From NCBI GenBank assembly GCA_046563655.1, contig CM102283.1, forward strand, positions 4,526,001 to 4,590,000: a DNA stretch of 64,000 nt, read 5' to 3'. The translations under genes and the position numbers were made by a program. Of this stretch, positions 1 through 64,000 are shown in pieces. The DNA comes from Yuukianura sp. NJ FZ-2021. Its lineage: Eukaryota. The stretch's first letter is position 1. Every line of letters begins with the position of its first letter. Under the pieces are notes generated by a model, which was not told the origin of the DNA, did no database searches, and saw only the letters and a program-made list of their open reading frames with translations.

Positions 1-57
1 ATTACTTAGTTAAATTCTAATTCGAAAAGTGTGCAAATAAAGTGTCCCCACCCTCTG

Positions 58-812
58 TATAAAGAGGTATCCATAGTCTTTGGACATGCAATTTTTGTAC
101 GCATTCTCCATCGTTGTATTTTTCTTTCCGCCATTCATTTGACGCCCCAGGCAAGCGACAAACTGAGAGTCTCGAGGGTTCTTCATTAGAACCAAGTAAT
201 GGCAGTTGGCAGTAATTTCCTTCAAGTTCTTGTGAAAAAGTTTTGCACAAGAATAATGAGTGATACATTGCGGTGGTGAGATGTTCTAGTGAACGCAGTG
301 CCAACTTCGGATTTCTTTCCAACTTCATGCATTAAATCATGCAGCACTACAAGGGACGGTTTATCAGATCCGTCATGCCATTTATCCAGTAGCCCGTGGT
401 GAAACTTTATTTGAGGCATGGCACATTTTAGTTGTGTAAACAACTCTGGCTGTAACTCTGTATAGCAGTATGTAACACGATTGAACTTTTCCCCAGTAGA
501 CGTCAGAATGATCTCGTTCCGACGAAGGATGATTTCCTTAACCAGAGTACTTTTTCCGCTTTGAGTCATCCCGCTGATGCACATCGTAAAAGGAGCACGT
601 AAATGAGCATCAAATGTTGCCCCGGACAACTCGTCCATAAACAGCGACCCTTTGCCATGCTCTTCCGATACATATTCGGCAGGAGTCAAGTGATAAGCAA
701 TGTTGTTGTTAACAGGAATGGGGACTTGCATAGTCTTGCATGTCAATTTGTGACGTTTAAAGTTATCCGACCGTCCAAACTTTTTTGAACAACCTGAACA
801 ACTGTATTCCAT
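58..812 (-). pseudogene. Frameshifted inverted copy of the Polinton-like ZnF-packaging ATPase gene
   Basis: Mirror of 2484-3239. A 1-nt loss in the A-run at 235-239 splits it into ORFs 222..824 and 10..225. The same transposon insertion (1-57) interrupts it. Confidence 0.8.
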
Positions 813-1019
813 TTTTATATTCACTACGGCAAGGTGTTTACGCTCTGTGAATTCGTTGTAACTTTTGTGATTTCCACTCAGCGAGAAGAAGAGAGATTCA
901 AAGAGAATATATCTTGTCCGCTTCTGATCTGTGACTAAATGAATTCTCTATCAGCGTGTAGGACTTATACTCCTCCTCATCTTACTTTTCAGACAGCCGA
1001 AAAGCGTGCTTCTACTCCT

Positions 1020-1452
1020 CACTCCTCTTCCTCCTCCTCTCCTCCTCCTCAAATAGCTCAAGAGCATGCCTATACTCCTCCTCCTCAGATATCTCAAGAG
1101 CATGCCTATACTCCTCCTCCTCAGATAGCTCAAGAGCATGCCTATACTCCTCCTCCTCAGATAGCTCAAGAGCATGCCTATACTCCTCCTCCTCCTCCTC
1201 AGATATCTCAAGAGCATGCCTATACTCCTCCTCCTCCCCTCCTCAGATACCTGAAGAGCATGCCTATACTCCTCCTCCTCCCCTCCTCAGATACCTGAAG
1301 AGCATGCCGATACTCCTCCTCCTCCCATCCTCAGATACTTTAAGAGCATACCTATACTCCTCCTCCTCCCCTCCTCAGATATCTCAAGAGCATGCCTATA
1401 CCCCTCCTCCTCGGCCGAAGAGCTTACCTATACTCCCCCTCCTCCTCCTCAG
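1020..1452 (+). repeat. 33-39-bp pyrimidine-rich minisatellite (TCAAGAGCATGCCTATACTCCTCCTCCTCAGATA(G/T)C), ~10 units
   Basis: Tandem units visible directly, with variable CCT triplet number. Confidence 0.92.
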
Positions 1453-1542
1453 TCCACGCGCATGCCATCACCCATCACCTAACCTAACCTAGCCTAACCT
1501 TATGGCATCCTACTGGAATCATTTTATTTTAGTACACTGTAC

Positions 1543-1691
1543 TTCAATCAACTACACTGGACTTTTCTAAAACTGCTTTGTAATTTCAATAAACTACACT
1601 GCACTTTTCTAAAACTGCTTTGTAATTTCAATCAACTACACCGGACTTTTCTAAACCTGCTTTGTAATTTCAATAAACTATGCTGGACTTT
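1543..1691 (+). repeat. 42-bp tandem repeat (~3.5 copies) at the palindrome centre
   Basis: TTCAAT(C/A)AACTACACTGGACTTTTCTAAAACTGCTTTGTAAT starts at about 1543, 1585, 1627 and 1669 (last copy partial). Confidence 0.9.
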
Positions 1692-1842
1692 ACTTAGTTT
1701 AGTTTTACTTACTTTACTTTAGTTTTAGAAAAGTCCAGTGTAGTTGATTGAAGTACAGTGTACTAAAATAAAATGATTCCAGTAGGATGCCATAAGGTTA
1801 GGCTAGGTTAGGTTAGGTGGTGGGTGATGGCATGCGCGTGGA

Positions 1843-2276
1843 CTGAGGAGGAGGGGGGGGGAGTAAAGGTAAGCTCTTCGGCCGAGGAGGAGGGGTATAG
1901 GCATGCTCTTGAGATATCTGAGGAGGGGAGGAGGAGGAGTATAGGTATGCTCTTAAGGTATCTGAGGATGGGAGGAGGAGGAGTATCGGCATGCTCTTCA
2001 GGTATCTGAGGAGGGGAGGAGGAGGAGTATAGGCATGCTCTTCAGGTATCTGAGGAGGGGAGGAGGAGGAGTATAGGCATGCTCTTGAGATATCTGAGGA
2101 GGAGGAGGAGGAGTATAGGCATGCTCTTGAGCTATCTGAGGAGGAGGAGCATAGGCATGCTCTTGAGCTATCTGAGGAGGAGGAGTATAGGCATGCTCTT
2201 GAGATATCTGAGGAGGAGGAGTATAGGCATGCTCTTGAGCTATTTGAGGAGGAGGAGAGGAGGAGGAAGAGGAGTG
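1843..2276 (-). repeat. Inverted copy of the 33-39-bp minisatellite
   Basis: Reverse complement of 1020-1452. Confidence 0.92.
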
Positions 2277-2483
2277 AGGAGTAGAAGCACGCTTTTCGGC
2301 TGTCTGAAAAGTAAGATGAGGAGGAGTATAAGTCCTACACGCTGATAGAGAATTCATTTAGTCACAGATCAGAAGCGGACAAGATATATTCTCTTTGAAT
2401 CTCTCTTCTTCTCGCTGAGTGGAAATCACAAAAGTTACAACAAATTCACAGAGCGTAAACACCTTGCCGTAGTGAATATAAAA

Positions 2484-3239
2484 ATGGAATACAGTTGTTC
2501 AGGTTGTTCAAAAAAGTTTGGACGGTCGGATAACTTTAAACGTCACAAATTGACATGCAAGACTATGCAAGTCCCCATTCCTGTTAACAACAACATTGCT
2601 TATCACTTGACTCCTGCCGAATATGTATCGGAAGAGCATGGCAAAGGGTCGCTGTTTATGGACGAGTTGTCCGGGGCAACATTTGATGCTCATTTACGTG
2701 CTCCTTTTACGATGTGCATCAGCGGGATGACTCAAAGCGGAAAAAGTACTCTGGTTAAGGAAATCATCCTTCGTCGGAACGAGATCATTCTGACGTCTAC
2801 TGGGGAAAAGTTCAATCGTGTTACATACTGCTATACAGAGTTACAGCCAGAGTTGTTTACACAACTAAAATGTGCCATGCCTCAAATAAAGTTTCACCAC
2901 GGGCTACTGGATAAATGGCATGACGGATCTGATAAACCGTCCCTTGTAGTGCTGCATGATTTAATGCATGAAGTTGGAAAGAAATCCGAAGTTGGCACTG
3001 CGTTCACTAGAACATCTCACCACCGCAATGTATCACTCATTATTCTTGTGCAAAACTTTTTTCACAAGAACTTGAAGGAAATTACTGCCAACTGCCATTA
3101 CTTGGTTCTAATGAAGAACCCTCGAGACTCTCAGTTTGTCGCTTGCCTGGGGCGTCAAATGAATGGCGGAAAGAAAAATACAACGATGGAGAATGCGTAC
3201 AAAAATTGCATGTCCAAAGACTATGGATACCTCTTTATA
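2484..3239 (+). pseudogene. Polinton/Maverick-type A32/FtsK-like DNA packaging ATPase with N-terminal zinc finger; 5' part, interrupted by an insertion
   Basis: First ATG at 2484. CxxC...HxxxC finger (CSGCSKKFGRSDNFKRHKLTC); Walker A GMTQSGKS; altered Walker B LVVLHDLM; family-type motifs FTRTSHHRNVSLIILVQN, HYLVLMKNPRD and YGYLFI. The ORF-track tail QRVGTL... is read-through into the insertion. Confidence 0.85.
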
Positions 3240-3974
3240 CAGAGGGTGGGGACACTTTATTTGCACACTTTTCGAATTAGAATTTAACTAAGTAATTGTC
3301 GCCGATGGATTTGGGTTTTAACATCAACATGTAGCCCATTGATCGTAGTAACCAACCGCAACCTCATTTTCCACTTAACGAACACCCTTGTGACCTTTTC
3401 CGGGGTCACACGATTACTCTCTTCATTTAAAAGTTTCCAGACGCCTTCGACGGTCCTCGGTCGACCTCGGAACAGGCGCTGTTTCAGTGTCCCAAACCCG
3501 TAAAAGTCCATGGGGCTGATGGCAGGGCCTTTGACAGGCATGTGGGCTGTTCGAGTTCTACGCGAACTCGGTGGTAATTAGGAAAAACTTGAAGTTGAAA
3601 TCAAGCCAGGTGAAAACAACAAGATGAGATTGGATTTTTTGGGGCTTTCACCCTTTTTATTAAAAAAGAAAGAAATGACGGAGCCTAATGTTTCGATTTA
3701 GTATTGGAGGTGGAATCAGAATCTTACAACTTATTTGGAAGTTTACTCAAAGAGAGCTAGAAACTGACTAAAGTTGGTGGGGCAGGAGAGTCTTGACATG
3801 GGCTGCTGAGTGACCTTGGTCACTCGTCAGTCCATGAACACAAAATGCCTCACCTTGTGCCATGGATCATGTCACAAGGCATGACATTAAGACAGGCTTG
3901 GAGCCTGTAAGACTCGAGAAAGAAAGAATTTTAATTTAATTAGTGGAGGGGTTGACCAAGGTCAAGCGGCTATA
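3240..3974 (-). mobile_element. 735-bp insertion containing a Tc1/mariner remnant, flanked by TATA (3236-3239, 3971-3974)
   Basis: Begins TA|CAGAGGGTGGGG, a Tc1/mariner-like terminus, and contains a transposase C-terminal fragment. Removing it rejoins the ATPase in frame. No matching TIR is visible at the right end. Confidence 0.8.
3284..3541 (-). pseudogene. Tc1/mariner-superfamily transposase, C-terminal fragment
   Basis: PAISPMDFYGFGTLKQRL...EE...WKMRLRLV...NGLHVD resembles the SPDLSPxD..W..LK...EEW...RL..V...GxH pattern after the last catalytic residue. Confidence 0.75.
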
Positions 3975-4877
3975 GATTTAACACAGCGTCAGAATGATTT
4001 GTTTCGCATTAGAGACAACATTTTTCCTGAAAAGTGTAACGTTTATGTTAAAGACAAACCATGCCCTTACAGGGTGATGGAGGAAGCAGCATATGACAAA
4101 TTGACTTCGAATACGTCACAGGTTAAATCTGTGTGGATGCCACCAATGGAACAGAAAACGGAAACAATTCCTTTTGAAACATTTGCGAGTGACACAAAAA
4201 GAAATTTGATAAAACGAGAAGTAACTAGACTGAATGATCAGTTCGACAACGGAAAGACATCAGTTGAACTTCAAAACCATATGCTACATGCTCTAATTCG
4301 TCAATTCCAGAATCGACGAAACGTGGAACAGCAAAAGTCAGTTGATTCGAAGGACATAAAGACATTGGAAGTTGAGGCAAAAGGCGTAGAAGAACACAAG
4401 CCCACGGAGTTGCTAAAACCGATTCTGGAGCAAAACCAGTTCAATTTTTCAAACTTTCCAAAACAAGGACAAAACCTTCTTCAGCTTTTTCTGAATAATG
4501 GAGCCATTTTACAAGGGGAAACTGTTGTTTTTGGCAGTGAACAAATGCAGCGCTGTGACTTTGAAGACGGAATTCGTGTTATTAGTGATGGTAGACGCAG
4601 GCTAAACGGTTCATTGATTTCGGGGATGATTCAGTTTATGAAATCCCGAAAATTGCCAACACATGAGTTACCTGAATCAAGACAATACCTATTTCAGCCG
4701 TCTCAAGGAGTGAACCATAGAAAGAAAAGACGAATTGTGGAGGATTCCAGCACTAGCGAAGGAGAAGAAGAAACCCCCAGTGTGAGTGATGGTGAAGAAG
4801 AAGATGAAAATGAGAACGAGTCTAGTGTGGATGACACCTTTCTGGAAGAGTGGAAGGCTCCGGCCAGTTGGAAATAA
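3975..4877 (+). pseudogene. 3' part of the split gene: ATPase C-terminus fused in frame to a ~275-aa unknown region with a basic NLS-like patch and acidic tail
   Basis: Reads DLTQRQNDLFRIRDNIFPEKCNVY from 3975, matching the usual ATPase ending (IDL...LRxRxNIFP.E...VY). It is in the same frame as 2484-3239. Ends ...HRKKRR...EGEEE...WKAPASWK. Confidence 0.75.
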
Positions 4878-5059
4878 ATTTCAACAACAAAAAATTACAA
4901 TTTTATACAACATTGATTTATTATTTGGTGTTTAAATCTTGTTTAAATTTACAATATGAATCCAATAAATGAATTTTCAATGTGACAAATAATTTAAAAT
5001 CCTGGATTTTATTCAAGTGTAAAAGTGTAATACTAAACCATTAAATAACAGAAATTCAG

Positions 5060-5926
5060 CTAACAAAAAATGTCATATGCAGAATGATCTCGTTCACTAT
5101 GATGAACAATCATGTGGACGGCTTGAGAGGAATATGGCGCTAATCGGTAATTTTCGATGTTGGCAAGTTGAGCATCTCCAAAATCTCCTTCTGAAACAAT
5201 CCTTGATTTGTTAATACGTTCTTGTTGGTCTTTGGTAACGTCCGTTATGTGCATCCGATAGCGTGGCTTCAGAGTATCATCAACTGTTGGACAGCAGCAA
5301 TTAAATCGCTGAAAAATACTTCGTTTTTCACTTTTGTACGGATGAATTTTCTTGTCTGGCTGTATCCCTACGACTTTCCCAATTTTGCTTTTAATTCTGT
5401 TCGCACAAGTGTTGAGGCCTTCCTTGCGCAGCTTATTGAGGAAAACACGCTTAGTTTCATGAATAAGCTCGTCCAGATTCCTTTCCGGATAAGAAGTAGG
5501 AAAGCAACCACACTTTAGAAGCGATTCCACCAGAAGAGGAATATCACTGATGTTCACTGTGAGAGGACCACCGCTTCTAATAAGAAACACTTGGTCTGAT
5601 TCGTTTTTAATGCAGTGGATTGGAAAAAGTGGCGTATCGAGCTTTTCTTTCATTATTTGGATTTCCGATGGTGGTCTTTCTAGAACTCGGAATAACTTCA
5701 GGAATCCATTCTTGCGGTTCCTTGCCATGATTCTTTCAAAATGTGGAAGATCCTCCATCATTCTCCCAGCTTCGATGTATGCTTTAACCAGCTTTTCGAC
5801 CACGGTCGGGAGTTCCTCTGCTGCTAGCAGAATTGAGTGTTCAGCAATCTTCACTGCAATGACATCCTCCATGTCACTAAAAGGCGTTAAAACTTCCATA
5901 TAAGGTCGAAACCCTTCCACGGTCAT
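5060..5926 (-). CDS. Hypothetical protein, 288 aa, convergent with the ATPase gene; probably part of the Polinton-like element
   Basis: Long intact ORF with an ATG start. The AT-rich gap at 4878-5059 has AATAAA signals on both strands. No motif recognised. Confidence 0.6.
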   Translation of the reverse strand: MTVEGFRPYMEVLTPFSDMEDVIAVKIAEHSILLAAEELPTVVEKLVKAYIEAGRMMEDLPHFERIMARNRKNGFLKLFRVLERPPSEIQIMKEKLDTPLFPIHCIKNESDQVFLIRSGGPLTVNISDIPLLVESLLKCGCFPTSYPERNLDELIHETKRVFLNKLRKEGLNTCANRIKSKIGKVVGIQPDKKIHPYKSEKRSIFQRFNCCCPTVDDTLKPRYRMHITDVTKDQQERINKSRIVSEGDFGDAQLANIENYRLAPYSSQAVHMIVHHSERDHSAYDIFC

Positions 5927-6150
5927 GGTTGCAGATTGAGACTGGTTTCAGAACTGATGATTGCTAGTCTCAAAACTCGCTGTTTAAGTACTACTTGGAC
6001 AACGTTTGAAATGCTATTTTGAAATTTTTCAAAAACGTTTTTTTCTAAAGAAATGTTATTTTGAGAACTTTTCAAGAAAAAACGTTTTTCTTGAGAAAAG
6101 ATATTTTTCCAAGAACTCAATCCTTAACTAAAAATAAATAAAAAAATAAT

Positions 6151-6281
6151 AACATTGACCCCAGTCTTGTATCTAAGTACTTGTAACTTCTTAACCACAA
6201 GCGTTGACCCGTGTGGTATTCGAACCAGCGGTCGTAGAGAAGTAGTTACAAGCACTTAGACACTAGGCTAGAGTCAATGTT
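6151..6281. repeat. Imperfect inverted repeat with 38-bp arms (MITE-like or hairpin)
   Basis: AACATTGACCCCAGTCTTGTATCTAAGTACTTGTAACT (6151-6188) vs the reverse complement of 6244-6281, with 6 mismatches. Confidence 0.75.
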
Positions 6282-6311
6282 CGAATTTTCTATACAAAAA
6301 TTTCACTACTT

Positions 6312-6415
6312 GTTTTTTGTTGTCGACTTTTTTGTTATCGACATTTTTGTTTTCGATCTTTTTTGTCGACATTTTTGTTGTCGACTTTTTTGTTGACGAC
6401 ATTTTTTGTTGTTGT
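6312..6415 (+). repeat. Degenerate ~15-bp tandem repeat (TTTTTGTTGTCGACW), ~7 units
   Basis: Seen directly in the sequence. Confidence 0.85.
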
Positions 6416-6419
6416 GAGT

Positions 6420-6506
6420 TTTTTCCCTCCCCAATATTGCGGCCGACTAACCCCCGTGGCTGTTCTAAAAATAGGAGTATGCGGTTGTCCTACCCAGCTA
6501 TCTACT
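6420..6506. mobile_element. Putative Polinton-like terminus abutting the satellite
   Basis: Non-satellite sequence ends ...CAGCTATCTACT (reverse strand 5'-AGTAGATAGCTGGG), which resembles Polinton AGTAG-type ends. The satellite starts sharply mid-monomer at ACAGAC. Confidence 0.45.
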
Positions 6507-7686
6507 ACAGACACATCTCATTCCATTCTAACGCTATTATACAATGGTGTTTGATATGTCGCCTTTTAGTTTAGGAACAGTTTCGCCTGTGTTTTAAGTT
6601 GAAATAAGATATGCTTTGGAACAGCTATTTTATTAAAACCCGCTCGCATTTGGACAAAGAGTAAAGCGGATTTTTTTCCAAAATTTCTGAGTGCGACCAC
6701 TAGATTCTAAGGCTATACAGACACATCTCATTCCATTCTAACGCTATTATACAATGGTGTTTGATATGCCGCCTTTTAGTTTCAGAACAGTTTCGCCTGT
6801 GTTTTAAGTTGAAATTAGATATGCTTTGGAACAGCTATTTTATTAAAACCCGCTCGCATTTGGACAAAGAGTAAAGCGGATTTTTTCCAAAGTTTCTGAG
6901 TGCGACCACTAGATTCTAAGGCTATACAGACACATCTCATTCCATTCTAACGCTATTATACAATGGTGTTTGATATGCCGCCTTTTAGTTTCAGAACAGT
7001 TTCGCCTGTGTTTTAAGTTGAAATTAGATATGCTTTGGAACAGCTATTTTATTAAAACCCGCTCGCATTTGGACAAAGAGTAAAGCGGATTTTTTTCCAA
7101 AGTTTCTGAGTGCGACCACTAGATTCTAAGGCTATACAGACACATCTCATTCCATTCTAACGCTATTATACAATGGTGTTTGATATGCCGCCTTTTAGTT
7201 TCAGAACAGTTTCGCCTGTGTTTTAAGTTGAAATTAGATATGCTTTGCAACAGCTATTTTATTAAAACCCGCTTGCATTTGGACAACGAGTAAAGCGGAT
7301 TTTTTTTTCAAAATTTCTGAGTGCGACCACTAAATTCTAAGGCTATACAGACACATCTAATTTCATTCTAACGGTATTGTACAATGGTGTTTGATATGCC
7401 GCCTTCTATTTTAGGAATAGTTTCGCTTGTGTTTTAAGTTGAAATTAGATATGCTTTGCAACAGCTATTTTATTAAAACCCGCTTGCATTTGGACAAAGA
7501 GTAAAGCGGATTTTTTTTCCAAAATTTCTGAGTGCGACCACTAAATTCTAACGCTATACAGACACATCTAAGTCCATTCTAACGGTATTGTACAATGGTG
7601 TTTGATATGCCGCCTTCTATTTTAGGAATAGTTTCGCTTGTGTTTTAAGTTGAAATTAGATATGCTTTGGAACAGCTATTTTATTA

Positions 7687-8267
7687 CAGTTTCGACAGTC
7701 ACAACTCAGTCAACGACATAATCTTCAGAGCATTACAAACCGCTGGATTTCCTTCAATTAAAGAACCTGTCGGCTGCAGCAGGTCCGATGGCAAACGGCA
7801 AGATGGTGTTACTCTCATTCCTTGGAGCTCAGGACGCTGCCTCTGCTGGGACTTTACCTGCCGTGACACTTATGCAAATTCCTACCTTTCGGCATCGTCT
7901 TCCCGCTATGGTCATGCAGCCGAATTAGCAGAGACACACAAACATCATCTCTATCGTGACCTAGAATCTCGCTTCGTCGTATCCATCATTGCCGTCGAGA
8001 CATCAGGTGTATTCGGATCCGAAGGTCTTCGTCTACTAAAACAAATCGGACATCGGCTGTCAGAAGCATCTGGAGATAAACGAGCCACGACCTTCTTCCT
8101 ACAACGAATAAGCCTAGCTGTTCAACGCGGAAACTCCTGCTCAATCTTGGGATCCTTACCCTCAGGAAAAGATCTTTACGAGTTATTCATATTATAATCT
8201 AACTTAAATTCTACTTCTTTTCTCAACCTGCCTTTGGCAGGTGACTGTGAAACTACAATAAACCTAT
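7687..8267 (+). mobile_element. 5'-truncated CRE-like non-LTR retrotransposon (restriction-like endonuclease domain + 3' UTR)
   Basis: HNSVNDII.RAL...EP.G..RSDGKRQDG.TL.PW...WDFTC.DT...AE..K...Y...AVETSG...QRISLAVQRGN is typical of the C-terminal RLE (PD-D/ExK) region of CRE-clade elements. Stop at 8197, stem-loop ACCTGCC-TTT-GGCAGGT at 8226-8242, AATAAA near 8257. The ORF-track start is borrowed from satellite sequence. Confidence 0.82.
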
Positions 8268-11200
8268 GTTTCGGCTGTGTTTTAAGTTGAAATTAGATAT
8301 GCTTTGGAACAGCTGTTTTATTAAAACCCGCTTGCATTTGGACAAAAAGTAAAGCGGATTTTTTTCCAAAATTTCTGAGTGCGACCACTAGATTCTAAGG
8401 CTATACAGACACATCTAAGTCCATTCTAACGGTATTGTACAATTGTGTTTGATATGCCGCCTTCTATTTTAGGAATAGTTTCGCCTGTGTTTTAAGTTGA
8501 AGTTAGATATGCTTTGGAACAACTATTTTATTAAAACCCGCTTGCATTTGGACAAAGAGTAAAGCGGATTTTTTTTTCAAAATTTCTGAGTGCGACCACT
8601 AGATTCTAAGGCTATACAGACACATCTAAGTCCATTCTAACGGTATTGTACAATGGTGTTTGATATGCCGCCTTCTATTTTAGGAATAGTTTCGCTTGTG
8701 TTTTAAGTTGAAATTAGATATGCTTTGGAACAACTATTTTATTAAAACCCGCTTGCATTTGGACAAAGAGTAAAGCGGATTTTTTTCCAAAATTTCTGAG
8801 TGCGACCACTAGATTCTAAGGCTATACAGACACATCTCATTCCATTCTAACGCTATTATACAATGGTGTTTGATATGCCGCCTTTTAGTTTCAGAACAGT
8901 TTCGCCTGTGTTTTAAGTTGAAATTAGATATGCTTTGGAACAGCCATTTTATTAAAACCCGCTTGCATTTGGACAAAGAGTAAAGCAGATTTTTTTTTCA
9001 AAATTTCTGAGTGCGACCACTAAATTCTAAGGCTATACAGACACATCTAAGTCCATTCTAACGCTATTATACAATGGTGTTTGATATGCCGCCTTTTAGT
9101 TTAGGAACAGTTTCGGCTGTGTTTTAAGTTGAAATTAGATATGCTTTGGAACAACTATTTTATTAAAACCCGCTTGCATTTGGACAAAGAGTAAAGCGGA
9201 TTTTTTTCCAAAATTTCTGAGTGCGACCACTAGATTCTAAGGCTATACAGACACAGCTAAGTCCATTCTAACGGTATTGTACAATGGTGTTTGATATGCC
9301 GCCTTCTATTTTAGGAATAGTTTCGCTTGTGTTTTAAGTTGAAATTAGATATGCTTTGGAACAGCTATTTTATTAAAACCCGCTCGCATTTGGACAAAGA
9401 GTAAAGCGGATTTTTTTCCAAAATTTCTGAGTGCGACCACTAGATTCTAAGGCTATACAGACACATCTCATTCCATTCTAACGCTATTATACAATGGTGT
9501 TTGATATGCCGCCTTTTAGTTTCAGAACAGTTTCGCCTGTGTTTTAAGTTGAAATTAGATATGCTTTGCAACAGCTATTTTATTAAAACCCGCTTGCATT
9601 TGGACAACGAGTAAAGCGGATTTTTTTTTCAAAATTTCTGAGTGCGACCACTAAATTCTAAGGCTATACAGACACATCTAATTTCATTCTAACGGTATTG
9701 TACAATGGTGTTTGATATGCCGCCTTCTATTTTAGGAATAGTTTCGCTTGTGTTTTAAGTTGAAATTAGATATGCTTTGGAACAGCTGTTTTATTAAAAC
9801 CCGCTTGCATTTGGACAAAGAGTAAAGCGGATTTTTTTCCAAAATTTCTGAGTGCGACCACTAGATTCTAAGGCTATACAGACACAGCTAAGTCCATTCT
9901 AACGGTATTGTACAATGGTGTTTGATATGCCGCCTTCTATTTTAGGAATAGTTTCGCTTGTGTTTTAAGTTGAAATTAGATATGCTTTGGAACAGCTATT
10001 TTATTAAAACCCGCTCGCATTTGGACAAAGAGTAAAGCGGATTTTTTTCCAAAATTTCTGAGTGCGACCACTAGATTCTAAGGCTATACAGACACATCTC
10101 ATTCCATTCTAAAGCTATTATACAATGGTGTTTGATATGCCGCCTTTTAGTTTAGGAACAGTTTCGGCTGTGTTTTAAGTTGAAATTAGATATGCTTTGG
10201 AACAGCTGTTTTATTAAAACCCGCTTGCATTTGGACAAAGAGTAAAGCGGATTTTTTTCCAAAATTTCTGAGTGCGACCACTAGATTCTAAGGCTATACA
10301 GACACATCTCATTCCATTCTAACGCTATTATACAATGGTGTTTGATATGCCGCCTTTTAGTTTCAGAACAGTTTCGCCTGTGTTTTAAGTTGAAATTAGA
10401 TATGCTTTGCAACAGCTATTTTATTAAAACCCGCTTGCATTTGGACAACGAGTAAAGCGGATTTTTTTTTCAAAATTTCTGAGTGCGACCACTAAATTCT
10501 AAGGCTATACAGACACATCTAATTTCATTCTAACGGTATTGTACAATGGTGTTTGATATGCCGCCTTCTATTTTAGGAATAGTTTCGCTTGTGTTTTAAG
10601 TTGAAATTAGATATGCTTTGGAACAGCTGTTTTATTAAAACCCGCTTGCATTTGGACAAAGAGTAAAGTGGATTTTTTTCCAAAATTTCTGAGTGCGACC
10701 ACTAGATTCTAAGGCTATACAGACACAGCTAAGTCCACTCTAACGGTATTGTACAATGGTGTTTGATATGCCGCCTTCTATTTTAGGAATAGTTTCGCTT
10801 GTGTTTTAAGTTGAAATTAGATATGCTTTGGAACAGCTATTTTATTAAAACCCGCTCGCATTTGGACAAAGAGTAAAGCGGATTTTTTTCCAAAATTTCT
10901 GAGTGCGACCACTAGATTCTAAGGCTATACAGACACATCTCATTCCATTCTAACGCTATTATACAATGGTGTTTGATATGCCGCCTTTTAGTTTAGGAAC
11001 AGTTTCGGCTGTGTTTTAAGTTGAAATTAGATATGCTTTGGAACAGCTGTTTTATTAAAACCCGCTTGCATTTGGACAAAAAGTAAAGCGGATTTTTTTC
11101 CAAAATTTCTGAGTGCGACCACTAGATTCTAAGGCTATACAGACACATCTAAGTCCATTCTAACGGTATTGTACAATTGTGTTTGATATGCCGCCTTCTA

Positions 11201-14200
11201 TTTTAGGAATAGTTTCGCCTGTGTTTTAAGTTGAAGTTAGATATGCTTTGGAACAACTATTTTATTAAAACCCGCTTGCATTTGGACAAAGAGTAAAGCG
11301 GATTTTTTTTTCAAAATTTCTGAGTGCGACCACTAGATTCTAAGGCTATACAGACACATCTAAGTCCATTCTAACGGTATTGTACAATGGTGTTTGATAT
11401 GCCGCCTTCTATTTTAGGAATAGTTTCGCTTGTGTTTTAAGTTGAAATTAGATATGCTTTGGAACAACTATTTTATTAAAACCCGCTTGCATTTGGACAA
11501 AGAGTAAAGCGGATTTTTTTCCAAAATTTCTGAGTGCGACCACTAGATTCTAAGGCTATACAGACACATCTCATTCCATTCTAACGCTATTATACAATGG
11601 TGTTTGATATGCCGCCTTTTAGTTTCAGAACAGTTTCGCCTGTGTTTTAAGTTGAAATTAGATATGCTTTGGAACAGCTATTTTATTAAAACCCGCTTGC
11701 ATTTGGACAACGAGTAAAGCGGATTTTTTTCCAAAATTTCTGAGTGCGACCACTAGATTCTAAGGCTATACAGACACATCTCATTCCATTCTAACGCTAT
11801 TATACAATGGTGTTTGATATGCCGCCTTTTAGTTTCAGAACAGTTTCGCCTGTGTTTTAAGTTGAAATTAGATATGCTTTGGAACAGCTATTTTATTAAA
11901 ACCCGCTTGCATTTGGACAAAGAGTAAAGCAGATTTTTTTTTCAAAATTTCTGAGTGCGACCACTAGATTCTAAGGCTATACAGACACATCTAAGTCCAT
12001 TCTAACGGTATTGTACAATGGTGTTTGATATGCCGCCTTCTATTTTAGGAATAGTTTCGCCTGTGTTTTAAGTTGAAGTTAGATATGCTTTGGAACAACT
12101 ATTTTATTAAAACCCGCTTGCATTTGGACAAAGAGTAAAGCGGATTTTTTTTCAAAATTTCTGAGTGCGACCACTAGATTCTAAGGCTATACAGACACAT
12201 CTAAGTCCATTCTAACGGTATTGTACAATGGTGTTTGATATGCCGCCTTCTATTTTAGGAATAGTTTCGCTTGTGTTTTAAGTTGAAATTAGATATGCTT
12301 TGGAACAACTATTTTATTAAAACCCGCTTGCATTTGGACAAAGAGTAAAGCGGATTTTTTTCCAAAATTTCTGAGTGCGACCACTAGATTCTAAGGCTAT
12401 ACAGACACAGCTAAGTCCATTCTAACGGTATTGTACAATGGTGTTTGATATGCCGCCTTCTATTTTAGGAATAGTTTCGCTTGTGTTTTAAGTTGAAATT
12501 AGATATGCTTTGGAACAGCTATTTTATTAAAACCCGCTTGCATTTGGACAAAGAGTAAAGCGGATTTTTTTACAAAATTTCTGAGTGCGACCACTAGATT
12601 CTAAGGCTATACAGACACATCTCATTCCATTCTAACGCTATTATACAATGGTGTTTGATATGCCGCCTTTTAGTTTCAGAACAGTTTCGCCTGTGTTTTA
12701 AGTTGAAATTAGATATGCTTTGGAACAGCTATTTTATTAAAACCCGCTTGCATTTGGACAAAGAGTAAAGCAGATTTTTTTCCAAAATTTCTGAGTGCGA
12801 CCACTAAATTCTAAGGCTATACAGACACATCTCATTCCATTCTAACGCTATTATACAATGGTGTTTGATATGCCGCCTTCTATTTTAGGAATAGTTTCGC
12901 TTGTGTTTTAAGTTGAAATTAAATATGCTTTGGAACAGCTATTTTATTAAAACCCGCTTGCATTTGGACAAAGAGTAAAGCGGATTTTTTTCAAAATTTC
13001 TGAGTGCGACCACTAAATTCTAACGCTATACAGACACATCTAAGTCCATTCTAACGGTATTGTACAATGGTGTTTGATATGCCGCCTTCTATTTTAGGAA
13101 TAGTTTCGCTTGTGTTTTAAGTTGAAATTAGATATGCTTTGGAACAGCTATTTTATTAAAACCCGCTTGCATTTGGACAAAGAGTAAAGCGGATTTTTTT
13201 CCAAAATTTCTGAGTGCGACCACTAGATTCTAAGGCTATACAGACACAGCTAAGTCCATTCTAACGGTATTGTACAATGGTGTTTGATATGCCGCCTTCT
13301 ATTTTAGGAATAGTTTCGCTTGTGTTTTAAGTTGAAATTAGATATGCTTTGGAACAGCTATTTTATTAAAACCCGCTTGCATTTGGACAAAGAGTAAAGC
13401 GGATTTTTTTCAAAATTTCTGAGTGCGACCACTAGATTCTAAGGCTATACAGACACATCTCATTCCATTCTAACGCTATTATACAATGGTGTTTGATATG
13501 CCGCCTTTTAGTTTCAGAACAGTTTCGCCTGTGTTTTAAGTTGAAATTAGATATGCTTTGGAACAGCTATTTTATTAAAACCCGCTTGCATGTGGACAAA
13601 GAGTAAAGCAGATTTTTTTTTCAAAATTTCTGAGTGCGACCACTAAATTCTAAGGCTATACAGACACATCTCATTCCATTCTAACGCTATTATACAATGG
13701 TGTTTGATATGCCGCCTTTTAGTTTAGGAACAGTTTCGGCTGTGTTTTAAGTTGAAATTAGATATGCTTTGGAACAGCTATTTTATTAAAACCCGCTTGC
13801 ATTTGGACAAAGAGTAAAGCGGATTTTTTTCCAAAATTTCTGAGTGCGACCACTAGATTCTAAGGCTATACAGACACATCTAAGTCCATTCTAACGGTAT
13901 TATTCAATGGTGTTTGATATGCCGCCTTCTATTTTAGGAATAGTTTCGCTTGTGTTTTAAGTTGAAATTAAATATGCTTTGGAACAACTATTTTATTAAA
14001 ACCCGCTTGCATTTGGACAAAGAGTAAAGCGGATTTTTTTTCAAAATTTCTGAGTGCGACCACTAAATTCTAAGGCTATACAGACACATCTAAGTCCATT
14101 CTAACGGTATTGTACAATGGTGTTTGATATGCCGCCTTCTATTTTAGGAATAGTTTCGCTTGTGTTTTAAGTTGAAATTAGATATGCTTTGGAACAGCTA

Positions 14201-17200
14201 TTTTATTAAAACCCGCTTGCATTTGGACAAAGAGTAAAGCGGATTTTTTTCCAAAATTTCTGAGTGCGACCACTAGATTCTAAGGCTATACAGACACATC
14301 TAAGTCCATTCTAACGGTATTGTACAATGGTGTTTGATATGCCGCCTTCTATTTTAGGAATAGTTTCGCTTGTGTTTTAAGTTGAAATTAGATATGCTTT
14401 GGAACAGCTATTTTATTAAAACCCGCTTGCATTTGGACAAAGAGTAAAGCGGATTTTTTTCAAAATTTCTGAGTGCGACCACTAGATTCTAAGGCTATAC
14501 AGACACATCTCATTCCATTCTAACGCTATTATACAATGGTGTTTGATATGCCGCCTTTTAGTTTCAGAACAGTTTCGCCTGTGTTTTAAGTTGAAATTAG
14601 ATATGCTTTGGAACAGCTATTTTATTAAAACCCGCTTGCATTTGGACAATGAGTAAAGCGGATTTTTTTTTCAAAATTTCTGAGTGCGACCACTAAATTC
14701 TAAGGCTATACAGACACATCTAAGTCCATTCTAACGCTATTATACAATGGTGTTTGATATGCCGCCTTTTAGTTTAGGAACAGTTTCGGCTGTGTTTTAA
14801 GTTGAAATTAGATATGCTTTGGAACAGCTGTTTTATTAAAACCCGCTTGCATTTGGACAAAAAGTAAAGCGGATTTTTTTCCAAAATTTCTGAGTGCGAC
14901 CACTAGATTCTAAGGCTATACAGACACATCTAAGTCCATTCTAACGGTATTGTACAATGGTGTTTGATATGCCGCCTTCTATTTTAGGAATAGTTTCGCC
15001 TGTGTTTTAAGTTGAAGTTAGATATGCTTTGGAACAACTATTTTATTAAAACCCGCTTGCATTTGGACAAAGAGTAAAGCGGATTTTTCCAAAATTTCTG
15101 AGTGCGACCACTAGATTCTAAGGCTATACAGACACAGCTAAGTCCATTCTAACGGTATTGTACAATGGTGTTTGATATGCCGCCTTCTATTTTAGGAATA
15201 GTTTCGCTTGTGTTTTAAGTTGAAATTAAATATGCTTTGGAACAGCTATTTTATTAAAACCCGCTTGCATTTGGACAAAGAGTAAAGCGGATTTTTTTTT
15301 CAAAATTTCTGAGTGCGACCACTAAATTCTAACGCTATACAGACACATCTAAGTCCATTCTAACGGTATTGTACAATGGTGTTTGATATGCCGCCTGCTA
15401 TTTTAGGAATAGTTTCGCTTGTGTTTTAAGTTGAAATTAGATATGCTTTGGAACAGCTATTTTATTAAAACCCGCTTGCATTTGGACAAAGAGTAAAGCG
15501 GATTTTTTTCCAAAATTTCTGAGTGCGACCACTAGATTCTAAGGCTATACAGACACAGCTAAGTCCATTCTAACGGTATTGTACAATGGTGTTTGATATG
15601 CCGCCTTCTATTTTAGGAATAGTTTCGCTTGTGTTTTAAGTTGAAATTAGATATGCTTTGGAACAGCTATTTTATTAAAACCCGCTTGCATTTGGACAAA
15701 GAGTAAAGCGGATTTTTTAACAAAATTTCTGAGTGCGACCACTAGATTCTAAGGCTATACAGACACATCTCATTCCATTCTAACGCTATTATACAATGGT
15801 GTTTGATATGCCGCCTTTTAGTTTCAGAACAGTTTCGCCTGTGTTTTAAGTTGAAATTAGATATGCTTTGGAACAGCTATTTTACTAAAACCCGCTTGCA
15901 TTTGGACAAAGAGTAAAGCAGATTTTTTTTTCAAAATTTCTGAGTGCGACCACTAAATTCTAAGGCTATACAGACACATCTCATTCCATTCTAACGCTAT
16001 TATACAATGGTGTTTGATATGCCGCCTTCTATTTTAGGAATAGTTTCGCTTGTGTTTTAAGTTGAAATTAAATATGCTTTGGAACAGCTATTTTATCAAA
16101 ACCCGCTTGCATTTGGACAAAGAGTAAAGCGGATTTTTTTTTCAAAATTTCTGAGTGCGACCACTAAATTCTAACGCTATACAGACACATCTAAGTCCAT
16201 TCTAACGGTATTGTACAATGGTGTTTGATATGCCGCCTTCTATTTTAGGAATAGTTTCGCTTGTGTTTTAAGTTGAAATTAGATATGCTTTGGAACAGCT
16301 ATTTTATTAAAACCCGCTTGCATTTGGACAAAGAGTAAAGCGGATTTTTTCCCAAAATTTCTGAGTGCGACCACTAGATTCTAAGGCTATACAGACACAG
16401 CTAAGTCCATTCTAACGGTATTGTACAATGGTGTTTGATATGCCGCCTTCTATTTTAGGAATAGTTTCGCTTGTGTTTTAAGTTGAAATTAGATATGCTT
16501 TGGAACAGCTATTTTATTAAAACCCGCTTGCATTTGGACAAAGAGTAAAGCGGTTTTTTTTCAAAATTTCTGAGTGCGACCACTAGATTCTAAGGCTATA
16601 CAGACACATCTCATTCCATTCTAACGCTATTATACAATGGTGTTTGATATGCCGCCTTTTAGTTTCAGAACAGTTTCGCCTGTGTTTTAAGTTGAAATTA
16701 GATATGCTTTGGAACAGCTATTTTATTAAAACCCGCTTGCATTTGGACAAAGAGTAAAGCAGATTTTTTTTTCAAAATTTCTGAGTGCGACCACTAAATT
16801 CTAAGGCTATACAGACACATCTCATTCCATTCTAACGCTATTATACAATGGTGTTTGATATGCCGCCTTCTATTTTAGGAATAGTTTCGCTTGTGTTTTA
16901 AGTTGAAATTAAATATGCTTTGGAACAGCTATTTTATTAAAACCCGCTTGCATTTGGACAAAGAGTAAAGCGGATTTTTTTTTCAAAATTTCTGAGTGCG
17001 ACCACTAAATTCTAACGCTATACAAACACATCTAAGTCCATTCTAACGGTATTGTACAATGGTGTTTGATATGCCGCCTTCTATTTTAGGAATAGTTTCG
17101 CTTGTGTTTTAAGTTGAAATTAGATATGCTTTGGAACAGCTATTTTATTAAAACCCGCTTGCATTTGGACAAAGAGTAAAGCGGATTTTTTTCCAAAATT

Positions 17201-20200
17201 TCTGAGTGCGACCACTAGATTCTAAGGCTATACAGACACAGCTAAGTCCATTCTAACGGTATTGTACAATGGTGTTTGATATGCCGCCTTCTATTTTAGG
17301 AATAGTTTCGCTTGTGTTTTAAGTTGAAATTAGATATGCTTTGGAACAGCTATTTTATTAAAACCCGCTTGCATTTGGACAAAGAGTAAAGCGGATTTTT
17401 TTCAAAATTTCTGAGTGCGACCACTAGATTCTAAGGCTATACAGACACATCTCATTCCATTCTAACGCTATTATACAATGGTGTTTGATATGCCGCCTTT
17501 TAGTTTCAGAACAGTTTCGCCTGTGTTTTAAGTTGAAATTAGATATGCTTTGGAACAGCTATTTTATTAAAACCCGCTTGCATTTGGACAAAGAGTAAAG
17601 CAGATTTTTTTCAAAATTTCTGAGTGCGACCACTAAATTCTAAGGCTATACAGACACATCTCATTCCATTCTAACGCTATTATACAATGGTGTTTGATAT
17701 GCCGCCTTTTAGTTTAGGAACAGTTTCGGCTGTGTTTTAAGTTGAAATTAGATATGCTTTGGAACAGCTATTTTATTAAAACCCGCTTGCATTTGGACAA
17801 AGAGTAAAGCGGATTTTTTTCCAAAATTTCTGAGTGCGACCACTAGATTCTAAGGCTATACAGACACATCTAAGTCCATTCTAACGGTATTATTCAATGG
17901 TGTTTGATATGCCGCCTTCTATTTTAGGAATAGTTTCGCTTGTGTTTTAAGTTGAAATTAAATATGCTTTGGAACAGCTATTTTATTAAAACCCGCTTGC
18001 ATTTGGACAAAGAGTAAAGCGGATTTTTTTTTCAAAATTTCTGAGTGCGACCACTAAATTCTAACGCTATACAGACACATCTAAGTCCATTCTAACGGTA
18101 TTGTACAATGGTGTTTGATATGCCGCCTGCTATTTTAGGAATAGTTTCGCTTGTGTTTTAAGTTGAAATTAGATATGCTTTGGAACAGCTATTTTATTAA
18201 AACCCGCTTGCATTTGGACAAAGAGTAAAGCGGATTTTTTTCCAAAATTTCTGAGTGCGACCACTAGATTCTAAGGCTATACAGACACAGCTAAGTCCAT
18301 TCTAACGGTATTGTACAATGGTGTTTGATATGCCGCCTTCTATTTTAGGAATAGTTTCGCTTGTGTTTTAAGTTGAAATTAGATATGCTTTGGAACAGCT
18401 ATTTTATTAAAACCCGCTTGCATTTGGACAAAGAGTAAAGCGGATTTTTTTCAAAATTTCTGAGTGCGACCACTAGATTCTAAGGCTATACAGACACATC
18501 TCATTCCATTCTAACGCTATTATACAATGGTGTTTGATATGCCGCCTTTTAGTTTCAGAACAGTTTCGCCTGTGTTTTAAGTTGAAATTAGATATGCTTT
18601 GGAACAGCTATTTTATTAAAACCCGCTTGCATTTGGACAAAGAGTAAAGCGGATTTTTTCCCAAAATTTCTGAGTGCGACCACTAAATTCTAAGGCTATA
18701 CAGACACATCTCATTCCATTCTAACGCTATTATACAATGGTGTTTGATATGCCGCCTTCTATTTTAGGAATAGTTTCGCTTGTGTTTTAAGTTTAAATTA
18801 GATATGCTTTGGAACAGCTATTTTATTAAGACCCGCTTGCATTTGGACAAAGAGTAAAGCGGATTTTTTTCAAAATTTCTGAGTGCGACCACTAAATTCT
18901 AACGCTATACAGACACATCTAAGTCCATTCTAACGGTATTGTACAATGGTGTTTGATATGCCGCCTTCTATTTTAGGAATAGTTTCGCTTGTGTTTTAAG
19001 TTGAAATTAGATATGCTTTGGAACAGCTATTTTATTAAAACCCGCTTGCATTTGGACAAAGAGTAAAGCGGATTTTTTTCCAAAATTTCTGAGTGCGACC
19101 ACTAGATTCTAAGGCTATACAGACACAGCTAAGTCCATTCTAACGGTATTGTACAATGGTGTTTGATATGCCGCCTTCTATTTTAGGAATAGTTTCGCTT
19201 GTGTTTTAAGTTGAAATTAGATATGCTTTGGAACAGCTATTTTATTAAAACCCGCTTGCATTTGGACAAAGAGTAAAGCGGATTTTTTAACAAAATTTCT
19301 GAGTGCGACCACTAGATTCTAAGGCTATACAGACACATCTCATTCCATTCTAACGCTATTATACAATGGTGTTTGATATGCCGCCTTTTAGTTTCAGAAC
19401 AGTTTCGCCTGTGTTTTAAGTTGAAATTAGATATGCTTTGGAACAGCTATTTTATTAAAACCCGCTTGCATTTGGACAAAGAGTAAAGCAGATTTTTTTT
19501 TCAAAATTTCTGAGTGCGACCACTAAATTCTAAGGCTATACAGACACATCTCATTCCATTCTAACGCTATTATACAATGGTGTTTGATATGCCGCCTTCT
19601 ATTTTAGGAATAGTTTCGCTTGTGTTTTAAGTTTAAATTAGATATGCTTTGGAACAGCTATTTTATTAAAACCCGCTTGCATTTGGACAAAGAGTAAAGC
19701 GGGTTTTTTTCCAAAATTTCTGAGTGCGACCACTAAATTCTAAGGCTATACAGACACATCTAAGTCCATTCTAACGGTATTGTACAATGGTGTTTGATAT
19801 GCCGCCTTCTATTTTAGGAATAGTTTCGCTTGTGTTTTAAGTTGAAATTAGATATGCTTTGGAACAGCTATTTTATTAAAACCCGCTTGCATTTGGACAA
19901 AGAGTAAAGCGGATTTTTTTCCAAAATTTCTGAGTGCGACCACTAGATTCTAAGGCTATACAGACACATCTAAGTCCATTCTAACGGTATTGTACAATGG
20001 TGTTTGATATGCCGCCTTCTATTTTAGGAATAGTTTCGCTTGTGTTTTAAGTTGAAATTAGATATGCTTTGGAACAGCTATTTTATTAAAACCCGCTTGC
20101 ATTTGGACAAAGAGTAAAGCGGATTATTCTTCAAAATTTCTGAGTGCGACCACTAGATTCTAAGGCTATACAGACACATCTCATTCCATTCTAACGGTAT

Positions 20201-23200
20201 TATACAATGGTGTTTGATATGCCGCCTTCTATTTTCAGAACAGTTTCGCCTGTGTTTTAAGTTGAAATTAGATATGCTTTGGAACAGCTATTTTATTAAA
20301 ACCCGCTTGCATTTGGACAAAGAGTAAAGCAGGATTTTTTTCAAAATTTCTGAGTGCGACCACTAAATTCTAAGGCTATACAGACACATCTCATTCCATT
20401 CTAACGCTATTATACAATGGTGTTTGATATGCCGCCTTTTAGTTTAGGAACAGTTTCGGCTGTGTTTTAAGTTGAAATTAGATATGCTTTGGAACAGCTG
20501 TTTTATTAAAACCCGCTTGCATTTGGACAAAGAGTAAAGCGGATTTTTTTCCAAAATTTCTGAGTGCGACCACTAGATTCTAAGGCTATACAGACACATC
20601 TAAGTCCATTCTAACGGTATTATTCAATGGTGTTTGATATGCCGCCTTCTATTTTAGGAATAGTTTCGCTTGTGTTTTAAGTTGAAATTAGATATGCTTT
20701 GGAACAGCTATTTTATTAAAACCCGCTTGCATTTGGACAAAGAGTAAAGCGGATTTTTTTCCAAAATTTCTGAGTGCGACCACTAGATTCTAAGGCTATA
20801 CAGACACATCTAAGTCCATTCTAACGGTATTGTACAATGGTGTTTGATATGCCGCCTTCTATTTTAGGAATAGTTTCGCTTGTGTTTTAAGTTGAAATTA
20901 GATATGCTTTGGAACAGCTATTTTATTAAAACCCGCTTGCATTTGGACAAAGAGTAAAGCGGATTTTTTTCAAAATTTCTGAGTGCGACCACTAGATTCT
21001 AAGGCTATACAGACACATCTCATTCCATTCTAACGCTATTATACAATGGTGTTTGATATGCCGCCTTTTAGTTTCAGAACAGTTTCGCCTGTGTTTTAAG
21101 TTGAAATTAGATATGCTTTGGAACAGCTATTTTATTAAAACCCGCTTGCATTTGGACAAAGAGTAAAGCAGATTTTTTTCCCAAAATTTCTGAGTGCGAC
21201 CACTAAATTCTAAGGCTATACAGACACATCTCATTCCATTCTAACGCTATTATACAATGGTGTTTGATATGCCGCCTTCTATTTTAGGAATAGTTTCGCT
21301 TGTGTTTTAAGTTGAAATTAAATATGCTTTGGAACAGCTATTTTATTAAAACCCGCTTGCATTTGGACAAAGAGTAAAGCGGATTTTTTTACAAAATTTC
21401 TGAGTGCGACCACTAAATTCTAACGCTATACAGACACATCTAAGTCCATTCTAACGGTATTGTACAATGGTGTTTGATATGCCGCCTTCTATTTTAGGAA
21501 TAGTTTCGCTTGTGTTTTAAGTTGAAATTAGATATGCTTTGGAACAGCTATTTTATTAAAACCCGCTTGCATTTGGACAAAGAGTAAAGCGGATTTTTTC
21601 CCAAAATTTCTGAGTGCGACCACTAGATTCTAAGGCTATACAGACACAGCTAAGTCCATTCTAACGGTATTGTACAATGGTGTTTGATATGCCGCCTTCT
21701 ATTTTAGGAATAGTTTCGCTTGTGTTTTAAGTTGAAATTAGATATGCTTTGGAACAGCTATTTTATTAAAACCCGCTTGCATTTGGACAAAGAGTAAAGC
21801 GGTTTTTTTTCAAAATTTCTGAGTGCGACCACTAGATTCTAAGGCTATACAGACACATCTCATTCCATTCTAACGCTATTATACAATGGTGTTTGATATG
21901 CCGCCTTTTAGTTTCAGAACAGTTTCGCCTGTGTTTTAAGTTGAAATTAGATATGCTTTGGAACAGCTATTTTATTAAAACCCGCTTGCATTTGGACAAA
22001 GAGTAAAGCAGATTTTTTTCCAAAATTTCTGAGTGCGACCACTAAATTCTAAGGCTATACAGACACATCTCATTCCATTCTAACGCTATTATACAATGGT
22101 GTTTGATATGCCGCCTTTTAGTTTAGGAACAGTTTCGGCTGTGTTTTAAGTTGAAATTAGATATGCTTTGGAACAGCTGTTTTATTAAAACCCGCTTGCA
22201 TTTGGACAAAAAGTAAAGCGGATTTTTTTCCAAAATTTCTGAGTGCGACCACTAGATTCTAAGGCTATACAGACACATCTAAGTCCATTCTAACGGTATT
22301 ATTCAATGGTGTTTGATATGCCGCCTTCTATTTTAGGAATAGTTTCGCTTGTGTTTTAAGTTGAAATTAAATATGCTTTGGAACAACTATTTTATTAAAA
22401 CCCGCTTGCATTTGGACAAAGAGTAAAGCGGATTTTTTTTCAAAATTTCTGAGTGCGACCACTAAATTCTAAGGCTATACAGACACATCTAAGTCCATTC
22501 TAACGGTATTGTACAATGGTGTTTGATATGCCGCCTTCTATTTTAGGAATAGTTTCGCTTGTGTTTTAAGTTGAAATTAGATATGCTTTGCAACAGCTAT
22601 TTTATTAAAACCCGCTTGCATTTGGACAAAGAGTAAAGCGGATTTTTTTCCAAAATTTCTGAGTGCGACCACTAGATTCTAAGGCTATACAGACACAGCT
22701 AAGTCCATTCTAACGGTATTGTACAATGGTGTTTGATATGCCGCCTTCTATTTTAGGAATAGTTTCGCTTGTGTTTTAAGTTGAAATTAGATATGCTTTG
22801 GAACAGCTATTTTATTAAAACCCGCTTGCATTTGGACAAAGAGTAAAGCGGATTTTTTTCAAAATTTCTGAGTGCGACCACTAGATTCTAAGGCTATACA
22901 GACACATCTCATTCCATTCTAACGCTATTATACAATGGTGTTTGATATGCCGCCTTTTAGTTTCAGAACAGTTTCGCCTGTGTTTTAAGTTGAAATTAGA
23001 TATGCTTTGGAACAGCTATTTTATTAAAACCCGCTTGCATTTGGACAAAGAGTAAAGCAGATTTTTTTTTCAAAATTTCTGAGTGCGACCACTAAATTCT
23101 AAGGCTATACAGACACATCTAAGTCCATTCTAACGCTATTATACAATGGTGTTTGATATGCCGCCTTTTAGTTTAGGAACAGTTTCGGCTGTGTTTTAAG

Positions 23201-26200
23201 TTGAAATTAGATATGCTTTGGAACAGCTGTTTTATTAAAACCCGCTTGCATTTGGACAAAAAGTAAAGCGGATTTTTTTCCAAAATTTCTGAGTGCGACC
23301 ACTAGATTCTAAGGCTATACAGACACATCTAAGTCCATTCTAACGGTATTGTACAATGGTGTTTGATATGCCGCCTTCTATTTTAGGAATAGTTTCGCCT
23401 GTGTTTTAAGTTGAAGTTAGATATGCTTTGGAACAACTATTTTATTAAAACCCGCTTGCATTTGGACAAAGAGTAAAGCGGATTTTTTTTCAAAATTTCT
23501 GAGTGCGACCACTAGATTCTAAGGCTATACAGACACAGCTAAGTCCATTCTAACGGTATTGTACAATGGTGTTTGATATGCCGCCTTCTATTTTAGGAAT
23601 AGTTTCGCTTGTGTTTTAAGTTGAAATTAAATATGCTTTGGAACAGCTATTTTATTAAAACCCGCTTGCATTTGGACAAAGAGTAAAGCGGATTTTTTTT
23701 TCAAAATTTCTGAGTGCGACCACTAAATTCTAACGCTATACAGACACATCTAAGTCCATTCTAACGGTATTATACAATGGTGTTTGATATGCCGCCTTCT
23801 ATTTTAGGAATAGTTTCGCTTGTGTTTTAAGTTGAAATTAAATATGCTTTGGAACAGCTATTTTATCAAAACCCGCTTGCATTTGGACAAAGAGTAAAGC
23901 GGATTTTTTTTTCAAAATTTCTGAGTGCCACCACTAAATTCTAACGCTATACAGACACATCTAAGTCCATTCTAACGGTATTGTACAATGGTGTTTGATA
24001 TGCCGCCTTCTATTTTAGGAATAGTTTCGCTTGTGTTTTAAGTTGAAATTAGATATGCTTTGGAACAGCTATTTTATTAAAACCCGCTTGCATTTGGACA
24101 AAGAGTAAAGCGGATTTTTTTCCAAAATTTCTGAGTGCGACCACTAGATTCTAAGGCTATACAGACACAGCTAAGTCCATTCTAACGGTATTGTACAATG
24201 GTGTTTGATCTGCCGCCTTCTATTTTAGGAATAGTTTCGCTTGTGTTTTAAGTTGAAATTAGATATGCTTTGGAACAGCTATTTTATTAAAACCCGCTTG
24301 CATTTGGACAAAGAGTAAAGCGGATTTTTTTTCAAAATTTCTGAGTGCGACCACTAGATTCTAAGGCTATACAGACACATCTCATTCCATTCTAACGCTA
24401 TTATACAATGGTGTTTGATATGCCGCCTTTTAGTTTCAGAACAGTTTCGCCTGTGTTTTAAGTTGAAATTAGATATGCTTTGGAACAGCTATTTTATTAA
24501 AACCCGCTTGCATTTGGACAAAGAGTAAAGCGGATTTTTTTTTTCAAAATTTCTGAGTGCGACCACTAAATTCTAAGGCTATACAGACACATCTCATTCC
24601 ATTCTAACGCTATTATACAATGGTGTTTGATATGCCGCCTTCTATTTTAGGAATAGTTTCGCTTGTGTTTTAAGTTGAAATTAAATATGCTTTGGAACAG
24701 CTATTTTATTAAAACCCGCTTGCATTTGGACAAAGAGTAAAGCGGATTTTTTTCCAAATTTCTGAGTGCGACCACTAAATTCTAACGCTATACAGACACA
24801 TCTAAGTCCATTCTAACGGTATTGTACAATGGTGTTTGATATGCCGCCTTCTATTTTAGGAATAGTTTCGCTTGTGTTTTAAGTTGAAATTAGATATGCT
24901 TTGGAACAGCTATTTTATTAAAACCCGCTTGCATTTGGACAAAGAGTAAAGCGGATTTTTTTCCAAAATTTCTGAGTGCGACCACTAGATTCTAAGGCTA
25001 TACAGACACAGCTAAGTCCATTCTAACGGTATTGTACAATGGTGTTTGATATGCCGCCTTCTATTTTAGGAATAGTTTCGCTTGTGTTTTAAGTTGAAAT
25101 TAGATATGCTTTGGAACAGCTATTTTATTAAAACCCGCTTGCATTTGGACAAAGAGTAAAGCGGATTTTTTCACAAAATTTCTGAGTGCGACCACTAGAT
25201 TCTAAGGCTATACAGACACATCTCATTCCATTCTAACGCTATTATACAATGGTGTTTGATATGCCGCCTTTTAGTTTCAGAACAGTTTCGCCTGTGTTTT
25301 AAGTTGAAATTAGATATGCTTTGGAACAGCTATTTTATTAAAACCCGCTTGCATTTGGACAAAGAGTAAAGCAGATTTTTTTTTCAAAATTTCTGAGTGC
25401 GACCACTAAATTCTAAGGCTATACAGACACATCTCATTCCATTCTAACGCTATTATACAATGGTGTTTGATATGCCGCCTTCTATTTTAGGAATAGTTTC
25501 GCTTGTGTTTTAAGTTGAAATTAAATATGCTTTGGAACAGCTATTTTATTAAAACCCGCTTGCATTTGGACAAAGAGTAAAGCGGATTTTTTTTTCAAAA
25601 TTTCTGAGTGCGACCACTAAATTCTAACGCTATACAGACACATCTAAGTCCATTCTAACGGTATTGTACAATGGTGTTTGATATGCCGCCTTCTATTTTA
25701 GGAATAGTTTCGCTTGTGTTTTAAGTTGAAATTAGATATGCTTTGGAACAGCTATTTTATTAAAACCCGCTTGCATTTGGACAAAGAGTAAAGCGGATTT
25801 TTTTCCAAAATTTCTGAGTGCGACCACTAGATTCTAAGGCTATACAGACACAGCTAAGTCCATTCTAACGGTATTGTACAATGGTGTTTGATATGCCGCC
25901 TTCTATTTTAGGAATAGTTTCGCTTGTGTTTTAAGTTGAAATTAGATATGCTTTGGAACAGCTATTTTATTAAAACCCGCTTGCATTTGGACAAAGAGTA
26001 AAGCGGTTTTTTTTCAAAATTTCTGAGTGCGACCACTAGATTCTAAGGCTATACAGACACATCTCATTCCATTCTAACGCTATTATACAATGGTGTTTGA
26101 TATGCCGCCTTTTAGTTTCAGAACAGTTTCGCCTGTGTTTTAAGTTGAAATTAGATATGCTTTGGAACAGCTATTTTATTAAAACCCGCTTGCATTTGGA

Positions 26201-29200
26201 CAAAGAGTAAAGCAGATTTTTTTTTCAAAATTTCTGAGTGCGACCACTAAATTCTAAGGCTATACAGACACATCTCATTCCATTCTAACGCTATTATACA
26301 ATGGTGTTTGATATGCCGCCTTTTAGTTTAGGAACAGTTTCGGCTGTGTTTTAAGTTGAAATTAGATATGCTTTGGAACAGCTGTTTTATTAAAACCCGC
26401 TTGCATTTGGACAAAAAGTAAAGCGGATTTTTTTCCAAAATTTCTGAGTGCGACCACTAGATTCTAAGGCTATACAGACACATCTAAGTCCATTCTAACG
26501 GTATTATTCAATGGTGTTTGATATGCCGCCTTCTATTTTAGGAATATTTTCGCTTGTGTTTTAAGTTGAAATTAAATATGCTTTGGAACAGCTATTTTAT
26601 TAAAACCCGCTTGCATTTGGACAAAGAGTAAAGCGGATTTTTTTTCAAAATTTCTGAGTGCGACCACTAAATTCTAAGGCTATACAGACACATCTAAGTC
26701 CATTCTAACGGTATTGTACAATGGTGTTTGATATGCCGCCTTCTATTTTAGGAATAGTTTCGCTTGTGTTTTAAGTTTAAATTAGATATGCTTTGGAACA
26801 GCTATTTTATTAAAACCCGCTTGCATTTGGACAAAGAGTAAAGCAGATTTTTTTTTCAAAATTTCTGAGTGCGACCACTAAATTCTAAGGCTATACAGAC
26901 ACATCTCATTCCATTCTAACGCTATTATACAATGGTGTTTGATATGCCGCCTTTTAGTTTAGGAACAGTTTCGGCTGTGTTTTAAGTTGAAATTAGATAT
27001 GCTTTGGAACAGCTGTTTTATTAAAACCCGCTTGCATTTGGACAAAAAGTAAAGCGGATTTTTTTCCAAAATTTCTGAGTGCGACCACTAGATTCTAAGG
27101 CTATACAGACACATCTAAGTCCATTCTAACGGTATTATTCAATGGTGTTTGATATGCCGCCTTCTATTTTAGGAATATTTTCGCTTGTGTTTTAAGTTGA
27201 AATTAAATATGCTTTGGAACAGCTATTTTATTAAAACCCGCTTGCATTTGGACAAAGAGTAAAGCGGATTTTTTTTCAAAATTTCTGAGTGCGACCACTA
27301 AATTCTAAGGCTATACAGACACATCTAAGTCCATTCTAACGGTATTGTACAATGGTGTTTGATATGCCGCCTTCTATTTTAGGAATAGTTTCGCTTGTGT
27401 TTTAAGTTGAAATTAGATATGCTTTGCAACAGCTATTTTATTAAAACCCGCTTGTATTTGGACAACGAGTAAAGCGGATTTTTTTTCAAAATTTCTGAGT
27501 GCGACCACTAAATACTAAGGCTATACAGACACATCTCATTCCATTCTAACGCTATTATACAATGGTGTTTGATATGCCGCCTTCTATTTTAGGAATAGTT
27601 TCGCTTGTGTTTTAAGTTGAAATTAAATATGCTTTGGAACAGCTATTTTATTAAAACCCGCTTGCATTTGGACAAAGAGTAAAGCGGATTTTTTTCAAAA
27701 TTTCTGAGTGCGACCACTAAATTCTAACGCTATACAGACACATCTAAGTCCATTCTAACGGTATTGTACAATGGTGTTTGATATGCCGCCTTCTATTTTA
27801 GGAATAGTTTCGCTTGTGTTTTAAGTTGAAATTAGATATGCTTTGGAACAGCTATTTTATTAAAACCCGCTTGCATTTGGACAAAGAGTAAAGCGGATTT
27901 TTTTCCAAAATTTCTGAGTGCGACCACTAGATTCTAAGGCTATACAGACACAGCTAAGTCCATTCTAACGGTATTGTACAATGGTGTTTGATATGCCGCC
28001 TTCTATTTTAGGAATAGTTTCGCTTGTGTTTTAAGTTGAAATTAGATATGCTTTGGAACAGCTATTTTATTAAAACCCGCTTGCATTTGGACAAAGAGTA
28101 AAGCGGATTTTTTTCAAAATTTCTGAGTGCGACCACTAGATTCTAAGGCTATACAGACACATCTCATTCCATTCTAACGCTATTATACAATGGTGTTTGA
28201 TATGCCGCCTTTTAGTTTCAGAACAGTTTCGCCTGTGTTTTAAGTTGAAATTAGATATGCTTTGGAACAGCTATTTTATTAAAACCCGCTTGCATTTGGA
28301 CAAAGAGTAAAGCAGATTTTCTTCAAAATTTCTGAGTGCGACCACTAAATTCTAAGGCTATACAGACACATCTCATTCCATTCTAACGCTATTATACAAT
28401 GGTGTTTGATATGCCGCCTTTTAGTTTAGGAACAGTTTCGGCTGTGTTTTAAGTTGAAATTAGATATGCTTTGGAACAGCTGTTTTATTAAAACCCGCTT
28501 GCATTTGGACAAAAAGTAAAGCGGATTTTTTTCCAAAATTTCTGAGTGCGACCACTAGATTCTAAGGCTATACAGACACATCTAAGTCCATTCTAACGGT
28601 ATTATTCAATGGTGTTTGATATGCCGCCTTCTATTTTAGGAATATTTTCGCTTGTGTTTTAAGTTGAAATTAAATATGCTTTGGAACAGCTATTTTATTA
28701 AAACCCGCTTGCATTTGGACAAAGAGTAAAGCGGATTTTTTTTCAAAATTTCTGAGTGCGACCACTAAATTCTAAGGCTATACAGACACATCTAAGTCCA
28801 TTCTAACGGTATTGTACAATGGTGTTTGATATGCCGCCTTCTATTTTAGGAATAGTTTCGCTTGTGTTTTAAGTTGAAATTAGATATGCTTTGCAACAGC
28901 TATTTTATTAAAACCCGCTTGTATTTGGACAACGAGTAAAGCGGATTTTTTTTCAAAATTTCTGAGTGCGACCACTAAATACTAAGGCTATACAGACACA
29001 TCTCATTCCATTCTAACGCTATTATACAATGGTGTTTGATATGTCGCCTTTTAGTTTAGGAACAGTTTCGCCTGTGTTTTAAGTTGAAATTAGATATGCT
29101 TTGGAACAGCTATTTTATTAAAACCCGCTCGCATTTGGACAAAGAGTAAAGCGGATTTTTTTCCAAAATTTCTGAGTGCGACCACTAGATTCTAAGGCTA

Positions 29201-29520
29201 TACAGACACATCTCATTCCATTCTAACGCTATTATACAATAGTGTTTGATATGCCGCCTTTTAGTTTCAGAATAGTTTCGCTTGTGTTTTAAGTTTAAAT
29301 TAGATATGCTTTGGAACAGCTATTTTATTAAAATCCGCTTGCATTTGGACAAAGAGTAAAGCGGATTTTTTTTTCAAAATTTCTGAGTGCGACCACTAGA
29401 TTCTAAGGCTATACAGACACATCTAAGTCCATTCTAACGCTATTTTACAATGGTGTATGATATGCCGCCTTTTAGTTTAGGAATAGTTTCGCTTGTGTTT
29501 TAAGTTGAAATTAGATATGC

Positions 29521-29695
29521 TGTTACGGTTGGTAATGGAGAAGAGAGATGAGCTCAGTTGAGTGGGCTGGGATCGAGTGATCCCATGTCTTTATTGTTAG
29601 GTGCTTTTATACCTGTGAGTGAAGACTCTACAGAGGTGTTGGGTGACGTCAGCCGTGGCATGACGTTAGCCTTTAACCGTCCTACATACCTAACA
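29521..29695 (-). repeat. 3' LTR of copy 1 (175 bp)
   Basis: Appears identical to 32138-32312; TG...CA with 5-bp inverted ends. Confidence 0.93.
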
Positions 29696-32124
29696 CATCT
29701 ACACTATGGAAAAGATCGTCCTCGATCGTAGTTAGTGGAACATAAGGTATACAAAATAAGTGGGAAAGTAAATACTAATCATGAATAATGAAGTAAGTTG
29801 AAATAAAGCATTGAAAAACAATTAAGTAATAGAATAACAAAACAGTTATACTCGGTAAACTCAGAAAGTATAGCCAACGGTAAAGGGTGCTAATTTTCCA
29901 AAATATTTAGGCAAAACTGTATAACTAGGTTTTTCCCTTTGGAAAGCTTGGATTTGGGTAATATATGGTCACACGTAAGTTAGAAAATTGGGACCTTGTA
30001 ACAGATCTTGTGAAAGTTGTTTTCGGTAATGGGTATGGCCGGGTTCTACGTCCTTGAGGTGCATAATACTTATGATTATGGTGATTGAGAACTGTGACGC
30101 GTATGTGGTCAGAAAACGTATCCTTTACCACTGATCTTCCGGGGCATACTGACTTGAAACCGGACGGCCTTTTCGAGTGCTGCATAGTTCGTTGTTTGTG
30201 CTGAGAAGCTTGGGTGGATTAGACACGAGCGGCTGACGAGTTGCGTAAATTCAAGAGACAGTATTGGACACCAACTTGCATTTGCGCTTGGGTTCCTCAA
30301 TAAACGTAGAGGGATATCCAGGGCAGTACGCGAAGAAAAAAAACGGTATATTCTTGATCAAGTTCAGGAATAAGTAGATTCTTGAAACGATTAATGAAAG
30401 AATGAGGGAGTTAGTGGTGGTATGTTTGGTTTAGGGCATGGTTCAGCATGGGGCAGAAGGGTATGGACTACGTGATCGATTCTTAATAGTGTGGGTTGTT
30501 CAATGTGTGTGTTATCAGTCAACAACACGTTCGGTGGTGGGTACCCGGCGGCCGCCTTTCGAATTTGTAGTTTTGTGTCACCTGACTACGTGCATTGCGA
30601 GCTCGCTAGCTTCGATAAGATTTGACCATGGCTATTCGTGACTGAATACAAAGTCTAACAAACTGAATTAACATTTGGTACGAAGCGCTTCCATACATTA
30701 ATATATTGACAAGTTTAACTCGGGCGCCCGGCTACTATAAATTTGTTTTCATTGAAATGACGCTGCAAAGTATTCCGTTTGCGCAAAGGACAGCGTAACA
30801 ATATGTTTTTTTCTTCAATGAAATGACGTCTTCAAGATACTTGTTTGATTCATTCGGTGACGTCACTATAAGTTTTCACGTGTTAAGTAAATGACTTCTT
30901 GACAATATTTTCTTTGCAATAAAGTGACATCTTCGATATATTTAGTTTATTCAGCTGGAGACGTCATGATGAGTTTTCATTGGTTTAGTGAAAGACGTCT
31001 TTTCAATATATTTTTTTGAATGAGCTGACGTCTTCAAGATATTCTGAGTAAATTATGTTGAAAATATTTTCTTTTCAATAAAGTGACGTCTTCGATATAT
31101 TTAATTTCTTCAGCCGGTGACGTCATGATGATTTTACATTGGTTCAGTGAAAGACGTCTTCTCAATATATTTTCTTGAATGAACTGACGTCGTCAAAATA
31201 TTCTGTTTGAGTAAATTATGTCTTCACAATATTTTCTTTTCAATAAAGTGACGTCTTCGATATATTTAATTTCTTCAGCTGGTGACGTCATGAGTTTTCA
31301 TGGGTTTGGTAAAAGACGTCTTCACAATATATTCTGTGACGTCTGCATAATATTATTCAACTCATTTCAATTCGTTCCAAATTTCTTAAGTAGGTGACAG
31401 CAGTATAAGGTTCGTTTCTAGTGACTGACGTATGAAAAATATCCTTTTGCTTCAGTGGGTGATGTCATGATGAGTTGTTGTATTGTTCTAACATCACGCC
31501 ATTGTGTAATTGTATTAAATGCTTGGCCTACAGTCAACCACCATTATAAGGGTAAGTGTTGGGCTTACATCATCCCCCATATAAATAATTGGCGTGTGGG
31601 GTAGTGAGCTGTGAGGGGGGAGGGGTGCAGTGGGTTGATGGCAGTGGGCGATATTTGCTGTATACAAATTAAAAGTTAAAAGTACAGTCTTTAGCAAAGT
31701 GTGATTATGGATTTAACGGGTTGGCGAATCCGGTGTCCTTGTATAGTCACAAGTTTCATATTAGGAATAATTGTAAAATTGTGGGCAGGGAAATCAATGC
31801 AAACCTGGACATGTCGTTTGGGTAGCGTGTTTTCGCTGGTCAACTGTGAAATAGCGACGCGATTAGGGAGAGGGACTTATTCTTCTGTAGAATATACGTG
31901 CGCTAGGGGTTTACGTGGACGGAGCAGTACCCTTGTGATAGGCCTTGCACTTTGCGAAGTGGGGGGGGGAGGGACGAAGGGTATTGGGGGCCTCCCTGGT
32001 ATGCGAAGGAACGCCGTGCATAGGGGTCTGCGCTTTGAAGCGAATGTCTTGGACACCAGTGCAATGGGGTATACGGGGGCTCAAGCTCCCTCCATAGTGA
32101 GAACAGAGGTGGGGAATCAACCTG

Positions 32125-32136
32125 CCTCTGCTACCA
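32125..32136 (-). promoter_or_regulatory. Primer binding site complementary to the metazoan initiator tRNA-Met 3' end
   Basis: The minus strand reads TGGTAGCAGAGG one nt after the LTR, complementary to ...CCUCUGCUACCA-3'. Same in copies 2 and 3. Confidence 0.85.
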
Positions 32137-32137
32137 C

Positions 32138-32312
32138 TGTTACGGTTGGTAATGGAGAAGAGAGATGAGCTCAGTTGAGTGGGCTGGGATCGAGTGATCC
32201 CATGTCTTTATTGTTAGGTGCTTTTATACCTGTGAGTGAAGACTCTACAGAGGTGTTGGGTGACGTCAGCCGTGGCATGACGTTAGCCTTTAACCGTCCT
32301 ACATACCTAACA
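32138..32312 (-). repeat. 5' LTR of copy 1 (175 bp) with TATA box and poly(A) signal
   Basis: Minus-strand TATAAAAG (32221-32228) followed by AATAAA (32207-32212); also contains TGACGTCA. Confidence 0.9.
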
Positions 32313-34628
32313 ATGCTTTGGAACAGCTATTTTATTAAAACCCGCTTGCATTTGGACAAAGAGTAAAGCGGATTTTTTTTCAAAATTTCTGAGTGCGACC
32401 ACTAGATTCTAAGGCTATACAGACACATCTAATTTCATTCTAACGGTATTGTACAATGGTGTTTGATATGCCGCCTTCTATTTTAGGAATAGTTTCGCTT
32501 GTGTTTTAAGTTGAAATTAGATATGCTTTGCAACAGCTATTTTATTAAAACCCGCTTGTATTTGGACAACGAGTAAAGCGGATTTTTTTTCAAAATTTCT
32601 GAGTGCGACCACTAAATACTAAGGCTATACAGACACATCTCATTCCATTCTAACGCTATTATACAATGGTGTTTGATATGTCGCCTTTTAGTTTAGGAAC
32701 AGTTTCGCCTGTGTTTTAAGTTGAAATTAGATATGCTTTGGAACAGCTATTTTATTAAAACCCGCTCGCATTTGGACAATGAGTAAAGCGGATTTTTTTT
32801 CAAAATTTCTGAGTGCGACCACTAGATTCTAAGGCTATACAGACACATCTCATTCCATTCTAACGCTATTATACAATGGTGTTTGATATGCCGCCTTTTA
32901 GTTTCAGAACAGTTTCGCCTGTGTTTTAAGTTGAAATTAGATATGCTTTGGAACAGCTATTTTCTTAAAACCCGCTTGCATTTGGACAAAGAGTAAAGCA
33001 GATTTTTTTTTCAAAATTTCTGAGTGCGACCACTAAATTCTAAGGCTATACAGACACATCTAAGTCCATTCTAACGCTATTATACAATGGTGTTTGATAT
33101 GCCGCCTTTTAGTTTAGGAACAGTTTCGGCTGTGTTTTAAGTTGAAATTAGATATGCTTTGGAACAGCTGTTTTATTAAAACCCGCTTGCATTTGGACAA
33201 AAAGTAAAGCGGATTTTTTTCCAAAATTTCTGAGTGCGACCACTAGATTCTAAGGCTATACAGACACATCTAAGTCCATTCTAACGGTATTATACAATGG
33301 TGTTTGATATGTCGCCTTTTAGTTTAGGAACAGTTTCGCCTGTGTTTTAAGTTGAAATTAGATATGCTTTGGAACAGCTATTTTATTAAAACCCGCTCGC
33401 ATTTGGACAAAGAGTAAAGCGGATTTTTTTCCAAAATTTCTGAGTGCGACCACTAGATTCTAAGGCTATACAGACACATCTCATTCCATTCTAACGCTAT
33501 TATACAATGGTGTTTGATATGCCGCCTTTTAGTTTCAGAACAGTTTCGCCTGTGTTTTAAGTTGAAATTAGATATGCTTTGGAACAGCTATTTTATTAAA
33601 ACCCGCTTGCATTTGGACAAGGAGTAAAGCAGATTTTTTTTTCAAAATTTCTGAGTGCGACCACTAAATTCTAAGGCTATACAGACACATCTAAGTCCAT
33701 TCTAACGCTATTATACAATGGTGTTTGATATGCCGCCTTTTAGTTTAGGAACAGTTTCGGCTGTGTTTTAAGTTGAAATTAGATATGCTTTGGAACAGCT
33801 GTTTTATTAAAACCCGCTTGCATTTGGACAAAAAGTAAAGCGGATTTTTTTCCAAAATTTCTGAGTGCGACCACTAAATTCTAAGGCTATACAGACACAT
33901 CTAATTCCATTCTAACGGTATTGTACAATGGTGTTTGATATGCCGCCTTCTATTTTAGGAATAGTTTCGCTTGTGTTTTAAGTTGAAATTAAATATGCTT
34001 TGGAACAGCTATTTTATTAAAACCCGCTTGCATTTGGACAAAGAGTAAAGCGGATTTTTTTCCAAAATTTCTGAGTGCGACCACTAAATTCTAAGGCTAT
34101 ACAGACACATCTAAGTCCATTCTAACGGTATTGTACAATGGTGTTTGATATGCCGCCTTCTATTTTAGGAATAGTTTCGCTTGTGCTTTAAGTTGAAATT
34201 AGATATGCTTTGGAACAGCTATTTTATTAAAACCCGCTTGCATTTGGACAAAGAGTAAAGCGGATTTTTTTCCAAAATTTCTGAGTGCGACCACTAGATT
34301 CTAAGGCTATACAGACACAGCTAAGTCCATTCTAACGGTATTGTACAATGGTGTTTGATATGCCGCCTTCTATTTTAGGAATAGTTTCGCTTGTGTTTTA
34401 AGTTGAAATTAGATATGCTTTGGAACAGCTATTTTATTAAAACCCGCTTTCATTTGGACAAAAAGTAAAGCGGATTTTTTTCCAAAATTTCTGAGTGCGA
34501 CCACTAGATTCTAAGGCTATACAGACACATCTAAGTCCATTCTAACGGTATTGTACAATGGTGTTTGATATGCCGCCTTCTATTTTAGGAATAGTTTCGC
34601 TTGTGTTTTAAGTTGAAATTAGATATGC

Positions 34629-37431
34629 TGTTACGGTTGGTAATGGAGAAGAGAGATGAGCTCAGTTGAGTGGGCTGGGATCGAGTGATCCCATGTCTTT
34701 ATTGTTAGGTGCTTTTATACCTGTGAGTGAAGACTCTACAGAGGTGTTGGGTGACGTCAGCCGTGGCATGACGTTAGCCTTTAACCGTCCTACATACCTA
34801 ACACATCTACACTATGGAAAAGATCGTCCTCGATCGTAGTTAGTGGAACATAAAGTATACAAAATACGTGGGAAAGTAAATACTAATCATGAATAATGAA
34901 GTAAGTTGAAATAAAGCATTGAAAAACAATTAAGTAATAGAATAACAAAACAGTTATACTCGGTAAACTCAGAAAGTATAGCCAACGGTAAAGGGTGCTA
35001 ATTTTCCAAAATATTTAGGCAAAACTGTATAACTAGGTTTTTCCCTTTGGAAAGCTTGGATTTGGGTAATATATGGTCACACGTAAGTTAGAAAATTGGG
35101 ACCTTGTAACAGATCTTGTGAAAGTTGTTTTCGGTAATGGGTATGGCCGGGTTCTACGTCCTTGAGGTGCATAATACTTATGATTATGGTGATTGAGAAC
35201 TGTGACGCGTATGTGGTCAGAAAACGTATCCTTTACCACTGATCTTCCGGGGCATACTGACTTGAAACCGGACGGCCTTTTCGAGTGCTGCATAGTTCGT
35301 TGTTTGTGCTGAGAAGCTTGGGTGGATTAGACACGAGCGGCTGACGAGTTGCGTAAATTCAAGAGACAGTATTGGACACCAACTTGCATTTGCGCTTGGG
35401 TTCCTCAATAAACGTAGAGGGATATCCAGGGCAGTACGCGAAGAAAAAAAACGGTATATTCTTGATCAAGTTCAGGAATAAGTAGATTCTTGAAACGATT
35501 AATGAAAGAATGAGGGAGTTAGTGGTGGTATGTTTGGTTTAGGGCATGGTTCAGCATGGGGCAGAAGGGTATGGACTACGTGATCGATTCTTAATAGTGT
35601 GGGTTGTTCAATGTGTGTGTTATCAGTCAACAACACGTTCGGTGGTGGGTACCCGGCGGCCGCCTTTCGAATTTGTAGTTTTGTGTCACCTGACTACGTG
35701 CATTGCGAGCTCGCTAGCTTCGATAAGATTTGACCATGGCTATTCGTGACTGAATACAAAGTCTAACAAACTGAATTAACATTTGGTACGAAGCGCTTCC
35801 ATACATTAATATATTGACAAGTTTAACTCGGGCGCCCGGCTACTATAAATTTGTTTTCATTGAAATGACGCTGCAAAGTATTCCGTTTGCGCAAAGGACA
35901 GCGTAACAATATTTTTTTTTTCTTCAATGAAATGACGTCTTCAAGATACTTGTTTGATTCATTCGGTGACGTCACTATAAGTTTTCACGTGTTAAGTAAA
36001 TGACTTCTTGACAATATTTTCTTTGCAATAAAGTGACATCTTCGATATATTTAGTTTCTTCAGCTGGAGACGTCATGATGAGTTTTCATTGGTTTAGTGA
36101 AAGACGTCTTTTCAATATATTTTTTTGAATGAGCTGACGTCTTCAAGATATTCTGTCTGAGTAAATTATGTCTTGAAAATATTTTCTTTTCAATAAAGTG
36201 ACGTCTTCGATATATTTAATTTCTTCAGCCGGTGACGTCATGATGATTTTACATTGGTTCAGTGAAAGACGTCTTCTCAATATATTTTCTTGAATGAACT
36301 GACGTCGTCAAAATATTCTGTTTGAGTAAATTATGTCTTCACAATATTTTCTTTTCAATAAAGTGACGTCTTCGATATATTTAATTTCTTCAGCTGGTGA
36401 CGTCATGATGAGTTTTCATGGGTTTGGTAAAAGACGTCTTCACAATATATTCTGTGACGTCTGCATAATATTATTCAACTCATTTCAATTCGTTCCAAAT
36501 TTCTTAAGTAGGTGACAGCAGTATAAGGTTCGTTTCTAGTGACTGACGTATGAAAAATATCCTTTTGCTTCAGTGGGTGATGTCATGATGAGTTGTTGTA
36601 TTGTTCTAACATCACGCCATTGTGTAATTGTGTTCAATGCTTGGCCTACAGTCAACCACCATTATAAGGGTAAGTGTTGGGCTTACATCATCCCCCATAT
36701 AAATAATTGGCGTGTGGGGTAGTGAGCTGTGAGGGGAGGGGGGTGCAGTGGGTTGATGGCAGTGGGCGATATTTGCTGTATACAAATTAAAAGTTAAAAG
36801 TACAGTCTTTAGCAAAGTGTGATTATGGATTTAACGGGTTGGCGAATCCGGTGTCCTTGTATAGTCACAAGTTTCATATTAGGAATAATTGTAAAATTGT
36901 GGGCAGGGAAATCAATGCAAACCTGGACATGTCGTTTGGGTAGCGTGTTTTCGCTGGTCAACTGTGAAATAGCGACGCGATTAGGGAGAGGGACTTATTC
37001 TTCTGTAGAATATACGTGCGCTAGGGGTTTACGTGGACGGAGCAGTACCCTTGTGATAGGCCTTGCACTTTGCGAAGTGGGGGGGGGGAGGGACGAAGGG
37101 TATTGGGGGCCTCCCTGGTATGCGAAGGAACGCCGTGCATAGGGGTCTGCGCTTTGAAGCGAATGTCTTGGACACCAGTGCAATGGGGTATACGGGGGCT
37201 CAAGCTCACTCCATAGTGAGAACAGAGGTGGGGAATCAACCTGCCTCTGCTACCACTGTTACGGTTGGTAATGGAGAAGAGAGATGAGCTCAGTTGAGTG
37301 GGCTGGGATCGAGTGATCCCATGTCTTTATTGTTAGGTGCTTTTATACCTGTGAGTGAAGACTCTACAGAGGTGTTGGGTGACGTCAGCCGTGGCATGAC
37401 GTTAGCCTTTAACCGTCCTACATACCTAACA
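34629..37431 (-). mobile_element. Non-autonomous LTR retrotransposon, copy 2, 2803 bp
   Basis: LTRs at 34629-34803 and 37257-37431; ATGC TSD; same internal sequence and PBS as copy 1. Confidence 0.93.
35930..36460. repeat. Internal 165-bp tandem repeat (~3 copies) rich in GACGTC, present in all three LTR elements
   Basis: CAATAAAGTGAC recurs at 36026, 36191 and 36356. Confidence 0.85.
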
Positions 37432-40379
37432 ATGCTTTGGAACAGCTATTTTATTAAAACCCGCTTGCATTTGGACAAAGAGTAAAGCGGATTTTTTTTC
37501 AAAATTTCTGAGTGCGACCACTAGATTCTAAGGCTATACAGACACATCTAATTTCATTCTAACGGTATTGTACAATGGTGTTTGATATGCCGCCTTCTAT
37601 TTTAGGAATAGTTTCGCTTGTGTTTTAAGTTGAAATTAGATATGCTTTGCAACAGCTATTTTATTAAAACCCGCTTGTATTTGGACAACGAGTAAAGCGG
37701 ATTTTTTTTCAAAATTTCTGAGTGCGACCACTAAATACTAAGGCTATACAGACACATCTCATTCCATTCTAACGCTATTATACAATGGTGTTTGATATGT
37801 CGCCTTTTAGTTTAGGAACAGTTTCGCCTGTGTTTTAAGTTGAAATTAGATATGCTTTGGAACAGCTATTTTATTAAAACCCGCTCGCATTTGGACAAAG
37901 AGTAAAGCGGATTTTTTTCCAAAATTTCTGAGTGCGACCACTAGATTCTAAGGCTATACAGACACATCTCATTCCATTCTAACGCTATTATACAATGGTG
38001 TTTGATATGCCGCCTTTTAGTTTCAGAACAGTTTCGCCTGTGTTTTAAGTTGAAATTAGATATGCTTTGGAACAGCTATTTTATTAAAACCCGCTTGCAT
38101 TTGGACAAAGAGTAAAGCAGATTTTTTTTTCAAAATTTCTGAGTGCGACCACTAAATTCTAAGGCTATACAGACACATCTAAGTCCATTCTAACGCTATT
38201 ATACAATGGTGTTTGATATGCCGCCTTTTAGTTTAGGAACAGTTTCGGCTGTGTTTTAAGTTGAAATTAGATATGCTTTGGAACAGCTGTTTTATTAAAA
38301 CCCGCTTGCATTTGGACAAAAAGTAAAGCGGATTTTTTTCCAAAATTTCTGAGTGCGACCACTAGATTCTAAGGCTATACAGACACATCTAAGTCCATTC
38401 TAACGGTATTATACAATGGTGTTTGATATGTCGCCTTTTAGTTTAGGAACAGTTTCGCCTGTGTTTTAAGTTGAAATTAGATATGCTTTGGAACAGCTAT
38501 TTTATTAAAACCCGCTTGCATTTGGACAATTAGTAAAGCGGATTTTTTTTTCAAAATTTCTGAGTGCGACCACTAAATTCTAAGGCTATACAGACACATC
38601 TCATTCCATTCTAACGCTATTATACAATGGTGTTTGATATGTCGCCTTTTAGTTTAGGAACAGTTTCGCCTGTGTTTTAAGTTGAAATTAGATATGCTTT
38701 GGAACAGCTATTTTATTAAAACCCGCTTGCATTTGGACAAAGAGTAAAGCAGATTTTTTTTTCAAAATTTCTGAGTGCGACCACTAAATTCTAAGGCTAT
38801 ACAGACACATCTAAGTCCATTCTAACGCTATTATACAATGGTGTTTGATATGCCGCCTTCTATTTTAGGAACAGCTTCGCCTGTGTTTTAAGTTGAAACG
38901 AGATATGCTTTGGAACAGCTATTTTATTAAAACCCGCTTGCATTTGGACAAAAAGTAAAGCGGATTTTTTCCCAAAATTTCTGAGTGCGACCACTAGATT
39001 CTAAGGCTATACAGACACATCTAAGTCCATTCTAACGGTATTATACAATGGTGTTTGATATGTCGCCTTTTAGTTTAGGAACAGTTTCGCCTGTGTTTTA
39101 AGTTGAAATTAGATATGCTTTGGAACAGCTATTTTATTAAAACCCGCTTGCATTTGGACAAAGAGTAAAGCGGATTTTTTTCCAAAATTTCTGAGTGCGA
39201 CCACTAGATTCTAAGGCTATACAGACACATCTAAGTCCATTCTAACGGTATTATACAATGGTGTTTGATATGCCGCCTTTTAGTTTAGGAACAGTTTCGC
39301 CTGTGTTTTAAGTTGAAATTAGATATGCTTTGGAACAGCTATTTTATTAAAACCCGCTTGCATTTGGACAAAGAGTAAAGCGGATTTTTTTTTCAAAATT
39401 TCTGAGTGCGACCACTAAATTCTAAGGCTATACAGACACATCTAAGTCCATTCTAACGCTATTATACAATGGTGTTTGATATGTCGCCTTTTAGTTTAGG
39501 AACAGTTTCGCTTGTGTTTTAAGTTGAAATTAGATATGTTTGGAACAGCTATTTTATTAAAACCCGCTTGCATTTGGACAAAGAGTAAAGCGGATTTTTT
39601 TCCAAAATTTCTGAGTGCGACCACTAAATTCTAAGGCTATACAGACACATCTAAGTCCATTCTAACGGTATTGTACAATGGTGTTTGATATGCCGCCTTC
39701 TATTTTAGGAATAGTTTCGCTTGTGTTTTAAGTTGAAATTAGATATGCTTTGGAACAGCTATTTTATTAAAACCCGCTTGCATTTGGACAAAGAGTAAAG
39801 CGGATTTTTTTTTCAAAATTTCTGAGTGCGACCACTAGATTCTAAGGCTATACAGACACATCTAAGTCCATTCTAACGGTATTGTACAATGGTGTTTGAT
39901 ATGCCGCCTTCTATTTTAGGAATAGTTTCGCTTGTGTTTTAAGTTGAAATTAGATATGCTTTGGAACAGCTATTTTATTAAAACCCGCTTGCATTTGGAC
40001 AAAGAGTAAAGCGGATTTTTTTCCAAAATTTCTGAGTGCGACCACTAGATTCTAAGGCTATACAGACACAGCTAAGTCCATTCTAACGGTATTGTACAAT
40101 GGTGTTTGATATGCCGCCTTCTATTTTAGGAATAGTTTCGCTTGTGTTTTAAGTTGAAATTAGATATGCTTTGGAACAGCTATTTTATTAAAACCCGCTT
40201 TCATTTGGACAAAAAGTAAAGCGGATTTTTTTCCAAAATTTCTGAGTGCGACCACTAGATTCTAAGGCTATACAGACACATCTAAGTCCATTCTAACGGT
40301 ATTGTACAATGGTGTTTGATATGCCGCCTTCTATTTTAGGAATAGTTTCGCTTGTGTTTTAAGTTGAAATTAGATATGC

Positions 40380-43178
40380 TGTTACGGTTGGTAATGGAGA
40401 AGAGAGATGAGCTCAGTTGAGTGGGCTGGGATCGAGTGATCCCATGTCTTTATTGTTAGGTGCTTTTATACCTGTGAGTGAAGACTCTACAGAGGTGTTG
40501 GGTGACGTCAGCCGTGGCATGACGTTAGCCTTTAACCGTCCTACATACCTAACACATCTACACTATGGAAAAGATCGTCCTCGATCGTAGTTAGTGGAAC
40601 ATAAAGTATACAAAATACGTGGGAAAGTAAATACTAATCATGAATAATGAAGTAAGTTGAAATAAAGCATTGAAAAACAATTAAGTAATAGAATAACAAA
40701 ACAGTTATACTCGGTAAACTCAGAAAGTATAGCCAACGGTAAAGGGTGCTAATTTTCCAAAATATTTAGGCAAAACTGTATAACTAGGTTTTTCCCTTTG
40801 GAAAGCTTGGATTTGGGTAATATATGGTCACACGTAAGTTAGAAAATTGGGACCTTGTAACAGATCTTGTGAAAGTTGTTTTCGGTAATGGGTATGGCCG
40901 GGTTCTACGTCCTTGAGGTGCATAATACTTATGATTATGGTGATTGAGAACTGTGACGCGTATGTGGTCAGAAAACGTATCCTTTACCACTGATCTTCCG
41001 GGGCATACTGACTTGAAACCGGACGGCCTTTTCGAGTGCTGCATAGTTCGTTGTTTGTGCTGAGAAGCTTGGGTGGATTAGACACGAGCGGCTGACGAGT
41101 TGCGTAAATTCAAGAGACAGTATTGGACACCAACTTGCATTTGCGCTTGGGTTCCTCAATAAACGTAGAGGGATATCCAGGGCAGTACGCGAAGAAAAAA
41201 AACGGTATATTCTTGATCAAGTTCAGGAATAAGTAGATTCTTGAAACGATTAATGAAAGAATGAGGGAGTTAGTGGTGGTATGTTTGGTTTAGGGCATGG
41301 TTCAGCATGGGGCAGAAGGGTATGGACTACGTGATCGATTCTTAATAGTGTGGGTTGTTCAATGTGTGTGTTATCAGTCAACAACACGTTCGGTGGTGGG
41401 TACCCGGCGGCCGCCTTTCGAATTTGTAGTTTTGTGTCACCTGACTACGTGCATTGCGAGCTCGCTAGCTTCGATAAGATTTGACCATGGCTATTCGTGA
41501 CTGAATACAAAGTCTAACAAACTGAATTAACATTTGGTACGAAGCGCTTCCATACATTAATATATTGACAAGTTTAACTCGGGCGCCCGGCTACTATAAA
41601 TTTGTTTTCATTGAAATGACGCTGCAAAGTATTCCGTTTGCGCAAAGGACAGCGTAACAATATTTTTTCTTCAATGAAATGACGTCTTCAAGATACTTGT
41701 TTGATTCATTCGGTGACGTCACTATAAGTTTTCACGTGTTAAGTAAATGACTTCTTGACAATATTTTCTTTGCAATAAAGTGACATCTTCGATATATTTA
41801 GTTTCTTCAGCTGGAGACGTCATGATGAGTTTTCATTGGTTTAGTGAAAGACGTCTTTTCAATATATTTTTTTGAATGAGCTGACGTCTTCAAGATATTC
41901 TGTCTGAGTAAATTATGTCTTGAAAATATTTTCTTTTCAATAAAGTGACGTCTTCGATATATTTAATTTCTTCAGCCGGTGACGTCATGATGATTTTACA
42001 TTGGTTCAGTGAAAGACGTCTTCTCAATATATTTTCTTGAATGAACTGACGTCGTCAAAATATTCTGTTTGAGTAAATTATGTCTTCACAATATTTTCTT
42101 TTCAATAAAGTGACGTCTTCGATATATTTAATTTCTTCAGCTGGTGACGTCATGATGAGTTTTCATGGGTTTGGTAAAAGACGTCTTCACAATATATTCT
42201 GTGACGTCTGCATAATATTATTCAACTCATTTCAATTCGTTCCAAATTTCTTAAGTAGGTGACAGCAGTATAAGGTTCGTTTCTAGTGACTGACGTATGA
42301 AAAATATCCTTTTGCTTCAGTGGGTGATGTCATGATGAGTTGTTGTATTGTTCTAACATCACGCCATTGTGTAATTGTGTTCAATGCTTGGCCTACAGTC
42401 AACCACCATTATAAGGGTAAGTGTTGGGCTTACATCATCCCCCATATAAATAATTGGCGTGTGGGGTAGTGAGCTGTGAGGGGGGAGGGGTGCAGTGGGT
42501 TGATGGCAGTGGGCGATATTTGCTGTATACAAATTAAAAGTTAAAAGTACAGTCTTTAGCAAAGTGTGATTATGGATTTAACGGGTTGGCGAATCCGGTG
42601 TCCTTGTATAGTCACAAGTTTCATATTAGGAATAATTGTAAAATTGTGGGCAGGGAAATCAATGCAAACCTGGACATGTCGTTTGGGTAGCGTGTTTTCG
42701 CTGGTCAACTGTGAAATAGCGACGCGATTAGGGAGAGGGACTTATTCTTCTGTAGAATATACGTGCGCTAGGGGTTTACGTGGACGGAGCAGTACCCTTG
42801 TGATAGGCCTTGCACTTTGCGAAGTGGGGGGGGGGAGGGACGAAGGGTATTGGGGGCCTCCCTGGTATGCGAAGGAACGCCGTGCATAGGGGTCTGCGCT
42901 TTGAAGCGAATGTCTTGGACACCAGTGCAATGGGGTATACGGGGGCTCAAGCTCACTCCATAGTGAGAACAGAGGTGGGGAATCAACCTGCCTCTGCTAC
43001 CACTGTTACGGTTGGTAATGGAGAAGAGAGATGAGCTCAGTTGAGTGGGCTGGGATCGAGTGATCCCATGTCTTTATTGTTAGGTGCTTTTATACCTGTG
43101 AGTGAAGACTCTACAGAGGTGTTGGGTGACGTCAGCCGTGGCATGACGTTAGCCTTTAACCGTCCTACATACCTAACA
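40380..43178 (-). mobile_element. Non-autonomous LTR retrotransposon, copy 3, 2799 bp
   Basis: LTRs at 40380-40554 and 43004-43178; ATGC TSD; nearly identical to copy 2. Confidence 0.93.
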
Positions 43179-46100
43179 ATGCTTTGGAACAGCTATTTTA
43201 TTAAAACCCGCTTGCATTTGGACAAAGAGTAAAGCGGATTTTTTCAAAATTTCTGAGTGCGACCACTAGATTCTAAGGCTATACAGACACATCTAATTCC
43301 ATTCTAACGGTATTGTACAATGGTGTTTGATATGCCGCCTTCTATTTTAGGAATAGTTTCGCTTGTGTTTTAAGTTGAAATTAGATATGCTTTGGAACAG
43401 CTATTTTATTAAAACCCGCTTGCATTTGGACAAAGAGTAAAGCGGATTTTTTTTTTCAAAATTTCTGAGTGCGACCACTAAATTCTAAGGCTATACAGAC
43501 ACATCTCATTCCATTCTAACGGTATTGTACAATGGTGTTTGATATGTCGCCTTTTAGTTTAGGAACAGTTTCGCCTGTGTTTTAAGTTGAAATTAGATAT
43601 GCTTTGGAACAGCTATTTTATTAAAACCCGCTTGCATTTGGACAAAGAGTAAAGCGGATTTTTTTCCAAAATTTCTGAGTGCGACCACTAGATTCTAAGG
43701 CTATACAGACACATCTCATTCCATTCTAACGGTATTATACAATGGTGTTTGATATGCCGCCTTTTAGTTTCAGAACAGTTTCGCCTGTGTTTTAAGTTGA
43801 AATTAGATATGCTTTGGAACAGCTATTTTATTAAAACCCGCTTGCATTTGGACAAAGAGTAAAGCGGATTTTTTTCCAAAATTTCTGAGTGCGACCACTA
43901 GATTCTAAGGCTATACAGACACATCTAAGTCCATTCTAACGCTATTATACAATGGTGTTTGATATGCCGCCTTTTAGTTTAGGAACAGTTTCGCCTGTGT
44001 TTTAAGTTGAAATTATATATGCTTTGGAACAGCTATTTTATTAAAACCCGCTTGCATTTGGACAAAGAGTAAAGCGGATTTTTTTCCAAAATTTCTGAGT
44101 GCGACCACTAGATTCTAAGGCTATACAGACACATCTAAGTCCATTCTAACGGTATTATACAATGGTGTTTGATATGCCGCTTTTTAGTTTAGGAACAGTT
44201 TCGCTTGTGTTTTAAGTTGAAATTAGATATGCTTTGGAACAGCTATTTTATTAAAACCCGCTTGCATTTGGACAAAGAGTAAAGCGGATTTTTTTCCAAA
44301 ATTTCTGAGTGCGACCACTAGATTCTAAGGCTATACAGACACATCTAAGTCCATTCTAACGGTATTATACAATGGTGTTTGATATGCCGCCTTTTAGTTT
44401 AGGAACAGTTTCGCCTGTGTTTTAAGTTGAAATTAGATATGCTTTGGAACAGCTATTTTATTAAAACCCGCTTGCATTTGGACAAAGAGTAAAGCGGATT
44501 TTTTTCAAAATTTCTGAGTGCGACCACTAGATTCTAAGGCTATACAGACACATCTCATTCCATTCTAACGCTATTATACAATGGTGTTTGATATGCCGCC
44601 TTTTAGTTTAGGAACAGTTTCGCCTGTGTTTTAAGTTGAAATTAGATATGCTTTGGAACAGCTATTTTATTAAAACCCGCTTGCATTTGGACAAAGAGTA
44701 AAGCGGATTTTTTTCCAAAATTTCTGAGTGCGACCACTAGATTCTAAGGCTATACAGACACATCTAAGTCCATTCTAACGGTATTGTACAATGGTGTTTG
44801 ATATGTCGCCTTTTAGTTTAGGAATAGTTTCGCTTGTGTTTTAAGTTGAAATTAGATATGCTTTGGAACAGCTATTTTATTAAAACCCGCTTGCATTTGG
44901 ACAAAGAGTAAAGCGGATTTTTTTCAAAATTTCTGAGTGCGACCACTAAATTCTAAGGCTATACAGACACATCTAAGTCCATTCTAACGCTATTATACAA
45001 TGGTGTTTGATATGCCGCCTTCTATTTTAGGAATAGTTTCGCTTGTGTTTTAAGTTGAAATTAGATATGCTTTGGAACAGCTATTTTATTAAAACCCGCT
45101 TGCATTTGGACAAAGAGTAAAGCGGATTTTTTTCCAAAATTTCTGAGTGCGACCACTAGATTCTAAGGCTATACAGACACATCTAAGTCCATTCTAACGG
45201 TATTGTACAATGGTGTTTGATATGTCGCCTTTTAGTTTAGGAACAGTTTCGCCTGTGTTTTAAGTTGAAATTATATATGCTTTGGAACAGCTATTTTATT
45301 AAAACCCGCTTGCATTTGGACAAAGAGTAAAGCGGATTTTTTTCCAAAATTTCTGAGTGCGACCACTAGATTCTAAGGCTATACAGACACATCTAAGTCC
45401 ATTCTAACGGTATTGTACAATGGTGTTTGATATGCCGCCTTCTATTTTAGGAATAGTTTCGCTTGTGTTTTAAGTTGAAATTAGATATGCTTTGGAACAG
45501 CTATTTTATTAAAACCCGCTTGCATTTGGACAAAGAGTAAAGCGGATTTTTTTTCAAAATTTCTGAGTGCGACCACTAGATTCTAAGGCTATACAGACAC
45601 ATCTAAGTCCATTCTAACGGTATTGTACAATGGTGTTTGATATGCCGCCTTCTATTTTAGGAATAGTTTCGCTTGTGTTTTAAGTTGAAATTAGATATGC
45701 TTTGGAACAGCTATTTTATTAAAACCCGCTTGCATTTGGACAAAGAGTAAAGCGGATTTTTTTTTCAAAATTTCTGAGTGCGACCACTAGATTCTAAGGC
45801 TATACAGACACATCTAAGTCCATTCTAACGGTATTGTACAATGGTGTTTGATATGCCGCCTTCTATTTTAGGAATAGTTTCGCTTGTGTTTTAAGTTGAA
45901 ATTAGATATGCTTTGGAACAGCTATTTTATTAAAACCCGCTTGCATTTGGACAAAGAGTAAAGCGGATTTTTTTCCAAAATTTCTGAGTGCGACCACTAG
46001 ATTCTAAGGCTATACAGACACATCTAAGTCCATTCTAACGGTATTGTACAATGGTGTTTGATATGCCGCCTTCTATTTTAGGAATAGTTTCGCTTGTGTT

Positions 46101-49100
46101 TTAAGTTGAAATTAGATATGCTTTGGAACAGCTATTTTATTAAAACCCGCTTGCATTTGGACAAAGAGTAAAGCGGATTTTTTTTTCAAAATTTCTGAGT
46201 GCGACCACTAGATTCTAAGGCTATACAGACACATCTAAGTCCATTCTAACGGTATTGTACAATGGTGTTTGATATGCCGCCTTCTATTTTAGGAATAGTT
46301 TCGCCTGTGTTTTAAGTTGAAGTTAGATATGCTTTGGAACAGCTATTTTATTAAAACCCGCTTGCATTTGGACAAAGAGTAAAGCGGATTTTTTTTTCAA
46401 AATTTCTGAGTGCGACCACTAGATTCTAAGGCTATACAGACACATCTAAGTCCATTCTAACGGTATTGTACAATGGTGTTTGATATGCCGCCTTCTATTT
46501 TAGGAATAGTTTCGCTTGTGTTTTAAGTTGAAATTAGATATGCTTTGGAACAGCTATTTTATTAAAACCCGCTTGCATTTGGACAAAGAGTAAAGCGGAT
46601 TTTTTTTTTCAAAATTTCTGAGTGCGACCACTAGATTCTAAGGCTATACAGACACATCTAAGTCCATTCTAACGGTATTGTACAATGGTGTTTGATATGC
46701 CGCCTTCTATTTTAGGAATAGTTTCGCTTGTGTTTTAAGTTGAAATTAGATATGCTTTGGAACAGCTATTTTATTAAAACCCGCTTGCATTTGGACAAAG
46801 AGTAAAGCGGATTTTTTTTTCAAAATTTCTGAGTGCGACCACTAGATTCTAAGGCTATACAGACACATCTAAGTCCATTCTAACGGTATTGTACAATGGT
46901 GTTTGATATGCCGCCTTCTATTTTAGGAATAGTTTCGCTTGTGTTTTAAGTTGAAATTAGATATGCTTTGGAACAGCTATTTTATTAAAACCCGCTTGCA
47001 TTTGGACAAAGAGTAAAGCGGATTTTTTTCCAAAATTTCTGAGTGCGACCACTAGATTCTAAGGCTATACAGACACATCTAAGTCCATTCTAACGGTATT
47101 GTACAATGGTGTTTGATATGCCGCCTTCTATTTTAGGAATAGTTTCGCTTGTGTTTTAAGTTGAAATTAGATATGCTTTGGAACAGCTATTTTATTAAAA
47201 CCCGCTTGCATTTGGACAAAGAGTAAAGCGGATTTTTTTCCAAAATTTCTGAGTGCGACCACTAGATTCTAAGGCTATACAGACACATCTAAGTCCATTC
47301 TAACGGTATTGTACAATGGTGTTTGATATGCCGCCTTCTATTTTAGGAATAGTTTCGCTTGTGTTTTAAGTTGAAATTAGATATGCTTTGGAACAGCTAT
47401 TTTATTAAAACCCGCTTGCATTTGGACAAAGAGTAAAGCGGATTTTTTTCCAAAATTTCTGAGTGCGACCACTAGATTCTAAGGCTATACAGACACATCT
47501 AAGTCCATTCTAACGGTATTGTACAATGGTGTTTGATATGCCGCCTTCTATTTTAGGAATAGTTTCGCTTGTGTTTTAAGTTGAAATTAGATATGCTTTG
47601 GAACAGCTATTTTATTAAAACCCGCTTGCATTTGGACAAAGAGTAAAGCGGATTTTTTTCCAAAATTTCTGAGTGCGACCACTAGATTCTAAGGCTATAC
47701 AGACACATCTAAGTCCATTCTAACGGTATTGTACAATGGTGTTTGATATGCCGCCTTCTATTTTAGGAATAGTTTCGCTTGTGTTTTAAGTTGAAATTAG
47801 ATATGCTTTGGAACAGCTATTTTATTAAAACCCGCTTGCATTTGGACAAAAAGTAAAGCGGATTTTTTTCCAAAATTTCTGAGTGCGACCACTAGATTCT
47901 AAGGCTATACAGACACATCTAAGTCCATTCTAACGGTATTGTACAATGGTGTTTGATATGCCGCCTTCTATTTTAGGAATAGTTTCGCTTGTGTTTTAAG
48001 TTGAAATTAGATATGCTTTGGAACAGCTATTTTATTAAAACCCGCTTGCATTTGGACAAAGAGTAAAGCGGATTTTTTTTTCAAAATTTCTGAGTGCGAC
48101 CACTAGATTCTAAGGCTATACAGACACATCTAAGTCCATTCTAACGGTATTGTACAATGGTGTTTGATATGCCGCCTTCTATTTTAGGAATAGTTTCGCT
48201 TGTGTTTTAAGTTGAAATTAGATATGCTTTGGAACAGCTATTTTATTAAAACCCGCTTGCATTTGGACAAAGAGTAAAGCGGATTTTTTTTTCAAAATTT
48301 CTGAGTGCGACCACTAGATTCTAAGGCTATACAGACACATCTAAGTCCATTCTAACGGTATTGTACAATGGTGTTTGATATGCCGCCTTCTATTTTAGGA
48401 ATAGTTTCGCTTGTGTTTTAAGTTGAAATTAGATATGCTTTGGAACAGCTATTTTATTAAAACCCGCTTGCATTTGGACAAAGAGTAAAGCGGATTTTTT
48501 TCAAAATTTCTGAGTGCGACCACTAGATTCTAAGGCTATACAGACACATCTAATTCCATTCTAACGGTATTGTACAATGGTGTTTGATATGCCGCCTTCT
48601 ATTTTAGGAATAGTTTCGCTTGTGTTTTAAGTTGAAATTAGATATGCTTTGGAACAGCTATTTTATTAAAACCCGCTTGCATTTGGACAAAGAGTAAAGC
48701 GGATTTTTTTACAAAATTTCTGAGTGCGACCACTAAATTCTAAGGCTATACAGACACATCTAAGTCCATTCTAACGGTATTGTACAATGGTGTTTGATAT
48801 GCCGCCTTCTATTTTAGGAATAGTTTCGCTTGTGTTTTAAGTTGAAATTAGATATGCTTTGGAACAGCTATTTTATTAAAACCCGCTTGCATTTGGACAA
48901 AGAGTAAAGCGGATTTTTTTTTCAAAATTTCTGAGTGCGACCACTAGATTCTAAGGCTATACAGACACATCTAAGTCCATTCTAACGGTATTGTACAATG
49001 GTGTTTGATATGCCGCCTTCTATTTTAGGAATAGTTTCGCTTGTGTTTTAAGTTGAAATTAGATATGCTTTGGAACAGCTATTTTATTAAAACCCGCTTG

Positions 49101-52100
49101 CATTTGGACAAAGAGTAAAGCGGATTTTTTTTCAAAATTTCTGAGTGCGACCACTAGATTCTAAGGCTATACAGACACATCTAAGTCCATTCTAACGGTA
49201 TTGTACAATGGTGTTTGATATGCCGCCTTCTATTTTAGGAATAGTTTCGCTTGTGTTTTAAGTTGAAATTAGATATGCTTTGGAACAGCTATTTTATTAA
49301 AACCCGCTTGCATTTGGACAAAGAGTAAAGCGGATTTTTTTCCAAAATTTCTGAGTGCGACCACTAGATTCTAAGGCTATACAGACACATCTAAGTCCAT
49401 TCTAACGGTATTGTACAATGGTGTTTGATATGCCGCCTTCTATTTTAGGAATAGTTTCGCTTGTGTTTTAAGTTGAAATTAGATATGCTTTGGAACAGCT
49501 ATTTTATTAAAACCCGCTTGCATTTGGACAAAGAGTAAAGCGGATTTTTTTCCAAAATTTCTGAGTGCGACCACTAGATTCTAAGGCTATACAGACACAT
49601 CTAAGTCCATTCTAACGGTATTGTACAATGGTGTTTGATATGCCGCCTTCTATTTTAGGAATAGTTTCGCTTGTGTTTTAAGTTGAAATTAGATATGCTT
49701 TGGAACAGCTATTTTATTAAAACCCGCTTGCATTTGGACAAAGAGTAAAGCGGATTTTTTTTTCAAAATTTCTGAGTGCGACCACTAGATTCTAAGGCTA
49801 TACAGACACATCTAAGTCCATTCTAACGGTATTGTACAATGGTGTTTGATATGCCGCCTTCTATTTTAGGAATAGTTTCGCTTGTGTTTTAAGTTGAAAT
49901 TAGATATGCTTTGGAACAGCTATTTTATTAAAACCCGCTTGCATTTGGACAAAGAGTAAAGCGGATTTTTTTCCAAAATTTCTGAGTGCGACCACTAGAT
50001 TCTAAGGCTATACAGACACAGCTAAGTCCATTCTAACGGTATTGTACAATGGTGTTTGATATGCCGCCTTCTATTTTAGGAATAGTTTCGCTTGTGTTTT
50101 AAGTTGAAATTAGATATGCTTTGGAACAGCTATTTTATTAAAACCCGCTTGCATTTGGACAAAGAGTAAAGCGGATTTTTTTCCAAAATTTCTGAGTGCG
50201 ACCACTAGATTCTAAGGCTATACAGACACATCTAAGTCCATTCTAACGGTATTGTACAATGGTGTTTGATATGCCGCCTTCTATTTTAGGAATAGTTTCG
50301 CTTGTGTTTTAAGTTGAAATTAGATATGCTTTGGAACAGCTATTTTATTAAAACCCGCTTGCATTTGGACAAAAAGTAAAGCGGATTTTTTTCCAAAATT
50401 TCTGAGTGCGACCACTAGATTCTAAGGCTATACAGACACATCTAAGTCCATTCTAACGGTATTGTACAATGGTGTTTGATATGCCGCCTTCTATTTTAGG
50501 AATAGTTTCGCTTGTGTTTTAAGTTGAAATTAGATATGCTTTGGAACAGCTATTTTATTAAAACCCGCTTGCATTTGGACAAAGAGTAAAGCGGATTTTT
50601 TACAAAATTTCTGAGTGCGACCACTAGATTCTAAGGCTATACAGACACATCTAATTCCATTCTAACGGTATTGTACAATGGTGTTTGATATGCCGCCTTC
50701 TATTTTAGGAATAGTTTCGCTTGTGTTTTAAGTTGAAATTAGATATGCTTTGGAACAGCTATTTTATTAAAACCCGCTTGCATTTGGACAAAGAGTAAAG
50801 CGGATTTTTTTTCAAAATTTCTGAGTGCGACCACTAAATTCTAAGGCTATACAGACACATCTAAGTCCATTCTAACGGTATTGTACAATGGTGTTTGATA
50901 TGCCGCCTTCTATTTTAGGAATAGTTTCGCTTGTGTTTTAAGTTGAAATTAGATATGCTTTGGAACAGCTATTTTATTAAAACCCGCTTGCATTTGGACA
51001 AAGAGTAAAGCGGATTTTTTTCCAAAATTTCTGAGTGCGACCACTAGATTCTAAGGCTATACAGACACATCTAAGTCCATTCTAACGGTATTGTACAATG
51101 GTGTTTGATATGCCGCCTTCTATTTTAGGAATAGTTTCGCTTGTGTTTTAAGTTGAAATTAGATATGCTTTGGAACAGCTATTTTATTAAAACCCGCTTG
51201 CATTTGGACAAAGAGTAAAGCGGATTTTTTTCCAAAATTTCTGAGTGCGACCACTAGATTCTAAGGCTATACAGACACATCTAAGTCCATTCTAACGGTA
51301 TTGTACAATGGTGTTTGATATGCCGCCTTCTATTTTAGGAATAGTTTCGCTTGTGTTTTAAGTTGAAATTAGATATGCTTTGGAACAGCTATTTTATTAA
51401 AACCCGCTTGCATTTGGACAAAGAGTAAAGCGGATTTTTTTCCAAAATTTCTGAGTGCGACCACTAGATTCTAAGGCTATACAGACACATCTAAGTCCAT
51501 TCTAACGGTATTGTACAATGGTGTTTGATATGCCGCCTTCTATTTTAGGAATAGTTTCGCTTGTGTTTTAAGTTGAAATTAGATATGCTTTGGAACAGCT
51601 ATTTTATTAAAACCCGCTTGCATTTGGACAAAGAGTAAAGCGGATTTTTTTCCAAAATTTCTGAGTGCGACCACTAGATTCTAAGGCTATACAGACACAT
51701 CTAAGTCCATTCTAACGGTATTGTACAATGGTGTTTGATATGCCGCCTTCTATTTTAGGAATAGTTTCGCTTGTGTTTTAAGTTGAAATTAGATATGCTT
51801 TGGAACAGCTATTTTATTAAAACCCGCTTGCATTTGGACAAAGAGTAAAGCGGATTTTTTTCCAAAATTTCTGAGTGCGACCACTAGATTCTAAGGCTAT
51901 ACAGACACATCTAAGTCCATTCTAACGGTATTGTACAATGGTGTTTGATATGCCGCCTTCTATTTTAGGAATAGTTTCGCTTGTGTTTTAAGTTGAAATT
52001 AGATATGCTTTGGAACAGCTATTTTATTAAAACCCGCTTGCATTTGGACAAAGAGTAAAGCGGATTTTTTTCCAAAATTTCTGAGTGCGACCACTAGATT

Positions 52101-55100
52101 CTAAGGCTATACAGACACATCTAAGTCCATTCTAACGGTATTGTACAATGGTGTTTGATATGCCGCCTTCTATTTTAGGAATAGTTTCGCTTGTGTTTTA
52201 AGTTGAAATTAGATATGCTTTGGAACAGCTATTTTATTAAAACCCGCTTGCATTTGGACAAAGAGTAAAGCGGATTTTTTCCCAAAATTTCTGAGTGCGA
52301 CCACTAGATTCTAAGGCTATACAGACACATCTAAGTCCATTCTAACGGTATTGTACAATGGTGTTTGATATGCCGCCTTCTATTTTAGGAATAGTTTCGC
52401 TTGTGTTTTAAGTTGAAATTAGATATGCTTTGGAACAGCTATTTTATTAAAACCCGCTTGCATTTGGACAAAGAGTAAAGCGGATTTTTTTCAAAATTTC
52501 TGAGTGCGACCACTAGATTCTAAGGCTATACAGACACATCTAATTCCATTCTAACGGTATTGTACAATGGTGTTTGATATGCCGCCTTCTATTTTAGGAA
52601 TAGTTTCGCTTGTGTTTTAAGTTGAAATTAGATATGCTTTGGAACAGCTATTTTATTAAAACCCGCTTGCATTTGGACAAAGAGTAAAGCGGATTTTTTT
52701 TCAAAATTTCTGAGTGCGACCACTAGATTCTAAGGCTATACAGACACATCTAATTCCATTCTAACGGTATTGTACAATGGTGTTTGATATGCCGCCTTCT
52801 ATTTTAGGAATAGTTTCGCTTGTGTTTTAAGTTGAAATTAGATATGCTTTGGAACAGCTATTTTATTAAAACCCGCTTGCATTTGGACAAAGAGTAAAGC
52901 GGATTTTTTTTTCAAAATTTCTGAGTGCGACCACTAGATTCTAAGGCTATACAGACACATCTAAGTCCATTCTAACGGTATTGTACAATGGTGTTTGATA
53001 TGCCGCCTTCTATTTTAGGAATAGTTTCGCTTGTGTTTTAAGTTGAAATTAGATATGCTTTGGAACAGCTATTTTATTAAAACCCGCTTGCATTTGGACA
53101 AAGAGTAAAGCGGATTTTTTTTTCAAAATTTCTGAGTGCGACCACTAGATTCTAAGGCTATACAGACACATCTAAGTCCATTCTAACGGTATTGTACAAT
53201 GGTGTTTGATATGCCGCCTTCTATTTTAGGAATAGTTTCGCTTGTGTTTTAAGTTGAAATTAGATATGCTTTGGAACAGCTATTTTATTAAAACCCGCTT
53301 GCATTTGGACAAAGAGTAAAGCGGATTTTTTTCCAAAATTTCTGAGTGCGACCACTAGATTCTAAGGCTATACAGACACATCTAAGTCCATTCTAACGGT
53401 ATTGTACAATGGTGTTTGATATGCCGCCTTCTATTTTAGGAATAGTTTCGCTTGTGTTTTAAGTTGAAATTAGATATGCTTTGGAACAGCTATTTTATTA
53501 AAACCCGCTTGCATTTGGACAAAGAGTAAAGCGGATTTTTTTCCAAAATTTCTGAGTGCGACCACTAGATTCTAAGGCTATACAGACACATCTAAGTCCA
53601 TTCTAACGGTATTGTACAATGGTGTTTGATATGCCGCCTTCTATTTTAGGAATAGTTTCGCTTGTGTTTTAAGTTGAAATTAGATATGCTTTGGAACAGC
53701 TATTTTATTAAAACCCGCTTGCATTTGGACAAAGAGTAAAGCGGATTTTTTTCCAAAATTTCTGAGTGCGACCACTAGATTCTAAGGCTATACAGACACA
53801 TCTAAGTCCATTCTAACGGTATTGTACAATGGTGTTTGATATGCCGCCTTCTATTTTAGGAATAGTTTCGCTTGTGTTTTAAGTTGAAATTAGATATGCT
53901 TTGGAACAGCTATTTTATTAAAACCCGCTTGCATTTGGACAAAGAGTAAAGCGGATTTTTTTCCAAAATTTCTGAGTGCGACCACTAGATTCTAAGGCTA
54001 TACAGACACATCTAAGTCCATTCTAACGGTATTGTACAATGGTGTTTGATATGCCGCCTTCTATTTTAGGAATAGTTTCGCTTGTGTTTTAAGTTGAAAT
54101 TAGATATGCTTTGGAACAGCTATTTTATTAAAACCCGCTTGCATTTGGACAAAGAGTAAAGCGGATTTTTTTCCAAAATTTCTGAGTGCGACCACTAGAT
54201 TCTAAGGCTATACAGACACATCTAAGTCCATTCTAACGGTATTGTACAATGGTGTTTGATATGCCGCCTTCTATTTTAGGAATAGTTTCGCTTGTGTTTT
54301 AAGTTGAAATTAGATATGCTTTGGAACAGCTATTTTATTAAAACCCGCTTGCATTTGGACAAAGAGTAAAGCGGATTTTTTTCCAAAATTTCTGAGTGCG
54401 ACCACTAGATTCTAAGGCTATACAGACACAGCTAAGTCCATTCTAACGGTATTGTACAATGGTGTTTGATATGCCGCCTTCTATTTTAGGAATAGTTTCG
54501 CTTGTGTTTTAAGTTGAAATTAGATATGCTTTGGAACAGCTATTTTATTAAAACCCGCTTGCATTTGGACAAAGAGTAAAGCGGATTTTTTTCCAAAATT
54601 TCTGAGTGCGACCACTAGATTCTAAGGCTATACAGACACATCTAAGTCCATTCTAACGGTATTGTACAATGGTGTTTGATATGCCGCCTTCTATTTTAGG
54701 AATAGTTTCGCTTGTGTTTTAAGTTGAAATTAGATATGCTTTGGAACAGCTATTTTATTAAAACCCGCTTGCATTTGGACAAAGAGTAAAGCGGATTTTT
54801 TCCCAAAATTTCTGAGTGCGACCACTAGATTCTAAGGCTATACAGACACATCTAAGTCCATTCTAACGGTATTGTACAATGGTGTTTGATATGCCGCCTT
54901 CTATTTTAGGAATAGTTTCGCTTGTGTTTTAAGTTGAAATTAGATATGCTTTGGAACAGCTATTTTATTAAAACCCGCTTGCATTTGGACAAAGAGTAAA
55001 GCGGATTTTTTTCCAAAATTTCTGAGTGCGACCACTAGATTCTAAGGCTATACAGACACATCTAAGTCCATTCTAACGGTATTGTACAATGGTGTTTGAT

Positions 55101-58100
55101 ATGCCGCCTTCTATTTTAGGAATAGTTTCGCTTGTGTTTTAAGTTGAAATTAGATATGCTTTGGAACAGCTATTTTATTAAAACCCGCTTGCATTTGGAC
55201 AAAGAGTAAAGCGGATTTTTTTTTCAAAATTTCTGAGTGCGACCACTAGATTCTAAGGCTATACAGACACATCTAATTCCATTCTAACGGTATTGTACAA
55301 TGGTGTTTGATATGCCGCCTTCTATTTTAGGAATAGTTTCGCTTGTGTTTTAAGTTGAAATTAGATATGCTTTGGAACAGCTATTTTATTAAAACCCGCT
55401 TGCATTTGGACAAAGAGTAAAGCGGATTTTTTTCAAAATTTCTGAGTGCGACCACTAGATTCTAAGGCTATACAGACACATCTAATTCCATTCTAACGGT
55501 ATTGTACAATGGTGTTTGATATGCCGCCTTCTATTTTAGGAATAGTTTCGCCTGTGTTTTAAGTTGAAATTAGATATGCTTTGGAACAGCTATTTTATTA
55601 AAACCCGCTTGCATTTGGACAAAGAGTAAAGCGGATTTTTTTTTCAAAATTTCTGAGTGCGACCACTAGATTCTAAGGCTATACAGACACATCTAAGTCC
55701 ATTCTAACGGTATTGTACAATGGTGTTTGATATGCCGCCTTCTATTTTAGGAATAGTTTCGCTTGTGTTTTAAGTTGAAATTAGATATGCTTTGGAACAG
55801 CTATTTTATTAAAACCCGCTTGCATTTGGACAAAGAGTAAAGCGGATTTTTTTTTCAAAATTTCTGAGTGCGACCACTAGATTCTAAGGCTATACAGACA
55901 CATCTAAGTCCATTCTAACGGTATTGTACAATGGTGTTTGATATGCCGCCTTCTATTTTAGGAATAGTTTCGCTTGTGTTTTAAGTTGAAATTAGATATG
56001 CTTTGGAACAGCTATTTTATTAAAACCCGCTTGCATTTGGACAAAGAGTAAAGCGGATTTTTTTCCAAAATTTCTGAGTGCGACCACTAGATTCTAAGGC
56101 TATACAGACACATCTAAGTCCATTCTAACGGTATTGTACAATGGTGTTTGATATGCCGCCTTCTATTTTAGGAATAGTTTCGCTTGTGTTTTAAGTTGAA
56201 ATTAGATATGCTTTGGAACAGCTATTTTATTAAAACCCGCTTGCATTTGGACAAAGAGTAAAGCGGATTTTTTTCCAAAATTTCTGAGTGCGACCACTAG
56301 ATTCTAAGGCTATACAGACACAGCTAAGTCCATTCTAACGGTATTGTACAATGGTGTTTGATATGCCGCCTTCTATTTTAGGAATAGTTTCGCTTGTGTT
56401 TTAAGTTGAAATTAGATATGCTTTGGAACAGCTATTTTATTAAAACCCGCTTGCATTTGGACAAAAAGTAAAGCGGATTTTTTTCCAAAATTTCTGAGTG
56501 CGACCACTAGATTCTAAGGCTATACAGACACAGCTAAGTCCATTCTAACGGTATTGTACAATGGTGTTTGATATGCCGCCTTCTATTTTAGGAATAGTTT
56601 CGCTTGTGTTTTAAGTTGAAATTAGATATGCTTTGGAACAGCTATTTTATTAAAACCCGCTTGCATTTGGACAAAGAGTAAAGCGGATTTTTTTCCAAAA
56701 TTTCTGAGTGCGACCACTAGATTCTAAGGCTATACAGACACAGCTAAGTCCATTCTAACGGTATTGTACAATGGTGTTTGATATGCCGCCTTCTATTTTA
56801 GGAATAGTTTCGCTTGTGTTTTAAGTTGAAATTAGATATGCTTTGGAACAGCTATTTTATTAAAACCCGCTTGCATTTGGACAAAGAGTAAAGCGGATTT
56901 TTTTCCAAAATTTCTGAGTGCGACCACTAGATTCTAAGGCTATACAGACACAGCTAAGTCCATTCTAACGGTATTGTACAATGGTGTTTGATATGCCGCC
57001 TTCTATTTTAGGAATAGTTTCGCTTGTGTTTTAAGTTGAAATTAGATATGCTTTGGAACAGCTATTTTATTAAAACCCGCTTGCATTTGGACAAAGAGTA
57101 AAGCGGATTTTTTTCCAAAATTTCTGAGTGCGACCACTAGATTCTAAGGCTATACAGACACATCTAAGTCCATTCTAACGGTATTGTACAATGGTGTTTG
57201 ATATGCCGCCTTCTATTTTAGGAATAGTTTCGCTTGTGTTTTAAGTTGAAATTAGATATGCTTTGGAACAGCTATTTTATTAAAACCCGCTTGCATTTGG
57301 ACAAAGAGTAAAGCGGATTTTTTTCCAAAATTTCTGAGTGCGACCACTAGATTCTAAGGCTATACAGACACATCTAAGTCCATTCTAACGGTATTGTACA
57401 ATGGTGTTTGATATGCCGCCTTCTATTTTAGGAATAGTTTCGCTTGTGTTTTAAGTTGAAATTAGATATGCTTTGGAACAGCTATTTTATTAAAACCCGC
57501 TTGCATTTGGACAAAGAGTAAAGCGGATTTTTTTCCAAAATTTCTGAGTGCGACCACTAGATTCTAAGGCTATACAGACACATCTAAGTCCATTCTAACG
57601 GTATTGTACAATGGTGTTTGATATGCCGCCTTCTATTTTAGGAATAGTTTCGCTTGTGTTTTAAGTTGAAATTAGATATGCTTTGGAACAGCTATTTTAT
57701 TAAAACCCGCTTGCATTTGGACAAAAAGTAAAGCGGATTTTTTTCCAAAATTTCTGAGTGCGACCACTAGATTCTAAGGCTATACAGACACAGCTAAGTC
57801 CATTCTAACGGTATTGTACAATGGTGTTTGATATGCCGCCTTCTATTTTAGGAATAGTTTCGCTTGTGTTTTAAGTTGAAATTAGATATGCTTTGGAACA
57901 GCTATTTTATTAAAACCCGCTTGCATTTGGACAAAGAGTAAAGCGGATTTTTTTTTCAAAATTTCTGAGTGCGACCACTAGATTCTAAGGCTATACAGAC
58001 ACATCTAAGTCCATTCTAACGGTATTGTACAATGGTGTTTGATATGCCGCCTTCTATTTTAGGAATAGTTTCGCTTGTGTTTTAAGTTGAAATTAGATAT

Positions 58101-61100
58101 GCTTTGGAACAGCTATTTTATTAAAACCCGCTTGCATTTGGACAAAGAGTAAAGCGGATTTTTTTCAAAATTTCTGAGTGCGACCACTAGATTCTAAGGC
58201 TATACAGACACATCTAATTCCATTCTAACGGTATTGTACAATGGTGTTTGATATGCCGCCTTCTATTTTAGGAATAGTTTCGCTTGTGTTTTAAGTTGAA
58301 ATTAGATATGCTTTGGAACAGCTATTTTATTAAAACCCGCTTGCATTTGGACAAAGAGTAAAGCGGATTTTTTTTTCAAAATTTCTGAGTGCGACCACTA
58401 AATTCTAAGGCTATACAGACACATCTAATTCCATTCTAACGGTATTGTACAATGGTGTTTGATATGCCGCCTTCTATTTTAGGAATAGTTTCGCTTGTGT
58501 TTTAAGTTGAAATTAGATATGCTTTGGAACAGCTATTTTATTAAAACCCGCTTGCATTTGGACAAAGAGTAAAGCGGATTTTTTTCCAAAATTTCTGAGT
58601 GCGACCACTAGATTCTAAGGCTATACAGACACATCTAAGTCCATTCTAACGGTATTGTACAATGGTGTTTGATATGCCGCCTTCTATTTTAGGAATAGTT
58701 TCGCTTGTGTTTTAAGTTGAAATTAGATATGCTTTGGAACAGCTATTTTATTAAAACCCGCTTGCATTTGGACAAAGAGTAAAGCGGATTTTTTTTCAAA
58801 ATTTCTGAGTGCGACCACTAAATTCTAAGGCTATACAGACACATCTAATTCCATTCTAAAGCTATTATACAATGGTGTTTGATATGCCGCTTTTTAGTTT
58901 AGGAACAGTTTCGCTTGTGTTTTAAGTTGAAATTAGATATGCTTTGGAACAGCTATTTTATTAAAACCCGCTTGCATTTGGACAAAAAGTAAAGCGGATT
59001 TTTTTCCAAAATTTCTGAGTGCGACCACTAGATTCTAAGGCTATACAGACACAGCTAAGTCCATTCTAACGGTATTGTACAATGGTGTTTGATATGCCGC
59101 CTTCTATTTTAGGAATAGTTTCGCTTGTGTTTTAAGTTGAAATTAGATATGCTTTGGAACAGCTATTTTATTAAAACCCGCTTGCATTTGGACAAAAAGT
59201 AAAGCGGATTTTTTTCCAAAATTTCTGAGTGCGACCACTAGATTCTAAGGCTATACAGACACATCTAAGTCCATTCTAACGGTATTGTACAATGGTGTTT
59301 GATATGCCGCCTTCTATTTTAGGAATAGTTTCGCTTGTGTTTTAAGTTGAAATTAGATATGCTTTGGAACAGCTATTTTATTAAAACCCGCTTGCATTTG
59401 GACAAATAGTAAAGCGGATTTTTTTCCAAAATTTCTGAGTGCGACCACTAGATTCTAAGGCTATACAGACACAGCTAAGTCCATTCTAACGGTATTGTAC
59501 AATGGTGTTTGATATGCCGCCTTCTATTTTAGGAATAGTTTCGCTTGTGTTTTAAGTTGAAATTAGATATGCTTTGGAACAGCTATTTTATTAAAACCCG
59601 CTTGCATTTGGACAAAAAGTAAAGCGGATTTTTTTCCAAAATTTCTGAGTGCGACCACTAGATTCTAAGGCTATACAGACACAGCTAAGTCCATTCTAAC
59701 GGTATTGTACAATGGTGTTTGATATGCCGCCTTCTATTTTAGGAATAGTTTCGCTTGTGTTTTAAGTTGAAATTAGATATGCTTTGGAACAGCTATTTTA
59801 TTAAAACCCGCTTGCATTTGGACAAAAAGTAAAGCGGATTTTTTTCCAAAATTTCTGAGTGCGACCACTAGATTCTAAGGCTATACAGACACAGCTAAGT
59901 CCATTCTAACGGTATTGTACAATGGTGTTTGATATGCCGCCTTCTATTTTAGGAATAGTTTCGCTTGTGTTTTAAGTTGAAATTAGATATGCTTTGGAAC
60001 AGCTATTTTATTAAAACCCGCTTGCATTTGGACAAAGAGTAAAGCGGATTTTTTTTCCAAAATTTCTGAGTGCGACCACTAGATTCTAAGGCTATACAGA
60101 CACATCTAATTCCATTCTAACGGTATTGTACAATGGTGTTTGATATGCCGCCTTCTATTTTAGGAATAGTTTCGCTTGTGTTTTAAGTTGAAATTAGATA
60201 TGCTTTGGAACAGCTATTTTATTAAAACCCGCTTGCATTTGGACAAAGAGTAAAGCGGATTTTTTTTCAAAATTTCTGAGTGCGACCACTAGATTCTAAG
60301 GCTATACAGACACATCTAATTCCATTCTAACGGTATTGTACAATGGTGTTTGATATGCCGCCTTCTATTTTAGGAATAGTTTCGCCTGTGTTTTAAGTTG
60401 AAATTAGATATGCTTTGGAACAGCTATTTTATTAAAACCCGCTTGCATTTGGACAAAGAGTAAAGCGGATTTTTTTTTCAAAATTTCTGAGTGCGACCAC
60501 TAAATTCTAAGGCTATACAGACACATCTAAGTCCATTCTAACGGTATTGTACAATGGTGTTTGATATGCCGCCTTCTATTTTAGGAATAGTTTCGCTTGT
60601 GTTTTAAGTTGAAATTAGATATGCTTTGGAACAGCTATTTTATTAAAACCCGCTTGCATTTGGACAAAGAGTAAAGCGGATTTTTTTCCAAAATTTCTGA
60701 GTGCGACCACTAGATTCTAAGGCTATACAGACACAGCTAAGTCCATTCTAACGGTATTGTACAATGGTGTTTGATATGCCGCCTTCTATTTTAGGAATAG
60801 TTTCGCTTGTGTTTTAAGTTGAAATTAGATATGCTTTGGAACAGCTATTTTATTAAAACCCGCTTGCATTTGGACAAAAAGTAAAGCGGATTTTTTTCCA
60901 AAATTTCTGAGTGCGACCACTAGATTCTAAGGCTATACAGACACAGCTAAGTCCATTCTAACGGTATTGTACAATGGTGTTTGATATGCCGCCTTCTATT
61001 TTAGGAATAGTTTCGCTTGTGTTTTAAGTTGAAATTAGATATGCTTTGGAACAGCTATTTTATTAAAACCCGCTTGCATTTGGACAAAGAGTAAAGCGGA

Positions 61101-64000
61101 TTTTTTTTTCAAAATTTCTGAGTGCGACCACTAGATTCTAAGGCTATACAGACACATCTAATTCCATTCTAACGGTATTGTACAATGGTGTTTGATATGC
61201 CGCCTTCTATTTTAGGAATAGTTTCGCTTGTGTTTTAAGTTGAAATTAGATATGCTTTGGAACAGCTATTTTATTAAAACCCGCTTGCATTTGGACAAAG
61301 AGTAAAGCGGATTTTTTTTTCAAAATTTCTGAGTGCGACCACTAGATTCTAAGGCTATACAGACACATCTAAGTCCATTCTAACGGTATTGTACAATGGT
61401 GTTTGATATGCCGCCTTCTATTTTAGGAATAGTTTCGCCTGTGTTTTAAGTTGAAGTTAGATATGCTTTGGAACAGCTATTTTATTAAAACCCGCTTGCA
61501 TTTGGACAAAGAGTAAAGCGGATTTTTTTCCAAAATTTCTGAGTGCGACCACTAGATTCTAAGGCTATACAGACACATCTAAGTCCATTCTAACGGTATT
61601 GTACAATGGTGTTTGATATGCCGCCTTCTATTTTAGGAATAGTTTCGCTTGTGTTTTAAGTTGAAATTAGATATGCTTTGGAACAGCTATTTTATTAAAA
61701 CCCGCTTGCATTTGGACAAAGAGTAAAGCGGATTTTTTTCCAAAATTTCTGAGTGCGACCACTAGATTCTAAGGCTATACAGACACATCTAAGTCCATTC
61801 TAACGGTATTGTACAATGGTGTTTGATATGCCGCCTTCTATTTTAGGAATAGTTTCGCTTGTGTTTTAAGTTGAAATTAGATATGCTTTGGAACAGCTAT
61901 TTTATTAAAACCCGCTTGCATTTGGACAAAGAGTAAAGCGGATTTTTTCCCAAAATTTCTGAGTGCGACCACTAGATTCTAAGGCTATACAGACACAGCT
62001 AAGTCCATTCTAACGGTATTGTACAATGGTGTTTGATATGCCGCCTTCTATTTTAGGAATAGTTTCGCTTGTGTTTTAAGTTGAAATTAGATATGCTTTG
62101 GAACAGCTATTTTATTAAAACCCGCTTGCATTTGGACAAAAAGTAAAGCGGATTTTTTTCCAAAATTTCTGAGTGCGACCACTAGATTCTAAGGCTATAC
62201 AGACACAGCTAAGTCCATTCTAACGGTATTGTACAATGGTGTTTGATATGCCGCCTTCTATTTTAGGAATAGTTTCGCTTGTGTTTTAAGTTGAAATTAG
62301 ATATGCTTTGGAACAGCTATTTTATTAAAACCCGCTTGCATTTGGACAAAGAGTAAAGCGGATTTTTTTTTCAAAATTTCTGAGTGCGACCACTAGATTC
62401 TAAGGCTATACAGACACATCTAATTCCATTCTAACGGTATTGTACAATGGTGTTTGATATGCCGCCTTCTATTTTAGGAATAGTTTCGCTTGTGTTTTAA
62501 GTTGAAATTAGATATGCTTTGGAACAGCTATTTTATTAAAACCCGCTTGCATTTGGACAAAGAGTAAAGCGGATTTTTTTTTCAAAATTTCTGAGTGCGA
62601 CCACTAGATTCTAAGGCTATACAGACACATCTCATTCCATTCTAACGCTATTACACAATGGTGTTTGATATGCCGCCTTTTAGTTTAGGAATAGTTTCGC
62701 TTGTGTTTTAAGTTGAAATTAGATATGCTTTGGAACAGCTATTTTATTAAAACCCGCTTGCATTTGGACAAAAAGTAAAGCGGATTTTTTTCCAAAATTT
62801 CTGAGTGCGACCACTAGATTCTAAGGCTATACAGACACAGCTAAGTCCATTCTAACGGTATTGTACAATGGTGTTTGATATGCCGCCTTCTATTTTAGGA
62901 ATAGTTTCGCTTGTGTTTTAAGTTGAAATTAGATATGCTTTGGAACAGCTATTTTATTAAAACCCGCTTGCATTTGGACAAAAAGTAAAGCGGATTTTTT
63001 TCCAAAATTTCTGAGTGCGACCACTAGATTCTAAGGCTATACAGACACAGCTAAGTCCATTCTAACGGTATTGTACAATGGTGTTTGATATGCCGCCTTC
63101 TATTTTAGGAATAGTTTCGCTTGTGTTTTAAGTTGAAATTAGATATGCTTTGGAACAGCTATTTTATTAAAACCCGCTTGCATTTGGACAAAGAGTAAAG
63201 CGGATTTTTTTTCCAAAATTTCTGAGTGCGACCACTAGATTCTAAGGCTATACAGACACATCTAAGTCCATTCTAACGGTATTGTACAATGGTGTTTGAT
63301 ATGCCGCCTTCTATTTTAGGAATAGTTTCGCCTGTGTTTTAAGTTGAAGTTAGATATGCTTTGGAACAGCTATTTTATTAAAACCCGCTTGCATTTGGAC
63401 AAAGAGTAAAGCGGATTTTTTTTTCAAAATTTCTGAGTGCGACCACTAGATTCTAAGGCTATACAGACACATCTAAGTCCATTCTAACGGTATTGTACAA
63501 TGGTGTTTGATATGCCGCCTTCTATTTTAGGAATAGTTTCGCTTGTGTTTTAAGTTGAAATTAGATATGCTTTGGAACAGCTATTTTATTAAAACCCGCT
63601 TGCATTTGGACAAAGAGTAACGCGGGTTTTTTTCCAAAATTTCTGAGTGCGACCACTAGATTCTAAGGCTATACAGACACATCTAATTCCATTCTAACGG
63701 TATTGTACAATGGTGTTTGATATGCCGCCTTCTATTTTAGGAATAGTTTCGCTTGTGTTTTAAGTTGAAATTAAATATGCTTTGGAACAGCTATTTTATT
63801 AAAACCCGCTTGCATTTGGACAAAGAGTAAAGCGGATTTTTTTTCAAAATTTCTGAGTGCGACCACTAAATTCTAAGGCTATACAGACACATCTAAGTCC
63901 ATTCTAACGGTATTGTACAATGGTGTTTGATATGCCGCCTTCTATTTTAGGAATAGTTTCGCTTGTGTTTTAAGTTGAAATTAGATATGCTTTGGAACAG

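Follow-up and report, generated by a model that had tools for sequence, protein, structure and literature searches.

Three same-site copies of a non-coding LTR element in a Yuukianura satellite array probably descend from one duplicated insertion

Within a 64,000-nucleotide stretch of the Yuukianura sp. genome (the window), three copies of a non-coding LTR element (E1, E2 and E3) interrupt a 210-bp satellite, each flanked on both sides by ATGC at the same base of the monomer and in the same orientation, as the original prediction had described. We conclude that this same-base trio is probably a single insertion that was duplicated along with the satellite by array recombination; the common base, strand and target-site duplication (TSD) are most likely inherited rather than targeted. 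Duplication is favored because the copies share private flank haplotypes, are clustered and have no counterpart in the rest of the array, and because a pair of copies on another contig provides a parallel. It is preferred over targeting of one base because the family's independent insertions elsewhere occupy different sites, with different TSDs, in an unrelated satellite. The trio is a small, clean case of satellite turnover mimicking site-specific targeting.

Results

Anatomy of the non-coding element

All six LTRs of E1-E3 are identical, as had been predicted, each being 175 bp long with TG...CA ends, and TATA-like and AATAAA motifs can be read from the sequence of the 5' LTR (Table 1). The primer-binding site (PBS) begins one base past the 5' LTR and is complementary at 17 of 18 nucleotides to the 3' end of tRNA-Met(CAT) plus CCA, a comparison made by eye using tRNA-Met(CAT) genes located in the same genome. 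We take these genes to be initiator (iMet) genes based on the hallmarks A1:U72 and an AUCG T-loop, consistent with the predicted tRNA-iMet PBS. The PPT is non-canonical (8/12 purines), coding Gypsy relatives being similarly atypical, and the GGACGATC motif ahead of it is common to the element and a coding Gypsy relative on contig C4.

In E2, the sole copy translated, no stop-free frame exceeds 109 aa, and a tblastn search of three copies with related Gypsy proteins detected no coding remnants in the interior at E<0.4, in agreement with the claim that intact coding capacity is absent. An Rfam scan of window positions 34400-37650 gave 0 matches to ribozymes, tRNA or 5S at E<=1. While the LTR folds mildly better than shuffled sequences (z=-2.1, 4/200), we rejected RNA folding as the reason for LTR conservation because this signal is too weak. 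Family copies range from 2747 to 2838 bp in length. The proposal that E1-E3 belong to a young non-autonomous Gypsy-type LTR family is supported.

Table 1. Positions of the satellite and element features in the window.
Feature	Position	Strand	Remarks
210-bp satellite	6506-64000	+	part of larger array
Copy 1 (E1), non-coding LTR element	29521-32312	-	2792 bp; ATGC TSD at 29517-29520 and 32313-32316
Copy 2 (E2), non-coding LTR element	34629-37431	-	2803 bp
Copy 3 (E3), non-coding LTR element	40380-43178	-	2799 bp
5' LTR, 175 bp	E1 32138-32312; E2 37257-37431; E3 43004-43178	-
3' LTR	E1 29521-29695; E2 34629-34803; E3 40380-40554	-
PBS, 18 nt	E1 32119-32136; E2 37238-37255; E3 42985-43002	-
PPT-like purine-enriched stretch	E1 29696-29725	-	preceded by GGACGATC motif
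Internal tandem repeat	30897-31333; 36006-36451; 41753-42198		unit 160-165 bp, ~2.7 copies
Satellite spacer 1, 11 monomers	32313-34628	+	both ends match spacer 2
Satellite spacer 2, 14 monomers	37432-40379	+

Flanking satellite shared between the copies

The whole 210-bp array comprises ~720 monomers (positions 4,456,179-4,662,320 of contig C1 in the genome assembly, G000) and hosts many unrelated insertions; it is a general sink for transposable elements (TEs), because Polintons, a SINE-like insert and several non-LTR elements also lie inside it. Among the literature matches listed, no paper described a Polinton preference for a satellite site. The three copies span 25 monomers of this array, for which P=0.0035 if three events fell uniformly and 0.068 if only two did, and no further copy of the element was found in the remaining ~700 monomers.

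The right flanks of E1 and E2 are identical at 1047 of 1050 bp, and the left flanks of E2 and E3 at 424 of 424 bp. Monomer variant 36T occurs in only 2 of 713 scored monomers, both of them left of E2/E3, while the haplotype carrying only 121T and 123T is likewise found in 2/713, both right of E1/E2. Thus, E2 is almost certainly a duplicate that has the left flank and interior of E3 and the right flank of E1, although it may instead be a mis-assembled duplication.

The right flank of E3 is nearer to that of E1 than are all but 2 of 684 array positions when three monomers are compared, and all but 1 of 677 positions when four are compared, with the caveat that this null of ~680 positions is not independent of position because neighboring monomers are related. 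The left flank of E1 is unrelated to those of E3 and E2 (572/684 positions score as high). When the monomer left of E1 was examined for a crossover, 40 of the 261 monomers that could be compared with it looked the same. Between E1 and E3 there are 6 substitutions in 2439 positions (~0.25%) plus small indels, a split with which their identical LTRs are compatible (P=0.42); one of the substitutions and a 4-bp indel show states in E1 and E3 that are present in other family copies.

For independent, uniform insertions, the chance of sharing base and strand is 1/420 per extra copy, but E1-E3 are not independent of one another. Since right flanks are shared between E1 and E2 and left flanks between E2 and E3, the right flanks of E3 and E1 resemble each other and the copies are tightly clustered, there were at most two insertions and probably one; we consider it highly likely that one original insertion lies behind all three.

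Copies elsewhere in the genome

Mapping the 175-bp LTR genome-wide, as had been suggested, yielded six copies representing three independent insertions, but the same base recurs nowhere else. The three additional copies correspond to two independent insertions, on C11 and C12, which have TSDs of CATG and GTAC and TG...CA direct LTRs. These copies sit in a 155/544-bp satellite family that does not significantly resemble the 210-mer (best E=0.13). All 12 LTR matches in the assembly lie in the six non-coding copies, these counts being lower bounds. The other sites and TSDs, together with the shared diagnostic flanks and tight clustering, fit the duplication that had been named as the main alternative to integrase targeting of one monomer base, and the targeting claim itself is not supported. 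The pattern anticipated for duplication was nevertheless seen only in part: the copies elsewhere are not scattered at random, both insertions being in satellites, and the flank sharing does not extend to the left side of E1. The family may therefore have a weak general bias toward satellite or heterochromatin.

The C12 pair has the same TSD 26 kb apart, with right flanks identical at 1500/1500 bp and left flanks at 997/999 bp, which shows the same duplication process as in the 210-bp array. Across copies, LTRs are identical while interiors diverge by up to 9%, which suggests LTR swapping.

Coding relatives and the search for a partner

The closest coding relative is an env-bearing Ty3/Gypsy element (G000:C4:9,353,112-9,362,168), with two partial relatives on C4 and C12. 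LTRs of this clade start with TGTTAGG and finish with GTAACA, as in the non-coding element; the iMet PBS lies one base after the LTR in both copies having a 5' LTR, a GGAC(G/A)ATC motif precedes the 3' LTR in both copies having one, and the copy having both ends shows a 4-bp alternating TSD. The clade LTRs are 119-127 bp long and have only the termini and core motifs in common with the 175-bp LTR (global alignment score of 6 vs a shuffle mean of -47, SD 10), and no interior homology was found between the clade and the non-coding element. The 4-bp TSD, termini, PBS and pre-LTR motif tie the non-coding element to this clade, whose members are relatives rather than a proven helper.

Among the coding relatives, the closest one to retain both LTRs sits in a third satellite, of 336 bp. 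None of the 10 Pfam families it matched at E<=0.01 is a chromodomain, a result that concerns the relative and not the helper. The Y-x-L-R tail of its integrase recurs in Gypsy elements that lie outside satellites (4 elements) or next to them (2 elements), and we rejected a satellite-specific integrase tail because this motif is widespread in Gypsy elements here.

No autonomous partner of the anticipated kind, sharing LTR and PBS, turned up when the assembly was searched for the LTR, the interior, and the PBS and pre-LTR patterns. In run X2, which may derive from the same sample as the assembly, an 8558-nt contig opens with 30 nt of the 175-bp LTR followed by other sequence, and a search of the assembly did not find that sequence. 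A BEL/Pao element behind a look-alike LTR on C4 was rejected as a partner because it is a nested insertion in a broken Gypsy copy, and iMet-PBS matches on C1 and C9 because they have only the PBS junction in common; the gag downstream of the C9 match is presumably Copia-like.

Discussion

We propose that a coding Gypsy element may have mobilized the non-coding element in trans, the latter retaining only the parts required in cis (LTR promoter and poly(A), tRNA-iMet PBS, PPT and integrase ends). One integration into the 210-bp array would have made the 4-bp ATGC TSD, and blocks consisting of the element and adjacent monomers would then have multiplied through unequal exchange or conversion during satellite turnover. 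An older duplication would have given rise to E1 and E3, and a recent one to E2, joining the left side of E3 to the right side of E1.

It seems quite unlikely that E1 and E3 are instead two independent insertions, brought to the same base because the integrase locally prefers a certain target sequence, with E2 arising by unequal crossing-over between them. The unrelated left flanks of E1 and E3 are consistent with such a history, as are their substitutions and small indels, since states common to E1 or E3 and other family copies are expected if the two came from different source copies. In addition, all four clade TSDs alternate purine and pyrimidine (ATGC, CATG, GTAC, GTAC), and the monomer contains only 23 alternating 4-mers per strand, with 3 sites fitting a GWW+TSD pattern, although this pattern was drawn post hoc from four sites. 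However, E1 and E3 do resemble each other in their right flanks, which rank in the top 1-2 of ~680 positions, and two events would have had to land within 25 of 720 monomers (P=0.068). Three separate insertions by a helper integrase that targets one monomer base by sequence would account for the identical base, strand and TSD in 3/3 window copies, but we regard this as very improbable given that the flanks of E2 match both neighbors, that ~700 monomers carry no copy, and that the other two independent insertions used other TSDs in a dissimilar satellite.

Duplication of a single insertion is compatible with a preference of the family, conferred by its helper integrase, for satellite or centromere-type chromatin of any satellite sequence, as opposed to mere survival there; we consider this preference possible but doubtful. 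All three independent insertions lie in long satellite arrays (the 210-mer on C1 and the 155/544-bp family on C11 and C12), and the nearest coding relative that has two LTRs sits in the 336-bp satellite. Among other Gypsy elements, 6/32 have a tandem repeat of at least 600 bp within 6 kb downstream (Fisher p=0.013 for 3/3; 0.050 minus the ascertained C1 case), a proxy baseline in which 32 of 98 Gypsy matches were hand-picked and are neither random nor age-matched. Removing the ascertained case leaves n=2, though, and two other iMet-clade members lie outside satellites at their readable end (3/5 vs 6/32, p=0.08). Moreover, the 210-bp array accumulates TEs in general, young LTR elements are reported to be enriched in arrays across eukaryotes (10.64898/2026.09.17.752431), and the relative's integrase lacks a chromodomain and has a tail also seen outside satellites. 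Less likely than this preference is the fuller scenario in which a non-coding Gypsy parasite uses a satellite-seeking helper integrase, replaces all of its 175-bp LTR through template switching with the helper, so that old interiors, up to 9% apart, end up with the current LTR, and is then passively amplified with the array. If true, this would give animals an equivalent of the plant centrophilic pairs of autonomous and non-autonomous elements that swap LTRs. Should both residual signals stand, namely all independent insertions lying in satellites and LTRs replaced on old interiors, the family would provide a way to study how an animal Gypsy integrase that lacks a chromodomain targets satellite chromatin.

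Among the papers listed in our literature search, none dealt with this element family, and none with springtail satellite-embedded retroelements as judged by titles and the starts of abstracts. Like other non-autonomous LTR retrotransposons, the element has two LTRs, a PBS and a PPT-like tract without coding capacity. TRIMs are described as <1 kb and LARDs as >4 kb (PMC13570524), so at 2.8 kb the element is not a LARD and not a TRIM in the strict sense; an unnamed class of 1.5-4 kb is also described (PMC13570524, PMC10886601). Its 4-bp TSD resembles that of Helenus, a Gypsy-dependent animal element (PMC13570524, PMC10886601), but Helenus, Ajax, Cassandra and retrozymes were rejected because Rfam returned no tRNA, 5S or hammerhead ribozyme match at E<=1 in window positions 34400-37650. 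LTR and interior modules of non-autonomous elements are reported to be reshuffled via template switching (PMC13570524).

Young copies inside satellite arrays are also a feature of the centrophilic retrotransposons Tal1/ALE4 (PMC11735389) and of CRM and Athila, named as such in an atlas. For Tal1, 10,000-100,000 de novo insertions are reported to track CENH3 through the integrase C-terminus (PMC11735389), whereas the present family has three independent insertions and a relative without a chromodomain. The Tal1 paper itself describes the mechanism of satellite-chromatin targeting as incompletely understood in any organism (PMC11735389).

Copying of an inserted element by satellite turnover is already known. 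In a satellite of the wasp Anoplius nigerrimus, a Gypsy-LTR element is reported five times on the same strand with the same TSD, attributed to one integration copied by host recombination, and parallel cases in centromeric satellite include a Porphyrio LINE (11 copies) and a Cervus retrovirus (6 copies) (10.64898/2026.09.17.752431). As in those accounts, near-identical same-strand copies with an identical TSD occupy one array here. In contrast with them, the element is non-coding, and the flank haplotypes even give the order of the duplications.

Anatomy of the satellite-embedded element

The 210-bp satellite fills the window from position 6506 onward and is interrupted by three ~2.8-kb elements (copies 1, 2 and 3; see table). 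All six of their LTRs are identical (175 bp each), and every copy has ATGC on either side at the same monomer base and in one common orientation. The 18-nt PBS begins one base past the 5' LTR and, when compared by eye, agrees at 17/18 positions with the genome's two tRNA-Met(CAT) genes, which were located by pattern, while the PPT is atypical. A frame scan of copy 2 revealed no open frame longer than 109 aa, and Rfam gave no match for the element. The anatomy given in the original prediction is thus borne out, including the apparent lack of coding capacity, and the element is a real, young, non-autonomous Gypsy-type family.

Coordinates of the window copies and of related or neighbouring elements (bare numbers are window positions; G000 is the studied assembly, 98.7 Mb in 22 contigs, C1 and C4 are contigs, and L066 and L086 label stretches of it)
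Feature	Location	Strand	Remarks
Copy 1	29521-32312	-	interrupts 210-bp satellite
Copy 2	34629-37431	-	interrupts 210-bp satellite
Copy 3	40380-43178	-	interrupts 210-bp satellite
Polinton/Maverick-type element, 16.6 kb	G000:C1:4,515,863-4,532,505		right part = window 1-6505
Polinton/Maverick-type element, 19.2 kb	G000:C1:4,610,062-4,629,260
Coding Gypsy relative, 9.06 kb	G000:C4:9,353,112-9,362,168 (L066:1112-10000 + L086:1-168)		GTAC TSD; inside 336-bp satellite

Origin of the three copies

Monomers were typed across the whole array (C1:4,456,179-4,662,320; 720 units, 713 scored, 7 odd-length units excluded). Copies 1 and 2 have a right flank in common (1047/1050 bp agree), copies 2 and 3 a left flank (424/424 bp), and variant 36T occurs in only 2/713 monomers, both to the left of copies 2 and 3. 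The interior of copy 3 differs from that of copy 2 at 2/2449 sites and from that of copy 1 at 6/2439. Together, the shared flanks, 36T and near-identical interiors indicate that copy 2 is a duplicate uniting the left side of copy 3 with the right side of copy 1.

Three observations on copies 1 and 3 speak against a single origin. Their left flanks are unrelated (572/684 positions reach an equal score), they share two character states with different copies outside the window, and a crossover test on the monomer left of copy 1 found that 40/261 comparable monomers look the same. On the right, only 2/684 other positions are as alike or better over three monomers and 1/677 over four, and the copies fall within 25 of ~720 monomers, a clustering with P=0.0035 if three events were uniform and P=0.068 if two were. 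We consider two insertions improbable and descent of all three copies from a single insertion very likely; the striking same-base pattern is most likely the product of array duplication.

Mapping the LTR genome-wide, as originally proposed, returned at least 12 candidates, the 12 all belonging to six copies: three in the window, two on contig C12 and one on C11. The C12 pair (TSD CATG) has flanks identical at 1500/1500 bp on the right and 997/999 bp on the left, although 1/41 empty sites in that array carries a right flank just as identical; from the flank identity and common TSD, this pair, too, is a single insertion duplicated within its array. The C11 copy (TSD GTAC) and the C12 copies occupy two different sites in the unit of a composite 155/242/544-bp satellite without significant similarity to the 210-mer. 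The family therefore amounts to three independent insertions, each at a site of its own, spread over two satellite families. This removes the base-specific targeting first proposed, and the element does not qualify as one with sequence-specific targeting.

A possible satellite preference, and other insertions in the C1 array

All three independent insertions lie deep within satellite arrays. As a proxy baseline, neither random nor age-matched, we took 32 of 98 Gypsy integrase matches down the list, outside the iMet clade (env-bearing coding relatives with a tRNA-iMet PBS); 6/32 had a tandem repeat of >=600 bp within 6 kb downstream (Fisher p=0.013 against 3/3; 0.050 after dropping the C1 insertion, which had drawn attention to the family in the first place). 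With the three coding relatives included, the fraction is 3/5 (p=0.08). The C1 array also houses two Polintons, one SINE-like insert and three non-LTR elements, with a further insertion at its end, and so is a general sink. Arrays across eukaryotes are described as enriched for young LTR elements (10.64898/2026.09.17.752431). A family preference for satellite chromatin is possible but doubtful. The 150 listed of 355 matches to the 210-bp monomer are all on C1; other contigs bear other satellites.

The two C1 Polintons have different termini, are 72-87% alike in patches, and are inserted at one monomer site, within one base. Each host monomer is of the rare 9C/48C/93A/96A type (96A in 17/713), and the neighbouring monomers differ. 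Because these look like independent events, unlike the LTR copies, it is the Polintons, on two insertions, that make the stronger case for a candidate site preference within the array. The Polinton-type element at window 1-3290 is rearranged: it carries inverted duplications, terminal ones of 2.5 kb and internal ones of 4.7 kb, and a zinc-finger/A32-like packaging ATPase ORF in both orientations. A 581-bp fragment (7687-8267) within the satellite, accompanied by a short deletion in its host monomer, has no Pfam match and encodes the C-terminus of an apparent restriction-endonuclease-type non-LTR retrotransposon. Left of copy 3 (6506-43178) the array is rich in variants and organised in higher-order patterns of 3-4 monomers, whereas monomers to the right (43179-64000) are near consensus, which suggests a recent homogenising expansion beginning near copy 3.

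LTR identity and coding relatives

Interiors of independent copies differ at 58/2269 (C11) and 205/2260 (C12) sites, while 11/12 family LTRs are identical, with a single base changed in the remaining one; at the C12 interior rate, zero differences over 175 bp has P=1.3e-7. This is most simply read as a recent replacement of the LTR through template switching in reverse transcription; alternatively, strong selection holds the short LTR identical. A contig from sequencing run X4 of another study (depth ~5, errors possible) departs from the LTR at three positions and matches the PBS in full, and therefore the LTR can change. LTR swapping has reportedly been seen in soybean. Two papers describe template-switch reshuffling of this sort (PMC6894440, PMC13570524). 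LTR replacement, if true, predicts a helper carrying this LTR. An 8558-nt contig from run X2 starts with 30 nt of the LTR before other sequence, which was not found in G000; as a trace of the helper, it is a lead only.

A PBS-junction search of G000 gave 11 matches, six of them family copies and five others. One of the five, the 9.06-kb C4 relative, encodes a gag-like protein, a pol with RT, RNase H and integrase (Pfam), an env-like protein (729 aa) and a fourth ORF (245 aa); the gag-like and env-like ORFs, without Pfam matches, are named from position and appearance. Its ORFs are open and yet its LTRs are unlike (127 and 119 bp, 90.6%). Its LTR termini, its iMet PBS and a motif ahead of its 3' LTR recur in the non-coding family, from which we soundly infer Gypsy-type trans-mobilisation by a putative helper. 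Two partial relatives (C4, C12) have the first 11 LTR bases in common, and their readable end is not in satellite. The anticipated autonomous partner with the same LTR was not found in G000; all three coding relatives lack the 175-bp LTR and interior homology to the family. For a linked Gypsy pol, most of the best relatives among named proteins come from chelicerates. From G000:C4:9,424,387 onward (stretches L067 and L087), a BEL/Pao element (439-bp LTRs, 5-bp TSD) and a Polinton are nested in an iMet-clade Gypsy copy, adjoining a 183-bp satellite.

Most Gypsy integrase tails read in this genome (stretches L137-L168 and the L066 pol) finish in one of two short motifs of basic character, Y-x-L-R or RRSxRxRxxPxRY/F; the latter recalls the CENP-C motif. 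Such motifs may be general nucleosome tethers. The integrase of the C4 relative has no chromodomain by Pfam and a Y-x-L-R tail, which resembles the nucleosome-binding peptide of foamy-virus Gag (GGYNLRPR; PMC12125541). The motif also occurs in 6/32 baseline Gypsy elements, four of the six away from satellites.

Comparison with known systems

Strict TRIM, LARD, Helenus/Ajax (PMC10886601) and retrozyme identities were rejected for the element; by size it falls in the unnamed 1.5-4 kb non-autonomous class of PMC13570524. The family offers two modest leads, satellite bias and LTR swapping. As for a possible Tal1-like centrophily (PMC11735389), 3/3 independent insertions lie in satellites, at p=0.05 after ascertainment. 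The arrangement of the three copies matches the "tandem duplication of intact transposons" described for satellites in 10.64898/2026.09.17.752431.
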